Assembly (NCBI GenBank): GCA_964019335.1
Contig: OZ025706.1
Location: forward strand, 434,001 to 498,000
Length of the DNA stretch: 64,000 nt
Source of the DNA: Diplonema japonicum
Lineage: Eukaryota; Protista; Euglenozoa: Diplonemea
Reading direction: 5' to 3'
The translations under genes were made by a program, and so were the position numbers. The notes beneath the pieces were generated by a model. It did not search any database. It was given only the letters and a program-made list of their open reading frames with translations, and was not told the DNA's origin. Below, piece by piece: positions 1 to 64,000 of this stretch (positions within the stretch are counted from its first letter, which is position 1; the number at the start of each line of letters is the position of its first letter).

Positions 1-589
1 CAAAACGTGGATCAGGTAAATAGCACAATGGTTCTCCGCATGTCAAAGTGATTGGCATAGCGTATATATTAATGAAAAGTGTTGGTCATCATGTCGGCTA
101 TGGTGGATGTGGGGTAAAAAAAAAGGGGGGGGAGGGCGGTATCTCCTTCTTTTCCCTCCCTCCCATATATATCTTGAAATCAGGTAAATAGCACAATGGT
201 TCTCCGCAAATCAAAGTGATTGGCATAGCGTATATATATAATTGAAAAGTGTTGGTCATCATGTGGTCATGTGGGAGAGATGAGATGAGAAGAAGAAGGA
301 CGCGCTGTCCGGTTTGCAGTGCGCAATGGTTCGCATCACTATTGTTGCTCTGTTGCTGACAAAACGAAACATGGATCAGGTAAATAGCACAATGGTTCTC
401 CGCATGTCACAGTGATTGGCATAGCGTATATATTAATGAAAAGTGTTGGTCATCATGTAGTCATGTGTGGGAGAAGAAGGACGCGCCGTTTGGTTTGGAA
501 TTGAAATCAGGTAAATAGCACAATGGTTCTCCGCAAATCAAAGTGATTGGCATAGCGTATATATTAATGAAAAGTGTTGGTCATCATGT
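1..589. repeat. Segmental duplication; essentially identical copy at 3265-3853 (offset 3264)
   Basis: Direct sequence identity, including the spacers between the C/D units. Confidence 0.9.
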
Positions 590-720
590 AGTCATGTGTG
601 GGAGAAGAAGGACGCGCCGTTTGGTTCGGAATTGAAATCAGGTAAATAGCACAATGGTTCTCCGCATGTCAAAGTGATTGGCATAGCGTATATATTAATG
701 AAAAGTGTTGGTCATCATGT
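12..720 (-). ncRNA. Cluster of 5 near-identical ~83-nt box C/D snoRNA-like units (12-94, 180-264, 376-458, 507-589, 638-720)
   Basis: Minus strand reads acATGATGAccaacacttttcattaatatatacgctatgccaatcactTTGAcATGCGGAgaaccattgtgctatttacCTGA. Box C is at the 5' end, box D at the 3' end, with plausible internal D'/C'. Same strand as the gene cluster. Confidence 0.7.
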
Positions 721-1403
721 TGTTGCAAAAGCGCGCACGGCTAGGATCAAAAGTAGTCAATAAAAATGCTTATTTTCTTATTCAAGCAGAGAAAAACAAA
801 AAGAGAAGAAAACAAACCAACAGAATACTCATCCTGCCGGACACTTGCTTTAGTCGCCCCCGCCATTCTTTCCTCACATGAGCGACCCAAACGGGCGAAA
901 GGAGGTCAAGTCAAAAGCTTTGAACCACTTTATGGACACGTTTTCGCTCGTGCGCACAAACAAATGGAGCGCCAAACTAGTTTTCGTTAGTATAAGAATA
1001 AAACGGCTACTTTCCGATTTCGAGCGACTGTCATCGTTATGGGAAAGAAGAATAAAAACGGAGAAGAAAAAAAAAAGAACAAGGAAAACAAAGTGGGGGG
1101 GGTTTTAAAAAAAGGTTCGTTTATAGAATGACCCGCACTAATTACACGTGAGAGGGTGCCGATACACCGCTCTCAGTTATTTATTTTATTTTTCCTTTGT
1201 TTTTTTTCACCCCCCCCTACATTACGTTTCTTTAGCTGGCTCACCTATATTGAGAGACCAGAGGGGCAGGAGAGAGGCGGGAGAGAGACCAAAAGGATTC
1301 GAGATACGTTGATATGCAACTACGCAAGACAGAAAGAAAAAAAAAAAAAAAAAAAAAGCAAAAACGGGGGGAGATGAACTCAGACCTTTTCCAATGGGGC
1401 CGT

Positions 1404-2990
1404 CTACGGAGTAACCTCCTGGTAGGGTCCGAGGAAGCCTCCGTACTTGTTGGCAGCGAACCAACAAGCGCACAGTCCGTTGGGGAGCGTAGCGTTCTTT
1501 GGGCAGGCATCGACACCTGTCTCGTTGTTCTCCCAGTAGCTCTGCTTCAGGATGTTGAGACGGTTCTTCATGGCCTGAACCTTCTCTTGGTTCTCACTGG
1601 CAATGTCCGTGAGCTCGTGAGGGTCCTCCACTACATTGTACAAGCAGCCTTGAGTGCAGTCCGCGTTGTATGATTCAGGTTGCGACAGGTGCGACGTGGA
1701 GTTCGGGAAGTGCGGCCCGCCCCACGACGCGAAAGAGATCTTCCCGCCAAGGATGAGCTTCAGGTCACCCTCGATCAGAGTGGTGTCGTCAATGGGCACC
1801 TCAGTACGGGGCGAGGTCGCGTTTGCGCCCCTGACCAGATCCCATACATTGATCGAGTCAATGGGCGGAAGGTGCGACTCTGCAGCAGGCTTGTCCGTCG
1901 GGTCCACGCCAGCAAGGTGCGCAAACGTAGCGTACCAATCAGCAATGTGCACGACGCCCTCCTGCTTCGTCCCCCGCACAGCTTGGGGGAGGTACCCTCC
2001 AGACGCGAACGCAGCGGCACGAATGCCCCCCTCCCACGGGCTGTACTTCGACCCTCTCAACGGCCAGTTGTTCGACCCAGACTCGGGCAGCACTAGAGGG
2101 CCGCCGTTGTCCGACGAGAACACCATCAGCGTGTCCTCCCACATCCCCTTCGTCTTCAGCAGGGTTGTGATGTTCCCAAGCACGTTGTCAAGGTAGTTCA
2201 CCATGGCGTGGTACTGCGCCCTGCATGCGAACTTGCTCCCTTGGGGGTTCACGTACGGGGTCTGTGCAGAGCAAGCAGGTTCATCCGTCCCTTCAGTGAG
2301 GGCGGAGAAGCGTTCCATGTACTCAGGGGGCACCTGCAGCGGGCAGTGCGCCACGTGGGGAGTGTAGAACAGGAACAGCGGCTGCGCAGGGTTGTGTCCG
2401 TGGATGATGGAGGTGAGCCTCTCCTCAAACAGCTCCTCTTCGTATTTGCTTCCGGCCAGGCTGGGCGATGGCTTATCCGTGTCCCACAGGTCGTAGGTTC
2501 CGTTGCAGCTGGTCTGCATGGCCTTCATGGTGTAGAAGTCGTTCTTGTGCTCGAAGTACCCAAGCGAGGTGTCGTATCCCCTCCCCTGGGGTGTGTGCTT
2601 GGGGGTCGCCATGCCGGCGTCCCACTTCCCGACAAGGTGTGTGGCGTAGCCTCCCTTCTTCATCACTTGTGCAATGCCAGTCATGTTGCGGGGAATGCCG
2701 CAGTTAGGGTGCTCTGGGTTGACGAGCTTCGTGGTGACGTGCACAGGGAGGCGCCCGCTCTGCACAGAGGTCCTCGTCGGTGTGCAGAACATGTGCACGT
2801 AGTGCCTGTCCAGGTCGATGCCCTCCTGCACAAGAGCATCAATGTTCGGTGTGATGACATCCTTGCTAGGAGGGTTTCTGTGGAACCCAACGTCCCCCCA
2901 TCCAAGGTCGTCCACCAGCACGAAGAGGATATGGGGCGGGTTCGCAGACACTGCAGTCAGCATCCCCAGTAACACAGCGAGGGTTCGCAT
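1404..2990 (-). CDS. Secreted arylsulfatase (S1 family, ARSB-like)
   Basis: Signal peptide, PHILFVLVDDLGW, CTPTR formylglycine motif, GKW, SDNGG, RGSK..WEGG. Confidence 0.95.
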   Translation of the reverse strand: MRTLAVLLGMLTAVSANPPHILFVLVDDLGWGDVGFHRNPPSKDVITPNIDALVQEGIDLDRHYVHMFCTPTRTSVQSGRLPVHVTTKLVNPEHPNCGIPRNMTGIAQVMKKGGYATHLVGKWDAGMATPKHTPQGRGYDTSLGYFEHKNDFYTMKAMQTSCNGTYDLWDTDKPSPSLAGSKYEEELFEERLTSIIHGHNPAQPLFLFYTPHVAHCPLQVPPEYMERFSALTEGTDEPACSAQTPYVNPQGSKFACRAQYHAMVNYLDNVLGNITTLLKTKGMWEDTLMVFSSDNGGPLVLPESGSNNWPLRGSKYSPWEGGIRAAAFASGGYLPQAVRGTKQEGVVHIADWYATFAHLAGVDPTDKPAAESHLPPIDSINVWDLVRGANATSPRTEVPIDDTTLIEGDLKLILGGKISFASWGGPHFPNSTSHLSQPESYNADCTQGCLYNVVEDPHELTDIASENQEKVQAMKNRLNILKQSYWENNETGVDACPKNATLPNGLCACWFAANKYGGFLGPYQEVTP

Positions 2991-3079
2991 CTTTTTTTTT
3001 TCCCCCTTCTCCTTTCCCTTCTTTTTTTTCCCCTTTCCCCGTTCTCCCTCTTAACAGGTAAAGATATCCCACAAGATTT

Positions 3080-3853
3080 TCAGTTCGTTAGCACAATGGT
3101 TCTCCGCATGTCAAAGATGATTGGCATAGCGTATATATATTAATGAAAAGTGTTGGTCATCATGTAGTCGAGAAAAAGACGATCCCGGTAGTTCCTGTCT
3201 GCTCCCTTGTGCCCCACTACCTGTGAGAAGGGCGCATAAGCTTGTTTCGTTGCTGTGGACACAACAAAACGTGGATCAGGTAAATAGCACAATGGTTCTC
3301 CGCATGTCAAAGTGATTGGCATAGCGTATATATTAATGAAAAGTGTTGGTCATCATGTCGGCTATGGTGGATGTGGGGTAAAAAAAAAGGGGGGGGAGGG
3401 CGGTATCTCCTTCTTTTCCCTCCCTCCCATATATATCTTGAAATCAGGTAAATAGCACAATGGTTCTCCGCAAATCAAAGTGATTGGCATAGCGTATATA
3501 TATAATTGAAAAGTGTTGGTCATCATGTGGTCATGTGGGAGAGATGAGATGAGAAGAAGAAGGACGCGCTGTCCGGTTTGCAGTGCGCAATGGTTCGCAT
3601 CACTATTGTTGCTCTGTTGCTGACAAAACGAAACATGGATCAGGTAAATAGCACAATGGTTCTCCGCATGTCACAGTGATTGGCATAGCGTATATATTAA
3701 TGAAAAGTGTTGGTCATCATGTAGTCATGTGTGGGAGAAGAAGGACGCGCCGTTTGGTTTGGAATTGAAATCAGGTAAATAGCACAATGGTTCTCCGCAA
3801 ATCAAAGTGATTGGCATAGCGTATATATTAATGAAAAGTGTTGGTCATCATGT
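3080..3853 (-). ncRNA. Second cluster of 5 box C/D snoRNA-like units (3080-3165 variant, 3276-3358, 3444-3528, 3640-3722, 3771-3853)
   Basis: Same unit as 12-720. The 3080 copy changes the 5 nt next to box D but keeps CTGA and ATGATGA. Confidence 0.7.
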
Positions 3854-4314
3854 CCTGCCATCAGGCCATCGCGAGCAGGGCACCTCAAAAGAAACATAAT
3901 TCTTTATGACAAAATGTTTTTGTTGTTCGCTTTTAAAAAGCTGCGAAAGCTTTTTGCTCGGCACAAGTTGCATATAAAATCTTTTTTTGAAAGATAAATA
4001 TTTGTAACGAAAGAAAAATGGCAAAACTAGTCGATTTTCATTTTTAGGCTAGGGGGGGAAGCAAAGGTAAAAACCCGCGAATCCCTAACGCGGCACGAAG
4101 ATCACAAGGATTATTATTATCTCAACCACATTGCAATTGAAGTTAAAAGCAAAACATTATATATGAGCGCACCACCTACAAGGTTTGCAAGAAAAAAGAA
4201 AAAGACATAAAGGGAAGAAAAAAGTATGTGCACTGAAATGAAACAAGACAGGCGCAGGGCTTCGACTACAAAGGAGCGGCAAGGAAGCTAGAGGAAGCTG
4301 GTAAGTTGCGCGTT

Positions 4315-5496
4315 TTAAAAAGCGTGCAACTGATTATCAGCGACGTACCACGTGACGGGGCGGTGAGGCGCAGAGCACGTTGTAATGGCCTTCGGTTCTT
4401 CTTTGGTAGGACATTTCAGAGACTTTGTGAAGGTATACAAATTGTGGTAGACCAGCGCATCAGCATCGTTGGATACTGTGAACGAAGGCGTCACATGCAC
4501 GAGGGCTTTGCGGAAAGCACCCGGCAAGGGTGGCGTAAGAACAGCCGCAGGGGCTGAAGTTTTGCGGAGGTCCCACACCGTGAGCTCAGAGTCCGCAGCA
4601 CGGACAGCAAGAAGGCTGGCCGTGACGCCTAGCGAAGTCACAACAGAACGCACCTTCAACACCGGTGTCAGGTCAGGGCTGCGCATGTCGCACCGCACCA
4701 CAGCCTTGTTCCGCATTCCACATAAGACTGCATCCTCTGTAGCAGCCATGCTGATACAGTCGGTGCTGGACCGCCAAGTTCTGTGATGCCGTAGCTCTGC
4801 AGTGCTGCTCACTACGCTGTTCTTGCAGCCCAGCAACAGGTTGTCGCCGTGAAGCAGACCTGAAAACACAGTCTTCTTTGTACTTGCTGTCTTCACAACG
4901 GGTGTGCCCGTTGTTCGCACCACTGTGACGAAGCCGTCGACGCTAGACGTGCTGATGATGTCCGCAGAAGCGGACGTTGCCACGAAGGAGGACTTCTTGA
5001 AGGTTGTGAAGGTCGTGTAGGAGAGGGAAGGTACTGTTTGCGTGGGGTGCGCCGTCCACAGACCGTTCTCGCCATGCCCCACAAGGAGGTTGGCCTGCTC
5101 GGCGTACGTGATGTGCGTGCAGTTCTTCGGAACGTTTGTGTTGTTGTCATCGATGTGGATGACCTTCTTCCTGACGATAGACCCTGCCCCTGTGCCCGGC
5201 ATGCACCGCAGGCGGAGCGTCTTGTCGATGTTTTCCCCTATTCGGAAGGAGCCGTGTTTGCGCGCGAGAAAAAAACTGGGCATCGATTCCTTACATTGCG
5301 CGACTTGGCTTTCCAGCACCTCCTCCTCCAGGTAATATGTCTCCCACTCCACAGCCTCGTGGAGCTTCATCGGTACCCCTGCCTCGTTCACCAGCACCTT
5401 CCCTTTCATTACACTCTCTGCCACCACCATGTCCAGCTTGATGCCTCGCACGGAGAACATGCGTCCGCTGCCGCGCTCCAAGATGAACCCCTTCAT
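4315..5496 (-). CDS. WD40/beta-propeller protein
   Basis: Likely start MKGFILE at 5496. WD-like repeats (SSVDGFVTV, CGMRNKAVVRCDMR, ELTVWDLRK). Confidence 0.75.
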   Translation of the reverse strand: MKGFILERGSGRMFSVRGIKLDMVVAESVMKGKVLVNEAGVPMKLHEAVEWETYYLEEEVLESQVAQCKESMPSFFLARKHGSFRIGENIDKTLRLRCMPGTGAGSIVRKKVIHIDDNNTNVPKNCTHITYAEQANLLVGHGENGLWTAHPTQTVPSLSYTTFTTFKKSSFVATSASADIISTSSVDGFVTVVRTTGTPVVKTASTKKTVFSGLLHGDNLLLGCKNSVVSSTAELRHHRTWRSSTDCISMAATEDAVLCGMRNKAVVRCDMRSPDLTPVLKVRSVVTSLGVTASLLAVRAADSELTVWDLRKTSAPAAVLTPPLPGAFRKALVHVTPSFTVSNDADALVYHNLYTFTKSLKCPTKEEPKAITTCSAPHRPVTWYVADNQLHAF

Positions 5497-5639
5497 CTTC
5501 CCTGCTGGGGTGGGTTGGTGGGTGGGTGGGGTGGGGAATGGTTTGTTTTTTTTGTGTTTGTATTTGCAAAATAAGAGAATAAGAGAAAAATAAGTTTTTT
5601 TTTTTTTTTTTTTCCTTTCTTTTCTTTTGCAGTGAGAGA

Positions 5640-6652
5640 GCATACGGCCACGCAGTACAAGTAACCCGTTTCAAGAATACCGCTTCTTTTTTCTGAAAAG
5701 GGGGATTGCCTGTGCAAACAGGGAAACACAACAACTACATTTTCTGCGTGCATTGGGGGAAGGAAAAAAAGAAGAAGAAGAAAAAAAAAAGGAAAAAAAG
5801 AAAACAGAAAATCAACGAAATAACGCTTCATACCTCGAGTGCCAGAGGTCAAAAGGACTTGCGATAAAAATTGCCCACGTCCAGTCACTACCTCCAAGGT
5901 AGTTTATTTGGTCCCTTTGGGAAGTCCTCACACGAAACTGAAGAAATGGGAATGCGTGTTCCCACGACGCTTAAGAGGAAAGGAGCGTAGAAAAGAAAAA
6001 AAGGGGGGAGCAAAATGAAAAAAAAAAAAATAAAAAGAAGAAGAAAAAGAAAGAAAGAAAAAAAAAAAAACATTAAAAACACGGTGGCATCTTCCCTTTT
6101 TGAGGAGGTTTTTTTTTTTTTTTTTTTTTCTTCCCTGGTTTGGTTTTCTGTTCGTTTCTATTGCCCGCTTCTCTGTCCCCAAAAAGCAACTATTGCAAAG
6201 TGAACATGTCGGACTGGCGGCATTACACCCCTGGCCTGACAGCTCCTCCGGTGGCCTTTGAGTGGCTTTAAGAACGAAAGTCCGGCTCCTTTTCAATATA
6301 CAGTAGTAAGTACCTTTCGACAAGAGAAAAACGGAAGAGAAAAAAAAAAAAAAAAGAAGGAAAAAAAAGAAAGAGAAAAAAAAAGGGGGGGGGCAGGAGG
6401 GGGTAGGGGTACGCAGCAGATGGCCCCACCTCCGTTGAATTAAAACAAAACTCGATCTTTTAACATCAAGGTGACACAAGTAAAATGGCTCTTAGTTCAG
6501 TCCTCCCAGTGTACCTTAAGCACATGGGGCAGGGGGGTGATTGTAGTCAAACTTCTCGGTCCCTGTTCCCGTTTTTTTTTCTTTTTCTTTTTTGCCGAAG
6601 CTCTACCGCTTGGTAGAGCAATACCCATTCTTGTCCCTTGACGGATATTCCT

Positions 6653-6689
<37 letters not shown>

Positions 6690-6923
6690 AAACTAAAAAA
6701 ATAAAGGTGATAGGAAGAAAGGAGGTAAGGGTTTTTCTTGATGCGTAGGCTTTTTTGACTGAAATCAGGCATAAATCCCAACCTCAGGCACCCGCGATGG
6801 CGAAGCCTAGGCTTACCTCTTTTAAGAATAAAAAAAAAAAAAAACTTAAAGGCATCCATCTGGCGGGGGCATGGACCTTCTCGCTGAGAAGCATCCGAAA
6901 TGGGAAGAATAAAATGAGGAAGT
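5640..6923 (-). ncRNA. Candidate structured non-coding transcript (no credible ORF)
   Basis: Pyrimidine tract plus AG at 6925-6924, followed by GC-balanced islands with many short perfect stems between homopolymer runs. Confidence 0.35.
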
Positions 6924-7021
6924 CTTTTACAAAGGGAGTAGCAAAGTTAGGGAAAGACAGAAAGGAGAACAAAAAAAAAATCGTTTTTTCTTTTCCCCTC
7001 CTCCCCTCTCTTGTTTCTTAT

Positions 7022-7068
<47 letters not shown>

Positions 7069-7102
7069 CACGCGAAAGCTCCCTCCATTCCCTTCACCCT
7101 TT

Positions 7103-7537
7103 TCATGTCCCGTAACTTGTCGCAGTCGGTTGGAGTGGATTTTCGTGTCCTTGTTCTTCGTCCTTCGCATTTTGGTTCTTCACGAACTCCCTGTGGTCTA
7201 TGCACCTACGCATTAGAATGGAGAAGTAGCACAAGGTGACCAGCCCAATGATAGCGGGGGCTACACCCTTTCCAAGGACAGGGATCTCGTCAGAAGTGTC
7301 CTTGTCGAAAGGAGGTGCCCCTACATCCGCAAGGATTATGAAGAGCAGCGTCAAGAGCATCACCACCAGCACCAGCCAAGCAGCAACGGGGATCTTCGGT
7401 GGCTCGGTTGGCGGAAGCCTTCTTGACGGGTCGACTTTGTGCACATATCGATTTTTTTTATTTTTTTTCTCCGTTTTTTTCTTTGAAGAGTACATTGCAG
7501 GGGGCTTCTCATCCTTCTCTTCTGTCATGGCGCCCAT
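7103..7537 (-). CDS. Small membrane protein with two TM helices
   Basis: ATG at 7537. Hydrophobic segments IPVAAWLVLVVMLLTLLFIILA and VAPAIIGLVTLCYFSIL. Confidence 0.6.
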   Translation of the reverse strand: MGAMTEEKDEKPPAMYSSKKKTEKKNKKNRYVHKVDPSRRLPPTEPPKIPVAAWLVLVVMLLTLLFIILADVGAPPFDKDTSDEIPVLGKGVAPAIIGLVTLCYFSILMRRCIDHREFVKNQNAKDEEQGHENPLQPTATSYGT

Positions 7538-8004
7538 TTTTTTTTTTCCCCTCCCCCCACCACCACCCCGCCTATGAATATCTGAAAAAAAAAAATAATG
7601 AAAATAAGAAAAAGAGGGAAAAAAAAACGTTCCACCCGGCACCGAGATGCTTACCTGCCCCCCTTTTTTTTTTTAATTTTCTTTCCTTCCTTTCTGATGG
7701 TTCAAAAGGATTTTCGTGAAGCCCCCTTCCTCTGGTCGGAACGCGTCAGTGTGGCGGGTTGTCAAACTAAGAAGGAAAGATAAACAGAAGAGAGAGAAGG
7801 GGGGGGGGGGGGGGAAGAAGAAAAACAGTCCGTTAACCGGAAAAGAAGAGAGCACCGGCACCGGGCAGTAGACCGCCCGAGCCACGAAAGTTTATTTGAA
7901 CGTTATTACAAGTGTATTGTTTATTTTCCTTTTTTTTCTTTTTGAAACCAACTGTTTTATCGATTGTTGCTTGATGAAATTATAGAAAGATAAGGACCGA
8001 AGTC

Positions 8005-10059
8005 TCATTGCTGGACATCAAAGGCCAGCCCGTACGTGCTGCAGTGGTTCAAGGAGACAGTTGCTGTTGTGATTTGCGCGACTTGTGACGACCTCGTGTC
8101 AGCAAGACACTTCTTTGGGCACCTAGCCGACTCGACAAGACGGGTGTCCTTGTTGTACTGCAAGAGCGCAGGTGCGGCAGCCTCGCTACAAGGGACAAGA
8201 CGCAGGGGTACGTCCTCTGCACAGTCCTCAGGCGCCACCACGCACATACCTTCCCCGAAGTATGTGTTCACAAAAGACGAAACCTCCCAGCCTGCAGTGG
8301 GGTTCTTACACGTGCCCACACTGAGCAGCTCCACACCGTCCACGTGTATGGTCCCTAGACATCCGTTGGCAGATGTCATGCGGGTGCCCTTTTGCAGGCC
8401 CTCCCTCACGCCAGTGCCGCTCAGCGTGTCTGCAGCCTCGGGCGACGCGCAGCCTGACTCATTGACTCTGCTGTTCTTCACAGAAGCCTCGAAAGCCATG
8501 AGCATGGTTTTCATCTCGTTGCAAACGTCCGCCTGCTCGCTGCACAGGTCATGCGATTCGGTGGGGTCGTTCATCAGATCGAAGAGGAAAGGCCCCGGTT
8601 CGCCTTCCTTGAAGGGTGGCAGCATGGTGGGGCATTGCCCTTTGGCAGGGTTTGCGACGATCTTCCACGTGGCGGTCGGAGTGGAGTTGAGCATCGCCCA
8701 CTGGCCCGACTGCCCGAACCCCAAAGGCTTGGTCCTGTGCGTCTGCAATGGGGTGCTGCCGTTGAGCAGCGGGAGCAGCGACGTGCCGTCAACAACCCAG
8801 TCGCTGGGGTACTGCATTCCAAGGATGTCCAGCACTGTGGGCAGGAAGTCCACCGTTGAGGCTGTGTAGTTGGTTTGCTTGAAGTTGTCCCCGATCAGCG
8901 CGGGCCACCTCACGAATCCTGGCACGCGGATCCCACCTTCGAACAGGGAAGCCTTGCATTGCCGCAACCCGTTCGTTGCGGAGTTCTGGCCCCCATCCCT
9001 GACCCCCATCCCTGTGTCGATGTGCGGTCCATTGTCTGCTGTGAACCACCACATGGTGTTGTCCTCGAGACCTTTAGCTGCTAGCATGTTTTGCAGAACG
9101 CCTATCTGGTGGTCCATCTGGCTCACAGTGCCTAAATAGTTTCCAGCCCAGTTCCCCATCGTGTCATTGTAAGCATGGTACCACTCAGGGAGGGCGTAGT
9201 GCGGCACATGGTTGGTGTGCAACCACAGGAATGCCATCCATGGTGTGTCATCGGTGTTGCGTTGCAAGAACCCGTCGAAGAGGCCGACGATGTACTCGGA
9301 GTCGTCGCCTTCGATCTTCTCTGTCAGGTTGGCAACACAGCTCCTGCCGGTGGTGTTAGGGTCCAAGCAAGCTTGAGGGGGCGGCAGGGTTTCGTAGCGC
9401 CAGTAGTTGGTGCACGTCAATGCATCGTTGACCCACTCACCCGTCCCGGTGATGCATCCTTTACCTTGGTTCTTCCATTCGGGCATGCACCCGCAGTTCG
9501 GCGTGCTAGACTCTGCTGACGCCTCTGTCGCATGCCACTCCTGGAACCCATGGTGCCCTGGGTTGGACGAAGGCCATTTCTTCATTGCGTATGTGGGGCT
9601 CTCGCCTTTCACCCAAAAATCGCCTAAATGCCACTTTCCTGCGAAGAAGGTGTTGTATCCCTTCTCTCTGGCTGCCTGTGCTACTGTGTATGTCGCAGCA
9701 GGAAAAGGCAGTCTGTCGTAGCATGACCATGCAGGTTCCTGCCCGCACCCCTCTGCGTTGTCGATGCACTCCCTCCTCGGCGTTCTTCCACTCAGCACAG
9801 ACGACCTGGTGGGGCTGCACACAGAGCTGCCTGAGTAGAACCTGTCGAACCTCATTGTCCCCTTCTGCCCTGCGACAGCGTCCAAGTTAGGCGTCCTTGG
9901 TGGGTTCACTATGAAATTCGCGCCCCCTGCGGCAGGCTGCAGGTAGTCCTTGTTGTACGAAACGTCGCCCCACCCCATGTCGTCCGCAAGCACAAACAAC
10001 ATGTTCGGCCTCTGCACTGCACACAGAGCGTGCGATATTTGCAATATTAGTAATGCCAT
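8005..10059 (-). CDS. Secreted sulfatase with Cys-rich C-terminal (ricin-B-lectin-like) domain
   Basis: RPNMLFVLADDMGWGD, CSPTR motif, GKWHLG, ADNG, KASLFEGGIRVP. C-terminal GCL/MCV/KCL repeats. Confidence 0.92.
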   Translation of the reverse strand: MALLILQISHALCAVQRPNMLFVLADDMGWGDVSYNKDYLQPAAGGANFIVNPPRTPNLDAVAGQKGTMRFDRFYSGSSVCSPTRSSVLSGRTPRRECIDNAEGCGQEPAWSCYDRLPFPAATYTVAQAAREKGYNTFFAGKWHLGDFWVKGESPTYAMKKWPSSNPGHHGFQEWHATEASAESSTPNCGCMPEWKNQGKGCITGTGEWVNDALTCTNYWRYETLPPPQACLDPNTTGRSCVANLTEKIEGDDSEYIVGLFDGFLQRNTDDTPWMAFLWLHTNHVPHYALPEWYHAYNDTMGNWAGNYLGTVSQMDHQIGVLQNMLAAKGLEDNTMWWFTADNGPHIDTGMGVRDGGQNSATNGLRQCKASLFEGGIRVPGFVRWPALIGDNFKQTNYTASTVDFLPTVLDILGMQYPSDWVVDGTSLLPLLNGSTPLQTHRTKPLGFGQSGQWAMLNSTPTATWKIVANPAKGQCPTMLPPFKEGEPGPFLFDLMNDPTESHDLCSEQADVCNEMKTMLMAFEASVKNSRVNESGCASPEAADTLSGTGVREGLQKGTRMTSANGCLGTIHVDGVELLSVGTCKNPTAGWEVSSFVNTYFGEGMCVVAPEDCAEDVPLRLVPCSEAAAPALLQYNKDTRLVESARCPKKCLADTRSSQVAQITTATVSLNHCSTYGLAFDVQQ

Positions 10060-10161
10060 CCTGTCCTGTTGGAAACTGATCAGCAGCCTTAAGCCAAAGG
10101 AGTGCGCCAAAAAGAAAACCCTTAAAACAGCAACGAAAGATAAAAAGGAGAGAAAACAAGG

Positions 10162-13100
10162 TCACTCACTCAACTCGTCATCTGATGGGATGTTGTCGGG
10201 AACACAAAGCTTCGACAGCTGGGTGTCTACTGTGCTCGGCGCTTTGTGTGTGTTTGCACTCGTGGCGCTGAAGAAGTCATGTGTGCCTCGTTTGGAAAAT
10301 CGTTTTGATCGTTTCCTGAACTTGTTGAGCAGCTGCATGCCATAGTGGTTTTGCTTCAGAATGGACTCGCCTATCAAAGCGATGCGTGCAACCCGTTCAT
10401 TACGGGGCTGTGCCTCTGTCGTGTATTCAGAAATCACCTCGATCCTCTCTCTTGCGGTTTGGTAAAACGGCTGCAGGCAAACAGGGAACGACTGCAAAGA
10501 CCTAAAGGCATCACAAGGTAGCATGTACACCTCGCTGTGAACAAGGATCTCTACAGTGGCCACTTGCCCGACGCACCCGAAAATGAGGTTTGTCTCCCCC
10601 CAGTAGGACCCGCCCTCAAGCCACTCCACCACCACTGGTTCTGGATACACTTTCTCCCCAGCTTGCACCTTTTCCCAATATTCCACTCCGTGAGATTGTT
10701 CGGATAAATGTGCCACGGCACAACCGTTCTGAAAGAAGTAGACACCAGGCACCTCTCCATAGCTGTCCAGCTGTCCTCTCTTCTGCAGAAGCACTTCGCC
10801 TCTGCATAGAAATACAGGGCGCATAGCGCTTACCACATAGGCAGCGAACTCTGGATCGTTGGTTAACTGCAGTTCGCTGAACTTCGAAACGATGTTTAGG
10901 TTTGCGTAATACTCAAGCTCCTTGCCCAGCTGCAGAGGGAGCTCGGAGGATAAAAAGTTGTACTGCCCTTGGTAGACCTGCGCAGTTCTCTCATATCGTA
11001 TCCTAAGGAAGTCTATGCATTCGTCAACCACATTTTCGCCGAAGGCCGAGGCCTCCTGCTTTTTGTGGAGCTTGACATACTCAGAGTATGCAAGGAGGGT
11101 GTCGATTTTGCTCTGGTAGACCAGTTCATTAGAGCCCAAGATGATCAACAGCTGCTGCATATACGCGATAGCGGTGGCGAATAACATGATCCCGAAGCAC
11201 GCCGTGAAGAGGCAGATGGCCGTCTCTGCGATGGTCTGCGGGTAAGCGGTGCCAAACCCCGAGAAGCTCCGGCACGCCCAGTAGAAAGCATAAAGTGCTT
11301 GGTGGAAGGTGTTAGAGTCGCTGAAGCCTTTTGCACCGGTGTACCGGTCGGTGTCACGGTCGTCTTGCTGGTTGACTACAAGCAACTGCCACAAGCACCC
11401 TATCCAGAACAAGATGCAGCACAGCATGAGCGTAAGAACCACGAAAATACCCACCACTTCACTCCATCCGAGGATGTCGTTCACTTGCTCGATCAGCGAC
11501 TTAACCTCATATATTGCCACCAGTCTGTTGAGCCGCATGGAATGCAGCAACGAAGCCTTCTTAAACACCGAGAACCACACGAGCTCATGAGGTATCACAG
11601 ACACCACGTCCTTCACGAAGTCTGTTTCCAAGTAGTTTTGTTTGATGCGTGCCTTGTTCGTGACAAGGATGCCATGCTCTACGAAGGGCATGCTGAACCT
11701 GTGGACAATGTTCATGTAGAAGGTCAAGTCGCACAAGTAGTCGAAGCACAGCCACATCAGCAGTGAGAAGTCGAAGGAGTCAGTAGGAAGGAAGACAGCT
11801 TTGTAAGGGGTCACAAACAACAAGTAGAACAGGGCGGAGAGACGCACAACGAGAAACATGCAGTATAATTGCGGGTGGGTAAGCCTGAAGAGCTCTGCTT
11901 CTTGGTCACCTTCCTCCACTGTTTCACCATTAATGGTCATGGACGGCCTCTTCTCCGTAACTATCGCTTCTTGCTTTGCAAACTCTGCAGCGGCTGCCTG
12001 GTTGAAATTTCCCCATAAGTGCTTCTGTACAGTCGGTCGGTCATCAGGTAGCTTTCCTAGCAGGACTTGTTCCATGCTCGTGCATTGCTCAAGGTTGGTG
12101 ATGAAAGCTTCTTCGGTTTTGTCCTTCTTCTTCTTCTTGAACAGATCCTGCATTTCCCCGTCGAAGACGGCACCAGTGGACGTCACAGCAACAACAAGGT
12201 GCTCTATCAAAGGGTCTTTGCGCACTCTGGACACGGCTGCGTGCAGCTTTTTAATCCACCTCGCTCCTTCGATGTTTAAGTGTGCGGACTTCTTCTTCTG
12301 CATCATGGCGTTGTTCACGATGTCTTGCAGGACATTCTCCGCTATAACCCAGTCTTCGTAGGACACGGACCGCAACGCATCTGAGTACGCAGGATGCGGG
12401 GGGCGTTCGATGCATAGCTGTGCAAGGCCGTTGCGCAGCTTGATGTCGCCGCTTGGGAACGGTAGCACGGCCTCGAGGCAGAGCATCATCCAGACACGGT
12501 TGCTGTCCGTCGCGAAGGCTCCTTCTGCTACCACCAGCATGTCCTCAGCAAGGGCCATCCCAGCCAGCGACTCGGCAACGCACCGAACACTTCCCATCAC
12601 AGCATGCACAGACCCCCCGTTCCATTGAAGGATGCCATTCTCAACCATCCCTGAGGCCAATCCTATGCCGGTATCCTTGCAAGACAGCCGGATGGCACAC
12701 GACGTGCTCTGAACCATGTTGTCGCGCTCATCGCCCTCCCACCGTGCCACCAGTCTGATCCCTGAACCCCCTTCAGGGATGCCGCCCTCTTCAACAACTG
12801 TTCTGTGGAAGTTCTTCACTATCGCCTTGTAGTCCGTCTCCCGTGCGCACATGGCCCTCGGCCGCTGCATCACCAGGTATGTGGTTATCACATCAGTAAT
12901 GGTGTCCTCTTGGTGCTGTCTTGTGACGGCTGCACCAAACTCGCTGTTGACAGGGACAGCCATTACTGAGATGACATCGGCCACACGTCCTCGTTCCTTG
13001 ACGCGATGGTACATGTCCTGGGCCATTCTGTCGGTAGGGTTCTTCATTACGAAGTCATGTAACATCGACAGGCCCTGTTTCTTGTCGGTTTCATGCAGGG

Positions 13101-15090
13101 CCCACGCATCGGTCAGACTATCCCGCTTGTCGTTAGTGTGCAACTTCTCAACCAACGTGTAGAGCACAGCAGTCGTTGTGTCTGGGGGGATGATGTACTC
13201 AGTCACCGGGCGGAGGGCAAAGGTGTCCTTCGCCATCCATCCTTGTACTGTGTGGGCCACAAGGTTGTTGGTGTGATAGAGCTCGCATGCGCTGCACAAT
13301 GTCGTCGCACGCTGCACAGGACTGCCGACAATGCAACGTACCCTGAAACCATCAGAGCCCACAGTGCCTGCCTGCACGGGGCCCTGGTCAGCCCCCATGC
13401 AGACTGTGAAGTTCAAAGTTGCAGAGAGTCGTGCTGCTTCGTTGGCACGCGACATGATCAGCATAATGGACCTGCACACCCGTAGCGATAGAAAATTAGG
13501 GTTGCCCATCGCACCGAAGGAGACAAGCATCCCCTCCCCACGCACAGCCTCCATGGTGCCAGTGGTGACTTTCATGTCTTCTGTCACTCCCAACACCCAC
13601 TCACGGAGTACTGCGTGCGTCACATCAGGATCGGTACTGTTCCAAGCCCCCCTGGCGTAAATAACCCCTGCAGACCGTACATGCCTGATGCCTATCGTAC
13701 CTAACGACTTTACGAATGACACCTTCGAGCGGATCGGGTCTAGCGGGGTCGGCAGGAGGTTAGGCAAAGGGAATGATTCTTCGCTGGAACGACTTGCCCC
13801 GCATTGCAACTCTGACTGCACAAGCCCAGACATCACGGCGTCAGCAGTCCAGTCGAAGGCAGGTACCTCCAGCTCATCCATGACACTCCTTGGGAGGAAT
13901 GAATGCAGACATTTGATGTTCTCCAGCAGCTTTGCGAAACTTTCCCACATCAGAATCAGCTCTGAAAGGATCATGCCCTCCGGCGGCTCAACGTCGTACT
14001 TCAGGACAGCTGCTTCTTCCATGCATCGGGAGGTTGCCTTGATCCGCGAGCTGATGTTCATGCTGACACATGCGCCCAGCGTTGCGAGCACCACAAAGCT
14101 GCAGACTATGAGTACGATGAGGTTCTTGAGCTTCGTGAACAGCTTCCCAGACAAGTCAGATTCTGGAATAATAACTAACGCCGTCATCTGCAGTCCGTTG
14201 TAGTCGGCAATGAACCTAACACCGATAAGGAGGTCGTCGTGTTGCACCACCCTGTCCTTCTGGGGCGCAATCAAGCTAACTATGTCTTGCTGGGACAGTC
14301 TGTTCACTAGGTGGTGCTGAAACTCAGACACTGTTTTAAAAGACAACTCCGAAGTGTGCTGGTGGTGCACTGACTCGTTCCAGGAAACCGCTATCACCTG
14401 TTGCGACGCCTGCTCTACAAGGAAGCCCACTCCAGAGGAAGAGTACTTCAGGTTCCTTAGAAACACGGAAAGGGAATCAGTGGTCACGTCCGCTGCCAGT
14501 ACGCCCCCATCCTCCAGTTTGATGGAAGCCGTGATACCGACTTTGCTTCCATCGCTATACTTGTAGGGTGCTGTCCAGGAACAGTTTGGGGATGCTGCTA
14601 AGTACCAAGGACGCGTCGAAGGGAGGAAGCCAGCGAGGGTCGCGACAGGTGCTGCTTCTGCCAAAGTGCTGAGGTTGAGAGGGATGCTTGTTAGAGATGG
14701 CAAGGTAGCGTTGCGCACGTGCCACATTGGGTGTGCTCCTTGAGAACTCTCCACGCCGTAGAAGCTGACCCCATCCCACGTGAGCTGCGAGTACACGATC
14801 TCTGCGCTAGTGGCTGCCATGTCGACAAGTGTGACCATCAGTTCCACTTGTGCATCGTGCCTTCTGCGTGACACGTGCCTCGCGGCCCCCCGCACCCGTC
14901 CCACAGGCACCGAAAGAAAGCCTTCCACCTTCGCAGCGATGTTCCAGCTGATGCTCTCTGCCAAGTCCTCCGCTACCCCGTCCACAACCTGCAACCCATA
15001 AAGCGTAACAGGCAAAAAGCCTAGTGTGAAGGACGCAACAATGAGTAGGATGAAGAACAAGGGCAGCGAAACCTGGAGTGTCACACGCAT
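10162..15090 (-). CDS. Fusion protein: TM-Cache-TM-HAMP-like, two degenerate class III cyclase-like domains, 6TM CNG/KCNH-type channel, cNMP-binding-like domain
   Basis: RPWY..WTAPY Cache motif; GADQGPVQAGTVG cyclase-like segment; S4 MRLNRL; pore ALYAFYWACRSFSGFGTAYP; CNBD GGSYWGETNL. Confidence 0.8.
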   Translation of the reverse strand: MRVTLQVSLPLFFILLIVASFTLGFLPVTLYGLQVVDGVAEDLAESISWNIAAKVEGFLSVPVGRVRGAARHVSRRRHDAQVELMVTLVDMAATSAEIVYSQLTWDGVSFYGVESSQGAHPMWHVRNATLPSLTSIPLNLSTLAEAAPVATLAGFLPSTRPWYLAASPNCSWTAPYKYSDGSKVGITASIKLEDGGVLAADVTTDSLSVFLRNLKYSSSGVGFLVEQASQQVIAVSWNESVHHQHTSELSFKTVSEFQHHLVNRLSQQDIVSLIAPQKDRVVQHDDLLIGVRFIADYNGLQMTALVIIPESDLSGKLFTKLKNLIVLIVCSFVVLATLGACVSMNISSRIKATSRCMEEAAVLKYDVEPPEGMILSELILMWESFAKLLENIKCLHSFLPRSVMDELEVPAFDWTADAVMSGLVQSELQCGASRSSEESFPLPNLLPTPLDPIRSKVSFVKSLGTIGIRHVRSAGVIYARGAWNSTDPDVTHAVLREWVLGVTEDMKVTTGTMEAVRGEGMLVSFGAMGNPNFLSLRVCRSIMLIMSRANEAARLSATLNFTVCMGADQGPVQAGTVGSDGFRVRCIVGSPVQRATTLCSACELYHTNNLVAHTVQGWMAKDTFALRPVTEYIIPPDTTTAVLYTLVEKLHTNDKRDSLTDAWALHETDKKQGLSMLHDFVMKNPTDRMAQDMYHRVKERGRVADVISVMAVPVNSEFGAAVTRQHQEDTITDVITTYLVMQRPRAMCARETDYKAIVKNFHRTVVEEGGIPEGGSGIRLVARWEGDERDNMVQSTSCAIRLSCKDTGIGLASGMVENGILQWNGGSVHAVMGSVRCVAESLAGMALAEDMLVVAEGAFATDSNRVWMMLCLEAVLPFPSGDIKLRNGLAQLCIERPPHPAYSDALRSVSYEDWVIAENVLQDIVNNAMMQKKKSAHLNIEGARWIKKLHAAVSRVRKDPLIEHLVVAVTSTGAVFDGEMQDLFKKKKKDKTEEAFITNLEQCTSMEQVLLGKLPDDRPTVQKHLWGNFNQAAAAEFAKQEAIVTEKRPSMTINGETVEEGDQEAELFRLTHPQLYCMFLVVRLSALFYLLFVTPYKAVFLPTDSFDFSLLMWLCFDYLCDLTFYMNIVHRFSMPFVEHGILVTNKARIKQNYLETDFVKDVVSVIPHELVWFSVFKKASLLHSMRLNRLVAIYEVKSLIEQVNDILGWSEVVGIFVVLTLMLCCILFWIGCLWQLLVVNQQDDRDTDRYTGAKGFSDSNTFHQALYAFYWACRSFSGFGTAYPQTIAETAICLFTACFGIMLFATAIAYMQQLLIILGSNELVYQSKIDTLLAYSEYVKLHKKQEASAFGENVVDECIDFLRIRYERTAQVYQGQYNFLSSELPLQLGKELEYYANLNIVSKFSELQLTNDPEFAAYVVSAMRPVFLCRGEVLLQKRGQLDSYGEVPGVYFFQNGCAVAHLSEQSHGVEYWEKVQAGEKVYPEPVVVEWLEGGSYWGETNLIFGCVGQVATVEILVHSEVYMLPCDAFRSLQSFPVCLQPFYQTARERIEVISEYTTEAQPRNERVARIALIGESILKQNHYGMQLLNKFRKRSKRFSKRGTHDFFSATSANTHKAPSTVDTQLSKLCVPDNIPSDDELSE

Positions 15091-15171
15091 TACATGTTTT
15101 CCAAGGTAACTGTGGCGTGTGGCTGTTGTCGGTTGTGACTATGTACAATACAAACAATACTCACCTGCTTG

Positions 15172-16134
15172 CTATGCGGCGAATCCTGTGAGCTTCTTAG
15201 GCTTAACGGCAATGGCGGTATACTTCGCTTTCCATTTGGATGCTGCTTTGAAGTTGCCTGTGCGTTCCTTCAGCACTGAGAGACCGCGCAGGGGCTTGGG
15301 GTAGTCGGGGGTGACGCTGGTTGATTGCAGAAATAACACTTCAGCAGATGCGTTCTGGCCCAATTCAAGGCAGTCGTACGCAAGCTTGCACAAAGCGGCG
15401 GAAGCCCAACGGCGATAGAACCGCCCTTTGAGAACACGTAAGTGTTTATTTTCAGATAGCACCTCTTGAAGGTGCTTCTCTGCAGACTCCGATGTGGAAC
15501 ACCCTGTGCACACAACGTCGACTTCAGGTGCCATGCTAAGGGACCTCCTGAGCGCTTCGAGGCCTACATCAGTGACTCCAGGCAAACCGCACAACCACAC
15601 CCTTCGCAGACTCGTTCGGGACAGAATGTCGGCTAAGACATTGATTGTTGTGTCTCCGATGAGGGTTCGTGACAGGCTGAGGGTTTCGATGTTGGTGTCG
15701 GGGAGCGTGGACACCAGCTGTGCGGCAGTCTTGTCAGACAGTTTGTTCCCTGCAAGGTAGAGCGTGGTCAGCTTGCTGCAGGCACCTACATGGCTCAGAA
15801 CGTCTTTGAGTACACCGTCAGGCAGGTTGCAGTTGGTAATGTATAGCTCCTCAACACGGTCGGTGGAGCTCTGCACGGCGTGGTGGATGGCACCGTACTC
15901 GTTCGTGTTGTAGAAGTACCTGTTGCTAATGTCGAGAACGTTCTTCGTGGGCCACCACTCAAGACGCAGCAGCTCTGTCTGCTCTGCCTCATTCGCCGCT
16001 TTCGACTCATGCGAACCGGCGCAGAACAATGACCCTTCACTGGCTCCGTCGCTTGTTTTCGCAGATGGCGCCTTTTCTGGTGTTATGAACCCCCCGCCCC
16101 CAGCACGCGCTCCTGTACTCCCACTGCTCCCCAT
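15172..16134 (-). CDS. RNI-like leucine-rich-repeat protein, possibly N-myristoylated
   Basis: MGSSGS N-terminus. LxxLxLxxN repeats (LTTLYLAGNKLSD, IETLSLSRTLIGD). Confidence 0.8.
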   Translation of the reverse strand: MGSSGSTGARAGGGGFITPEKAPSAKTSDGASEGSLFCAGSHESKAANEAEQTELLRLEWWPTKNVLDISNRYFYNTNEYGAIHHAVQSSTDRVEELYITNCNLPDGVLKDVLSHVGACSKLTTLYLAGNKLSDKTAAQLVSTLPDTNIETLSLSRTLIGDTTINVLADILSRTSLRRVWLCGLPGVTDVGLEALRRSLSMAPEVDVVCTGCSTSESAEKHLQEVLSENKHLRVLKGRFYRRWASAALCKLAYDCLELGQNASAEVLFLQSTSVTPDYPKPLRGLSVLKERTGNFKAASKWKAKYTAIAVKPKKLTGFAA

Positions 16135-16565
16135 GGCCTACACGTGGCTCATCTTCCTTTTCATCGGCTTGTAGGTGGAAAAAGAAAAAGAAAAAGAAAA
16201 AAAAAACAATAAAAAGGAAAAAGAAAACCACTTTCCCCTTTTTCTCCCTTGCTTTCTGGGTGCTCCATAAATAAATAAAAAAGGCTGGGAATGAGAAAGA
16301 GAGGGAGGGGAACTTAGCAGGGCATGGGTGTGTGAGAATGTATCTTCTCCCTCTCATTTCTCTCTCATTTAAGGGTGGGGAAGAGCAAAGGGAGAAAGGG
16401 GACACAATTCAGGACCGAGGACAAACATGCATCGGCATCAACACCAGAAGATGCTCCCCATCGTTGGGGTCCTATCACTATTTAAATATTGGTTCCTTTT
16501 TTTTTTTCTCGTTTTTCTTTCTCCTTTCTCCCTTTTCTTGAAATATATTGTTCAGTTCTTTTCGT

Positions 16566-16598
<33 letters not shown>

Positions 16599-16623
16599 CT
16601 TCCCTTTCCTTCGAGTCGTAGTC

Positions 16624-17183
16624 TTACTTCCCGATGAGGTGTTCCTTGAGGTAAGCGATGGTCTCCTCGAAGGTCTTGACAGAGTGACCCTGGGTTCTGG
16701 AGTCTTCGAATATTTCGTGATCGTTACCGCCCACATAGGTCTTGTCACCGAAGAAGTGGATGGTGTCGAAGTCCTTCTCAACGAATCGCAGACTGTAGGT
16801 CTTGTCCCATCCGATGGGGAAGGCGTCAAAAGAGATCTGCCCCCCAATCGAGAATTTGAAGTTCCACTCAGTTCCTTCCCCGAACTCCTTCTCCAGTGCA
16901 GCGACCATCGGCTTCCTCACGTTGTGCTCCATGTCGTACTTTTCGAACTCGTCCCTCTCAGACTGCGAGCAGTTCCTCCCAATCGGCGAGATGTTCACCA
17001 TCCCGTTGCGGAGCTGATTTTTTTTTTTTTTTTTTTTTGAAAAAAGCACACACCTCGAAGAACGTCCCCCTCTGAACAGGGATGTCGAGGTCCGCCACCA
17101 TTCTCAGAACCGTCTTTGTGAACTTAGAAAGCTTCTGCTCACCAAGATGCTTGCACAAGTTTTGTTTGAAGATCTCTTCACCT

Positions 17184-17217
<34 letters not shown>

Positions 17218-17494
17218 CCCAACTTATTTACTATCCCATCCCCCACACACCATCCTTGAACGCGTGAAGCCCGTTCTCCGCAAACACGTAGTCGAAGTTC
17301 TTGAGCACGCCGTCCCCAAGCTGCTCGTACTGCTTCACCAGGTCGCTGCCCCCGACGATGCCGATCGTGTACTCCTTCCTCAGCTCCGCCAACGCGTCGA
17401 ACATCTCCTGCGTGGCGGGCTTCCGCGGCACCGTGAGTGTGCCATCAACATCGAACAGCACCAATGTCTTACCGTGCTTTCGGTCGGTTGCCAT
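16624..17494 (-). CDS. PMM: Phosphomannomutase, 3 exons (17494-17251, 17181-17054, 17013-16624), 253 aa
   Basis: [25 protein letters not shown]|[30 protein letters not shown]. Two GT-AG introns restore the frame. Confidence 0.96.
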
Positions 17495-17742
17495 TTTCTT
17501 TTTTTTTTTTGTATGTGCTGGTCTGGAGTGGTGTCTGCAATGCACACTATGATGGAGAAAAAAGAAATGCTCTGAAATGAAAAAAAAAAAATACATGACA
17601 TATTGACACGCAGCAGAGCAACCACAGCGTACAAAGCTGCAATGAGATAACAAGGCCTGCTGTTCTAGATCTAGTCTTAAGGGGGCTTTTACACTCTCCC
17701 CTTTTGGTGAAGCTGTGTGGATTTGTTGTTTTAAATTGTTGT

Positions 17743-19434
17743 TTAACACACCCGAAGAGAGAGGGAATCAATGAGGGTTCGTGCCTCCCTCTTTGGGATG
17801 GTGATGGATGTGTGGTCGAGGCTGTTGACTGCGACGCCCTGCATGTTCAACGAGGCGACCGCTGCGCGCAGGTGGGTGCCGAAGGGGTTGTATTCGTCTT
17901 CCGCATTACTGCCGTCTAGCGGCATGCATGGCACTACGCAATACGTGCCCTGATCCTTGTTGAGAGACAACATAACTAAGGGGCTTGGTGTCTTCTCGCC
18001 TTCTATGAGCACATCCAGGATGCACCTCGCCAATGCTAGCAGCGATGCAGGGCGGGAGAAGTAAGCTAAGTCAGACGACGACTCGTTCACGAAGCAGTAC
18101 CTAAAGTGCCCCACGTTGCGGATGTACCCCGTTTGGAGAAGGAACGCAGTCTGGCTAATAAGCGCTGCCTGGCTTGCCTTGGCCATGGACGATGCTTCAT
18201 CCAACCGCCCACTGGACCTCCTGTTGTCTAGCACGTCGTACGCCGCCCAGAACATGCTCGTCCAGTCCTTGCCAGGGTCGTTAAGCACCGCATTGCAGAT
18301 GTGCCCCATGTCTGATGCCGAGATTGGGATGCTGTAGCCCTGCTGCATGATGATCGACTTGAAGGAGAACGCCGACATGCCTGTCGTCCTGAAGTTCTCC
18401 GTAAGCATGCTGAGAAGGTCCTCGCGCTCCTCTTTGCCCCACAAGGTCGACCACTCGATCTTGGTGTCCTCTTCCTTGAGGCCAAGCTTGCCGTGGAGGA
18501 GCCGCTTGAGTTTGTTGATACCACCATCGGAGTCGAGAAGCTTCATCTTTGAGGACACGTAAGGCGAGTAGTACAGAGAATCCCACAGGGATGAAAGGCG
18601 CAGGAGGTACAGCTGATGTTCGAGAGCTTCTTCGAGCCGTATGGTGTGGAAGGCCTTGTACTCAATGTTGTCCTTGCCGAGCCGCTCGTGTTGTGGTTTG
18701 AGAACGTTCTTCTGGGCGATGGTGAGGAGGTAGGAGGAGATGAGAGACTCGTACTGCGGTTTGGATATCTTTTTGGTGAGGAGAAAGTGCACAAGGGACA
18801 CCGCAGCGAACCAGAGCACATCGTCCACATGGTGCGCCATCGCGTCTGCGGTGACTCTGTACAGCAGCGTGGCGGTCGGCTGCCCGAACCAGTTCCCACG
18901 GTAGTACCGTTGTGTGAAGTAGGCGTCTTCATCGTCCTCTTCTGAGGATTCCGACGAGAGGGAGTCCTCGTCGTCAGCGTCCTTCACAGTCTTCCGTCTT
19001 TTATGCTTGTTTCTCTGCGATCGTTTGATGTGCTTCCCGATGTCCTCTGTCTCGCCTTGCCACACTTGGATGTTCTTGCTTGTGATGTTCTCGTATCGGA
19101 TTGGTCTGTGGGAGTCGATGACGTGTGCCTCGACGTCGCCTGAGGGTATGTAGTCGTCTAGAGGGTACCCACCGCCGCAGTTTAGGAAGATGATGCTCAC
19201 TTCGCCAGAGGGGATGTCCTGCAGTGTGGACTTGATGGCCTCCAGGCCGTCAACGGGGGTCACTGTGGGCTCCACCTTGTCGGAGAGGAAGAGTTGCATC
19301 ATGATCTTTAGCGCGCACACCCCATCCAAGTCCGACCCTACTAAAACCTGCACTGATGCTTTCCCAGAAGAAACCCATCGTCCGCGTAAACCCTTGTACA
19401 CATTCACCAGATCGGTGTCTCGCAGTAGCACCAT
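17743..19434 (-). CDS. CDC45: DNA replication factor CDC45
   Basis: [22 protein letters not shown], acidic insert, [26 protein letters not shown]. Confidence 0.92.
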
Positions 19435-19925
19435 GTTCCACCTGTTCCCGTGTGTGGAGGAGAAAACAAGGGCGGGGGGAAGAGAAAGAAAAAAGATTCC
19501 AGAGGGGAGAGAGGAGAAGTGTTAAAAAAAAGGGCTGTGGTGTGAATTTAAGGAAGGGAAAAGGGAGGGGAGGGAGGGGGGGGAAGAGAAAACTTTCGGA
19601 AAGCAGGGGTTTTTTTTTTTTTTTTTCGTTTTCTTTTTTCCCCCCCCCCTTTCTTCCCCCTTTCTTTTGTTTATGAGGGGACTTTAAAGCAAATCATCCC
19701 TCATCTCTCACTCCTCCTCCTCTCTCTCTCTTTTGTTTCTAAGAAAAAAAAAAATAAAAGTCATAATAAAAAAAAAAAGCAGGAAAAATGAAAGAAAAAA
19801 AGTGAAAATGAATCTAGTTTTTTTAAGGGGTATATTTTGAGGAAGGTGTCTTAATTCTCTTGGTTTGTCCCCTGGGCTATTCACAGCAATGGGGGGGAGG
19901 GGGAGGGGAGTGGCGAAATCCACTT

Positions 19926-19976
<51 letters not shown>

Positions 19977-19990
19977 TTTCGTTCTTTCAT

Positions 19991-20567
<577 letters not shown>

Positions 20568-20664
20568 GTTGGCAATAATCCTGTAGCGTTGTGGAGGGGA
20601 AAACATTCAAAAAAGAAATTGAAAGAAAGAAAAGAAAAGAAGCCCGCCGGTAAACGGTGTAAAA

Positions 20665-21834
20665 CTAGGGTCTGGGACCCACGGGCAGGGACCGTGCGCT
20701 TTTGAAGACGTTTGTGATGTTGCAAGCAGCTTCTGCAATCAATGAGGCGGCTGTCGCCTGGTGCATTGCGGCTTCCAGTGGCATGGGGCCGTTGCACAGT
20801 GAAAACAACGACGCCCTTGCCAGTGGGGTGCACGACGCTCGTATGAGCTGTGCGTTCGCAACCGACCCTGCCACCACAGCCACGTGCGGGGGTGCCGGCA
20901 GGGAGGCGCACAGTACTGCGACGCCGCTGACCACCTTCCCCGAAACAGTCTGCTCATCGATCTGACCCTCGCCGGTGATCACAAGGTCCGCCCCCTGCAG
21001 TGCACTGTGCAGCCCTGCAGCCTCCGCGCACACGTCAAAACCCGTTCGGATCTCAGCACCCAAGAAGGCCACACACCCAGCACCGAGCCCTCCAGCAGCA
21101 CCTGCTCCCTTGAATTCCACGTCACAGTCCACTACCTTGGCCATGTTTATCATTCCCTCCTCTAGCTGTGCGAGCATGGCATCGGTGGCTCCTTTCTGTC
21201 TTCCGTAAGTATAAGTGGCCCCCGTGTGGCCTGTGAGGGGGTTTGTCACGTCGCATGCTACTAAGAACTTCGTGCCCTTCAGCCTTGGGTCTGCGTTGTC
21301 ATCCGATACTCTTGCTACACGGCTCAGGTCAGCACCTGCAGGGCGCGTGATTGGCTCGCCGCTGCTGTCGTAGAAGGCCAAGCCCAAGCGGTCTGCCATA
21401 CCGGTGCCCATGTCGTTGGTTGCAGACCCTCCAATGCACAGGATGACTGTAGTGGTGCCTCGGGAGAGCGCGTCCAGGATGAGATCGCCGACCCCTGCAG
21501 TCGTAGTCTTGGTGGGGTCCTTTTCTGCAGCGGTCAGGAGTGCGAGGCCGCTGCATCTTGCCATCTCGATTACTGCAGTTTTCCCTTCGTGTATAAGCCC
21601 GTATGCTGCTGTGATGGGTCTTCCCAGAGGGTCTTCTACGTTGTTGACTTCAACAAGCTCGCCCCTTCCACCCCCTGCGAGCACCTCCAGGGAACTATCA
21701 CCCCCATCTGCAAGAGGGCACACCACCACCTCTAACTCCTCACTACACATCAAGACACCATTCCGCATTGCCTGGCACGCCTCGTCTGCGCTCAGACACT
21801 CTTTGAAAGCATTTGAACATGCCACGACCTTCAT
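20665..21834 (-). CDS. glxK: Glycerate kinase (GlxK/GarK type)
   Basis: MKVVACSNAFKECLSA, PLADGGD, IGGSATNDMG, ACDVTNPLTG, GAGAAGGLG, ITGEGQID.QT..GK. Confidence 0.93.
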   Translation of the reverse strand: MKVVACSNAFKECLSADEACQAMRNGVLMCSEELEVVVCPLADGGDSSLEVLAGGGRGELVEVNNVEDPLGRPITAAYGLIHEGKTAVIEMARCSGLALLTAAEKDPTKTTTAGVGDLILDALSRGTTTVILCIGGSATNDMGTGMADRLGLAFYDSSGEPITRPAGADLSRVARVSDDNADPRLKGTKFLVACDVTNPLTGHTGATYTYGRQKGATDAMLAQLEEGMINMAKVVDCDVEFKGAGAAGGLGAGCVAFLGAEIRTGFDVCAEAAGLHSALQGADLVITGEGQIDEQTVSGKVVSGVAVLCASLPAPPHVAVVAGSVANAQLIRASCTPLARASLFSLCNGPMPLEAAMHQATAASLIAEAACNITNVFKSARSLPVGPRP

Positions 21835-22057
21835 GTCGCACCTGTGGGCTGTGCTGGAAAAAAGAAGCACAAAGGGACAAAAAAGAAAACCTACGACTTT
21901 CTCTAAAGGCCGCCAAACCTTTCCCAACCACATGAAGATATCTAAGATTTTGAAAAGAAACGATAGAAAAAAAAGAAAAAAAACAGGGGGGAGGGGAACG
22001 ACCCACCCTAAACGAAGAAGGAAATACACAATAAAATACATAATAATAAGAGAAAAC

Positions 22058-22285
22058 TGCTAACTTGACCCTACCCTCCGGGGATGCTCAAAACCAATCC
22101 CCTTAGTTTGAGATGCCCAAGGTCTATCATTTGGGAAAGTTTCTGACCCGGCCCCCAAAATTTTATAAATCTCAACGTCGTACTCCAAGTCTTCAGAAAG
22201 GTTTTGACCCTTTCCTCTAGGTGACTTTTAGAGACTTAGGGGGTGGACTTTGAGCATTTTGAATACTTTGGGGGTCAAGTTAGCA
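22058..22285. mobile_element. MITE-like element, ~228 bp
   Basis: 14-bp inverted repeat TGCTAACTTGACCC / GGGTCAAGTTAGCA plus subterminal inverted similarity (ATGCTCAAA / TTTGAGCAT). No TSD identified. Confidence 0.6.
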
Positions 22286-22341
22286 CTCCGCCAATAATAT
22301 AAAAATAAGAGGGGGAAAGGGACAAACTCTACCGCAGCAGC

Positions 22342-25300
22342 TTAAGTTTCAGGGCCCGAGTCTGGACTGACAGCAACGCCATCATCAGTCCTGGGGGGGC
22401 TGAGGGAGAAGGAACCGATCGAACCAGGGTCAGATTGTCTTCTGCCAGGGGCGTTGTCGAGCAGTGGTACCTCCTGCGCACTGCAGAAAGAAAGGCGGGT
22501 TGGTGAATTTGCGGGTGAGTGCGCCATAAGCCTCGAGAGCTGTGCTTCAGTAACGCGCGAAGTAGTGGCCACGGCAGACAGACCCAGGTGTAGCCTCTCG
22601 ACTTCTGTGAGATACGTGTTGAGGATTCTATCTAGCATCAGCGCAGCCTTCACTACATTGTCGCCTCCAAGCAACAGGCAGCAGAATGTTCCGTAAATAT
22701 CCGACACTAGTCTTCCTCGTGTCTCCAGCAACCACCCTAGCTTGTCTGTGTGCCACCCTACGCCCTCCTCGTAAGGGTCCCCAATGTCTACGTCAGTCGC
22801 CTTCGTCGCAACACTTAACTCGCAGTCAGGGTCCGCGAACTTCGTGGCCAGCCTGCACCCCAACTCCTCTGCTTCTTCCTTCGTGTCCCTGAAGACCCTG
22901 AAGGTGACTATGGTGGAACCTTTCCTGACGTCCAGCACTTCGACATCCTCCGCTGGTAGCCCTGCTTCGTCCATGATCTGCTGCACGAAGTCCTGCTGCT
23001 TGTACTCCTCGATAGGCAGGTCCATTGTCACTGTCACGGGTGGCGATGGATACCGCATGGGCCGCTTCAGCTCTGCTCGCTCCGCTACCTGCTGCTGCTG
23101 CTGCTGCTGCTGGCGCCGTTCCCGTTGCAGGATTACTTCGAATTCATCTCGCGCCCCGCTCTCGCACCTCATGCGCAGGATGGGATCTTGTAACACCAGC
23201 TCCGCTAAAATATCTGCAGCACGGTCTCTCGCCGACATCTGATCTTCGTTCACCGAGGCTTTCTTCCATTCCTCTTCCAGCATGTTATCCGCCAGACTGC
23301 CATCTGGGTCTAATGGTGCCCCCTTTTGTCGCTGCTGCAGCAGTTCATCAACAGCAGTCAAAGCCAGCGACGAGCTCAGTGCAGACGGTAAGTTTCCCTT
23401 CGCCAGCTCATACACTCGGAGTGCCTTCCCTAGATCCGTCTTGCTTTCCCGGAGCTCGTTTAGTTCTGCTTCAGCTTCTTCTAGTTTTTCTAGTACAGAG
23501 CTCAGGGGTATGTCCCTCTCCTCTAGTTGCTCTTTGCATTGGCGCAGCTCCAAGTCGCATGTCTCTAAGTCACGCAGAAGCCTGTCGCAGTTTACACACT
23601 TCTTCTGCAGCAGAACCTCCACCTCGTCCCTCGACTCCTTTAGCTCTTTCAAGATGTCCTCGGCCACGTTCTCTGTCTGACTCACCTGTGCTTGCAGGTT
23701 TGTATTTTCCACCATCAACGCATTGTTGGACTGCTTCAATGTGGATTCGCTGTTCTGTGCTTTCTTAAGGAGGTCCAGTAGTCTGTCTGCTGATTGCACT
23801 GCCTCTTCCTTTTGTGCCTTTGCAAGTTCTAAAAGGTCTTTAGGGGGTCCTAGCTCTTTGTCGGTGTTGCACCCTATGTTCCTTTTGAACACCTTACTGG
23901 AGTGCGGCAGGTTCACTCTGGGGTCAGCCTCTGTGAAATCCATTCCCAGCACTTCCAATGCGCTCATCCCTGTAGAGGCATCTGCTGTATTGGCACTGTC
24001 GGTGTGCGTGTCTTTGTCACTAGTGGTGTGCGCTACGCAGCAGGTACTCGCTGTAGCCGTTTCAGGGACTTCTTGGACTCCGGCTTCGGCAGTAGCTGGT
24101 GCTGGTGTTCTGGATCTGTTGACTGCACTGAACATGCCCATTTGCTTGAGGACGGGCCCTGCCAGTGGTGATGTGGACCTCTCGAGTGTGTTGGTCATGT
24201 TTGCGTCAGTTTGAGAAGACGTGGCAGCAACCCCAAAGGATGGGCCGCAGGCCTCATCACGTACCTGGACTGCACTACCGTGTGGCTGCTTCCTTGTCTC
24301 TCCCACCTCGATGACAATGCGTCCGTGGGACTCGCTCTTAGGTCTTGCGCAAGTGAAGAGGGGCGGCACGGTCGGCAGTATGGTCGGCGATTGCGTCGTG
24401 CACGGCGAAAGTGTCTCAGAGGACACATCCGAGATCTCTGTGCTAGAGGCCTTGGGGTGCTGGATGTCGCTCCCCAGTGACGTGTGGCTCAGGTGGAGAG
24501 TACTGAGTCTCTCGGAACTGAGAACAGTGCCTACAGTGCTGACGTACGAATGCCTGTCACCTCTTTGCAGCCTTGGTATCGCGTGGCGTTCAGGAGACCA
24601 CCGTTCAGGACTTCCCTCTTGCTTCTGTTCATCCAGACCGAGCGAGATGACGAGCTCAGCACCGGCGGCAGGGTCAGAATGTCCAAGCCGCGAGCCCAGT
24701 TTAACTACTAAATCGTCTTTGGGGAACTTCATCAAGTCAATGACAACAGCCACTTGCCCGATGCAGCCTGTGTAACTACAGACATCAAGGATCATGACTT
24801 TCTTGTGGTGCGGCTCCGATACGGGGTATGCAAAGGTTTCATTCCAAATAGTTTGCTTGCTTTGTGAGGTATACTGTGTGCCTCTCCCATCAAGGCTAAC
24901 TGCGACATGCGTCGCACTCTCCGGGAGTCCCCTTCCATAGCACACAGTGACCAGCAGCTTCGCCGTGATCTCATCATTAGTGATTGTCATTGCCAGGTCA
25001 TGGCACGTATCCTGGCACTCGACCACATTTGAAGCTGGAGATGAAGCAGCAGAGCTCGCGGAAGAGTGCTGCACGCATGAAGTGTCCTCTTCCCGCAGAT
25101 ACATGACGTACGGGTGCCATGACGGTGGCTCGGGTGGCTCTGGCTGCTTGTATACACATGCGGGGTATGGGTCGCATTCCTCGTCACTTAGCTCTTCCTC
25201 TTCTTCGTTTTTCATCCTCTCTGCCTCTTCCCTTTGCTTTGCAAGCATCTGTTCATATTTAACTTGTTCTAAATATTTTTCGTACAAAGAACCCTCTTTG

Positions 25301-28300
25301 GACATCGGACGTTGGCTGGGACTGATGGTCAGCATTTTCCTCGGTGCCCGCCTTGGAGGAGAAGAGAACCCACTGCGCGCGGAACCCACAGAGTTGGTGC
25401 TACCGCCTAACATGTCCTGCTTGTCTTCTTTATCTTCTTTGTCCTCTTTGTCGTCCTGCACGGAGCCGCCGGGGCTGTCTAGCATCATGGGCCCGTCGTA
25501 GGGGCTGGGACCGCGCATCATGCCAGCCTCACCTAAGATATCCAACAAGGACTCTTGGCTGAGGGGGGTTGAGTCCACACGCCTGATGGCGAGCATCTTC
25601 TGTTTGCGTTCCTTCCTTGTGCCCAGTCTCTTCAGGAGCGGCGGTTCAGGTTCCCCATCTACAGGATTGATGGGGCTTGCAGCACTCTCATCATCACACG
25701 AAAGCGAGCTCTGCGACGGGGAAGTCATCACAGCAGGAGGTCTCGGCCGTTGGATACTACTGTGGTGCAGCACGCCACCGTTGCTGCACACCAGCTCGCC
25801 GTTGCTCACCATGAGGCCATCGTTCAACCAGCCGCCTGGTGCTCCCGATAAAATGGACACCACTTTGCCCTTTTTCATACTCTTCTCATTGTCGAAGGTG
25901 AACCTAAGTTGTTTGTCTTTTATGTTCATATGAAACACATCTGTCGGGAGGAAAGCAGAAACCAGGCAGGTTGTTGCCATCGACACCTCACCAGTGCTCT
26001 CGTCTACCAATCGGGCCAGCAGTCTCAGGACAGTGCCTTGGGTCACGGAGAAGAAATGAAGCCTGGTGTTGAAGATCGCCTTCAGCTCATCTGTAGATGC
26101 TGTCTCTGTTTTCTGCATCTCGGCGTCATCAACAGCGAGCCCTACGCTGTAAATGTGATCTCTCTCAGCCCCTAGCAGCGCCAAGACGGTGATGGAAAAG
26201 GCAGGCGTCGTTAGCGCAAACGTTGAGCTTTCAAGTGCGCTGCTGTTGGGTGACTTGACTATCTTGACTGTGTGTGCACTGCTGTCGCAAACCTCACCAG
26301 GCTGCGAGGACTGCGATCCTTGGAGCGACAGGCCTGCCTGAGGAGTGAACTCACCAGTCTGTGGAGTAAAATCACCTGGTGGCTGGGAGTACTGCGACAT
26401 GTTTTGAAGAGAAACGTCCCCACTTTCTGCTTCCGGTGAAAACTGCAGTAACCCCTGTGCTGTTTCAGCTTGAGTTTCGAAAGACTGCAGTTCAGCGTGG
26501 CGGGAAGCTTCCTCAGATGCATCAAACTCGTCGGGCGACGCACTGGAGTGCGAGTCGGGGGACATGGCTGTGCTCAAGCTGTTCTTTGTGTCAACCACTT
26601 CGTGCTGGTAGAGACATCCGTCTTCTGTCCTCAAAGATGCAAACAAGATGACCTCAGCACTGGGCATCAACCTAACAGAAATAGGTTTCGAAAGGTCCGC
26701 GGTGCTGAGGCTCGTGGTGACCCCCTGGTGCTTAGGTGTCGAAAGTCGCATTGTGCTGTAACCAGTTCCGAAGGGAAGTGTCACAGATCTGCATTCTTGC
26801 AGCTTGAACGACCTCCCATCTACGTCTATCACACAGTAATCACTGCCGGTGATTTTGACGACAGTTAAGTCAATACAGCGCTCTCGCAGCTGCTCCCTCC
26901 GCAGTGCCCTGTCCAAGCGCAGTGTGGGCGACAGTGTCATGTCGTCGGCCAAAGACGCTGGGTGGCCATCAATGGGATGCATCACAACCTTTTCGGTTAG
27001 TTGTGTCTCGTACTGCACCACCTTGGCTTCAACTGTCAAGAAGCAAACATTAGTGCATCTTGTGTCAGTGGTGAGCTGCTGGATAGACGGCAGACTGGCA
27101 GGGTTGATTACCATGTACGCAGAAGTGGTATCTTTCCCGTGGAGGGTCCACCTAACGTGGGTTGGCTTCTCGCAGTGAGCGTGCAACGTTAGAGGTGCAT
27201 CGGTAGCAATAGCCCTGCCGTACTTCGAGTTGGGGGGACAGTGCAGAGACACCTTTTCCGAGGTGTCAGCACCTTTGACACTCGACAACGACAGCTCAAT
27301 AAGCATTTTTCCTTCCGGTAGTTCTAACATCGCCTGCTGTGGAGCCGCACAGACACTCTCCCTGCGCAGGGCCCTTTGGAGCCTTGTTTTCACTGGCAAT
27401 GTGATCTCATCAGCACATGACATGCAAGACTCTAGAGCGGAATAGTACTTGTGCAGCAATGCTCTATTCCTGTGTTCCGACATGCGGTTCTCGAGGTAGC
27501 TTGCAACCTTTCTGCCTCGCTGTTTGCGGTGCCGCAGACGGAGGAGTTTCATCCATGCCCTGCACCTAATGAGGTTATTGGAACCAGTGAGCAACGCCAG
27601 GGCCGTGCTTGCCGGCGGTATTGTTTTTTGCACCTTCCTTCTCTCCCGCGGCACGGACGCATCATGCGACGCTTGCCTGTAAAGAAGCTCGACACCCTCG
27701 AGAGCCCGCTTCAGCGCGTCGGACACAGACTGGTCGTAGTCGAGGTCGCCGCACCCCAGACCTTCGTTCTCGAGCCGTGTGGTCATTTTGTCGATAGAGT
27801 CAAGCAGTGTCTTGCTCTCCTCCAATGCCGTTGTGAGGGGATGTACGATGTCCGTTTGGGTGGATTTTTCGCCGCAATGGACGGGCGTCCACTCGTCGCC
27901 TGTTGACTCGAACGAGGGCATGGGCTCTGGTAGCGGACTGATGGGCACTGGGGCACTGTGCAAGTCAGCGTGGTCAGCAACGATGTCGTCCTTGCACATC
28001 ACACTCACAGGTGGCAATCCCAAGCCACACCTCAGCACTAACTTTGCATCAGTCGAGAGCTTCATGAAGCCATCTATGCTGTTTGCCGCTTCGCCCACAA
28101 GCCTGAATACCACAAACGCATCAAAGGGTACCGTGTGCAACAGCTGGAAGTCCTCTGCATGCTTCAACACACACCTTTCTACAAGCTTCGAAGTGAACAC
28201 ATCAACCTGTTCTGGCGTCTGCTGCTCCAGCCACATCATGGGTGACGTGCGATCTCTCAGAGGTGATCCGTACTTGCAGATGGCATTTGTGAGCCCAACA

Positions 28301-30672
28301 CGGAGCTCGCCCGGCATGTCTTGAATCTCAAGCGACACTTCTTCCGACTCAGCAGCGGCAGCGGTGATGGGGACCTCCGCCACTCCAAGTATGTTATCCA
28401 AAGTATCCCAAACTTCAAGGCGCAGGATCTGGCTTCTTTCAAACCGTAGCACAAAAGCCTCCTCTGTGAAGCTCCCAATGCTTGCTTTGTACTGCTGACC
28501 GGCAGCATGAAGTACGATGTACGAAGAGGGTGACAGGAATGTGCACGACTCAAGCGTGATGCTAACTAAACATTCATTGATATTCACGAGCGACGTGCTG
28601 GCGGCTTCCTTCGACTTCCCTATCTGTGTCTGTATCGCTGCAAGGATGTCGTCCTCTACTCTAATGTGCGCCAGGTGGTTGCGTCGGTTCCGCACAGCGC
28701 GCAACAGCTTCTTGTTCACGTTCTGCAGCTCAGCCTCGGTCCGCTCTTTCTCTCTCACGAGAAGTTCCATCGCTTCGGATGCGTCACCCAACCCCGTGGC
28801 AAGTTCATCGTCTGCTTTCAAGAGCTCGATAGCTTCCGTCAGCTCCGCCAGCTTTGTCAGGATATTCTCATGTGCGTTGTGGAGTTCGTACCAGTCTAGC
28901 TGCGTGTTCGGACCAGCCATCTTGGGAGTTGCTGAAGGACTTGAAGTAAATGTCGATGAGCGTTTCCTAATGACGGGGGATCCAAGGAAGTTCTCGCCCA
29001 GTCTCAGCGGCGACGGTGCTCTCAGGGACTCATCGATCGATGGGCTCTTTGGATCTACTGCTTGTGCCGCCTGTACTGCTGCATCGTTCAATAAAGGTGT
29101 GTTTGTCTGTGTTTCCGCATGAGCGGTCACCGTCAACACTTCCGGTTGCATTGCCTGCTTTTTAAGCTCTTCATGAACATCAGATAGCGACTGCACAGCC
29201 TCCTGCATGGCAACCCTTGCAGGCTGTTCTGCCTGCAAAGCAGCGTTCAGCTTCAAGTTTTCCTCCTTGAGCACTCGCTCGACCTCTTTCAAGCCCAGTC
29301 TCGTCGACAGTACATCTAGCTTCCGTTCAATGGCGGCATGCTCCTCCTGCAGACGTAGGTTCTGCGCCTCTAGGGCTTCCGTCGTTTCAGCTCGTTCTTG
29401 CATTTTTTTGCATGCCGCTTTGGCATCTTCTAGCTCCATGTTAGCAATATGCAAGTCTTCCGCTATTGCTTTGGTGTGCTGTGCCTCTTGTGTGGCTCCC
29501 TTTAACTGTGACAACAGGTTTGCTGTCTCTTGGTCCTTCGTCGCCAATATGGATGTCGCCTCTTCAAGACGCGTACCTAAGTTGGACAACTCTTCTTCTA
29601 TAATATCTATTTTCGAGTTCGACGCTTTGATGTCCACGCGCAGCGTAGTTGCTGTCTCCACCGAGGTGCTCAGCTCTGCTGTCAGGGCGGATATCTTGCG
29701 CTCTCTGGATTCCAGCTCTTCTGTTAGTTCGGCATTCGTTCTGCGGAGTTCGATCTCAGGGATGTGTTCATGCAGCCACTGTGCTAACTTCTGCTCCGAC
29801 GCAGTAACCTTTGCTTCCCAGTCCTTCACAAGCACCTGTGCCTTCTCCTCTTTGCGGATTGCTTCTATTGAAATGGCCTCGGACTCGTCTGCCTTGACTT
29901 CCAACTTCTCGACTTCCTCCTCTGCTTCACGTGCCCGTTTCGTCACTGCGTCGTTCGCCAGCTGCATCTTCTGGATTTGCACCTTTGCCGTGCCCAGCTG
30001 TACATCTAACGATGTCGCGTTCTCCGCCAAGGCTGCTAGCTTCGAAACTTCCCCCTTCAGCTCGTTGTTGGCAGCTATAGATTCCTCGAGTTCTTGTTGT
30101 ATTTTTTCTAACTCGATTGCTAGCTTCCCCTTGAGGGGCGGCGCAGATTTTCCTGCTTTTTCACGGAAGGCACGCAGTCTGTCATTGGTTGTCTCCTCGA
30201 GGGATCCGTCCATGGCTAGCTGTAGCGACCTCTCGCGGACCCTTGCCTCCGCCTTCAGGGCACGGTTCTCATTGACAATATTTTCAAACTCCTTCTGAAG
30301 GGCTGTGTACTTCTTGGTAAGCTCAGGGTAGTCCTCCACCATGTACTTCAGGTTCAGGACATTGAAGTGGTTGGCAAGAGTATCCCGCAGTGTGGCCTCA
30401 TTCCCTTCAGTCAACTCTTTTCTAAGCTTTTCATTCATTATCACTTTCATTTGCTCCTCGTTCGCTTTCTCCATCTCCAGCTTTTCCAGCAGCCCTTCTG
30501 TGATAAACTGCGCTTCCCTTATCGGACTCCCTTCTCTTGCTGTCTGCGAAGCGTTTTGCGTGCTGTCTATTGGGGCAGTGTCCATTGGGGTAGTGTCCAT
30601 GCAGTAATCATTTAACAGGTTCTCCAACTCCGCCTCACCTGCGTCATCTCCTACAGACTCTCTCTTCAACAT
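22342..30672 (-). CDS. Giant (2776 aa) coiled-coil protein with several C2-like domains
   Basis: Uninterrupted 8.3-kb ORF with long heptad regions. C2-like segments LLVTVCYGRGL...WNETF and LRLEVWD...LGVAEV. Confidence 0.85.
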   Translation of the reverse strand: MLKRESVGDDAGEAELENLLNDYCMDTTPMDTAPIDSTQNASQTAREGSPIREAQFITEGLLEKLEMEKANEEQMKVIMNEKLRKELTEGNEATLRDTLANHFNVLNLKYMVEDYPELTKKYTALQKEFENIVNENRALKAEARVRERSLQLAMDGSLEETTNDRLRAFREKAGKSAPPLKGKLAIELEKIQQELEESIAANNELKGEVSKLAALAENATSLDVQLGTAKVQIQKMQLANDAVTKRAREAEEEVEKLEVKADESEAISIEAIRKEEKAQVLVKDWEAKVTASEQKLAQWLHEHIPEIELRRTNAELTEELESRERKISALTAELSTSVETATTLRVDIKASNSKIDIIEEELSNLGTRLEEATSILATKDQETANLLSQLKGATQEAQHTKAIAEDLHIANMELEDAKAACKKMQERAETTEALEAQNLRLQEEHAAIERKLDVLSTRLGLKEVERVLKEENLKLNAALQAEQPARVAMQEAVQSLSDVHEELKKQAMQPEVLTVTAHAETQTNTPLLNDAAVQAAQAVDPKSPSIDESLRAPSPLRLGENFLGSPVIRKRSSTFTSSPSATPKMAGPNTQLDWYELHNAHENILTKLAELTEAIELLKADDELATGLGDASEAMELLVREKERTEAELQNVNKKLLRAVRNRRNHLAHIRVEDDILAAIQTQIGKSKEAASTSLVNINECLVSITLESCTFLSPSSYIVLHAAGQQYKASIGSFTEEAFVLRFERSQILRLEVWDTLDNILGVAEVPITAAAAESEEVSLEIQDMPGELRVGLTNAICKYGSPLRDRTSPMMWLEQQTPEQVDVFTSKLVERCVLKHAEDFQLLHTVPFDAFVVFRLVGEAANSIDGFMKLSTDAKLVLRCGLGLPPVSVMCKDDIVADHADLHSAPVPISPLPEPMPSFESTGDEWTPVHCGEKSTQTDIVHPLTTALEESKTLLDSIDKMTTRLENEGLGCGDLDYDQSVSDALKRALEGVELLYRQASHDASVPRERRKVQKTIPPASTALALLTGSNNLIRCRAWMKLLRLRHRKQRGRKVASYLENRMSEHRNRALLHKYYSALESCMSCADEITLPVKTRLQRALRRESVCAAPQQAMLELPEGKMLIELSLSSVKGADTSEKVSLHCPPNSKYGRAIATDAPLTLHAHCEKPTHVRWTLHGKDTTSAYMVINPASLPSIQQLTTDTRCTNVCFLTVEAKVVQYETQLTEKVVMHPIDGHPASLADDMTLSPTLRLDRALRREQLRERCIDLTVVKITGSDYCVIDVDGRSFKLQECRSVTLPFGTGYSTMRLSTPKHQGVTTSLSTADLSKPISVRLMPSAEVILFASLRTEDGCLYQHEVVDTKNSLSTAMSPDSHSSASPDEFDASEEASRHAELQSFETQAETAQGLLQFSPEAESGDVSLQNMSQYSQPPGDFTPQTGEFTPQAGLSLQGSQSSQPGEVCDSSAHTVKIVKSPNSSALESSTFALTTPAFSITVLALLGAERDHIYSVGLAVDDAEMQKTETASTDELKAIFNTRLHFFSVTQGTVLRLLARLVDESTGEVSMATTCLVSAFLPTDVFHMNIKDKQLRFTFDNEKSMKKGKVVSILSGAPGGWLNDGLMVSNGELVCSNGGVLHHSSIQRPRPPAVMTSPSQSSLSCDDESAASPINPVDGEPEPPLLKRLGTRKERKQKMLAIRRVDSTPLSQESLLDILGEAGMMRGPSPYDGPMMLDSPGGSVQDDKEDKEDKEDKQDMLGGSTNSVGSARSGFSSPPRRAPRKMLTISPSQRPMSKEGSLYEKYLEQVKYEQMLAKQREEAERMKNEEEEELSDEECDPYPACVYKQPEPPEPPSWHPYVMYLREEDTSCVQHSSASSAASSPASNVVECQDTCHDLAMTITNDEITAKLLVTVCYGRGLPESATHVAVSLDGRGTQYTSQSKQTIWNETFAYPVSEPHHKKVMILDVCSYTGCIGQVAVVIDLMKFPKDDLVVKLGSRLGHSDPAAGAELVISLGLDEQKQEGSPERWSPERHAIPRLQRGDRHSYVSTVGTVLSSERLSTLHLSHTSLGSDIQHPKASSTEISDVSSETLSPCTTQSPTILPTVPPLFTCARPKSESHGRIVIEVGETRKQPHGSAVQVRDEACGPSFGVAATSSQTDANMTNTLERSTSPLAGPVLKQMGMFSAVNRSRTPAPATAEAGVQEVPETATASTCCVAHTTSDKDTHTDSANTADASTGMSALEVLGMDFTEADPRVNLPHSSKVFKRNIGCNTDKELGPPKDLLELAKAQKEEAVQSADRLLDLLKKAQNSESTLKQSNNALMVENTNLQAQVSQTENVAEDILKELKESRDEVEVLLQKKCVNCDRLLRDLETCDLELRQCKEQLEERDIPLSSVLEKLEEAEAELNELRESKTDLGKALRVYELAKGNLPSALSSSLALTAVDELLQQRQKGAPLDPDGSLADNMLEEEWKKASVNEDQMSARDRAADILAELVLQDPILRMRCESGARDEFEVILQRERRQQQQQQQQVAERAELKRPMRYPSPPVTVTMDLPIEEYKQQDFVQQIMDEAGLPAEDVEVLDVRKGSTIVTFRVFRDTKEEAEELGCRLATKFADPDCELSVATKATDVDIGDPYEEGVGWHTDKLGWLLETRGRLVSDIYGTFCCLLLGGDNVVKAALMLDRILNTYLTEVERLHLGLSAVATTSRVTEAQLSRLMAHSPANSPTRLSFCSAQEVPLLDNAPGRRQSDPGSIGSFSLSPPRTDDGVAVSPDSGPET

Positions 30673-30884
30673 CTGTAGTCATGCGCCTGTGTGCATGGCA
30701 TGGCGGGCAGTGAAAAATATAAAAGGACTGGATTCTAACTGTACAGACAAATGCAAATACAACAAAACAATGTAAACAACAGATAATAACAGCAGCTGTC
30801 CATCAGCACAGACTAGGCCAGGTCACAGACTAGGCCAGGTTGTTCTGCAGCATGTTGATCTGCGCATCGAGATGTTCAAGATAG

Positions 30885-31778
30885 TCATTTTGCGACTGCG
30901 ATATTATTATTTTCTTTTTTTTGATATGTGTTGCTGGATACCTTTTGTATTCTATCGAACTCATGGCTGCGAATGGGCTCAGGGAGCCTCCTCCTGGGGA
31001 TCGACGAGTAGCCTTGAGGGGTGACAGAGGCCGGCAGCGATGGCTGGTGGCTGTAACTAGTCGACAGCTTATAGGAAGCTGGCTTAATCCTCATCGGCGA
31101 CGTCGTAGGGGGCAGACCCGGAGAGTCAGAACGAGGCATAAATTCCCTTCTGGAAGGTGTCCCACTCTTAGGCGTGACCCTGCCTGTCATAGGCCTCTGC
31201 TTCTGGTGCTGGGCCACCACAAGATCCAACATTGACTCTTTCTGCAACATGTTCTCATGGGCAGCGGCCAGCTGTACTGTTAAATCGTCGACTGCAACCT
31301 GCAGTTGGCAGTTCCTGTCTTTCACATCGCCCAGCTCCACTGTTAGACTTCTCTCGATCAGTTCTTTCTCTTCCTGCATTTGACTCAGGTCCCTCTGCAG
31401 AAGTTGCACCTGCCGTTCCACAGTGTTGGCTTTGGAGTACTGCTGATCTGCGTCTTGCACCAACGAGAGGAGGTGGCTTAGCTCACCCTGTTTCTCATCT
31501 AGAATAACATCTTTATGGCGGAGTGCTGCAGTTAGTTCATGGACTCTTCTCGTGTCTGCAACCGCATCGTTTTTTTGGCTAAGCTCTGCCTGTGCTGCCT
31601 CAAGCCTACTCTGGACGGAGAGCAAAGCTCTGCACAGCAGGAATATAAGCCCTGCAACAAAGACCACCGTGCAGAACCCATCGAATCTTGTCAACAGCAC
31701 CCACAGCAGCGACGGATAGGCCTCCTCTACCTCAACTTCCACCTCAGGGGTGCTGAGGGGCTCTTCGTACTCGGACAT
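30885..31778 (-). CDS. Single-pass membrane coiled-coil protein
   Basis: TM FCTVVFVAGLIFLLCRALL, then a coiled coil and a Pro/Ser-rich tail. Confidence 0.75.
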   Translation of the reverse strand: MSEYEEPLSTPEVEVEVEEAYPSLLWVLLTRFDGFCTVVFVAGLIFLLCRALLSVQSRLEAAQAELSQKNDAVADTRRVHELTAALRHKDVILDEKQGELSHLLSLVQDADQQYSKANTVERQVQLLQRDLSQMQEEKELIERSLTVELGDVKDRNCQLQVAVDDLTVQLAAAHENMLQKESMLDLVVAQHQKQRPMTGRVTPKSGTPSRREFMPRSDSPGLPPTTSPMRIKPASYKLSTSYSHQPSLPASVTPQGYSSIPRRRLPEPIRSHEFDRIQKVSSNTYQKKENNNIAVAK

Positions 31779-31927
31779 GTTCTGGTCCTGTATGGTGCGA
31801 TGTCACTGAGCCAGTAAAGAAGATTCCACTTCGTCAGCAACGCAACAAGATGGGTGTAAACCCACCAGCACAGAGATATGAAGCAAAAAAAAAAGGGAGG
31901 GTGCAAAACGGCGGCAGTTGTAAAGGG

Positions 31928-34900
31928 TTAGGCAACTTTCATATTGAAAGCGGATTTACTTCCGATCGCCCTCACAAGGTTGTCACGAAGCATGTGAACA
32001 TTCTGTGTGTGTTGCGTTGTTGTTGTAGTGCATACCTGATTCCGAAGAGGTGGGAGTGCTGAGGCTGAGTGCAACGACGGGAAAGCGCTATTCATCTTTG
32101 GTGACTCCGCGCCAATCTCGCGGGTTCTATTTCCGGAAATGGCAGCAACTGCTGCAGCGGCAGTCGGAGTGAACGTGGGCTTTGAACGATGTGACTGCAA
32201 GGTTTTGAGTTTCGCGAGGGGCTTGAGATCTCTTTTCTTGGTTATATCTGCAACTGGTTGGACACTCTCTTCGACAGCTGAATGTATAGTCTTAAGCAGC
32301 ATCTCTCGTCTCTTTTGTTCTTCAAATTGCAGATGCGGAGCGAGCTTTCTCGCACTCAAGGCCTTCGACCTCTCCAGTACAGTGTTGAAGTGGTCCATGC
32401 GCACTTTCTTTCGTAAGACCCGACGCTGCTCTTGTAGATTCCTCCTGTTTGCCATGCACTCGTTGATCTCACGGTGTTTACTTGCTATCTGCTTTGTGAG
32501 GAAGTCCAGAGCGTCTCCATTGTCCGTCATCTCCCCCTTCAAGTCTGTTAAGCGCTGCTTTTGCATTCCTATCTTCACTCTGTTGTACAGTTGCTTCGTC
32601 GACTGTTGGCCAAGAGCACTGTCTTCCTTCAAGTATGTTAAAATACTCTTCACAACCGTTGCGTCGCACTTCAGAATCTCTGCGAGCATCGTGTTGTCCA
32701 TTTCCCCCTTTCGATAAGGGTCTCTGTGCCCAAACTTCGACAGTTGCAAACGTTTCTTAAGGCTATCAAAAAGTTTGAAAAGCTCAACGTGAAGCTCTGC
32801 CGCGAGGTGGCGTATTGCGTCTAGGGCAACGGTGTCTTTCTTGTCTTCAGACTCAGGTTCCGGTTCGGGCTCAGGTTCAGGTTCGGGCTCAGGCCCAGGG
32901 CCCTTCAGCATCACTTCGTTAAGTTCATCGATGCAGGACTCCAGTGCCCTGCCCATACAAACAAACAACTTTGGAACCACCACCATTGCTGACTCTGTTG
33001 TAAGCTCTTCTTCGGGAAAGGAGCCAGGCCACAACGCCTGACCACATTCCATAATCCAGTTCAGTGGCTGTTTCACTGTCTCTGAAGAAGTCCGTAATCC
33101 CAAATCGCTCCACAGGAGTGCCTCCCCCGCATCTAGTGCCTCCCACTGTCTGTAGTCGGTCACAGAGCTTACTTTTGATGTTTTTTCAGGTTCTTCCACT
33201 TCTTTGTCTTCTATCTGTTCTTGCTCTTCTTCAACCTGTTCTTGCATTTCTTCCGGCGTGTCGTTTGCTTCTTCGTTCTCTTTGGTTTCTTCGTGTGCTA
33301 GCTCTCTTTGCATCACTTCTGTCATTTCTTGCAGCTCACTGATCTTGTTCCGTGCACTCTGAAGCTCTTCCTCCAGAGCTGATATCAGATTTATCTTTTC
33401 TTCAAGTTTTGTTTTAGTCTCTTGCATCTCGGCTTGAAGTATGGGGAGGGCCTTCGCGTCATCGAGAGCACACTGGTTCAGTCTACCACGTGCCGATGCA
33501 TCGCCCTTTGCCCTCTTGGCATCTTGCAGAGCTGCGTCGTGCCGCCTATGTAGATCGTTGATTTTCGTATCAGCTGTAGCTTTGGCCTCTCGACAATCAA
33601 CAAGTTGGTGTTCGAGGTCTTTGATTGTCTGCTGCAATGCTGCTGACGTAGCGGAGCTAGCTTTGTATTCCTCAAGCTCTTTCATGACGTCTGAAAGGTT
33701 CTGTTCCACTTCCGACAACTCGCTGTGGAGGTCCTTCACCTCCTGCTTGAGCTGCACGGTCTCCTCGGACTGAGGCGACGGTGTGGCTGATATTCTTTTT
33801 TCTGGCTCCTTTACCTTTAGTTTACTTTTCGTTTTCTTGGGTATAACTTTTTTCTTTTGAACCGGCGTCTCCGTGTAATCCTTGAGCCAGTCACGGACGA
33901 TGGGGCCCAGCACATAACTAAACTCCTGTAAACAGCGACTTAAATAAGGAGGAACACTGCTCAGCACTTCGGGCACTTTTCCCTTTTCGATAATCACTGT
34001 CAGCATGTCACAGAGCGCTGAGGCAGACTCAATGGTGCCTTTAGTCATATTTTCTTGAAGTTTGCACCCTTTCACATCGTCGGGGAAGATAGTCAAGAAG
34101 GGATCTCGAGTGTCGGTCTGCGCATGCATATGCTTGCTCAGACTTGAAGGTAACTTGAGCATTTTCTTCCTCATAGCCTCCTGTTCTTTAAGACCCATCC
34201 TCACTTCTTTCAGAAGATAGGTGTTTGATTGCTCCAAGGACACCACCTTGTCCCGCAGTGATCTATTTCGCTCTTTCATATCATCCAACCCTTCATCGCC
34301 TTCCGCTTTCTTCACCTTTTCCTTCACCAGTTCGTCCACTCTGTTCTGGTACATCGCCCTGTACTTAATGAGTTCGGCAGTAGTCTCCTTCAGCTGCATC
34401 GCCAGCACTGAGGACCCTAGGTTGTTGTTGGTGACGTGACGCAGCTCGCGCTCTTTCTCCTTGAGGTCGGACCGCAGCTCGTCGACCTCCTCAAGAAGTG
34501 ATTCTGCAATTCTCTTGTGGCCATGTTCGGCCTCGCTAAGGTTTACGTTCGACTCTGAGCTATCTAGCGTGAAACCACGGTCGTGGATCAGCGGTTGCAG
34601 GACACATTCAATCTTAGAATAGTTGGCGAGTTTGAGGCCCAGATTCGTTCTCTCTTTGTCTTTGTAGTAAGAGGGTAGCAGGAGTGACCGGATACTGCTC
34701 AGGTTGAGTACCAGTGGGCAGCGCAGGAAGTGGTCGTAACCGCTGCTGAGCACTTCGCGTGGTGTGGCTCCTTCACCGCGGCAGACACCAACCACCACAT
34801 GTCTGTGGACCTTGCTGGTCTTAGCAGCAAAACCTGCTTCAGCATGTCGGACGTAATGGATAAAATCCAGCATCCCAATATTGCTGGCCCGGCCTAGCTC

Positions 34901-35188
34901 CACAAAGATGCAGTCGTATCTTGCCCCGTCGCTGCGCATGAGTTCCTCCAGCTGCGTGAAGGCCCTTCGCGCGTCACGGGCCATCAGCACATTACATCCC
35001 ATTCTGTTGAACCACGTGCTGTAGGACAGCAGCCTGAGCGGCTCATCCGCCACGATCATCACATTGGGCGTGTCCTTCTTGCAGATCTTAGCATCGCATG
35101 CCTCAAAGCTTGGGCTCGAGACATCCGCCTCCCACTCCAGCTCCGTGATCAACCCCGATGACACGATGTTGTGGATGATGGCCATCAC
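31928..35188 (-). CDS. Receiver(REC)-like domain plus long coiled-coil protein
   Basis: NVMIVADE...YDCIFVEL...VVVGV...SGYDHFLRCPL follows the REC beta/alpha pattern. Heptads follow. Confidence 0.8.
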   Translation of the reverse strand: MMAIIHNIVSSGLITELEWEADVSSPSFEACDAKICKKDTPNVMIVADEPLRLLSYSTWFNRMGCNVLMARDARRAFTQLEELMRSDGARYDCIFVELGRASNIGMLDFIHYVRHAEAGFAAKTSKVHRHVVVGVCRGEGATPREVLSSGYDHFLRCPLVLNLSSIRSLLLPSYYKDKERTNLGLKLANYSKIECVLQPLIHDRGFTLDSSESNVNLSEAEHGHKRIAESLLEEVDELRSDLKEKERELRHVTNNNLGSSVLAMQLKETTAELIKYRAMYQNRVDELVKEKVKKAEGDEGLDDMKERNRSLRDKVVSLEQSNTYLLKEVRMGLKEQEAMRKKMLKLPSSLSKHMHAQTDTRDPFLTIFPDDVKGCKLQENMTKGTIESASALCDMLTVIIEKGKVPEVLSSVPPYLSRCLQEFSYVLGPIVRDWLKDYTETPVQKKKVIPKKTKSKLKVKEPEKRISATPSPQSEETVQLKQEVKDLHSELSEVEQNLSDVMKELEEYKASSATSAALQQTIKDLEHQLVDCREAKATADTKINDLHRRHDAALQDAKRAKGDASARGRLNQCALDDAKALPILQAEMQETKTKLEEKINLISALEEELQSARNKISELQEMTEVMQRELAHEETKENEEANDTPEEMQEQVEEEQEQIEDKEVEEPEKTSKVSSVTDYRQWEALDAGEALLWSDLGLRTSSETVKQPLNWIMECGQALWPGSFPEEELTTESAMVVVPKLFVCMGRALESCIDELNEVMLKGPGPEPEPEPEPEPEPESEDKKDTVALDAIRHLAAELHVELFKLFDSLKKRLQLSKFGHRDPYRKGEMDNTMLAEILKCDATVVKSILTYLKEDSALGQQSTKQLYNRVKIGMQKQRLTDLKGEMTDNGDALDFLTKQIASKHREINECMANRRNLQEQRRVLRKKVRMDHFNTVLERSKALSARKLAPHLQFEEQKRREMLLKTIHSAVEESVQPVADITKKRDLKPLAKLKTLQSHRSKPTFTPTAAAAVAAISGNRTREIGAESPKMNSAFPSLHSASALPPLRNQVCTTTTTQHTQNVHMLRDNLVRAIGSKSAFNMKVA

Positions 35189-35292
35189 ATTTTACTGTCG
35201 GTGATCTCTTTTTTTTCTTTTTTTTTTTTTTCTTTTTTTGTTCATTTTCGAAACAAATCAAACGGAACTAAATGATACTTTCAATGCCACGT

Positions 35293-37176
35293 CTACTTGT
35301 GGGTCTTCATATAGTCTCTCAGGGGCTTCAATAGGTCTTGCGTCTGTTCCGCTTGCTTTTTGAGGTAGTTCGGCTCAAGCAACTTGCGAATGGACGGCCT
35401 CGACGCCCACAAGCCGAACTTATTATTCTTAAGCTTCAGGTAGGGGTCGTAGAGGTCGCGGTGATGCTCGGTCGAAGCGGAACGCAAAGTGTCATCTGCG
35501 AAGCTTTCAAGACGAGCGGCTTTGCCGTACTCATAGAGGAACCTTTGGTCCTTGGCTGTGAGGCGAGGGCGCATAACGGTTTCGCGCTTCTCGAGTCTAT
35601 GGGTCCTTGTGAGAGGTGTGTGTTGCAACTTGAATCGGGTCTTGTAGCCGCCTGGTGCTCGCATTTGCGTGACGAGCCTACTATCAAATGCATAAGGAGT
35701 TGTCTGCAGGAGTGCGTTGAGATTCTCCTCATCTTCCGTGAACTCGGGTTCTTCGCCGTCGTCATCCCTCTTGTCATGGAGCTGCAGCACACGCCCCCTT
35801 CCCTTTGTCGACTCCGGGGGAACAGCCCCCTCGGACACTTCACTCCCTTTGCCAAACAAATACTTCTCTATCTGGAAGATGTGCTGTGCCTTCGTGCCGG
35901 TAACGGTGAGGCCTAAGTCTTTAAACCGCTCGCCTTGTTCAAAGGCCTTCAGCTGCTTAATTGACAAGGCGCCGAGCTGCTTGTTCTTTGCGAGCTTCAC
36001 GTAGTTCAGCTTATATTTCCCAGTAAGCTGCACCCCTCCTTGCACAGACCCTTTGCGCATTTCCCCCTCCTCGCCGTTTTGTTTTCCCGAAGACTTCTTT
36101 TTCTTCTTTCTACGAACGACTTTGACCTCCCCTCGGCTCGCTTTGAAGATCTTCCTCTGTTCCTCAACTGGGTCGTCAGGGTCAGTGATGGCCAGCTCTA
36201 CCTGGTCGGACAGTGCGGTGTTCTGTTCCAGCACTGTTTTCATGGTCTCGACGTACTGCTCGCGCTGTTTGAGCATTTCGAAGATGTAGCCCTCTTGCAC
36301 GTTGTCAAGGATGGCAAGGATATCAGTGCCACGATCGCCTGTACGCTCCTGTCTGTGTATGGTCAGGAACATCTGCAACTCCATTGAGGACAGCCTGCCG
36401 AGCTTGGGGGCGAGGAGTTTCTTCTGTTGAGGGGTAAGCTTGTTCTTCCCCGCGTTCTCCCACTCGTTCCCGTAGAACGCCTTTCGCAGGGAGTCCACAT
36501 AAACGGTGGCGTTGCTGCTGTCGGGGTCGAACTCCTCGATGCTGTTGAATGGTGAAATGGCCTGCAACTCTTTTTGCAGGTTCATCTCTGCGATCCTCTC
36601 GGGGTCGTCGGTCACAAGCTCTTCAAGATACGTTTGCGATGCAGCCTTTGCCTCTTCAATCAGTTTGGAACGCTTCTTGATGAGCTGCGAGGGCTGCGTC
36701 TGCATGCACGCGTAGAGCTTCCTTTGGATATCCTCATGTAACTGAGATCGCATCGGAGAGGTCGCAAGCAGCAGTGCTTGGTAGGTTTCGGGGATAGGGG
36801 TGATCTTCTGTTGCAACATTCTGTTGAAAAGCTTGAACGCTGTGAGCTCCATCTTGGCCTTTGCCATAATGGATATGAGGGATGTGTACGTGTGCACGTT
36901 GGGGCGCACCTTCTGGCGCACCATAACGTTGAACTGAAGAAGTGCTGTCTGTGCGTTTGCGTGCTGCTTGTCAGCGAGCATCTGTATCTCACGTGCTCTT
37001 CTGTGGAACGAAAATGTGTTGTTGGGCAACTCTTGGGCATTGGGATACGTTGCTGTATACTTGCTGATGTTCGTTGTCCTCTGTTGATGCATAGCCTTGA
37101 GAGGCTTGCTTTTCAAGTCGAACCAGTAGTAGAAACACCTCTTCTGGGCGCCCCGCATATTTCTGTAATGGAGCAT
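35293..37176 (-). CDS. Pentatricopeptide-repeat protein, probably mitochondrial
   Basis: Arg-rich presequence-like MLHYRNMRGAQKR. PPR motifs VRPNVHTYTSLISIMAK and AFKLFNRMLQQKITPIPETYQALL. Confidence 0.85.
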   Translation of the reverse strand: MLHYRNMRGAQKRCFYYWFDLKSKPLKAMHQQRTTNISKYTATYPNAQELPNNTFSFHRRAREIQMLADKQHANAQTALLQFNVMVRQKVRPNVHTYTSLISIMAKAKMELTAFKLFNRMLQQKITPIPETYQALLLATSPMRSQLHEDIQRKLYACMQTQPSQLIKKRSKLIEEAKAASQTYLEELVTDDPERIAEMNLQKELQAISPFNSIEEFDPDSSNATVYVDSLRKAFYGNEWENAGKNKLTPQQKKLLAPKLGRLSSMELQMFLTIHRQERTGDRGTDILAILDNVQEGYIFEMLKQREQYVETMKTVLEQNTALSDQVELAITDPDDPVEEQRKIFKASRGEVKVVRRKKKKKSSGKQNGEEGEMRKGSVQGGVQLTGKYKLNYVKLAKNKQLGALSIKQLKAFEQGERFKDLGLTVTGTKAQHIFQIEKYLFGKGSEVSEGAVPPESTKGRGRVLQLHDKRDDDGEEPEFTEDEENLNALLQTTPYAFDSRLVTQMRAPGGYKTRFKLQHTPLTRTHRLEKRETVMRPRLTAKDQRFLYEYGKAARLESFADDTLRSASTEHHRDLYDPYLKLKNNKFGLWASRPSIRKLLEPNYLKKQAEQTQDLLKPLRDYMKTHK

Positions 37177-38034
37177 GTTACCACCTGTGGTGCCTTGGCG
37201 CTGGAAGGTTGTCAACTGCAAACTTACTAAAACATAACTTATGCGAACCTTTCTAAGAAGCAGCACCTAGCAGACTTTTGAGACAAAACAGAAACACAAA
37301 CAGGTCAATGTTGCACTGTGGCATAGAAAGGGTGAAATGAACTAACATAAACAGTTATAAGAAAACCACGCAGCGCGCTGCGAGCATTGCAAGAAACAAA
37401 TGGAGAAACAGAACTTGATTCAAGTAACTCGCTGATGAAGAGGCCTTTCTCGTTCCTCATCTCTAACCATGCATGTCCAGTACTCGGAGGGAGTTTTTAT
37501 TATTCCACACGTGCATTGGGTAAAAGCCGAGACAGGTAGAAACAAATTGCAAAGCAGGCAAGTATAGTGCTTTTTATATAGTTCTATTTCCTTTTTTTTT
37601 CCATTTCTTTTATATCCTCTCCTGCATCCACTCCAGCGGTATGATATCGATGCGCCATCGGCAGAATGGAATCAAAACTCTAGCAATTTATTGGGAAGAA
37701 AAAAAAAAAAAGAAAAGGTGTAAAGCTCTCGAAGAGAATGCCCGAGTTTCGGACTGCATTGGCATGGCCTCTGTACCGATTTCCCGCCCGCCTCAAGCAG
37801 TCAGAGCTCACAATAAGGCGGAAAGGAAGCAAAGATGAGGTCAGACTCAATGACTGGAGGTGCGGAAAAAAAAGTGAGGGGGGGACCAAAAAATAACAAA
37901 TAGCGATAAAACCGTCATTGGAAGGGGTTGCAGGTTCGCAATAGGTTAGTCTCAAATGACGAACGGACACACGGTAAGGTTCTGGCCCGGAGACCAACAC
38001 CACGAGACACCCTACAACAAGATGAATTAGCTGC

Positions 38035-39709
38035 TCACCTTGCAAGTGGGACCTTCCTTGGTGTGTCACCGGGTGCCAAACTAGGCACTGCACCTGGTGT
38101 CCTTATTGGAGTAGTTAACTGGAAAGAGCCGCCAATGGTGGATGGGTTGGTGGCAGTTAGTTGTCTTGTGCTTGACTTCTGCGGCCTGTGGGGTGCGTTC
38201 TTGAAGGTTGATGCCTTGACAAAGTCAGCTTCTAAACTTTGTGCCTGATCTTCTTCGGTGTGCCTAAAGCGCGCCCACTGTAGTGATGTTATTCACACAA
38301 AAAAGAACGGAAAGACAGAAAATGCATACCAAGTAAGATTTGTAGATGGTGTTGAAAGAGTTGGTTAAAATCACCAGCGGGAAGGTCATCACTAGCACAG
38401 AGACCATCATGACTATTGAAGCGAGCGCTTTGCCCAAGTCCGTCACGGGTACTGAGTCACCGTAGCCCACAGTTGTAAGGGTGACCACTGCCCACCAGAG
38501 CGCTTCGGGAATGGACTGAAAGTCACATTCAGTCTTTGGGTCACCGGCCTTGTTACTATCGCTGTAGCCGGAGTCCCTGTACCATACTTTGGTCGCAGTG
38601 TCCCACGAGCAGGACTCACGCTCCACGAAGAACATGATAGCCCCCGACGTGACGACCATGATGAACATCGTCAATGTGTGCCAGCAGAGGGGCGTCCACG
38701 ACCTCTTCAGTGCCAGCACAAACAGCCTGATGCCTACGGAGTGCCGTCCGACCTTCAGCACCCTCGTCACCCGAGTGACCCTTGCAAGCACACGCAGTAC
38801 ACGTATTTCCTGTAGCCCCTTCCCGTAAGAGATGTCGGTGGCGAGCGTCACGTAGTATGGAAGGATCGAAATAAGGTCGATCCAGGTGAAGGCATCCATC
38901 CAGAATTTAGAGAAGTTAGGCGTGGAGACAGCACGCAAGAAGAACTCCGCAGTGAAGTACACGATGCACACAACTTCAAGATCGGACAGGAAGCTTGTTG
39001 TCTGTGTGCCGTCCGACCCCCTTGTGTACTGTGGCAGGGTGGCGATGAGGATGCCCAACACCGACAGCACAATGACCCCTTGTGAAAACCACGAGATTGC
39101 TAACCCGGTATGCCGAAGGCATGTGTCAGGCACTTTCTCGGCGTAAGCGGGTTCCACTAAAGCCCAAATTTTCTGGCGAAAGGTTTCAGGGTTGGGGAGC
39201 ATCTGTGTTTCATTGCTGTAATCGCCCAGGTCCCCGAAGTCTTCGAAAAACTCGTTGTGCTTCGGCTCCAGACCTTCAAGCAGTTTTGTCATGTCGGCAA
39301 TGGTCACCCTTTTTGAGACAGCGGCTGCAGGGAACCATACCTCCTCTTGATCGAAGGAGACGCAGGCCTGGGTGGTGTTCATATCTTGGAGTACCCCGCC
39401 TTTGCTCGCCCACTTGTCTAAAGCTCTGTTGTTGCTGAGCCGTTGCAATGACTGAAGGTTGCCCACCTCCACATACATGCCTATCCACTTCTCTAAGGGT
39501 GACCTGTTATCGCAGACAGCGTTGCTCCTGCTTCTCCCAAGAGGAGGTGTTACCTCTTCATCATCCTGGAACTCCAAGTAGGTACCCTCGCTCATTTCTA
39601 GGAGACGCAGCTCGCTGTCTGTGTTTCCTACCCACGCAGGCCTCTCGTTGTTGAGTAGCTGTATGCTGCTGTTCTCGAACTGCGAAGCCATCTCCTCTGA
39701 CTCCGCCAT
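38035..39709 (-). CDS. Voltage-gated K+ channel (Kv-like 6TM); 52-nt intron at 38329-38278
   Basis: S4 IRVLRVLARVTRVTRVLK, pore WWAVVTLTTVGYGD. The 3' end is uncertain because of a possible extra 27-nt intron. Confidence 0.92.
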
Positions 39710-39801
39710 CGTGTACTGTGTACTGTGTGGGGTGTGGGGTGTGGGGTGCAGTGTGGGGTGCATCGTAGAAGGGAAAAAAGAAAATCTCAAGCAAGTTTGT
39801 T

Positions 39802-40386
39802 CTACAAAAATTTAACACCATCGCCATCCTCATCCATTTCAATAAGCTCAGCTTTCCCCTGCTTCTGAAGGCACGCAATGATGACTTTGATCATCTCCTG
39901 TGTGTGTGTGTGTGTTTTTTTTTTCTTTTTTTTTTCCCCTTCCCAACATCGTCACTAGCATACCTCAGGCATCCCCTCCCAAGACCTACCCTTCGCACTG
40001 TCCTCCGAGAGTTCGTAAATAGTGCACACCGAGCCGATGTGGCCCTCCTCGTCTGCAAGTGTGTAAATATCAGATGCCCAGTCATCCAGTGGCCGCCAAA
40101 GGACCCAACACTTGGTTTTGCTTCCCTTTATCCACACTGCCTTTCCATCTGAAACCAATTGTTCTAAAACCACTTGGGCATCAGCGGCAGACATCTTTCT
40201 TTTTATCTCTTTATTTTCAAACACCTCGTCCTCCACCTCTACAGCCCATTGCTTCTTCCCTTGGCACTTTTCCAGGATAATGCCGGCCCACAACTCACAC
40301 TGTTTGGCTTTTGTATCTGCAACTGGCTGCAGTGAGTACAGCGGTGGAAATGCACGCATCTCAGGTTTTTGGTGTGCCGCAGACAT
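39802..40386 (-). CDS. VPS25: ESCRT-II subunit VPS25, 2 exons with a 66-nt intron at 39963-39898
   Basis: FPPLYSLQP, FENKEIKRKM, VCTIYEL. Spliced exon 2 ends ELIEMDEDGDGVKFL*. Confidence 0.93.
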
Positions 40387-41007
40387 AGTTGCTGTTGCCT
40401 GCAGTGAGTCTAAGATATAGAATAAGAAAAAGGGGGAGGTACTTGAACCAAAAAGTTAATCAAAGGGAAGCACCCACCCCCCGAAAAATCAAGCTCCTGC
40501 TACAGCAGCTATTTCGAGGTTGTGAAGCATTCGTCAAAAATAGCACCGTTTTAGACTCTTTTTTTTTTTTTTTTTCCATAAATTCGCTCGAAGAAAAACA
40601 AAAAGAAAAAAAAGATGACTGAACAACTAGCGGAAGGGACGCCAGTCATCAATTGAACAACAGTGTAAGTCACCCCGCTTATTCTCGTGTAAAGAATAAT
40701 AACACCAGCTGCTGAAGACACTGCGTAACTAAAATGTGTAGAAATTTTAAAAAAACAAGCATGACCATCGCAGTGGCTTGAAGTGGTCAAAGCGTAATTA
40801 CATCAACGGCCAAGAAAGGTAACGGGGAGGGGGGGGCGGGGAGGGAACTACAGGGCCAAAACTACACTCAAATATGAGAAGGTACGGCATTGTAAGGCAG
40901 TGTTTTAAAAAGGAAAATTATTTTTATGCCCCATGTCTCTTTAAACCCATCTGGTCAATCCAGGGTGCTAAACGGTTTTAGAGATATGAGGCGTTAAGGG
41001 TTGTTTT

Positions 41008-42131
41008 CTAACCCCACAGCATGTTGAGAAGCATAGGGCGGCGAGCGGTGCCCGTAGTAGTCAGCAAGCTCATGGCAACTGTTGTGGTTTGATATGAAGA
41101 TTTGACTCCTTATAGTGCATACCTCCTGCAGCATCGAAGCCGTATTCAAACCTGCACAGCAACGGGTACAGGGCAAACGTCGTGCAATAGTTGGAGATAG
41201 TAACCCTCTGTGCAGGCGACTCGACAGCCAGCATCAACCCGGGGACAGCAAGGGAAGCCCACAGCCCGAAAGAAGAACACTTTGTGTCAGGCAGGAGGTT
41301 CCCAGACTGCCCCAACATCCACCACGCTGACGTGCAGTACAGCGACAAGAATGTTGTAGAACGGAAGATGTCTATGAACAAGGAGGTGGCCTGCAACGAG
41401 AGTGCAGGTGCGGGGTCAGTGGAGAAGATGCTTGCCAGACCACTGGCACCTATTTTTCGAAGCACGTGCACCATAACGCGCATGCCGTAGATCTTCATGT
41501 AGAACGGAGCTGCCTCCAACCAGTGGTGCACGAAGTAATCTACAGCTGCGGCGTTGAGTTGATGGAAAGATGTACCGTGCTTGCGTGCGTAGGTGTCCCC
41601 TTTCTTCTGCGGGAAGACAAGCTCCTTTACTTCCGCATATGTGCCGTGGTTAAACTTTGCCCGGACTTCGACGATGTGCTCTCTAGTGGCCTTGCCTTGT
41701 GAGTGGAGGAAGTTCTTGTATGCGAGAGGCAGCCTGTCTTCATAGAGAATCCAGGAGGAGAGAAGCTGTGCTGCATTGATAGAGTTGAGGAGAACAGGGT
41801 ATTTCCTGACGCCCTTCGGCAACAAATTGACAAGGATTTGCGCCAGGAGGTAACAGACGACAAATCTATAATTAAAAAAGTAGTCATTGTTGTTGGATAT
41901 CAGCCTGAGCGGCAACAGGGAAGCCACTCCTGCTACGTTATCGCCTGTCAACCCTTTCAACCTCCCGAACACTTCTGCCGTCAGCCCTGCAGAGGCTGCG
42001 CTGCACATTGCTTCGTTCCATTCTCCGCTCTTTCTCTTGCCTTTTCTTTTCAGTAATTTCAGCAGCGCAAAACCAACACCCACAACAGCACTGTTTCTGA
42101 GCGCTGCTTTCTCTACTTTATCAAGAGGCAT
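41008..42131 (-). CDS. TMEM135/PMP52-like membrane protein; 44-nt intron at 41122-41079
   Basis: QLLSSWILYEDRLPLAYKNFL, RSTTFLSLYC, VESPAQRVTISNYC. Splicing yields a hydrophobic C-terminus. Confidence 0.7.
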
Positions 42132-42606
42132 TTTAGTTGTAAACTGCAGGGGATGACATATGTTATAACCAACAGTATAAAATATTGAACCGGTAATGCT
42201 TAGCCTGCCGTGCCTAGCGACAGGCGTTACGCAAACCTTGTTCTTAAGGCTAAGTATCTAAAAAAGAGGGGGGGGGGTGCCGTTCCTTGTTGGGCTGCAT
42301 TGTCACTTGGTGGTAACAAAGAATCTAAATGACACTCATGTACAGGGATTATTGTTTTCAGCATTGCAATAGTGATAACCAAGCAGCCAAGGAAGCCCAT
42401 GCTTCTCCTTGTTTCTCTTGCTCCTTGAGTGGCATATTTGTCGCAACACTGCTGTCCCTATCGGGCATAGGCAAGGGAGAGGCGGACCTCAAAAGCTTGT
42501 GATGTGGTTGTGGTGAGATCTTAATGGCCTCCTGATGGACAGTAAGATGTAAAAAATATATCAACAGTCTAAAATCTTAACAAAAAGCTTTGCAAAGGCT
42601 AGCTTC

Positions 42607-44794
42607 CTAGGAAGAGGTAATTGTCTTGAGGATCTCAAGGACAAAAATGCGCTGCTCCTGAGTTTGCGGGCTGCACTGATCCTCAGTGTCGTGTCTCTGG
42701 GAGTGCAGCGTCCCCGTCACATTGAGGGCCTTCATGTGCGGGAGGTCATACAAGGTAGCGAGTACACACGCCACCACCATCCCAGTCTCACCGTGTCCAC
42801 CTTTGCAGTGGATGTAGATAATTTCCCCAGCTTTCTGTTTGAGGATATTATTTCATTATATTACCCACACACCAGCATAGCGTTGATTCTGTTGATAAGT
42901 TCCATGAAGGTCTTGGTTTCCTTTGGCACCTGCCCATCGCTCAAGTGGTACGTGACGAGGTTTATTTTCCTGTTCCGATTATTGCTTTGTATGCACATAC
43001 CTCCCCGCCGCCTTCTCCAAGGCAGGCATGTAGCCGGCGTTCTTGTCTGCTCTCAAGTTGATGACTGTCGTGATGCCAGTGTTGGCTAACGCCTGCAGGT
43101 CCGAGAGCCTACGGTTGTCCGGTGATCCACCGCACAACAAACTGCGTGTAATGAATATTGCCTGTTGCATACCGTCCCCTGACAACCCAGTTGGTAGTCC
43201 TTGTCGGGCCCACAACGTCCTTCAACTCATTCTTGTCACGTGTGTTGAACGGCGGCGGCAGCTCAATGTCTTGCTGTGGAACTTCTTGGTCGACTTCCAT
43301 GGCCTCAGCAGGAGACTCGGCTTGCCGAGCCTGGCTTCCGTTGATGTTAGGTGAAACAGGGGCAGAAGTGAACTCATTTGGAAGGAGCTTGATAGTCACC
43401 TCCGTAGCTTCTGCGAGAGTAGCCAAGTCGGCCATGCAGGTGAGCTCTACGTTGTTCAAGTACAGCATGCGACCCTTGCGCACTCCAGCTTGGTCTGCGA
43501 CGGATCCTGGGAAGACACCCACGACCCACAGCTCCTCAACATCAATACCCCACGACTGCCCCGGCTCTCTCACCAAGTGATATGTGGCCAGGGCCCCAGG
43601 GGACTGAGAAGGCATCGAGGTATCGGACCTCTGGGCTACGTGCAACGTGACCTCAGTCCTCCCACCGCCCAAGAGGTGCAGCTCCTCCTCGGACTCGATC
43701 TTCACGTCGTCGATGCCGATGAGGACGCCTAGCGGCACACCCGCATCTGCCGCCGGCGAGTCTGCTGCTACGGACACAAATTCAAGACCATCTAAAGCGA
43801 AGCCCCACGGATGAGACGGGTTAGGCCTTGTGAGTGTCACTGTCGTGAAACCCATAGGGGACTGCTGCGGTGTGCTGGGCAGTCGAGGTATGTTCTGCTG
43901 GATTGGTGTCGTACGCGGCTGCTCTATGACTTCCTGCTGAACAGGCTGTATAATAGAATCAGATTGAGCAGCATTCTTTACAGGCGTGGTATCGAAAAGG
44001 TTTACTTGCGTTGCACCGCCTCCACAGCTACGCCCCAAACTCCTTGACATAACATCAGGTGTCGATGGAGCACTCACGCTTGAGCCCCCGAACAGATTGA
44101 TGCTGCTACTGCCACCACCATGTTTGCCCCTTGAGTGTGCAAACCTCGCAGTGCTGGTGTGATCGCCCGTGGATGCCTCAGAGGGCGCTGCAACCGAATT
44201 CAAAGAAGGTGCTGGTGCTGGTGCGGGTGCAGACGCTAGCCCAACTCCTGGCTTGTAATCAAGATCTCTCGCCACTTCTTTGACATAAGCCTTCAGATCT
44301 CTAGAAATAGGGCAATCCGCCCCATAGGTGTTGTCTCGCACCTCGTGCAGCTGAGCAACGATGTTGAGTGCCTTCATTCCAGAGTACCTGTACAACGAAG
44401 CAAGAAGAAGTGCAGCCACCACACCACACTGCTCGTGGCCGTTGTGATCGTGGATGTAGATGCTTTCGCCAGCATGGATCCTGTCAAGGAGGCTGTAGAC
44501 AAAATCCTTCTGTGCCTTCCTTGCTCCATAGTCCTCACAGTGGAAGGGAAATGAAACGTACTCACCACCAACACCTGCAGACTTGAGGTAGTTACTAGCT
44601 GATGTCATGTCCCTGAGATCGACGAACACCTCCATTCCAGCTTCTTTCAGTTGCTCGAGCCTATGCGCACCACCTGTAGGATCATCACCCATGAGCACCT
44701 TCCCAGGTAGGATATAGTTGCTGGTCTTAGTTGGGCCCTTCATCTTGGCATCAGCCGTCACAGGCTGCGACAGGATATGAGCTATGGCCGACAT
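42607..44794 (-). CDS. PTP/DSP-fold domain - 2xPDZ-like - PTP/DSP-fold domain protein, 4 exons (introns 43172-43142, 43000-42970, 42872-42835)
   Basis: Duplicated GPT.T.N...G / V.LR / GE.IYIH motifs. PDZ-like PWGFAL..SPAADAGV and SWGIDV..SVADQAGV. Three GT-AG introns restore the frame. Confidence 0.85.
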
Positions 44795-46078
44795 GGTTAA
44801 CTGTGATGAAGGGATGGAAAAAACAATTGCACTGAATCTGATCAATAATGAAAGAACACGAGTATATTAGAAGATGAACATGTTTACCACACCACATGGT
44901 GTGTTGTGACATATTTTACATCATATTTCGTATACCTGACGTTCCACACAATGTATGCAACACAGGGTGCACAACACGGCACGTGTTTTATAACATGTAC
45001 CACTATGCTGCACAGGGAAAAGCAGGCATCACAACGTGCACCTCCTGGTGCACAAAAAAAATAATCATTCTTTATGACTATATGTCTTTGTTGTTCGCAC
45101 AAGCAAAAAAGGTTTTTAAAATCTTTTGCTCGGCACAAGTTGCATATAGTTACTCACTCGTCTCTCACTACAGGAAGTGGCCTGGTCTTGCCCCCAGGGG
45201 CAGGAGTTCATAGACGGGTGGGCGATGTTGTGTTTGGTCGCAGGCACCACCACCACCAAGCAGCAAACACGCCTTCTCAGCATCCCATTAGTTGACCTCG
45301 CACATGAAGATACCGACACCAGACACGCTGCTGGCAAAGGGGTCCGGATTCGAGAAGGAGGCAAGGGCTCGAGAAGAGTGAAGCAAAGCATCGAAAAGCC
45401 CTGTTGCCGTTAAGCACAGACGCCACCAGTGCCAAACATTTCTGGGCTGGTCGGATACTCAGAGGAGGGTGAATCACACACGGGGGCGGACGTGAACGCA
45501 CTGATCGCGTTAGTTCGGGAGGAGTATGAAGGTCGAGGGGGGGGTTATTTTGGACACATGCACACCTGAAGTGCACACTAGCATGTGCGAGAATGCGAGT
45601 CGTTTTGCGAGAATTTCGGCTCAGATCTTTTTTGTGCGAGAATGCGACTCGCACCACCACTATGCCTAGGGCTTCGTTCTGCGTCGTGTTCCTAATGTGT
45701 GCGGTGTGCAACTCAACCCTAGCCGGGGCGTTCCGGGTAACCAAGATTTGGCGCTCGTGCAGTTTGCTGCCTGTTCATCACCCTGAGCATCTGCGATACG
45801 TTCTTCCACTCGGGCGCTACCGGTGATGACCGACGTGGAGGTCAACAGCGAACAACACATCTGTTGTACTTCTTATATTTCCATGTTATCCCCACCACCT
45901 AAATAATATATAAGAGTCAAAGGAGGTTGGTGTTGGCGGCGCCTGAGTTGTGGCTTGCTTCTTCTGCGTTCCGCTGTGTCCTTAATGTGTGTGATGTACA
46001 GCTCAACCCCAGCCGGGGCGACGCGCGTAGAAAAAAAAAAGAAAGGGAAAAAGGAAACAGAAAACCTTCTAATTCCCT

Positions 46079-46967
46079 TTATCTCTGAGGTGGGAACCCC
46101 GCCTTCATCTGGTTTGCCTCCAGCAGGAGGCAGCCTGCCTTGGAGCTGCTCCGGTTCTTCAGGATTTGAAGGACTTGTTTCCTCACCTTGCTGAGGCGGG
46201 GGATCTTGAAAACGTCCCCTATGCACAACTGCATTGTGTGTGTGACACATCTATAAGTCAAGACACCCGTGTATTTACAAAAAAGAGAAAGAAGGGGAAT
46301 ACCCTTTGACTGCAGGATACTTCTTGCCCCACAGAGGGCTGCGTCCATCTCCGGTGAGTCCTCAACCTCTGCAGCACCTTGGTCATCATCATCACTGCTG
46401 ACATCAGAAGCGTCCTCAGGGTGTGCCACAGGATGATCTACTTCCTCACCCAGCTCAAACTCACTATCAAGCTGGTGGGCTGCCTGCATCGGTGAGGCAT
46501 TGTCTGCACACACCGAAAAAATAATAATATGACTTTTTATCAGATTGGAGATGACTATGTCAATTTGATGTGCAATTTCTTCTGCAGTAGCTCTTACTTT
46601 TGTAAGATACACAGGGAGTATGGAAGTAACTCTTTTTGCCATCAGAGATACAAAAGCCCAACCATGACTTGTGACCCAGTGTTGCCCCATCTACCAGAAG
46701 GTAGACGGACTGCCCCTGCAGCTCACGGTACAGCTCATCCAGGGTTTCTGTGGCCAGTGCAATCATGTGCTTGCACACGCTACGCCTGTTGATCTTCATT
46801 GCATCTTCAGTGGGAAGCAGGCTTTTGAACAATGTGCGGTCTGCAAGGACAAAGGGCAAGTTGTGAGAACTCAAAAAGAGTGCAACACGGTCTATAAAGG
46901 GGAGTGGGTATAAACTTTTTACCTTATCATCCACCACCACGTTGGTACCTTGCCCAGTTTTGTTCAC
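46079..46967 (-). pseudogene. Frameshifted hAT-family transposase remnant
   Basis: NLPFVLAD, LLVDGAT, ADNASPMQAA and YRCVTHTMQLCIGD (CxxH motif), split over two frames. Confidence 0.8.
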
Positions 46968-47172
46968 AATTTCCTCTTGTTGCTTTGCCTGCTTCTCTGC
47001 TTCACCTTGCTTCTGTTTCTTTTTTTTTTTTTTTTAAATAGACCTCTTTTTTTTTTTGGCTGGCCAAGCCCTCTCCTTTCTTTTTCCCCCTCCCTGGCCT
47101 CGGGTAGGGGTAGGGGGGGCCTGGGTGGGTGAAAGTGAAGAGTGAAAAAAGGGTACACAAGTCTATCCTGGC

Positions 47173-47294
47173 CAGTGTTGGTCAGTCCCGTCCCGTCCCC
47201 TAAAACGGAATACGGGCCTGGACGGGACTCACGGGACTCCACGGGACGGGACTCGACGGGACTCACGGGACTCACGGGACTCTCCCCAACACTG
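47173..47294. mobile_element. Small hAT-like MITE
   Basis: CAGTGTTGG / CCAACACTG termini enclosing ACGGGACTC subterminal repeats. Related motifs at ~55290-55356. Confidence 0.55.
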
Positions 47295-47316
47295 TCATTA
47301 TTTTTGATAGTTTTGC

Positions 47317-47364
<48 letters not shown>

Positions 47365-47962
47365 ACATACATGATGTGTTTACCTTTTCTTTTTTTTTCC
47401 TTCTTTTTTTCTTGTCTTCTCACATTTTTTCGCACACCTAAACCAAGCTGTTGTTTCTGCTTTCCGCATCAAATGTTGTATTTGGATAGGCTTCTTCTAC
47501 GTTCCGCATCGTTTCCTTAATCACTGTGGCCGGGATGTAGCTTCTTCTGCGTTCCACATTGTGCCCTTAATCACTGCAGCCAGGTTGTAACTTCTTGCAT
47601 TCCATGTCATTTCCTTAACCACCATGGCCGGGTTGTAGCTTCTTCTGCGTTCTGCGTCGTGTCCTTAATCACCGTGGCCGAGTTGTAGCTTTTTGTGTTC
47701 CGCATCATTTCCTTAATCACGATGGCCGGACGGCCGGGTTGTAGCTTCTTCTGCATTCTGTGTCGTGTCCTTAATGTGTGTGGTGTTCAGCTCAACCCCA
47801 GCCAGGGCACCCCAGGTAACCAAGATTCTGTGCTTGTGTGGTTTGCTCAGTGATGACAGATGAGGAGGTCAACAGTGAACAACACATCTGATGTTTTTCT
47901 TATATTTTCATGTTATCCCCACCACCTGAAAAAGAAGATAAAAAGTTTTTTTTTTTTTCTTT

Positions 47963-48005
<43 letters not shown>

Positions 48006-48191
48006 GCACCAGGAGGTGCATTGTGACACCTGCTTTTCCCTGTGCAGCATAGTGGTACATGTTATAAAACACGTGCTGTGTTGTGCACGTTGCATACATC
48101 ATGTGTGTCGAAAATTTGCGGTGTTGGGGTGGTTTGTGGGCCAGACCCCTCAGACCACCAGTCTGGCCAGCACTGCCCATCCCTTTTTTTA

Positions 48192-48236
<45 letters not shown>

Positions 48237-48298
48237 TTGTACTTTTCTTGCAAAGGCCTCTTTTTAATATTTTTTTAGCAGGTCTCCAAACCCCCTGA

Positions 48299-48342
<44 letters not shown>

Positions 48343-48365
48343 TTCACTCTTCGTCATTTTCTTCA

Positions 48366-48565
48366 NNNNNNNNNNNNNNNNNNNNNNNNNNNNNNNNNNN
48401 NNNNNNNNNNNNNNNNNNNNNNNNNNNNNNNNNNNNNNNNNNNNNNNNNNNNNNNNNNNNNNNNNNNNNNNNNNNNNNNNNNNNNNNNNNNNNNNNNNNN
48501 NNNNNNNNNNNNNNNNNNNNNNNNNNNNNNNNNNNNNNNNNNNNNNNNNNNNNNNNNNNNNNNNN
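48366..48565. other. Assembly gap (N run)
   Basis: Run of n. Confidence 1.
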
Positions 48566-50972
48566 GGACTGAACCGGACCGGACAAGATACAACCACAAC
48601 ACCACATCCCCCCCTTTTTTTTGCTGCAGAGTTCAAACATATAAACAGATGTCTACAAGAAAAGATGTTACACAGGTACTGAGAGACGACAACAACAACA
48701 AAAACAACGAGAAACGAAGAAAAAAAAAAAAAGAAAAAAAAAACCTTTATCTTCTTTTTCAGGTGGTGGGGATAACATGAAAATATAAGAAAAACATCAG
48801 ATGTGTTGTTTGCTGTTGACCTCCTCATCGGTCATCACCGAGCAAACCACACGAGTGCAGAATCCTGGTTACCCAGGGCGCCCCGGCTAGGGTTGAGCTG
48901 ATCCCCGCACACATTAAGGACACGACACGGAGCACAGAAGAAGCTACAACTCGGCCGCAGTGATTAAGGACACGATGCAGAACGCAGAAGAAGCTACAAC
49001 CCGGCTGCGGTGCACCCCCTGTAATCAAGTAGACAGTTCTTGTGCAGGGCACTGCCAACACCGGCCTCCTTTAACTCTTGTATATTATTCCAAAGGTGGT
49101 GGGGATAGCATGAAAAAACATCAGATGTGTTGTTCACTGTTGACCTCCTCATCGGTCATCACCGGTAGCTCCCGAGTGGAAGAACATAATGCAGATGCTT
49201 AGGGTGACAAACAGGCAGCAAACTACACCACACACATTAAAGACATGACACGGAATGCAGAAGAAGCTACAACTCGGTTGCGGTGCGCCCCTGTAATCAA
49301 GCAGACAGTTCTTGTGCAGGGTGCCACCAACACCGGCCTCTTTTAACTCATATATATATCATTCAGGTGGTGGGGATAACATGGAAATATAAGAAGTACA
49401 TCAGATGTGTTGTTCGCTGTTGACCTCCATGTTGGTCATCACCAGTAGCGCCCAAGTGGAGAACATAATGCAGATGCTCAGGGTGATGAATTGGCAGCAA
49501 ACTGCATGAGCGCAGAATCTTGGTTACCCCGGGTTGCTATGGCTGGGGTTAAGCTGCACACTGCACACATTAAGAACACAACACAGAACACAGAAGAAGC
49601 TACAACTCAGCTGCAGTGCCCCCCTGTATCAAGTTAACAGTTCTTGTGCAGGCACCGCCAACACGACGAACAGGCATTTCCTCCATCCACTTGGCCGGTC
49701 ATCACCTGTAGCACCCTGAGTGGAAGAACAAATTGCAGATGCTCAGGGTGAGTAAACTACGTAGGGCACCAGCTGGGGTTGAGCTGCACACCGCATGCAT
49801 TAAGGACACGACACGGAACGCAGAAGCGGCCAAGGTGCACCCCCTGTCACTGGTCTCCTTTACCTCTTTCATGTTATTTGGTGGTGGGGATCACAGAAAT
49901 ATGGAAATATAAGAAGTACATCAGATGTGTTGTTCGCTGTTGACCTCCATGTTGGTCATCACCGGTTGTGCCCGAGTGGAGGAACGTATTGCAGATGCTC
50001 AGGGTGATGAACTGGCAGCAAACTACACAGGCCCAGAATCTTAGTTACCAGGGCCATGGCTGGTGTTGAGCTGCACACTGCACACATTAAGGACACAACA
50101 CGGAATATTGTGCTGTCAGTGTTGTGGTGATATAGTCACCACTTTCAACCTTGATGATGCAAAGAGGAAAAAAAAGGGGGGGGGGGAAACTAGTTTGACA
50201 CTCCATTTGTTTGTGCACACGAGCGGAATTTTACCTAATAAAATAGCTCATTACGCTGCCATCAACTAGTTTTTAGTCTCGACAATAATATTGTTAAAAC
50301 AAAAAAAAAAAAGTAAGGAATTCCCTGTTCTGCCAAGTTCCGGTTCTGCCATTCTGCCAAGTTCCGACTTTCAGTTTGGCGGAAGGGAATGGAACGACCC
50401 AATCCTGCACAAGCAGAATCTTGGTTACCCAGGACGCCCCGGCTGGGGTTGAGCTGAACACCACACACATTAAGGACACGACACGGAATGCAGAAGAAGC
50501 TACAACTCGGCTGTGGTGTACCCCCTGTAATCAAGTAGTCTTGTGCAGGTCCTTTAACTCATATATCTCTCACCGCGGCCGGGTTGTAGCTTCTTCTGTG
50601 TTCCGCATCGATCACCACAGCCGGGTTGTATTACATCCAAATACAACATTTCCGGACATTTGTACATACCTGTAGCTGCAGTGCACCAGAGTAGATAGGT
50701 GCAAATGGCTTGATGGAGCTGTGCATGTCTGTGGTATGAAGAAGAAGAAAAAGAAAAAAAAGGCAAAAAAAAAAAAAAAAAAAAAAAAAATCATTGTCCA
50801 AAAATATTTGAAAAAAAAGTGTTTGCAGGTGTGTCAAAAATTGCAGAAAATTTTTGAGTCTGGTCAGTCTGGTCAGTCTGGCCGATCTGGTCAGTCTGGT
50901 AAAATGGGTACACCAGACCAGACCGGATTCACCCATCACTGCCAGGAGGTGCATTGTGACACCTGCTTTTCA

Positions 50973-52998
50973 GCCTTAATAGAGGCTAATAGTGAAAGTG
51001 AGATGGTCATGGGTCAAAATAAAAAGTACCCAAAGAAAAAAATTATTCACAAAAAAAAGTGGTCAAACACCTGAAAAGTGATATTTTATTGATGATTTAT
51101 TCATGGTATGGGAAGGAGGAGGTCAAGAAGGCACTGGAAAAAGAAGTCTATTGGAGATTACCTGGGCACATAAAAGAAGAACATGAAGAGGAAGGAGAAA
51201 GAAGGAAAGGAAGGGGAGGTGGCACAGCAAGGGACACCAAGAAGTGTTCTGTACTTTATTGGTTTAGTAAAAGAACCAAAAGAGAAAGAAGGAAAAGTAG
51301 CACACAATGCAGCAGCATGCATCATAACAGGCTGCCTTCCTACAACACCTATCCAAGACCTCCTGAAAATCACAAGGCTATGGCCAGTATGGGAGATGAT
51401 AAAATACAAGACATCATCCATGTATGAGAAGCTTGTAAGGATGGAGGGGACAAGTGGGCACACAGCAATGGGGGCAGGAACAGCAAGAGGAACCTGGGTC
51501 TTTGAGGCAAGGAGCAGGGCAATCAATGAGAACAAATTGAAGAAGTATGAAAGAGCACCTCTTCACAACTCGTCACCCTTTCCCCCAACAGAAGGGCAAG
51601 GCATCCAGTGAGCCTTGGAGCAGTGAAAAACAAGCTCTGGAAATGTGCAAAAGACAGGATTGATGCAGAGCTGGACAAGCAGACAGCCTACCAGAAGCTG
51701 ACAAAGGGCAAGGAACCCCCAAAGACAAACAGCTTGGACAGGAAAGCTGAAGTCTGCATCAATCAACTGAAGACAGGACACCACCCGCTGCTGAAGGACT
51801 ACTGTGAGGGTCCAAAGCAAAAGCCATGTCAGCTGTGTGGCATGAAGCACTGCACCCTGAACCACTTGGTGATGAGCTGCAAGGGTACTGCAGCAGGGAG
51901 GGCAGAACTGGGAGCCAAAGGCCTTGCAGAGGCACTCCTCAAAAAACCACAGCAGACCACAGACCTCTTCTGTTCAATCAAAGAGATGATCACACAGGAC
52001 CAGCAGTAGAAGTAAATAGAATAGTAAAGAAAAAAAAAAGAGAAAAAAAAAACCAGAATGGAGAACAAAAAGAAAGGAAATAGTGTGAGAATTGAAATAA
52101 TTAATGGGATGAACAGGACAAATGAGAAAAGAAAAAGAAAAGGGAAAAGAAAAATAGAGAACAAGTGTAGGAATATAAATACAGATAAGAAGAGCACCAT
52201 GAAGAAGAAAGAGGAAGAAAAAAAAGTTTGTGAGCAGCAGCCTTATCTAATCCCGTTTACCCAAACAACCCAACTCATACCCCCAGAAAAAGAAGAAGAG
52301 GAAAAAAAGAGAACAAGTGTGAAATAAGAAGAGTGCCATGAAGAGAAAAAATAAAAAGAAAGGAACAAAGAAAAAAGAAAGAAAAAAAAATCATAACCCA
52401 AGGCAAAACTTGTAGATAAAGACCCTGCAAATGTGTAGCATGAGTTGCTCACCCCCCTACCCAAAAGTGAGTAAAGCGTCTGTTAAAGAAAAGCAAGCCA
52501 GGATAGACTTGTGTACCCTTTTTTTCGCTCCTCTTCACTTTCACCCACCCAGGCCCCACCCACCCCTACCCCTACCTGAGGCCAGGGAGGGAGAAAAAGA
52601 AAGGAGAGGGCTTGGCCAGCCAAAAAAAGATACTCAATTCAATCAATTCAAAATTGCAGCCCTTGAACAATAGACAGAAGAGCAGGACAAAAGAAGAAGT
52701 GAGGACAGCTGAAGCAATACAGAAGCCTGAGTCAGAAGAAAATTGATTCCTTAAAAAAATTTGATTAGGTAACCACAGCTGGGAGACTACTCCTATTTCT
52801 TCTATAGGGGTTTTTACCCTGGCCCTTGGCCAAAAAACCCATGGTTCTTGAGTAAATTATGGCCATAATTTGTTGCAAATAAATAGCTATTTTTGAAAAC
52901 AAATCAATTTTTGGGTGTTTTTGACCACTCTTTTTGACCACAAGCACTTTTTTTTGACCTCCAACCAACCCACTTTCACTATAGGCCTCTATTAAGGC
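50973..52998. mobile_element. Element bounded by ~100-bp imperfect inverted repeats, containing a nested LINE fragment
   Basis: GCCTTAATAGAGGC..TAGTGAAAGTG at 50973 versus CACTTTCACTA..GCCTCTATTAAGGC ending at 52998. Confidence 0.6.
51290..52040 (+). mobile_element. 5'-truncated non-LTR retrotransposon (ingi/I-group-like) 3' remnant
   Basis: Post-RT motif HNAAA(C)IITGCLPTTP..DLL; C-terminal QLKTGH..CQLCG..TLNHLVMSC zinc knuckle; A-rich tail. Confidence 0.8.
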
Positions 52999-53998
52999 CT
53001 AGAATAGGTACTTTGGAGAAAAAAAATTTTTTTTTTGAAAAAAAAATCAATTTTTGGGTGGTTTTGACCACTTTTTTTGGGAGGAAAAAAAATTTTTTGG
53101 ACACTAAAATTTTTTTATTTCACTCTTTGTCATTTTCTTCACTCACTAGGGGCCTCATTATTTAACGCGAAATCGCCATTATTTAACTAGTTAAATAATG
53201 AGATTTTGCAGTTAAATAATGGCCATTCAGAGTGAAAAAATGGGTCTTGTCATGAATGTACCCACCCTTGAAAAATTTTTTTGGGGTGGGGGTATTTTGA
53301 CTATTTTTGGCCATCAGAGTATCCAGCCCTTAAAAGTGGGAATAAGCACTTTACTTCCCCTTTAAATGCCATAGTGAAGGGGGCACTGACATAGCCATGC
53401 TGATGAAATTTTTTAGCTGGAACTCAGTTTCAGTAGCCCAGGGCTACATTGATAAAAGCAAAAAGCTGATTAGGACTGTGTTGCAGCAGCTGAACATTCC
53501 TTGCCTGCCCTCACAACAGCAGCCTGGAAATCCTGCCTTGGTTCCCAACACACAACAGCCTGGACTGCCACAGCCTGCCCCCAACAGTGTCCAACTGGGT
53601 CAAACTATCTATTTCTCAAATATTAGTGACTATGTCACAATCAATATCAACAATAACCAAATGTTTGTCCCCCCCCCAAAAAAAAAAGCTGACCCGTGTG
53701 AGGAAAGCAGCAGTGAAAGCAGTGAGAGTGAGTGGCTCAAGTGGCTCAAATGATGAAGAGTGAAATAAAACGACTTACTTGCCACCAAATGAGCCATAAT
53801 TTAACTCTTGTTACTGTTTTTTTGCACTCAGGCCCTGCAGGCCCTCATGCAAAAAATTCAGGACTCGAGTTAAATTATGACTCATTATTTGTTGGCAATA
53901 AATAGCCCTGAATAATCCCTTTATTTGGGCAGTGGAGGGGGGGTGTTTGGGCTCCAAAAAAAAAAGAATTATTTGGAATACACTTATTTGGGTTGTAC

Positions 53999-54921
53999 TT
54001 ATTTGGGCTGGGGGGCCTGCCACATGGATAACAGGGAGCGGGGCTTGGAGCACTTCTTGGTCTTGTGTTCTTGCCAGTTTTTCTCCCAGGCTGTGGAGAA
54101 CCCACAAACGTTGCAGACAATCTGCCTGGTTTTGGCATTAGGTGGTTGCTGGGAGGTTGCAGGGGTCTGAGAGGCCACTGGGGCTTGAGAAGCTTCTTGG
54201 GAGTCTGTTGGGGTTTGAGAAACTGCAAGGGCTTGGGAGGCTGGAGTCTCGGGTGTAGTGTCCATTGTCACACCTGCAACAACGTTCTGTGCTGCACTGT
54301 CTAAAGGGTCCGACTCCTTCAAAGTGCTTACTTCGCCAAGTGCTCTTAGCTGTATGGTCTCCACAGAACTACCTGGTAGGTAGCCAAGAGACCACATACA
54401 GGTAGAGGTGTCGAGCAGTTGCATGACCTTCTCATGTGCCTGCCCTACCCACAGTGCCATGTTGATATGGTGCTCTGCTGCAGTCATCGACCCACGTCCT
54501 GCCTCAGTTGCTTTGGCATGCCACAGCCCTCCTAACCCCTCGAAATGGAGTTTAAATAACGAAAAATAAAAAACGTCTAAAAGTTGTAGATCCGTGGTAA
54601 GCCCACCAGGGATCACAGCTGGTATAATCTTTGCAGCCTTCATGGCCGCCTTGCTTGCATCGCTGATGTGGCCTCTGGCTGAGTCCAAAATCAGCAGCAC
54701 CGTCGCATCTTCAGGCACTGCAGCATGCAAGTATGGGATGTAGACATTAATAAAAAGTCAGAACCCACAACTCCACTTTCGCATGCTGTGACCTGCACCC
54801 CTTTGCACTTGTCTATTTCTCCCTGGGACGGGAGCCTGTCCTTCTTCAGCAACACGATGGGCTCTGGTTGCTTGTCGGTGGTGTTGATGATGGTGATGAT
54901 CGCACGGGGTAAGAAGGCCAT
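53999..54921 (-). pseudogene. pogo/Tigger-like (DDE_1) transposase remnant
   Basis: VLLILDSARGH..VIPGGLTTDLQLLDV..FSLFK. The upstream part is in another frame. Confidence 0.85.
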
Positions 54922-55532
54922 TTTAAAGAGGTTTAAGATTGATAGTCTGATGAACAGTGCCTGGGCTTGGCATTACATTCTGAATAAAATAAACTGCCTT
55001 CCACTTCTTGGTCGGGCGTCAGCCACGTCTACAGCTCTACAACTCTACAGCCCCCCCCCCGTCCCCTCAAAAAAAAAAAAAAAAAAAAGGAGATCGGGAA
55101 TTATTTGGGAAATTTGGAGTGGAAAAATCCCCGAAAAAAAAAAGAATTATTTGGGAAAAAACACATTATTTGGGAGGGAATTATTTGGGCCCCCCCTTTA
55201 GTTATTTTTTCCAGCACTATGTGCACTACAAGAATCTGCACCACACGTGCTACAGAGTCCTTCTGGGGTGCTGTAACAACACTGCACAGGACTCCATGGG
55301 ACTCCACGGGACTTGACAGGACTCGACGGGACTCCACAGGACTCCGATGGGACTCGTTACCGTTTTTTTGCAGGTTTGCGGGTTTGCAAAAAATTCGGGA
55401 ACTCGAGTTAAATAATAACTCATAATTTGTTAGCAATAAATAGCTAATTATTATTATAAGGCTTACTGTTTACTTTCCTTGCCATTTATAACATCACAGG
55501 TGTGAAGTGTGGAACAGAGAGAAACTCATCAC

Positions 55533-57694
55533 ATGAGCAGCGGGGAGCTAATCGAAAGGGAAAGAAAAAGGGAGTGGCTTGAGAAGACGATAGACGGGAT
55601 CACCAACAAGATTGAGACGCAGGAAAAGAAAGTCGATGAGCTTAAGGCGAAAGTAAGGGCAGCAAGAGATGCTTATGAGCAGCACCTGTTGAACGATGCT
55701 ACCGAAGACCTACAAGACACCCGGACTAAACTGGAGAAGCTGGAGAAGGAGAAGGACACGTACACGGGCATACTGAAAAAAGCCCAGGACGCTGCGACTG
55801 GAACAAGACAGCCCAAGGTATGTTGTTTAGACAAGGTAAACAAACACCACAGAAACTGATCGGTCTTCAAGAAGTCTTAAATGCAGAGGGTGTGGTTGAC
55901 CGGTTGATGAAGCCCTATCCGTTGTTGAAGACGGAAGGCAAGGACTGGGTGTATCAGAATGGTGAGAGCTTGCGGGAAAGATTGTGCAAGACCTTCAGAA
56001 CCAACAGGAAGCTTTACCTAACTAACGAACGGGACAAGTCCACTGTGACCCAGACAATGCTCTGTGCAGGGCTGGGCATGGGCAAGACCCGTGCACTGAC
56101 GATGGTGCCGGAGCTGCTAAAGTCGGAAACAGAGGGGAAAAAACTTTTCGTCTTTAATGTGAGCTTTGAGAACAGGAGTGGGTTCAACCCGGCATATGAG
56201 AATGCAAGTACACGTGCTGTCGTCGATCGTATTGTTTGCCATCTCACGGAGGCCCCTTTTGATCTTTGGAGACAACAAAACACGGCCAACTTCTCTTTAG
56301 ATGACCTTATACGTGGTCTCTACAAAAAGATGTATGGAAAGGAGCCTGGGACACCAATCTGCGAGGATGTAGTGTGCCTGCTGGCGATCGACGGGGTGCA
56401 CAACTTGGCACACAACTCACTGCGTCCAGCAGACGACGATCCAATGCGCGTCTTTTTGCAAAGCGAGTTGAAATTCTTTCAGCTGACAAGTGACTTCTTT
56501 TGTTTCGTGGTGTGCTCGCTTACCGCGCGGAAATCGGCAGAAGCATCACTCGAAGGGACGAGCACAAGTCGAATTTTCATTCCAGTTCCCCGTGTCACTG
56601 TAAAGCCTGATAATGTGAATTTCAGCGAGAAGCTGTTCTCCATGGTGAAGGGACACGGGCGCGCGGTCGAGGCGCTTTCTTGGATGCGCAAGAAGCAACC
56701 TTCGGCAACTGATGTTCAGCTGCTCGAAGGGATGAGCAAGGTGCTGGCAGCTAAGTACGGCGAGATTATTGTGAGCGAAGAAGTCCAGAAGACGCTGCTA
56801 AAGAAGGCATTGCTGGATGAGCCTGTTAGAGAAACAGACGAAAATCTGGTAGAGCACCTCCGTCGGGGGCTCATGGTGGTTGAGAATGGAAGTCTGCAGC
56901 TGTCCCTCGTTTGGGCTATCGCCAATGCCATAACAAGAGGGAGCCTTCTCTCTCAGTACAACTGGTCTCTCAACAGCGAATCTTTCGAGTCTTTCTTGTT
57001 GTGGTTCAGGGCAACTCTCTCCAAATTACACAAATGCGGCACAACCACTGATCTGGCAGCCTTTCACAAAGGAGTCAAATGGATGAAAGCTCCTAAAGTC
57101 CATTTCACAAACGTCCACCTGCAAACCCGCTATGCGGTGAATCGCATCAGTACTTGTGGTACAGAAACACCAACGGAAATCAAGAGCAAACCTTCGCCAG
57201 GTTCAGACGAACAAGAAGAAGTGAAGGTGCCAGGGTACATCTTCAAAAATGCAAAGGGTGCATCCTCAGGAGATATCTTTTTGGAGCTGAACAAAGGTGT
57301 CAATGAGGTGTTGCAAGCAAAGCACCTGGTCTCGCAGCCTGTCCCGAAGAAGGAGGACACATTAATCCCTTATCTGAAAGAGGTGGTCCTCAAATCAGCC
57401 GACAAAACTGATGTCTTCTTGTTGCATACCACTGGCACTTTCCCCGACGACTGGGCCACGTGGTGCAAGGAAGATAGCGATCTCAAAGATCGCATCATAG
57501 GCATAGTGGACGCAACTAACTTTGAGGAGTACTACCACTGCTTTGCACCGTTGTGGTTACATGAGAAAAAAACCAATCGCCCAAGACAACCTGTCAGTGC
57601 CTTTGCCCCGACACCGAAGAAACAGAGGATGCACAGTAAACCCAGCCACATGCTGCTCTCCATGAGATGTGCACGTCGCACGTTTCGTCTTTAG
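55533..57694 (+). CDS. Crinkler/RHS-like protein: coiled-coil header, P-loop NTPase and PD-(D/E)xK-like nuclease; 35-nt intron at 55818-55852
   Basis: Walker A GLGMGKT, Walker B LLAIDG, GHGRAVEAL, C-terminal FKNAKGASSGDIF...LQAK. A phase-0 GT-AG intron joins ORFs 55509 and 55820. Confidence 0.78.
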
Positions 57695-58055
57695 ATTCAT
57701 CCCTCATCCTCTTTCTTCGCTGAAACAGTACCTCAAAGCCCTTCTAAATCCATATGCATCCACTTCACTTACTGCACCAATGCACACAGGTTGGATGTAG
57801 CCAACTTGCTTTCTCTCCTTTTCCAAGCAGGCGTAGTGAGAACTTGGCAACCTCTTATTTATGTGAGGCCGGTCCTGCGGCTCGACACCCGACAGTGAGG
57901 AGATGGCGATGGTAAAGGTGCTGATATGCTGGCACAGGCGGGCAGACGTCAGGGTAGGAAGATTAGCGCTTGATATAAGATGGGATCCCACCGGACGCCG
58001 GGTACGGTTGGACAGTTTTCGAAGGTATTTATATATATCGGGCCCAGTGCTATGG

Positions 58056-58140
58056 AGATTGCAATGGATGATATCAAAACAGTCAGTGAGTATCAATTGG
58101 TGGACAAGTCTGGTGCCAGCACCCGCGGTAATTCCAGCAC
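58056..58140 (+). rRNA. Isolated ~85-nt 18S rRNA fragment (helix 18 / 530-loop region), pseudogenic
   Basis: CAATTGGTGGACAAGTCTGGTGCCAGCACCCGCGGTAATTCCAGC matches the universal SSU motif. Flanks are not rRNA. Confidence 0.85.
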
Positions 58141-59509
58141 TTTCGATGTTATGACTTGCTGCCATCACATCCTCGACTCCTACAAAGGGGTAGGAGGGTC
58201 TTCCCAGCACATGAACTCCAGCGATGACAATACGCACGGCTACAAGAAGACATTCTGCAGAGCAGACGATGCCAACGAGGGTGCAGAGCACGACGACAGA
58301 CTTCAACGGGACAGGATGAATGGTGCCAGGACTACCACGAAGATTCAAACCTTCTATGTCTCATTTTGCGAACGTGTCCTTGTCCCATCACATCCAACAA
58401 GGAGATCTTCACCAAATTTGGCAAGTAAACAAGACAATATTTTATTTCTAACCTTAGCCCCCGTGCCCTTACTTATTATTACTTGTTGCTTGAACAATAT
58501 ATAACCACTCACACAGGTAGACTTGAATCCTTTATGGATGGACGGGTGTCGTGTTAAAAGTCCAATTCGTGTTGACCTCAGAGCATTTCAAAGACTGCGC
58601 CGTACTGGCCTTTAGCAGTTAAATTTTTGATATGCACCTAGGAGTAAAAGTACTTAGAAAGTTTTAAACGTCACCGGAGGGTTGGGCTGGAAAATGAGCT
58701 ATTTTGAAGGGTGGAAAATTTTGTGGTGCAGTCCAAAAGAAACCACCCAAAACACCTTAAAAGGGGCCAACTGAGGGTTTTTGGGACTGCGTCCCTACCC
58801 CTTGGGAGGCCTTCGTGAAATTATGTCACAGTACTTTAACTTTTCACTCTTTTTAGGTGCTGCAAACCATTTTTTGATGTTACACACTTTTTACTTGTAC
58901 TGCACGAACGAAGAATCTTGGTTACCAGGGGCGCCCCGGCTGGGGTTGAGTTGCACACCACACGCATTAAGGACACGACACGGAACGCAGAAGAAGCTAC
59001 TGCTCGGCCGAGGTGCGCCCCCTGTAATCAAGTAGACAGTTCATGCTTCGTTGCATGCTTAGCGCTAACTAGTGTTGCAATCAAAGCCCATTTTTCTCAA
59101 AATATCTCAGTCCACAGTGCTCTCTTGTTATGAGCTACTTTTAGGTGTGAGTTACATGTCACAAGTCGTTATTTAGTAGATGTCAAGCACATGCCCTTTT
59201 TTTGGGGTGGTGGGGTGGAAATATAAACCACATAGACTACACTCTTAAGAGTAATGAACACAATACCGTCGACCTATGTAATTCAGTAATAATAAACAAA
59301 GTAGATGCAGTCAGCGCACTTTGTTTGCTGCGGTTTATAACACGTCTTTGAAGAATTTGAGAAGCTTACAATGTATCTCATAGATAGTGGTGTTTTGTAG
59401 GTTGTTGCCATTTGCTTTCTGCACAATGGGTCCTTGATGACTCGAATGGCAGGCCCCGTCTGGCAGTGAAATGTTTATTTTTCTTCTTCGTACGAAAAAA
59501 AAAACGTAT

Positions 59510-59581
59510 TCCGCTATAGTACAGTGGTTAGTATACCTGGCTTTCACCCAGGCGACCCGGGTTCGAACCCCGGTGGCGGAA
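59510..59581 (+). tRNA. tRNA-Glu (TTC)
   Basis: Acceptor TCCGCTA/TGGCGGA, anticodon arm CCTGG-CTTTCAC-CCAGG, T arm CCGGG-TTCGAAC-CCCGG. Confidence 0.96.
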
Positions 59582-59582
59582 C

Positions 59583-59590
59583 TTTTTTTT
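59583..59590 (+). terminator. Pol III oligo-T terminator
   Basis: T8 immediately after the tRNA. Confidence 0.8.
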
Positions 59591-59699
59591 ACTGTGAAAC
59601 GAGAAAGTCACTCTGACATTTTTCTCTTGCACTATCTTCAAGAAGGAGTCCGTTGTATTGGAGAAAAATACTGGGCTTTTTTTTACCTGTCTTCCGGCA

Positions 59700-59770
59700 T
59701 TCTTCTCCGCTTTACAGTATTTATTTATTTCTTGACTTTTCTTCTTGTCTCCCTTTTAGTAGTTTTGTAG
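59700..59770 (+). promoter_or_regulatory. Polypyrimidine tract plus AG, putative trans-splice acceptor
   Basis: T/C-rich tract ending TTTTGTAG 32 nt before the ATG at 59803. The same layout occurs upstream of centrin and other genes. Confidence 0.6.
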
Positions 59771-59802
59771 GTTAACAAAACAAACACAAGCTCACGCAAA
59801 TC

Positions 59803-62800
59803 ATGGAAACGAAAGCAGGCCTTCTGCTGGTGCTGGTGACATCAGCAGCAGGGGTGGTATTGGACCCGCTGCCGTTCACAATTGCAAGGGGAACGGCGGA
59901 AACTGTTAGTGACACGGTATTTCTTATTGGAGGATGCAAAGACGCAGACCGTGGGACAACGACCATTACACCATGCACTGCCTTTCAAGACTCAATCATG
60001 GAATATAACACAAGCACAGCTGCACATGCCTCCACAATGGTATCTTTATCTACCCCGAGAGAAGACCATGCTACAGTGGTGGTTGACAACGTGATATATA
60101 TGATGGGTGGTGTGTCTGGAACAACGGGTCTTGTCGCTGCAACGAAAGTGGAGTCGTTTACCCCAGGGACTGGTGTTCGGGAGGATGTCACAGACCTTCC
60201 AAGTACAATGTCGCATCTTAATGCTGGTGCCTTCGCTTTTGGTAAAAAGATCTACTATTGCAGTGGAACTAGCGCTAAGTGCGCTATCTACGACATTGAC
60301 ACAAAAGCCTGGATGCCCAAAACTATTCCCTTCCCTGAGAGGAGTGGGTTCAGGGTAGTTGTCAACACAGAGGGTACATCTGCCTATGTTGTTGGAGGAG
60401 CAGACATCACAGTTCCTGCTAGCCCAGCTTATGGAAGTGACATTTACATCCTCAGTGCTGGGTCAGAGGAATGGCAAACCCGAACCCTTCCCTTTTTTGA
60501 GTTTAATCGAGAGGACGCCGTAGTTGTCCTACTTAATGAAGTGATCTACGTCTTGGGCGGTGCTCAGAAGAAGCAGCCTTTGCAGACCGCCCTCGCCGTC
60601 TACCCCCTTACTAATGAGGTGCAAGTAATCGGCGGTCTGGATGTGTCGTTGATGTCCACTGCTGCCGCAACCCATAATGATGCTGTTTTTATGTTCGGTG
60701 GTTTGGATGCTAACCTAGCCAGCACTACTGCTTCAAACCGTTTTGAGATTAAACCTCAACTTCTTGATCTCCCAACGATCCCCCTGCACGGTTCCGGAAC
60801 CACAAACCCGTCCCGTTTCTTTTGGAAGTGGATGGAAATCCTCACCTCTCGCATCAAGTTCCCTACCCACATCACCTATCGGGCTGTTGGTTCTTCGACT
60901 GGCATGTCCGACCTCCGAGGTGTCGGTCCAAGCCTCAGCCCCGTTGTCAGCTTTGCCTGTGGCGACATCCCTCTCAAAAAAGAGATTTACGATGAGATGA
61001 ATGCGGCATCACGAACCGTTGTACACGTGCCCTTCGCCCTTGGTACCATCTCAGTGTTCGTCAATCTTCCCGTGACCAGCCCTTTGAAGCTTACCCCTTG
61101 CGTTCTTGCAAAGATCTACACTGGCGCCATCAAGGAGTGGGACCATGCCGACATCCTTGCCCACAACTCTCAACACCAAGCCGTTCTGACTGGTCGCCTC
61201 ATCCAAGTTGGGAGACGTAAACACGGGTCGAGCAGCACTTTCGGTCTGACTCAGTATATGGCAGACGGCTGCCGTTCTGTCTGGAACACTGGTCCGAATT
61301 CAAAAATAGCTCTCTCGGATGCCCATGTGAGTGTCAGGGAAGGCTCAACAGAGATGACTCAGTTCTTGGAAAGCACAGAGTATGCAATTGGATACCTTGA
61401 CTCTGGTCACGGTATTGCCAAAGGCTTAAAGGAGGCCGCACTTGAAGGGCAACCCGGGAGTTTCGGAGTCTCCTCGAATGCTGACATTGCAAAGGCTGCT
61501 GACGGGGCATCGTGGCCAGAGCCAACGGCTGACTGGTCAAGTTTCTCTCTGATCAACAGACCCGGTGCGTGGCCCATCACAATGGTGAGCTACTTCTATT
61601 TGTACCAGGACATGACAGGTTCAGGCATCACAGGGAGCTTGCTTAAGGCTTTCGTTGAAACTGTTCTGAGTGCAGAAGGTCAGCAGGACATGGAAACCAA
61701 CTATGGATTCAAGCAAGCACCCTCCCAGATGAAGGCAGTGAGTGAGAAGGCGTTAGGGATAATTAAATTTTCGGCAGATGCTCCACCCTTCACGTATGAG
61801 AGGGAAACGCAAAAGAATGGTGTGGGGATGGGTGACTACGTAATCAGCACCAAGAGGAACCCGAGACCTTTTGATGAATCGGTGGCCCTTGCGGACATTG
61901 CGACACTGGAGACAAAGACTCGTACCCTTGAAGATTCTGTGAACGCTTTAACAGATCACGCAAAGACGACAAACAGCAGGGGTGATCTCCTAGAACACGA
62001 GCTCCAAACAAGAGCTGAACTTGCAGAAGGGGCAGGTTTCTCCACGGCAGTGACAGCAGGTGATGTCATTTACATTATTGGAGGGTGCATACGACTCCCA
62101 AAAGATCAGCCTTGCTCGCGCTTTGCAGAGACAATTACTCCTTACCACACACTCACAAACAAATACCAAACGAGCATCGCTCTGATCACTCCGAGAGAGC
62201 GCCACTCCTCGGTGCTTGTCGGTAACAAAATCTACATCTTTGGTGGCTATACCACAAACGGTGACATAGCCTCAACAGTTGACATAATTACATTATCTGG
62301 CACGGCGGCCCCACCAGTGGTGAGTAACTTTGCTGGAGTCCCCACTGAGCTCAAAAGAGCTGATGGGGCTGCATTCGTGTTGAATCAACGAGTGTACTAC
62401 TGCGGTGGGGTAACATCAACAGGTTCTATTCCAAGGTGTGACATTATTGAATTTGGTGCAAGCTCAGCCAGTGTCAAGGACACATTCCCTGTGCAGGCGC
62501 GTTCTGGGCACACCATTGTCGTGGACCATGTGGCAAAGAAAGCCTTTATGTTTGGTGGTGTTGTAACGGGGAAGACAGTTGGAGACCTCCAGGAGATGAC
62601 ACTTCTGGCAGATGGCAAAGGAACGTGGGGGACTGCGATTGCTGAACCTTTGGACGTCGAAAGAGCTCACCCGTCAATGGGACTTCTGGGCGACAACCTT
62701 TATATTTTCGGAGGGGAAAACAAAGACGGTGTTATGCGCACTGATATCCGTTTAGTCAACCTTGCTGACAAAACTTATCACCACGCCGGTGAGACACCCG

Positions 62801-64000
62801 TTGGTGTCAAAGGTGCAGCCTTCGCTCAGCATAGAGACTCGATCTACTTGTTTGGTGGTTTCTCGAAGAATAATAACGAGCAAAAGGGCGTTAACCGCTA
62901 TTTGGTCAAACCTGCACTTTTCGAAGTTAGCACGATCCCCCTGCACGGTTCCGGAACCACAAACCCGTCCCGTTTCTTTTGGAAGTGGATGGAAATCCTC
63001 ACCTCTCGCATCAAGGTTCCTACCCACATCACCTATCGGGCTGTTGGTTCTTCGACTGGCATGTCCGACCTCCGAGGTGTCGGTCCAAGCCTCAGCCCCG
63101 TTGTCAGCTTTGCCTGTGGCGACATCCCTCTCAAAAAAGAGATTTACGATGAGATGAATGCGGCATCACGAACCGTTGTACACGTGCCCTTCGCCCTTGG
63201 TACCATCTCAGTGTTCGTCAATCTTCCCGTGACCAGCCCTTTGAAGCTTACCCCTTGCGTTCTTGCAAAGATCTACACTGGCGCCATCAAGGAGTGGGAC
63301 CATGCCGACATCCTTGCCCACAACTCTCAACACCAAGCCGTTCTGACTGGTCGCCTCATCCAAGTTGGGAGACGTAAACACGGGTCGAGCAGCACTTTCG
63401 GTCTGACTCAGTATATGGCAGACGGCTGCCGTTCTGTCTGGAACACTGGTCCGAATTCAAAAATAGCTCTCTCGGATGCCCATGTGAGTGTCAGGGAAGG
63501 CTCAACAGAGATGACTCAGTTCTTGGAAAGCACAGAGTATGCAATTGGATACCTTGACTCTGGTCACGGTATTGCCAAAGGCTTAAAGGAGGCCGCACTT
63601 GAAGGGCAACCCGGGAGTTTCGGAGTCTCCTCGAATGCTGACATTGCAAAGGCTGCTGACGGGGCATCGTGGCCAGAGCCAACGGCTGACTGGTCAAGTT
63701 TCTCTCTGATCAACAGACCCGGTGCGTGGCCCATCACAATGGTGAGCTACTTCTATTTGTACCAGGACATGACAGGTTCAGGCATCACAGGGAGCTTGCT
63801 TAAGGCTTTCGTTGAAACTGTTCTGAGTGCAGAAGGTCAGCAGGACATGGAAACCAACTATGGATTCAAGCAAGCACCCTCCCAGATGAAGGCAGTGAGT
63901 GAGAAGGCGCTGAACTCTCTATGGATGCCTGTTGGCGCTCCTATCTTCACGTATGAGAGGGAAACGCAAAAGAATGGTGTGGGGATGGGTGACTACGTAA
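59803..64000 (+). CDS. Secreted kelch-propeller / PstS-like phosphate-binding protein with a tandem (kelch-PstS)x2 layout; 3'-incomplete and absent from the ORF track
   Basis: METKAGLLLVLVTSAAG signal peptide; kelch IYMMGG/IYVLGG/IYIFGG repeats; LHGSGTTNPS..YRAVGSSTG..FACGDIPL..LAKIYTGAIKEWD..RRKHGSSSTFGLT..WPI. No stop seen to the window end. Confidence 0.88.
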   Translation, partial: METKAGLLLVLVTSAAGVVLDPLPFTIARGTAETVSDTVFLIGGCKDADRGTTTITPCTAFQDSIMEYNTSTAAHASTMVSLSTPREDHATVVVDNVIYMMGGVSGTTGLVAATKVESFTPGTGVREDVTDLPSTMSHLNAGAFAFGKKIYYCSGTSAKCAIYDIDTKAWMPKTIPFPERSGFRVVVNTEGTSAYVVGGADITVPASPAYGSDIYILSAGSEEWQTRTLPFFEFNREDAVVVLLNEVIYVLGGAQKKQPLQTALAVYPLTNEVQVIGGLDVSLMSTAAATHNDAVFMFGGLDANLASTTASNRFEIKPQLLDLPTIPLHGSGTTNPSRFFWKWMEILTSRIKFPTHITYRAVGSSTGMSDLRGVGPSLSPVVSFACGDIPLKKEIYDEMNAASRTVVHVPFALGTISVFVNLPVTSPLKLTPCVLAKIYTGAIKEWDHADILAHNSQHQAVLTGRLIQVGRRKHGSSSTFGLTQYMADGCRSVWNTGPNSKIALSDAHVSVREGSTEMTQFLESTEYAIGYLDSGHGIAKGLKEAALEGQPGSFGVSSNADIAKAADGASWPEPTADWSSFSLINRPGAWPITMVSYFYLYQDMTGSGITGSLLKAFVETVLSAEGQQDMETNYGFKQAPSQMKAVSEKALGIIKFSADAPPFTYERETQKNGVGMGDYVISTKRNPRPFDESVALADIATLETKTRTLEDSVNALTDHAKTTNSRGDLLEHELQTRAELAEGAGFSTAVTAGDVIYIIGGCIRLPKDQPCSRFAETITPYHTLTNKYQTSIALITPRERHSSVLVGNKIYIFGGYTTNGDIASTVDIITLSGTAAPPVVSNFAGVPTELKRADGAAFVLNQRVYYCGGVTSTGSIPRCDIIEFGASSASVKDTFPVQARSGHTIVVDHVAKKAFMFGGVVTGKTVGDLQEMTLLADGKGTWGTAIAEPLDVERAHPSMGLLGDNLYIFGGENKDGVMRTDIRLVNLADKTYHHAGETPVGVKGAAFAQHRDSIYLFGGFSKNNNEQKGVNRYLVKPALFEVSTIPLHGSGTTNPSRFFWKWMEILTSRIKVPTHITYRAVGSSTGMSDLRGVGPSLSPVVSFACGDIPLKKEIYDEMNAASRTVVHVPFALGTISVFVNLPVTSPLKLTPCVLAKIYTGAIKEWDHADILAHNSQHQAVLTGRLIQVGRRKHGSSSTFGLTQYMADGCRSVWNTGPNSKIALSDAHVSVREGSTEMTQFLESTEYAIGYLDSGHGIAKGLKEAALEGQPGSFGVSSNADIAKAADGASWPEPTADWSSFSLINRPGAWPITMVSYFYLYQDMTGSGITGSLLKAFVETVLSAEGQQDMETNYGFKQAPSQMKAVSEKALNSLWMPVGAPIFTYERETQKNGVGMGDYV
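60775..61843 (+). repeat. Near-identical intragenic duplication; second copy at 62932-64000 (offset 2157, in frame)
   Basis: Direct identity except one codon (TTC/GTT) and a ~35-nt patch near the end. Confidence 0.95.

Follow-up and report, generated by a model that had tools for sequence, protein, structure and literature searches.

Channels of the CNBD family (CNG, HCN, KCNH, AKT) conduct cations through a tetrameric pore. Among them, CNGA1-4, SthK and LliK are opened by cAMP or cGMP via an Arg in the phosphate-binding cassette of the CNBD (G-E ... R-(T/S)-A), and CNG channels carry a Glu in the selectivity filter. Loss of the cyclic-phosphate Arg abolishes or greatly weakens cNMP binding by CNBDs. 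In the KCNH channels (EAG, ERG and ELK), which have lost it, the CNBD homologue is unresponsive to cyclic nucleotides, its pocket is filled by an intrinsic ligand, and a cytosolic N-terminal PAS/eag domain docks on it and regulates gating. Cyclic nucleotides are in turn produced by the bacterial and euglenozoan dCache-HAMP-class III cyclase receptors, which possess one competent cyclase domain at the end of the chain and make cAMP or cGMP as homodimers; Entosiphon P0002 is an intact eukaryotic Cache-cyclase receptor. The combination of a bacterial-type extracellular small-molecule domain with a tetrameric P-loop pore is known from ionotropic glutamate receptors, where it constitutes a ligand-gated channel. 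Finally, the alveolate AC-alpha of Paramecium, Tetrahymena and Plasmodium unites a 6TM channel-like module with class III cyclase domains. This channel/cyclase fusion was described by Weber et al. 2004 (cited in PMC3283738); its channel is N-terminal and its cyclase C-terminal and reported active (PMC3283738). In the literature searched, AC-alpha was the only other described natural polypeptide found to join a 6TM channel-like module and class III cyclase domains.

Here we analyse a gene of the diplonemid Diplonema japonicum, located in a window of 64,000 nucleotides (the whole stretch of DNA that was analysed, to which all coordinates refer), whose predicted product combines elements of these systems in a single chain. 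From the N-terminus it consists of TM1, a double-Cache domain, TM2, a HAMP-like hairpin, two class III cyclase folds, a disordered linker, the S1-S6 channel core, a C-linker and a CNBD fold. An initial sequence-only reading had called this architecture unfamiliar among characterised proteins, and indeed no description of a Cache, tandem dead cyclase and CNBD-channel layout was found in the literature searched.

Each of the described systems shares a part of this layout. Like KCNH channels, the protein has a CNBD-family pore, a GFG in the filter and a lost cyclic-phosphate Arg, and hERG and EAG are among its sequence and structure matches; its N-terminal module, however, is a transmembrane Cache receptor with two cyclase folds instead of a cytosolic PAS, its S4 is charge-poor as in CNG, and its sequence is closer to CNGA. 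CNGA1-4, SthK and LliK provide the best S1-to-CNBD sequence and fold matches and share the charge-poor S4 and the C-linker/CNBD geometry, but they lack an N-terminal receptor module, while the D. japonicum protein has Gln in place of their cassette Arg and no equivalent of the CNG filter Glu. Residues 1-660 are homologous throughout to the Cache-cyclase receptors (TM, dCache, TM, HAMP-like, FLPRSV, cyclase), yet here the cyclase domain is apparently dead and is followed by a tandem duplicate and an ion channel. The ionotropic glutamate receptors embody the same concept, but their sensor is an unrelated periplasmic-binding-protein clamshell inserted beside the pore, they have no cytoplasmic transducer, and their pore is inverted. 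Compared with AC-alpha, the order of channel and cyclase is reversed and the cyclases are probably dead; AC-alpha has no Cache sensor, C-linker or CNBD, and its pore motif is found after TM6 (PMC3283738).

Results

Gene and reading frame

The gene is a single intact frame on the minus strand (10162..15090), on which all features given below lie, with 1642 codons plus stop and no internal stop; residue n starts at window position 15090-3(n-1). The start codon is plausible, as the frame opens with residues that can be aligned to positions 2-5 of Cache receptors from bacteria. The claim that one open frame links Cache, cyclase folds and channel agrees with what we find: the frame (window 10162-15090) contains all the named domains in the order proposed, and the motifs quoted in support (RGEG, VQRATTL, SGFG and WGETNL..GQVATV) all sit where expected. 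The membrane helices, 2 + 6 in number, give a topology free of contradictions that places every signalling domain in the cytoplasm. A relative of 95-99% identity differs by 16 synonymous and 11 non-synonymous changes, a ratio counted as evidence of selection. The 3' half of the spliced leader occurs at 232 genomic sites, compared with 0 in the control; an early reading of these sites as proof of a kinetoplastid was dropped, since the motif is common to diplonemids too. A poly(A) RNA-seq run of the species is on record as ERR12245577 (PMC13598402). One of the sequencing runs (X7, DNA-like) contains an apparent GATC ligation junction and is probably Hi-C. For structural comparisons, the protein was modelled with AlphaFold as two separate halves.

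Cache sensor, membrane helices and HAMP-like hairpin

TM1 (residues 11-29; 15004..15060; hydropathy 2.38) is part of a long N-terminal helix in the model (H5-75). It precedes an extracellular double-Cache domain of dCache_1 type (residues 34-323; 14122..14991), modelled with a pLDDT above 90, which superposes on the ligand-binding domains of PctD, TlpQ and MkcA with Z 21.2-21.5 and an rmsd of 2.6-3.3 (239-249 aligned). The fold, double PAS-like with a long helix and two alpha/beta modules, is flanked by TM helices 11-29 and 324-342, the placement characteristic of dCache_1, and the extracellular Cache module recognised at the outset is thereby confirmed. PF02743 remained below its gathering score of 45 on the Cache segment (12.2 bits, E 0.13); homology is instead based on the fold together with HMMER matches to PF02743-carrying proteins, an exhaustive search having yielded 677 matches, mostly Cache-cyclase receptors. 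The pocket positions are F155, R160, W162, Y176 and D201, and R160, W162, W172 and Y176 are near-invariant in the Cache alignment. The AA_motif of dCache_1AA domains comprises Y121, R126, W128, Y144 and D173 in PctA numbering (PMC8915833). Four of its five positions are kept (R160, W162, Y176 and D201), as mapped via the alignment consensus and not via a ligand-bound structure.

TM2 (residues 324-342; 14065..14121; hydropathy 2.88) belongs to a helix (310-361) that runs on out of the Cache domain and into a helix-loop-helix (residues ~345-400; 13891..14058), in which the model places helices to 361 and at 376-398, separated by a 14-residue connector. The HAMP-like helix that had been proposed for this region is in agreement with the hairpin geometry and with the near-invariant E377, while its identity as a HAMP domain stays tentative, as Pfam detected no HAMP on the hairpin segment and hhalign to Pfam-defined HAMP segments gave a weak match (E 3.9e-4, 35%). 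After the hairpin follows a conserved FLPRSV..DE motif that is common to bacterial Cache-cyclases.

Two cyclase-homology domains

Cyclase-homology domain 1 (residues 465-651; 13138..13698) was assigned by fold match and canonical profile. It matches CyaB with Z 24.1 and rmsd 1.9 (182 aligned), the set of CyaB, CyaC, RhGC and Rv1625c with Z 23-24 and rmsd 1.9-2.4, and a profile of canonical cyclase domains with 69 bits. Domain 2 with its helical tail (residues ~750-935; 12286..12843) was recognised by profile-profile comparison, in which the family profile of residues about 750-917 was aligned by hhalign to the canonical cyclase profile at 95.3% and E 2.4e-8 over 161 columns. Its secondary-structure order is the same as in domain 1, at modest model confidence (pLDDT 50-90), and its language-model neighbours, which we regard as a lead, are Guanylate_cyc clusters (0.89-0.90). 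Pfam searches on sub-segments gave nothing for domain 2 and a hit below threshold for domain 1. On the strength of the fold and profile matches, both class III cyclase-like folds of the sequence-only reading are upheld.

The loss of catalytic hallmarks, suspected from the motifs, extends to metal, substrate and transition-state residues in both domains. In domain 1, A515 replaces the substrate Lys, E519 the metal Asp 2 (within RGEG, residues 517-520), and Q593 and T597 the Asn and Arg (within VQRATTL, residues 592-598), with R480 at metal Asp 1 by manual alignment. In domain 2, I778 replaces metal Asp 2, C837 the Asn and S841 the Arg, and the family motif reads ..RL(I/V)ARW.. The class III residue set (two metal Asp, Lys, Asn and Arg) is absent from either domain and also from both combined, and a shared active site of C1/C2 type was rejected, since residues are missing in both domains and no complementary set exists. 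Judged by these alignments, neither cyclase fold retains the residues required for the synthesis of cAMP or cGMP. Every member of the fused family described below shows degeneration at both the Asn and the Lys position, G-D is kept at the position of Glu519 in the ortholog fragment P0001 and in Namystynia P0021, and in the family alignment both domains have an invariant fold core and many invariant glycines. A linker rich in Lys (residues ~983-1065; 11896..12144), for which disorder is predicted (pLDDT <50 for 983-1050), leads to the channel.

Channel core, filter and CNBD

The S1-S6 core (residues 1066-1319; 11134..11895) contains the sole Pfam match on the whole protein, Ion_trans (1088-1312, E 4.9e-10). 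Its sequence matches CNGA2, CNGA3, HCN and KCNH (best CNGA2, E 1.9e-20), and about 430-450 residues of the model align to CNGA1, HCN1, AKT1 and KAT1 with Z 20-21. With the S1-S6 helices, P-loop, C-linker and CNBD fold on one chain, the 6TM channel anticipated from the sequence is present. S4 is charge-poor and CNG-like (R1186, N1188, R1189). The filter segment F-S-G-F-G (residues 1276-1280; 11251..11265), in which the SGFG reported in place of TVGYG was found, is followed by T-A-Y-P; it departs from the T-(V/I)-G-(Y/F)-G consensus at the Thr and Val positions and keeps the GFG and the G-x-G-x-x-x-P spacing. The paralogs have FSGYG (C19), FAGYG (C7) and FSGYS (Namystynia). The pore had been called CNG-type, which holds for the best matches (CNGA) but not for the filter, where the G-[YF]-G-x-x-x-P spacing is of K-channel type and the CNG Glu is absent. 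FSGFG as such gives no selectivity prediction, and the pore is most likely K+-permeable or a poorly selective cation pore.

The C-linker and CNBD-homology domain (residues 1319-1555; 10426..11136) was identified by its fold, which matches the C-terminal region of SthK (Z 21.0, rmsd 2.4, 196/197 residues) and the C-linker-CNBD of HCN2 and HCN4 (Z ~20). Pfam cNMP_binding reaches only E 0.08 on this CNBD, below threshold, and is recognised in C19, P0021 and P0020. The beta-roll contains an insertion of ~22 residues. An unspliced in-frame intron, as suggested by the 43-nt intron of C7 at this place, was rejected as its source, the insertion having no GTATG, A-rich tract or in-frame GT..AG pair. 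In the phosphate-binding cassette (residues 1496-1513; 10552..10605; Y-W-G-E1499 ... G-Q1509-V-A-T-V, with WGETNL..GQVATV at 1497-1513), G1498 and E1499 are retained, and Gln1509 stands where the Arg would be. The C-terminal tail (residues 1556-1642; 10165..10425) is predicted to form one helix, followed by a basic low-confidence segment (pLDDT <50 from model residue 511), and gave no Pfam match.

A fused family in diplonemids

Two further fused genes, C19 and C7, are present in the D. japonicum genome, and at least four fused sequences in the diplonemid Namystynia, the latter assembled by Trinity with the full ORF within one transcript contig each. When a tree was built from the channel parts, eight fused sequences formed one group with 100/100 support, which argues for a single origin of the fused channels (C7 being represented in alignment and tree by its first exon only). 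All seven of the aligned fused sequences share Q1509 and W1497, and Gln is likewise found in C7 past its intron, while at least nine of the aligned free-standing CNBD channels of the same genome keep the Arg (R-T/S-A-T). The cassette was thus correctly said to lack its Arg, but its description as degenerate does not hold in the sense of decay: on this comparison the family has Gln for Arg as a fixed trait and not through random decay.

The sensors in front of this core differ. Cache domains occur in our gene and in C19, which has an extra C2 domain, and tandem ammonium transporters (Amt) in Namystynia P0020 and P0128, while C7 and P0021 carry nothing more than a membrane anchor; C7 and P0021/P0076 lack an ectodomain and keep the cyclase pair and channel. 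The gene is not a one-off: it belongs to a diplonemid family that is conserved and whose N-terminal sensors are interchangeable, which fits the Euglenozoa named in the initial reading as the place to look for this architecture. Within the fused group its terminal branch is the longest (1.53), so that relaxation or specialisation is conceivable. Both ortholog fragments, P0001 and P0006, lie on one 274-kb ENA contig. A word-indexed homologue search returned no match for residues 1-1050 and three for the channel part, and a pattern built from the alignment of our gene and its ortholog had 216 pattern matches in metagenomes, with 0 true relatives among them.

Discussion

We propose that the product of the gene is a subunit of a tetrameric CNBD-family cation channel, whose cytoplasmic N-terminus has acquired a complete chemoreceptor input of bacterial type and which would be gated by this sensor without a cyclic nucleotide; we put the probability of this reading at about 0.5. 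A small extracellular ligand would bind in the membrane-distal Cache pocket, with amino acids or amines as the likeliest candidates, given that four of the five amino-acid motif positions are kept. The signal would then pass the membrane via TM2 and the HAMP-like hairpin and re-set the dead cyclase pair, which would act as a mechanical or allosteric transducer onto the gating ring of C-linker and CNBD, analogous to the N-terminal PAS/eag of KCNH, which acts likewise on a cyclic-nucleotide-blind CNBD homologue. Cyclic nucleotide would be neither made nor sensed. That different sensors stand before the same core is the picture expected of a generic output of transducer plus channel, and gating of the pore by a sensor in this way is a plausible candidate mechanism. 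The disordered linker of ~80 residues between cyclase 2 and S1 implies that coupling would not proceed via a rigid connection and would need a docking interface. A further point against the proposed mechanism is stoichiometry, as Cache receptors are functional dimers and the pore is a tetramer.

Several other explanations were weighed. The pore could be gated by voltage, lipids or Ca2+, with the Cache/pseudo-cyclase half serving assembly, targeting (e.g. to the flagellum) or separate signalling. The length of the disordered linker, the C2 domain of C19 with its hint at Ca2+ or lipid input, and the members without ectodomain, whose core would work in the absence of an external sensor, all fit such an arrangement, yet S4 carries no more than two or three basic residues, conservation extends to the residues of the Cache pocket, and at least three types of sensor have been recruited before the same core, which suggests that the core reads the state of the sensor; we regard this explanation as rather unlikely. 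A self-contained cascade, with a cyclase pair active via non-canonical residues or making another nucleotide product that the Gln-type CNBD senses locally, would give an obvious reason for a fusion of maker and sensor in one chain. It could draw on Glu519, which could in principle bind metal (with G-D at this position in P0001 and P0021), and on the retention of cassette Glu1499 and of the whole CNBD fold, still recognised by Pfam in three relatives. However, both domains are without the substrate Lys and without the Asn and Arg of the transition state, Arg480 and Ile778 occupy metal positions, no C1/C2 arrangement is complete, and Gln replaces the cyclic-phosphate Arg in every family member, all of which makes the cascade improbable. 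Even less probable, by a small step, is that the dead pair is a cytoplasmic ligand site (for ATP, bicarbonate or another metabolite) whose state the channel integrates with the Cache signal. The degenerate sites of mammalian adenylyl and soluble cyclases do bind allosteric ligands (forskolin, bicarbonate), and the invariant glycines and fold core would agree with such a site, but no specific pocket residue can be assigned.

Alternatively, the single frame could be an artefact that joins two genes or hides a gene that is unspliced or in decay. The fused paralog C7 has a 43-nt intron within its CNBD, the sequencing runs labelled RNA by guess cover only patches of 10103-12856 and leave the sensor half bare, and a GTGAGT...TTTTAAG element overlaps the stop codon; short introns are, moreover, documented for D. 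japonicum (PMC12621601). Such an artefact is nevertheless very improbable, as eight domains follow each other in functional order in one stop-free frame of 1642 codons, the fusion recurs in both paralogs and, in Namystynia, within individual transcript contigs, and differences to the close relative are mostly synonymous. Furthermore, the frame contains one GTATG only, at a site that aligns with homologues, pyrimidine-rich tracts are confined to the outside of the ORF, and the element at the stop would alter only the last two residues. Indirectly, this evidence also argues against an internal trans-splice that splits the gene.

Beyond the single gene, the sensor-gated channel that we favour could represent an undescribed class of ligand-gated channels in diplonemids, in which interchangeable sensors (Cache, tandem Amt) gate a CNBD-family pore directly via a tandem pseudo-cyclase transducer, and in which one allosteric protein has taken the place of a whole second-messenger pathway; we hold this combined reading tentatively, as somewhat short of an even chance. 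The fusion may be an undescribed way to open a channel directly with an outside chemical. If the mechanism holds, a natural cascade of receptor, enzyme and effector has been turned into a single allosteric machine, cyclase-fold pseudoenzymes gain a concrete job, and CNBD-family channels a fourth mode of control after cyclic nucleotides, voltage and PAS docking. If gating is independent of the sensor, the Arg-to-Gln CNBD and the dead cyclases would still be two partners that lost the same messenger together. The ammonium-transporter versions in Namystynia suggest a link from transceptor to channel, and the modular core could be used as a scaffold on which to engineer channels that respond to chemicals. 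Diplonemids rank among the most abundant heterotrophic protists of the sea, and to our knowledge almost nothing is known about their chemical sensing; the gene offers a directly testable candidate for a chemical sensor in this group.

Domain architecture of the fused gene

The channel gene at positions 10162-15090 (-) is, as a sequence-only reading had proposed, contained in one open frame, which runs for 1642 codons without an internal stop. It lies in a same-strand run of genes (sulfatase, leucine-rich-repeat (LRR) protein, CDC45, glycerate kinase), and the DNA of the window is nuclear eukaryotic, not endosymbiont. The run holds two sulfatase-family genes, at 1407-2990 and 8005-10056 (-), one of them directly downstream of the channel gene.

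Pfam applied to the whole protein detected Ion_trans (residues 1088-1312) alone, and the remaining domains needed more sensitive methods. The N-terminal 1050 residues, compared with 1.84 billion representative proteins, gave 677 matches (E up to 0.001), typically to bacterial proteins of ~700 residues matching at 155-407 and 484-650; those scanned carry Pfam dCache_1 and Guanylate_cyc and, in some cases, HAMP. The AlphaFold model of this half (97-sequence alignment, mean pLDDT 75, >90 through residue 390) has a double-Cache fold at residues 34-323: this segment overlays the ligand-binding domains of PctD, TlpQ and MkcA over 239-249 residues (Z 21.2-21.5, rmsd 2.6-3.3). Hydrophobic helices at 11-29 and 324-342 flank it, as expected of the Cache sensor claimed earlier. 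The pocket keeps R160, W162, Y176 and D201, which by alignment match four of the five positions of the AA_motif that marks amino-acid-binding dCache_1 domains (PMC8915833), with F155 replacing the Tyr at the fifth. Receptors for amines and quaternary amines are the closest structural matches, and motif and model together make an amino acid or amine a reasonable guess for the ligand. Of the proposed HAMP-like helix, the helical shape holds, as the model shows two helices joined by a loop of 14 residues, with near-invariant E377, between the second membrane helix and the first cyclase fold; its assignment to HAMP is tentative, with no Pfam match in this segment and a weak one by hhalign (E 3.9e-4, 35%).

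Both cyclase-like folds claimed for the protein were recovered. The first (residues 465-651) superposes on CyaB, CyaC, RhGC and Rv1625c over ~180 residues (Z 23-24, rmsd 1.9-2.4). The second (~750-917), modelled at pLDDT 50-90 with the same order of helices and strands as the first, was not detected by Pfam, but a profile of eight family members matched a profile of 49 canonical cyclase domains with 95.3% probability (E 2.4e-8, 161 columns); its language-model neighbours, a lead only, are Guanylate_cyc clusters at 0.89-0.90. Catalytic positions were read from the alignment to the canonical cyclase profile, where FSDIAGFT, DKYIGDAIMAFWGAP and GDxVNLASRL are plainly conserved. The loss of catalytic hallmarks is borne out in both folds: the second metal Asp is E519 in fold 1 and I778 in fold 2, the transition-state Asn is Q593 and C837, and the transition-state Arg is T597 and S841. 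In fold 1, moreover, the substrate Lys is A515 and the first metal Asp is R480, the latter assigned by manual alignment, this strand having been left unaligned by the profile. Neither domain retains either half of the site, which also excludes a mammalian-style C1/C2 arrangement with a single working site. The D. japonicum genome (G000) also encodes free-standing Cache receptors of ~870 aa with a single cyclase fold (L009:2252-4858, L010:3008-5617 and L011:2506-5157, on contigs C78, C41 and C51), likewise without the catalytic Asp, Asn and Arg, so that Cache-linked pseudo-cyclases are a wider theme in this genome.

The C-terminal 592 residues match CNGA2 (E 1.9e-20), CNGA3, HCN1, KCNH1/2/5 and AKT1, and ~430-450 residues of their model (pLDDT 76) align with CNGA1, HCN1, AKT1 and KAT1 (Z 20-21). 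The C-linker/cyclic-nucleotide-binding domain (CNBD) of the SthK crystal structure overlays residues 1319-1555 (Z 21.0, rmsd 2.4, 196/197 residues), as do HCN2/HCN4 fragments (Z ~20); together with Ion_trans, these matches establish the suspected channel with a CNBD. The phosphate-binding cassette, Y-W-G-E1499 ... G-Q1509-V-A-T-V, retains the Glu and has Gln for the Arg, confirming its description as Arg-less. The filter, F-S-G-F-G-T-A-Y-P, is spaced as in K-channel-type filters (G-[YF]-G-x-x-x-P; cf. SVGFG in KCNH) and is non-canonical as noted before, lacking both the Thr-Val ahead of this motif and the CNG Glu; such a sequence does not allow a call of ion selectivity.

The fused family and its distribution

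Two further fused genes occur in the D. japonicum genome. In the one on C19 (1829 aa), an ectodomain resembling Cache (hhalign 95%, E 3.9e-8) is joined to a pair of cyclase folds, a C2 domain, Ion_trans and cNMP_binding, and in the one on C7 a pair of cyclase folds, channel and CNBD follow a two-helix anchor. An apparent frameshift inside the C7 CNBD was rejected: the site, at ~3932-3974 (-) of L013 (G000:C7:307000-316000), is an intron of 43 nt (G|GTATGG ... A-rich ... AAAAAG|). Another GTATG stands just after the ..ADYW codons with which an 83-aa frame in C7 ends, and both sites agree with the introns described for this species as short and A-rich (PMC12621601).

Beyond D. japonicum, an exhaustive search found the core only in Namystynia karyoxenos transcriptome proteins and in two ortholog fragments on one ENA contig (38-43% identity). 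As the Namystynia proteins are Trinity ORFs, one labelled complete in its record name, the core is predicted there to lie within one ORF of one transcript contig. In P0021 and P0076 one anchor helix precedes the core, while P0020 and P0128 (2678 and 2767 aa) carry two tandem ammonium-transporter domains (by Pfam scan in P0020, by a precomputed PF00909 tag in P0128) ahead of the pseudo-cyclase pair, channel and CNBD, and may, from this layout, be ammonium transceptor-channels.

In a maximum likelihood tree of the channel parts (24 rows; P0151 and P0152, proteins with four repeats, were omitted because their cropping was unreliable), the eight fused sequences fall on one side of a 100/100 branch, apart from animal CNGA and from 13 free-standing CNBD channels of D. 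japonicum. The alignment of seven family sequences shows no variation at Q1509 or W1497. Since at least nine free-standing paralogs keep R-T/S-A-T, the Arg-to-Gln replacement reads as a fixed trait accompanying the cyclase fusion, not drift in one gene. The free-standing CNBD-family genes number at least 13 (L014-L026, on C1, C2, C4, C5, C6, C10, C36, C38, C66, C82, C84 and C89); most keep the canonical cassette Arg, the filter sequences vary between TGYG and AGLS, and in several the N-terminal region is 300-700 aa long.

Gene boundaries and spliced-leader sites

The LRR gene stop and the channel-gene ATG are separated by a gap of ~82 nt (15091-15171, -), which contains a 26-nt GTGAGT...ACATAG element, an A/C-rich tract ending in AG and, immediately before the start, a one-codon upstream ORF (ATG TAA); it lacks a pyrimidine tract, in contrast to the gaps 16190-16407 and 10151-10162. 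At the other end, a 49-nt element (GTGAGT...pyrimidine tract...TTTTAAG, 10113-10161, -) begins 4 nt before the stop codon (10162-10164) and, by its motifs, could be an intron. Its splicing would alter the last two residues only (..DDELRFSFWRTPLA instead of ..DDELSE); a related-strain contig is colinear, i.e. unspliced, across it.

The spliced-leader 3' half CAGTTTCTGTACTTTATTG has 232 dispersed sites in the genome and none in the control (e.g. C5:515, C6:1908, C21:1582, C36:2084, C49:1992, C2:1000465, C5:901218). Many lie within a few kb of a contig end, a placement that suggests subtelomeric copies of the spliced-leader gene or repeats derived from the spliced leader. The count is compatible with Euglenozoa and does not separate diplonemids from kinetoplastids.

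Discussion

An unlikely possibility is that the fusion is an artefact of the gene model, with two genes read as one. Contigs from two read runs of relatives 95-99% identical, labelled RNA by guess only, cover 10103-11271 and 12104-12856 patchily and 12979-15035 not at all, and no joints were seen in the patches covered; the identical runs are DNA-like, one with an apparent GATC ligation junction. Indirect evidence nevertheless favours one gene, since the stop-free frame holds eight domains in functional order, the fusion is found again in both paralogs and in transcript contigs of Namystynia, GTATG occurs once in the frame, at a position that aligns with CNG C-linkers, pyrimidine-rich tracts lie only outside the ORF, and differences from a relative are mostly synonymous (16 against 11 non-synonymous).

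The topology is coherent, with the N-terminus inside, Cache outside, the region from the HAMP-like segment to the second cyclase fold inside and, via S1-S6, a cytoplasmic C-linker/CNBD. The extracellular Cache domain would take an amino acid or amine ligand, and the cyclase pair would transmit conformation, not messenger, to the gating ring, on which the PAS/eag domain acts in KCNH channels. This is the simplest reading of a family in which the enzyme residues and the messenger-binding Arg were lost together and both folds have been kept since before the Diplonema/Namystynia split, and we give it a probability of about one half. Its main weaknesses are a disordered linker of ~80 residues before S1 and the dimer-versus-tetramer question. 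Rival readings are residual or non-canonical catalysis and a metabolite site in the dead cyclase pair. Alternatively, the pore is gated by another stimulus and the N-terminal half has other roles.

Every part of the protein is of a known kind, and a literature search for a layout of Cache, pseudo-cyclase pair and CNBD channel found no description of the combination. In the nearest natural fusion, the alveolate adenylyl cyclase alpha, the order is reversed, the cyclase is reported as active and a CNBD is absent (PMC3283738). The same 2012 survey, using mammalian queries in pathogenic protozoa, found no further CNG/HCN homologues (PMC3283738), which fits a fused family of free-living euglenozoans. 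We class the protein among the CNBD-family channels, as one whose receptor/pseudo-enzyme input is new, and the fused family may, at somewhat less than even odds, constitute a new class of ligand-gated channels.
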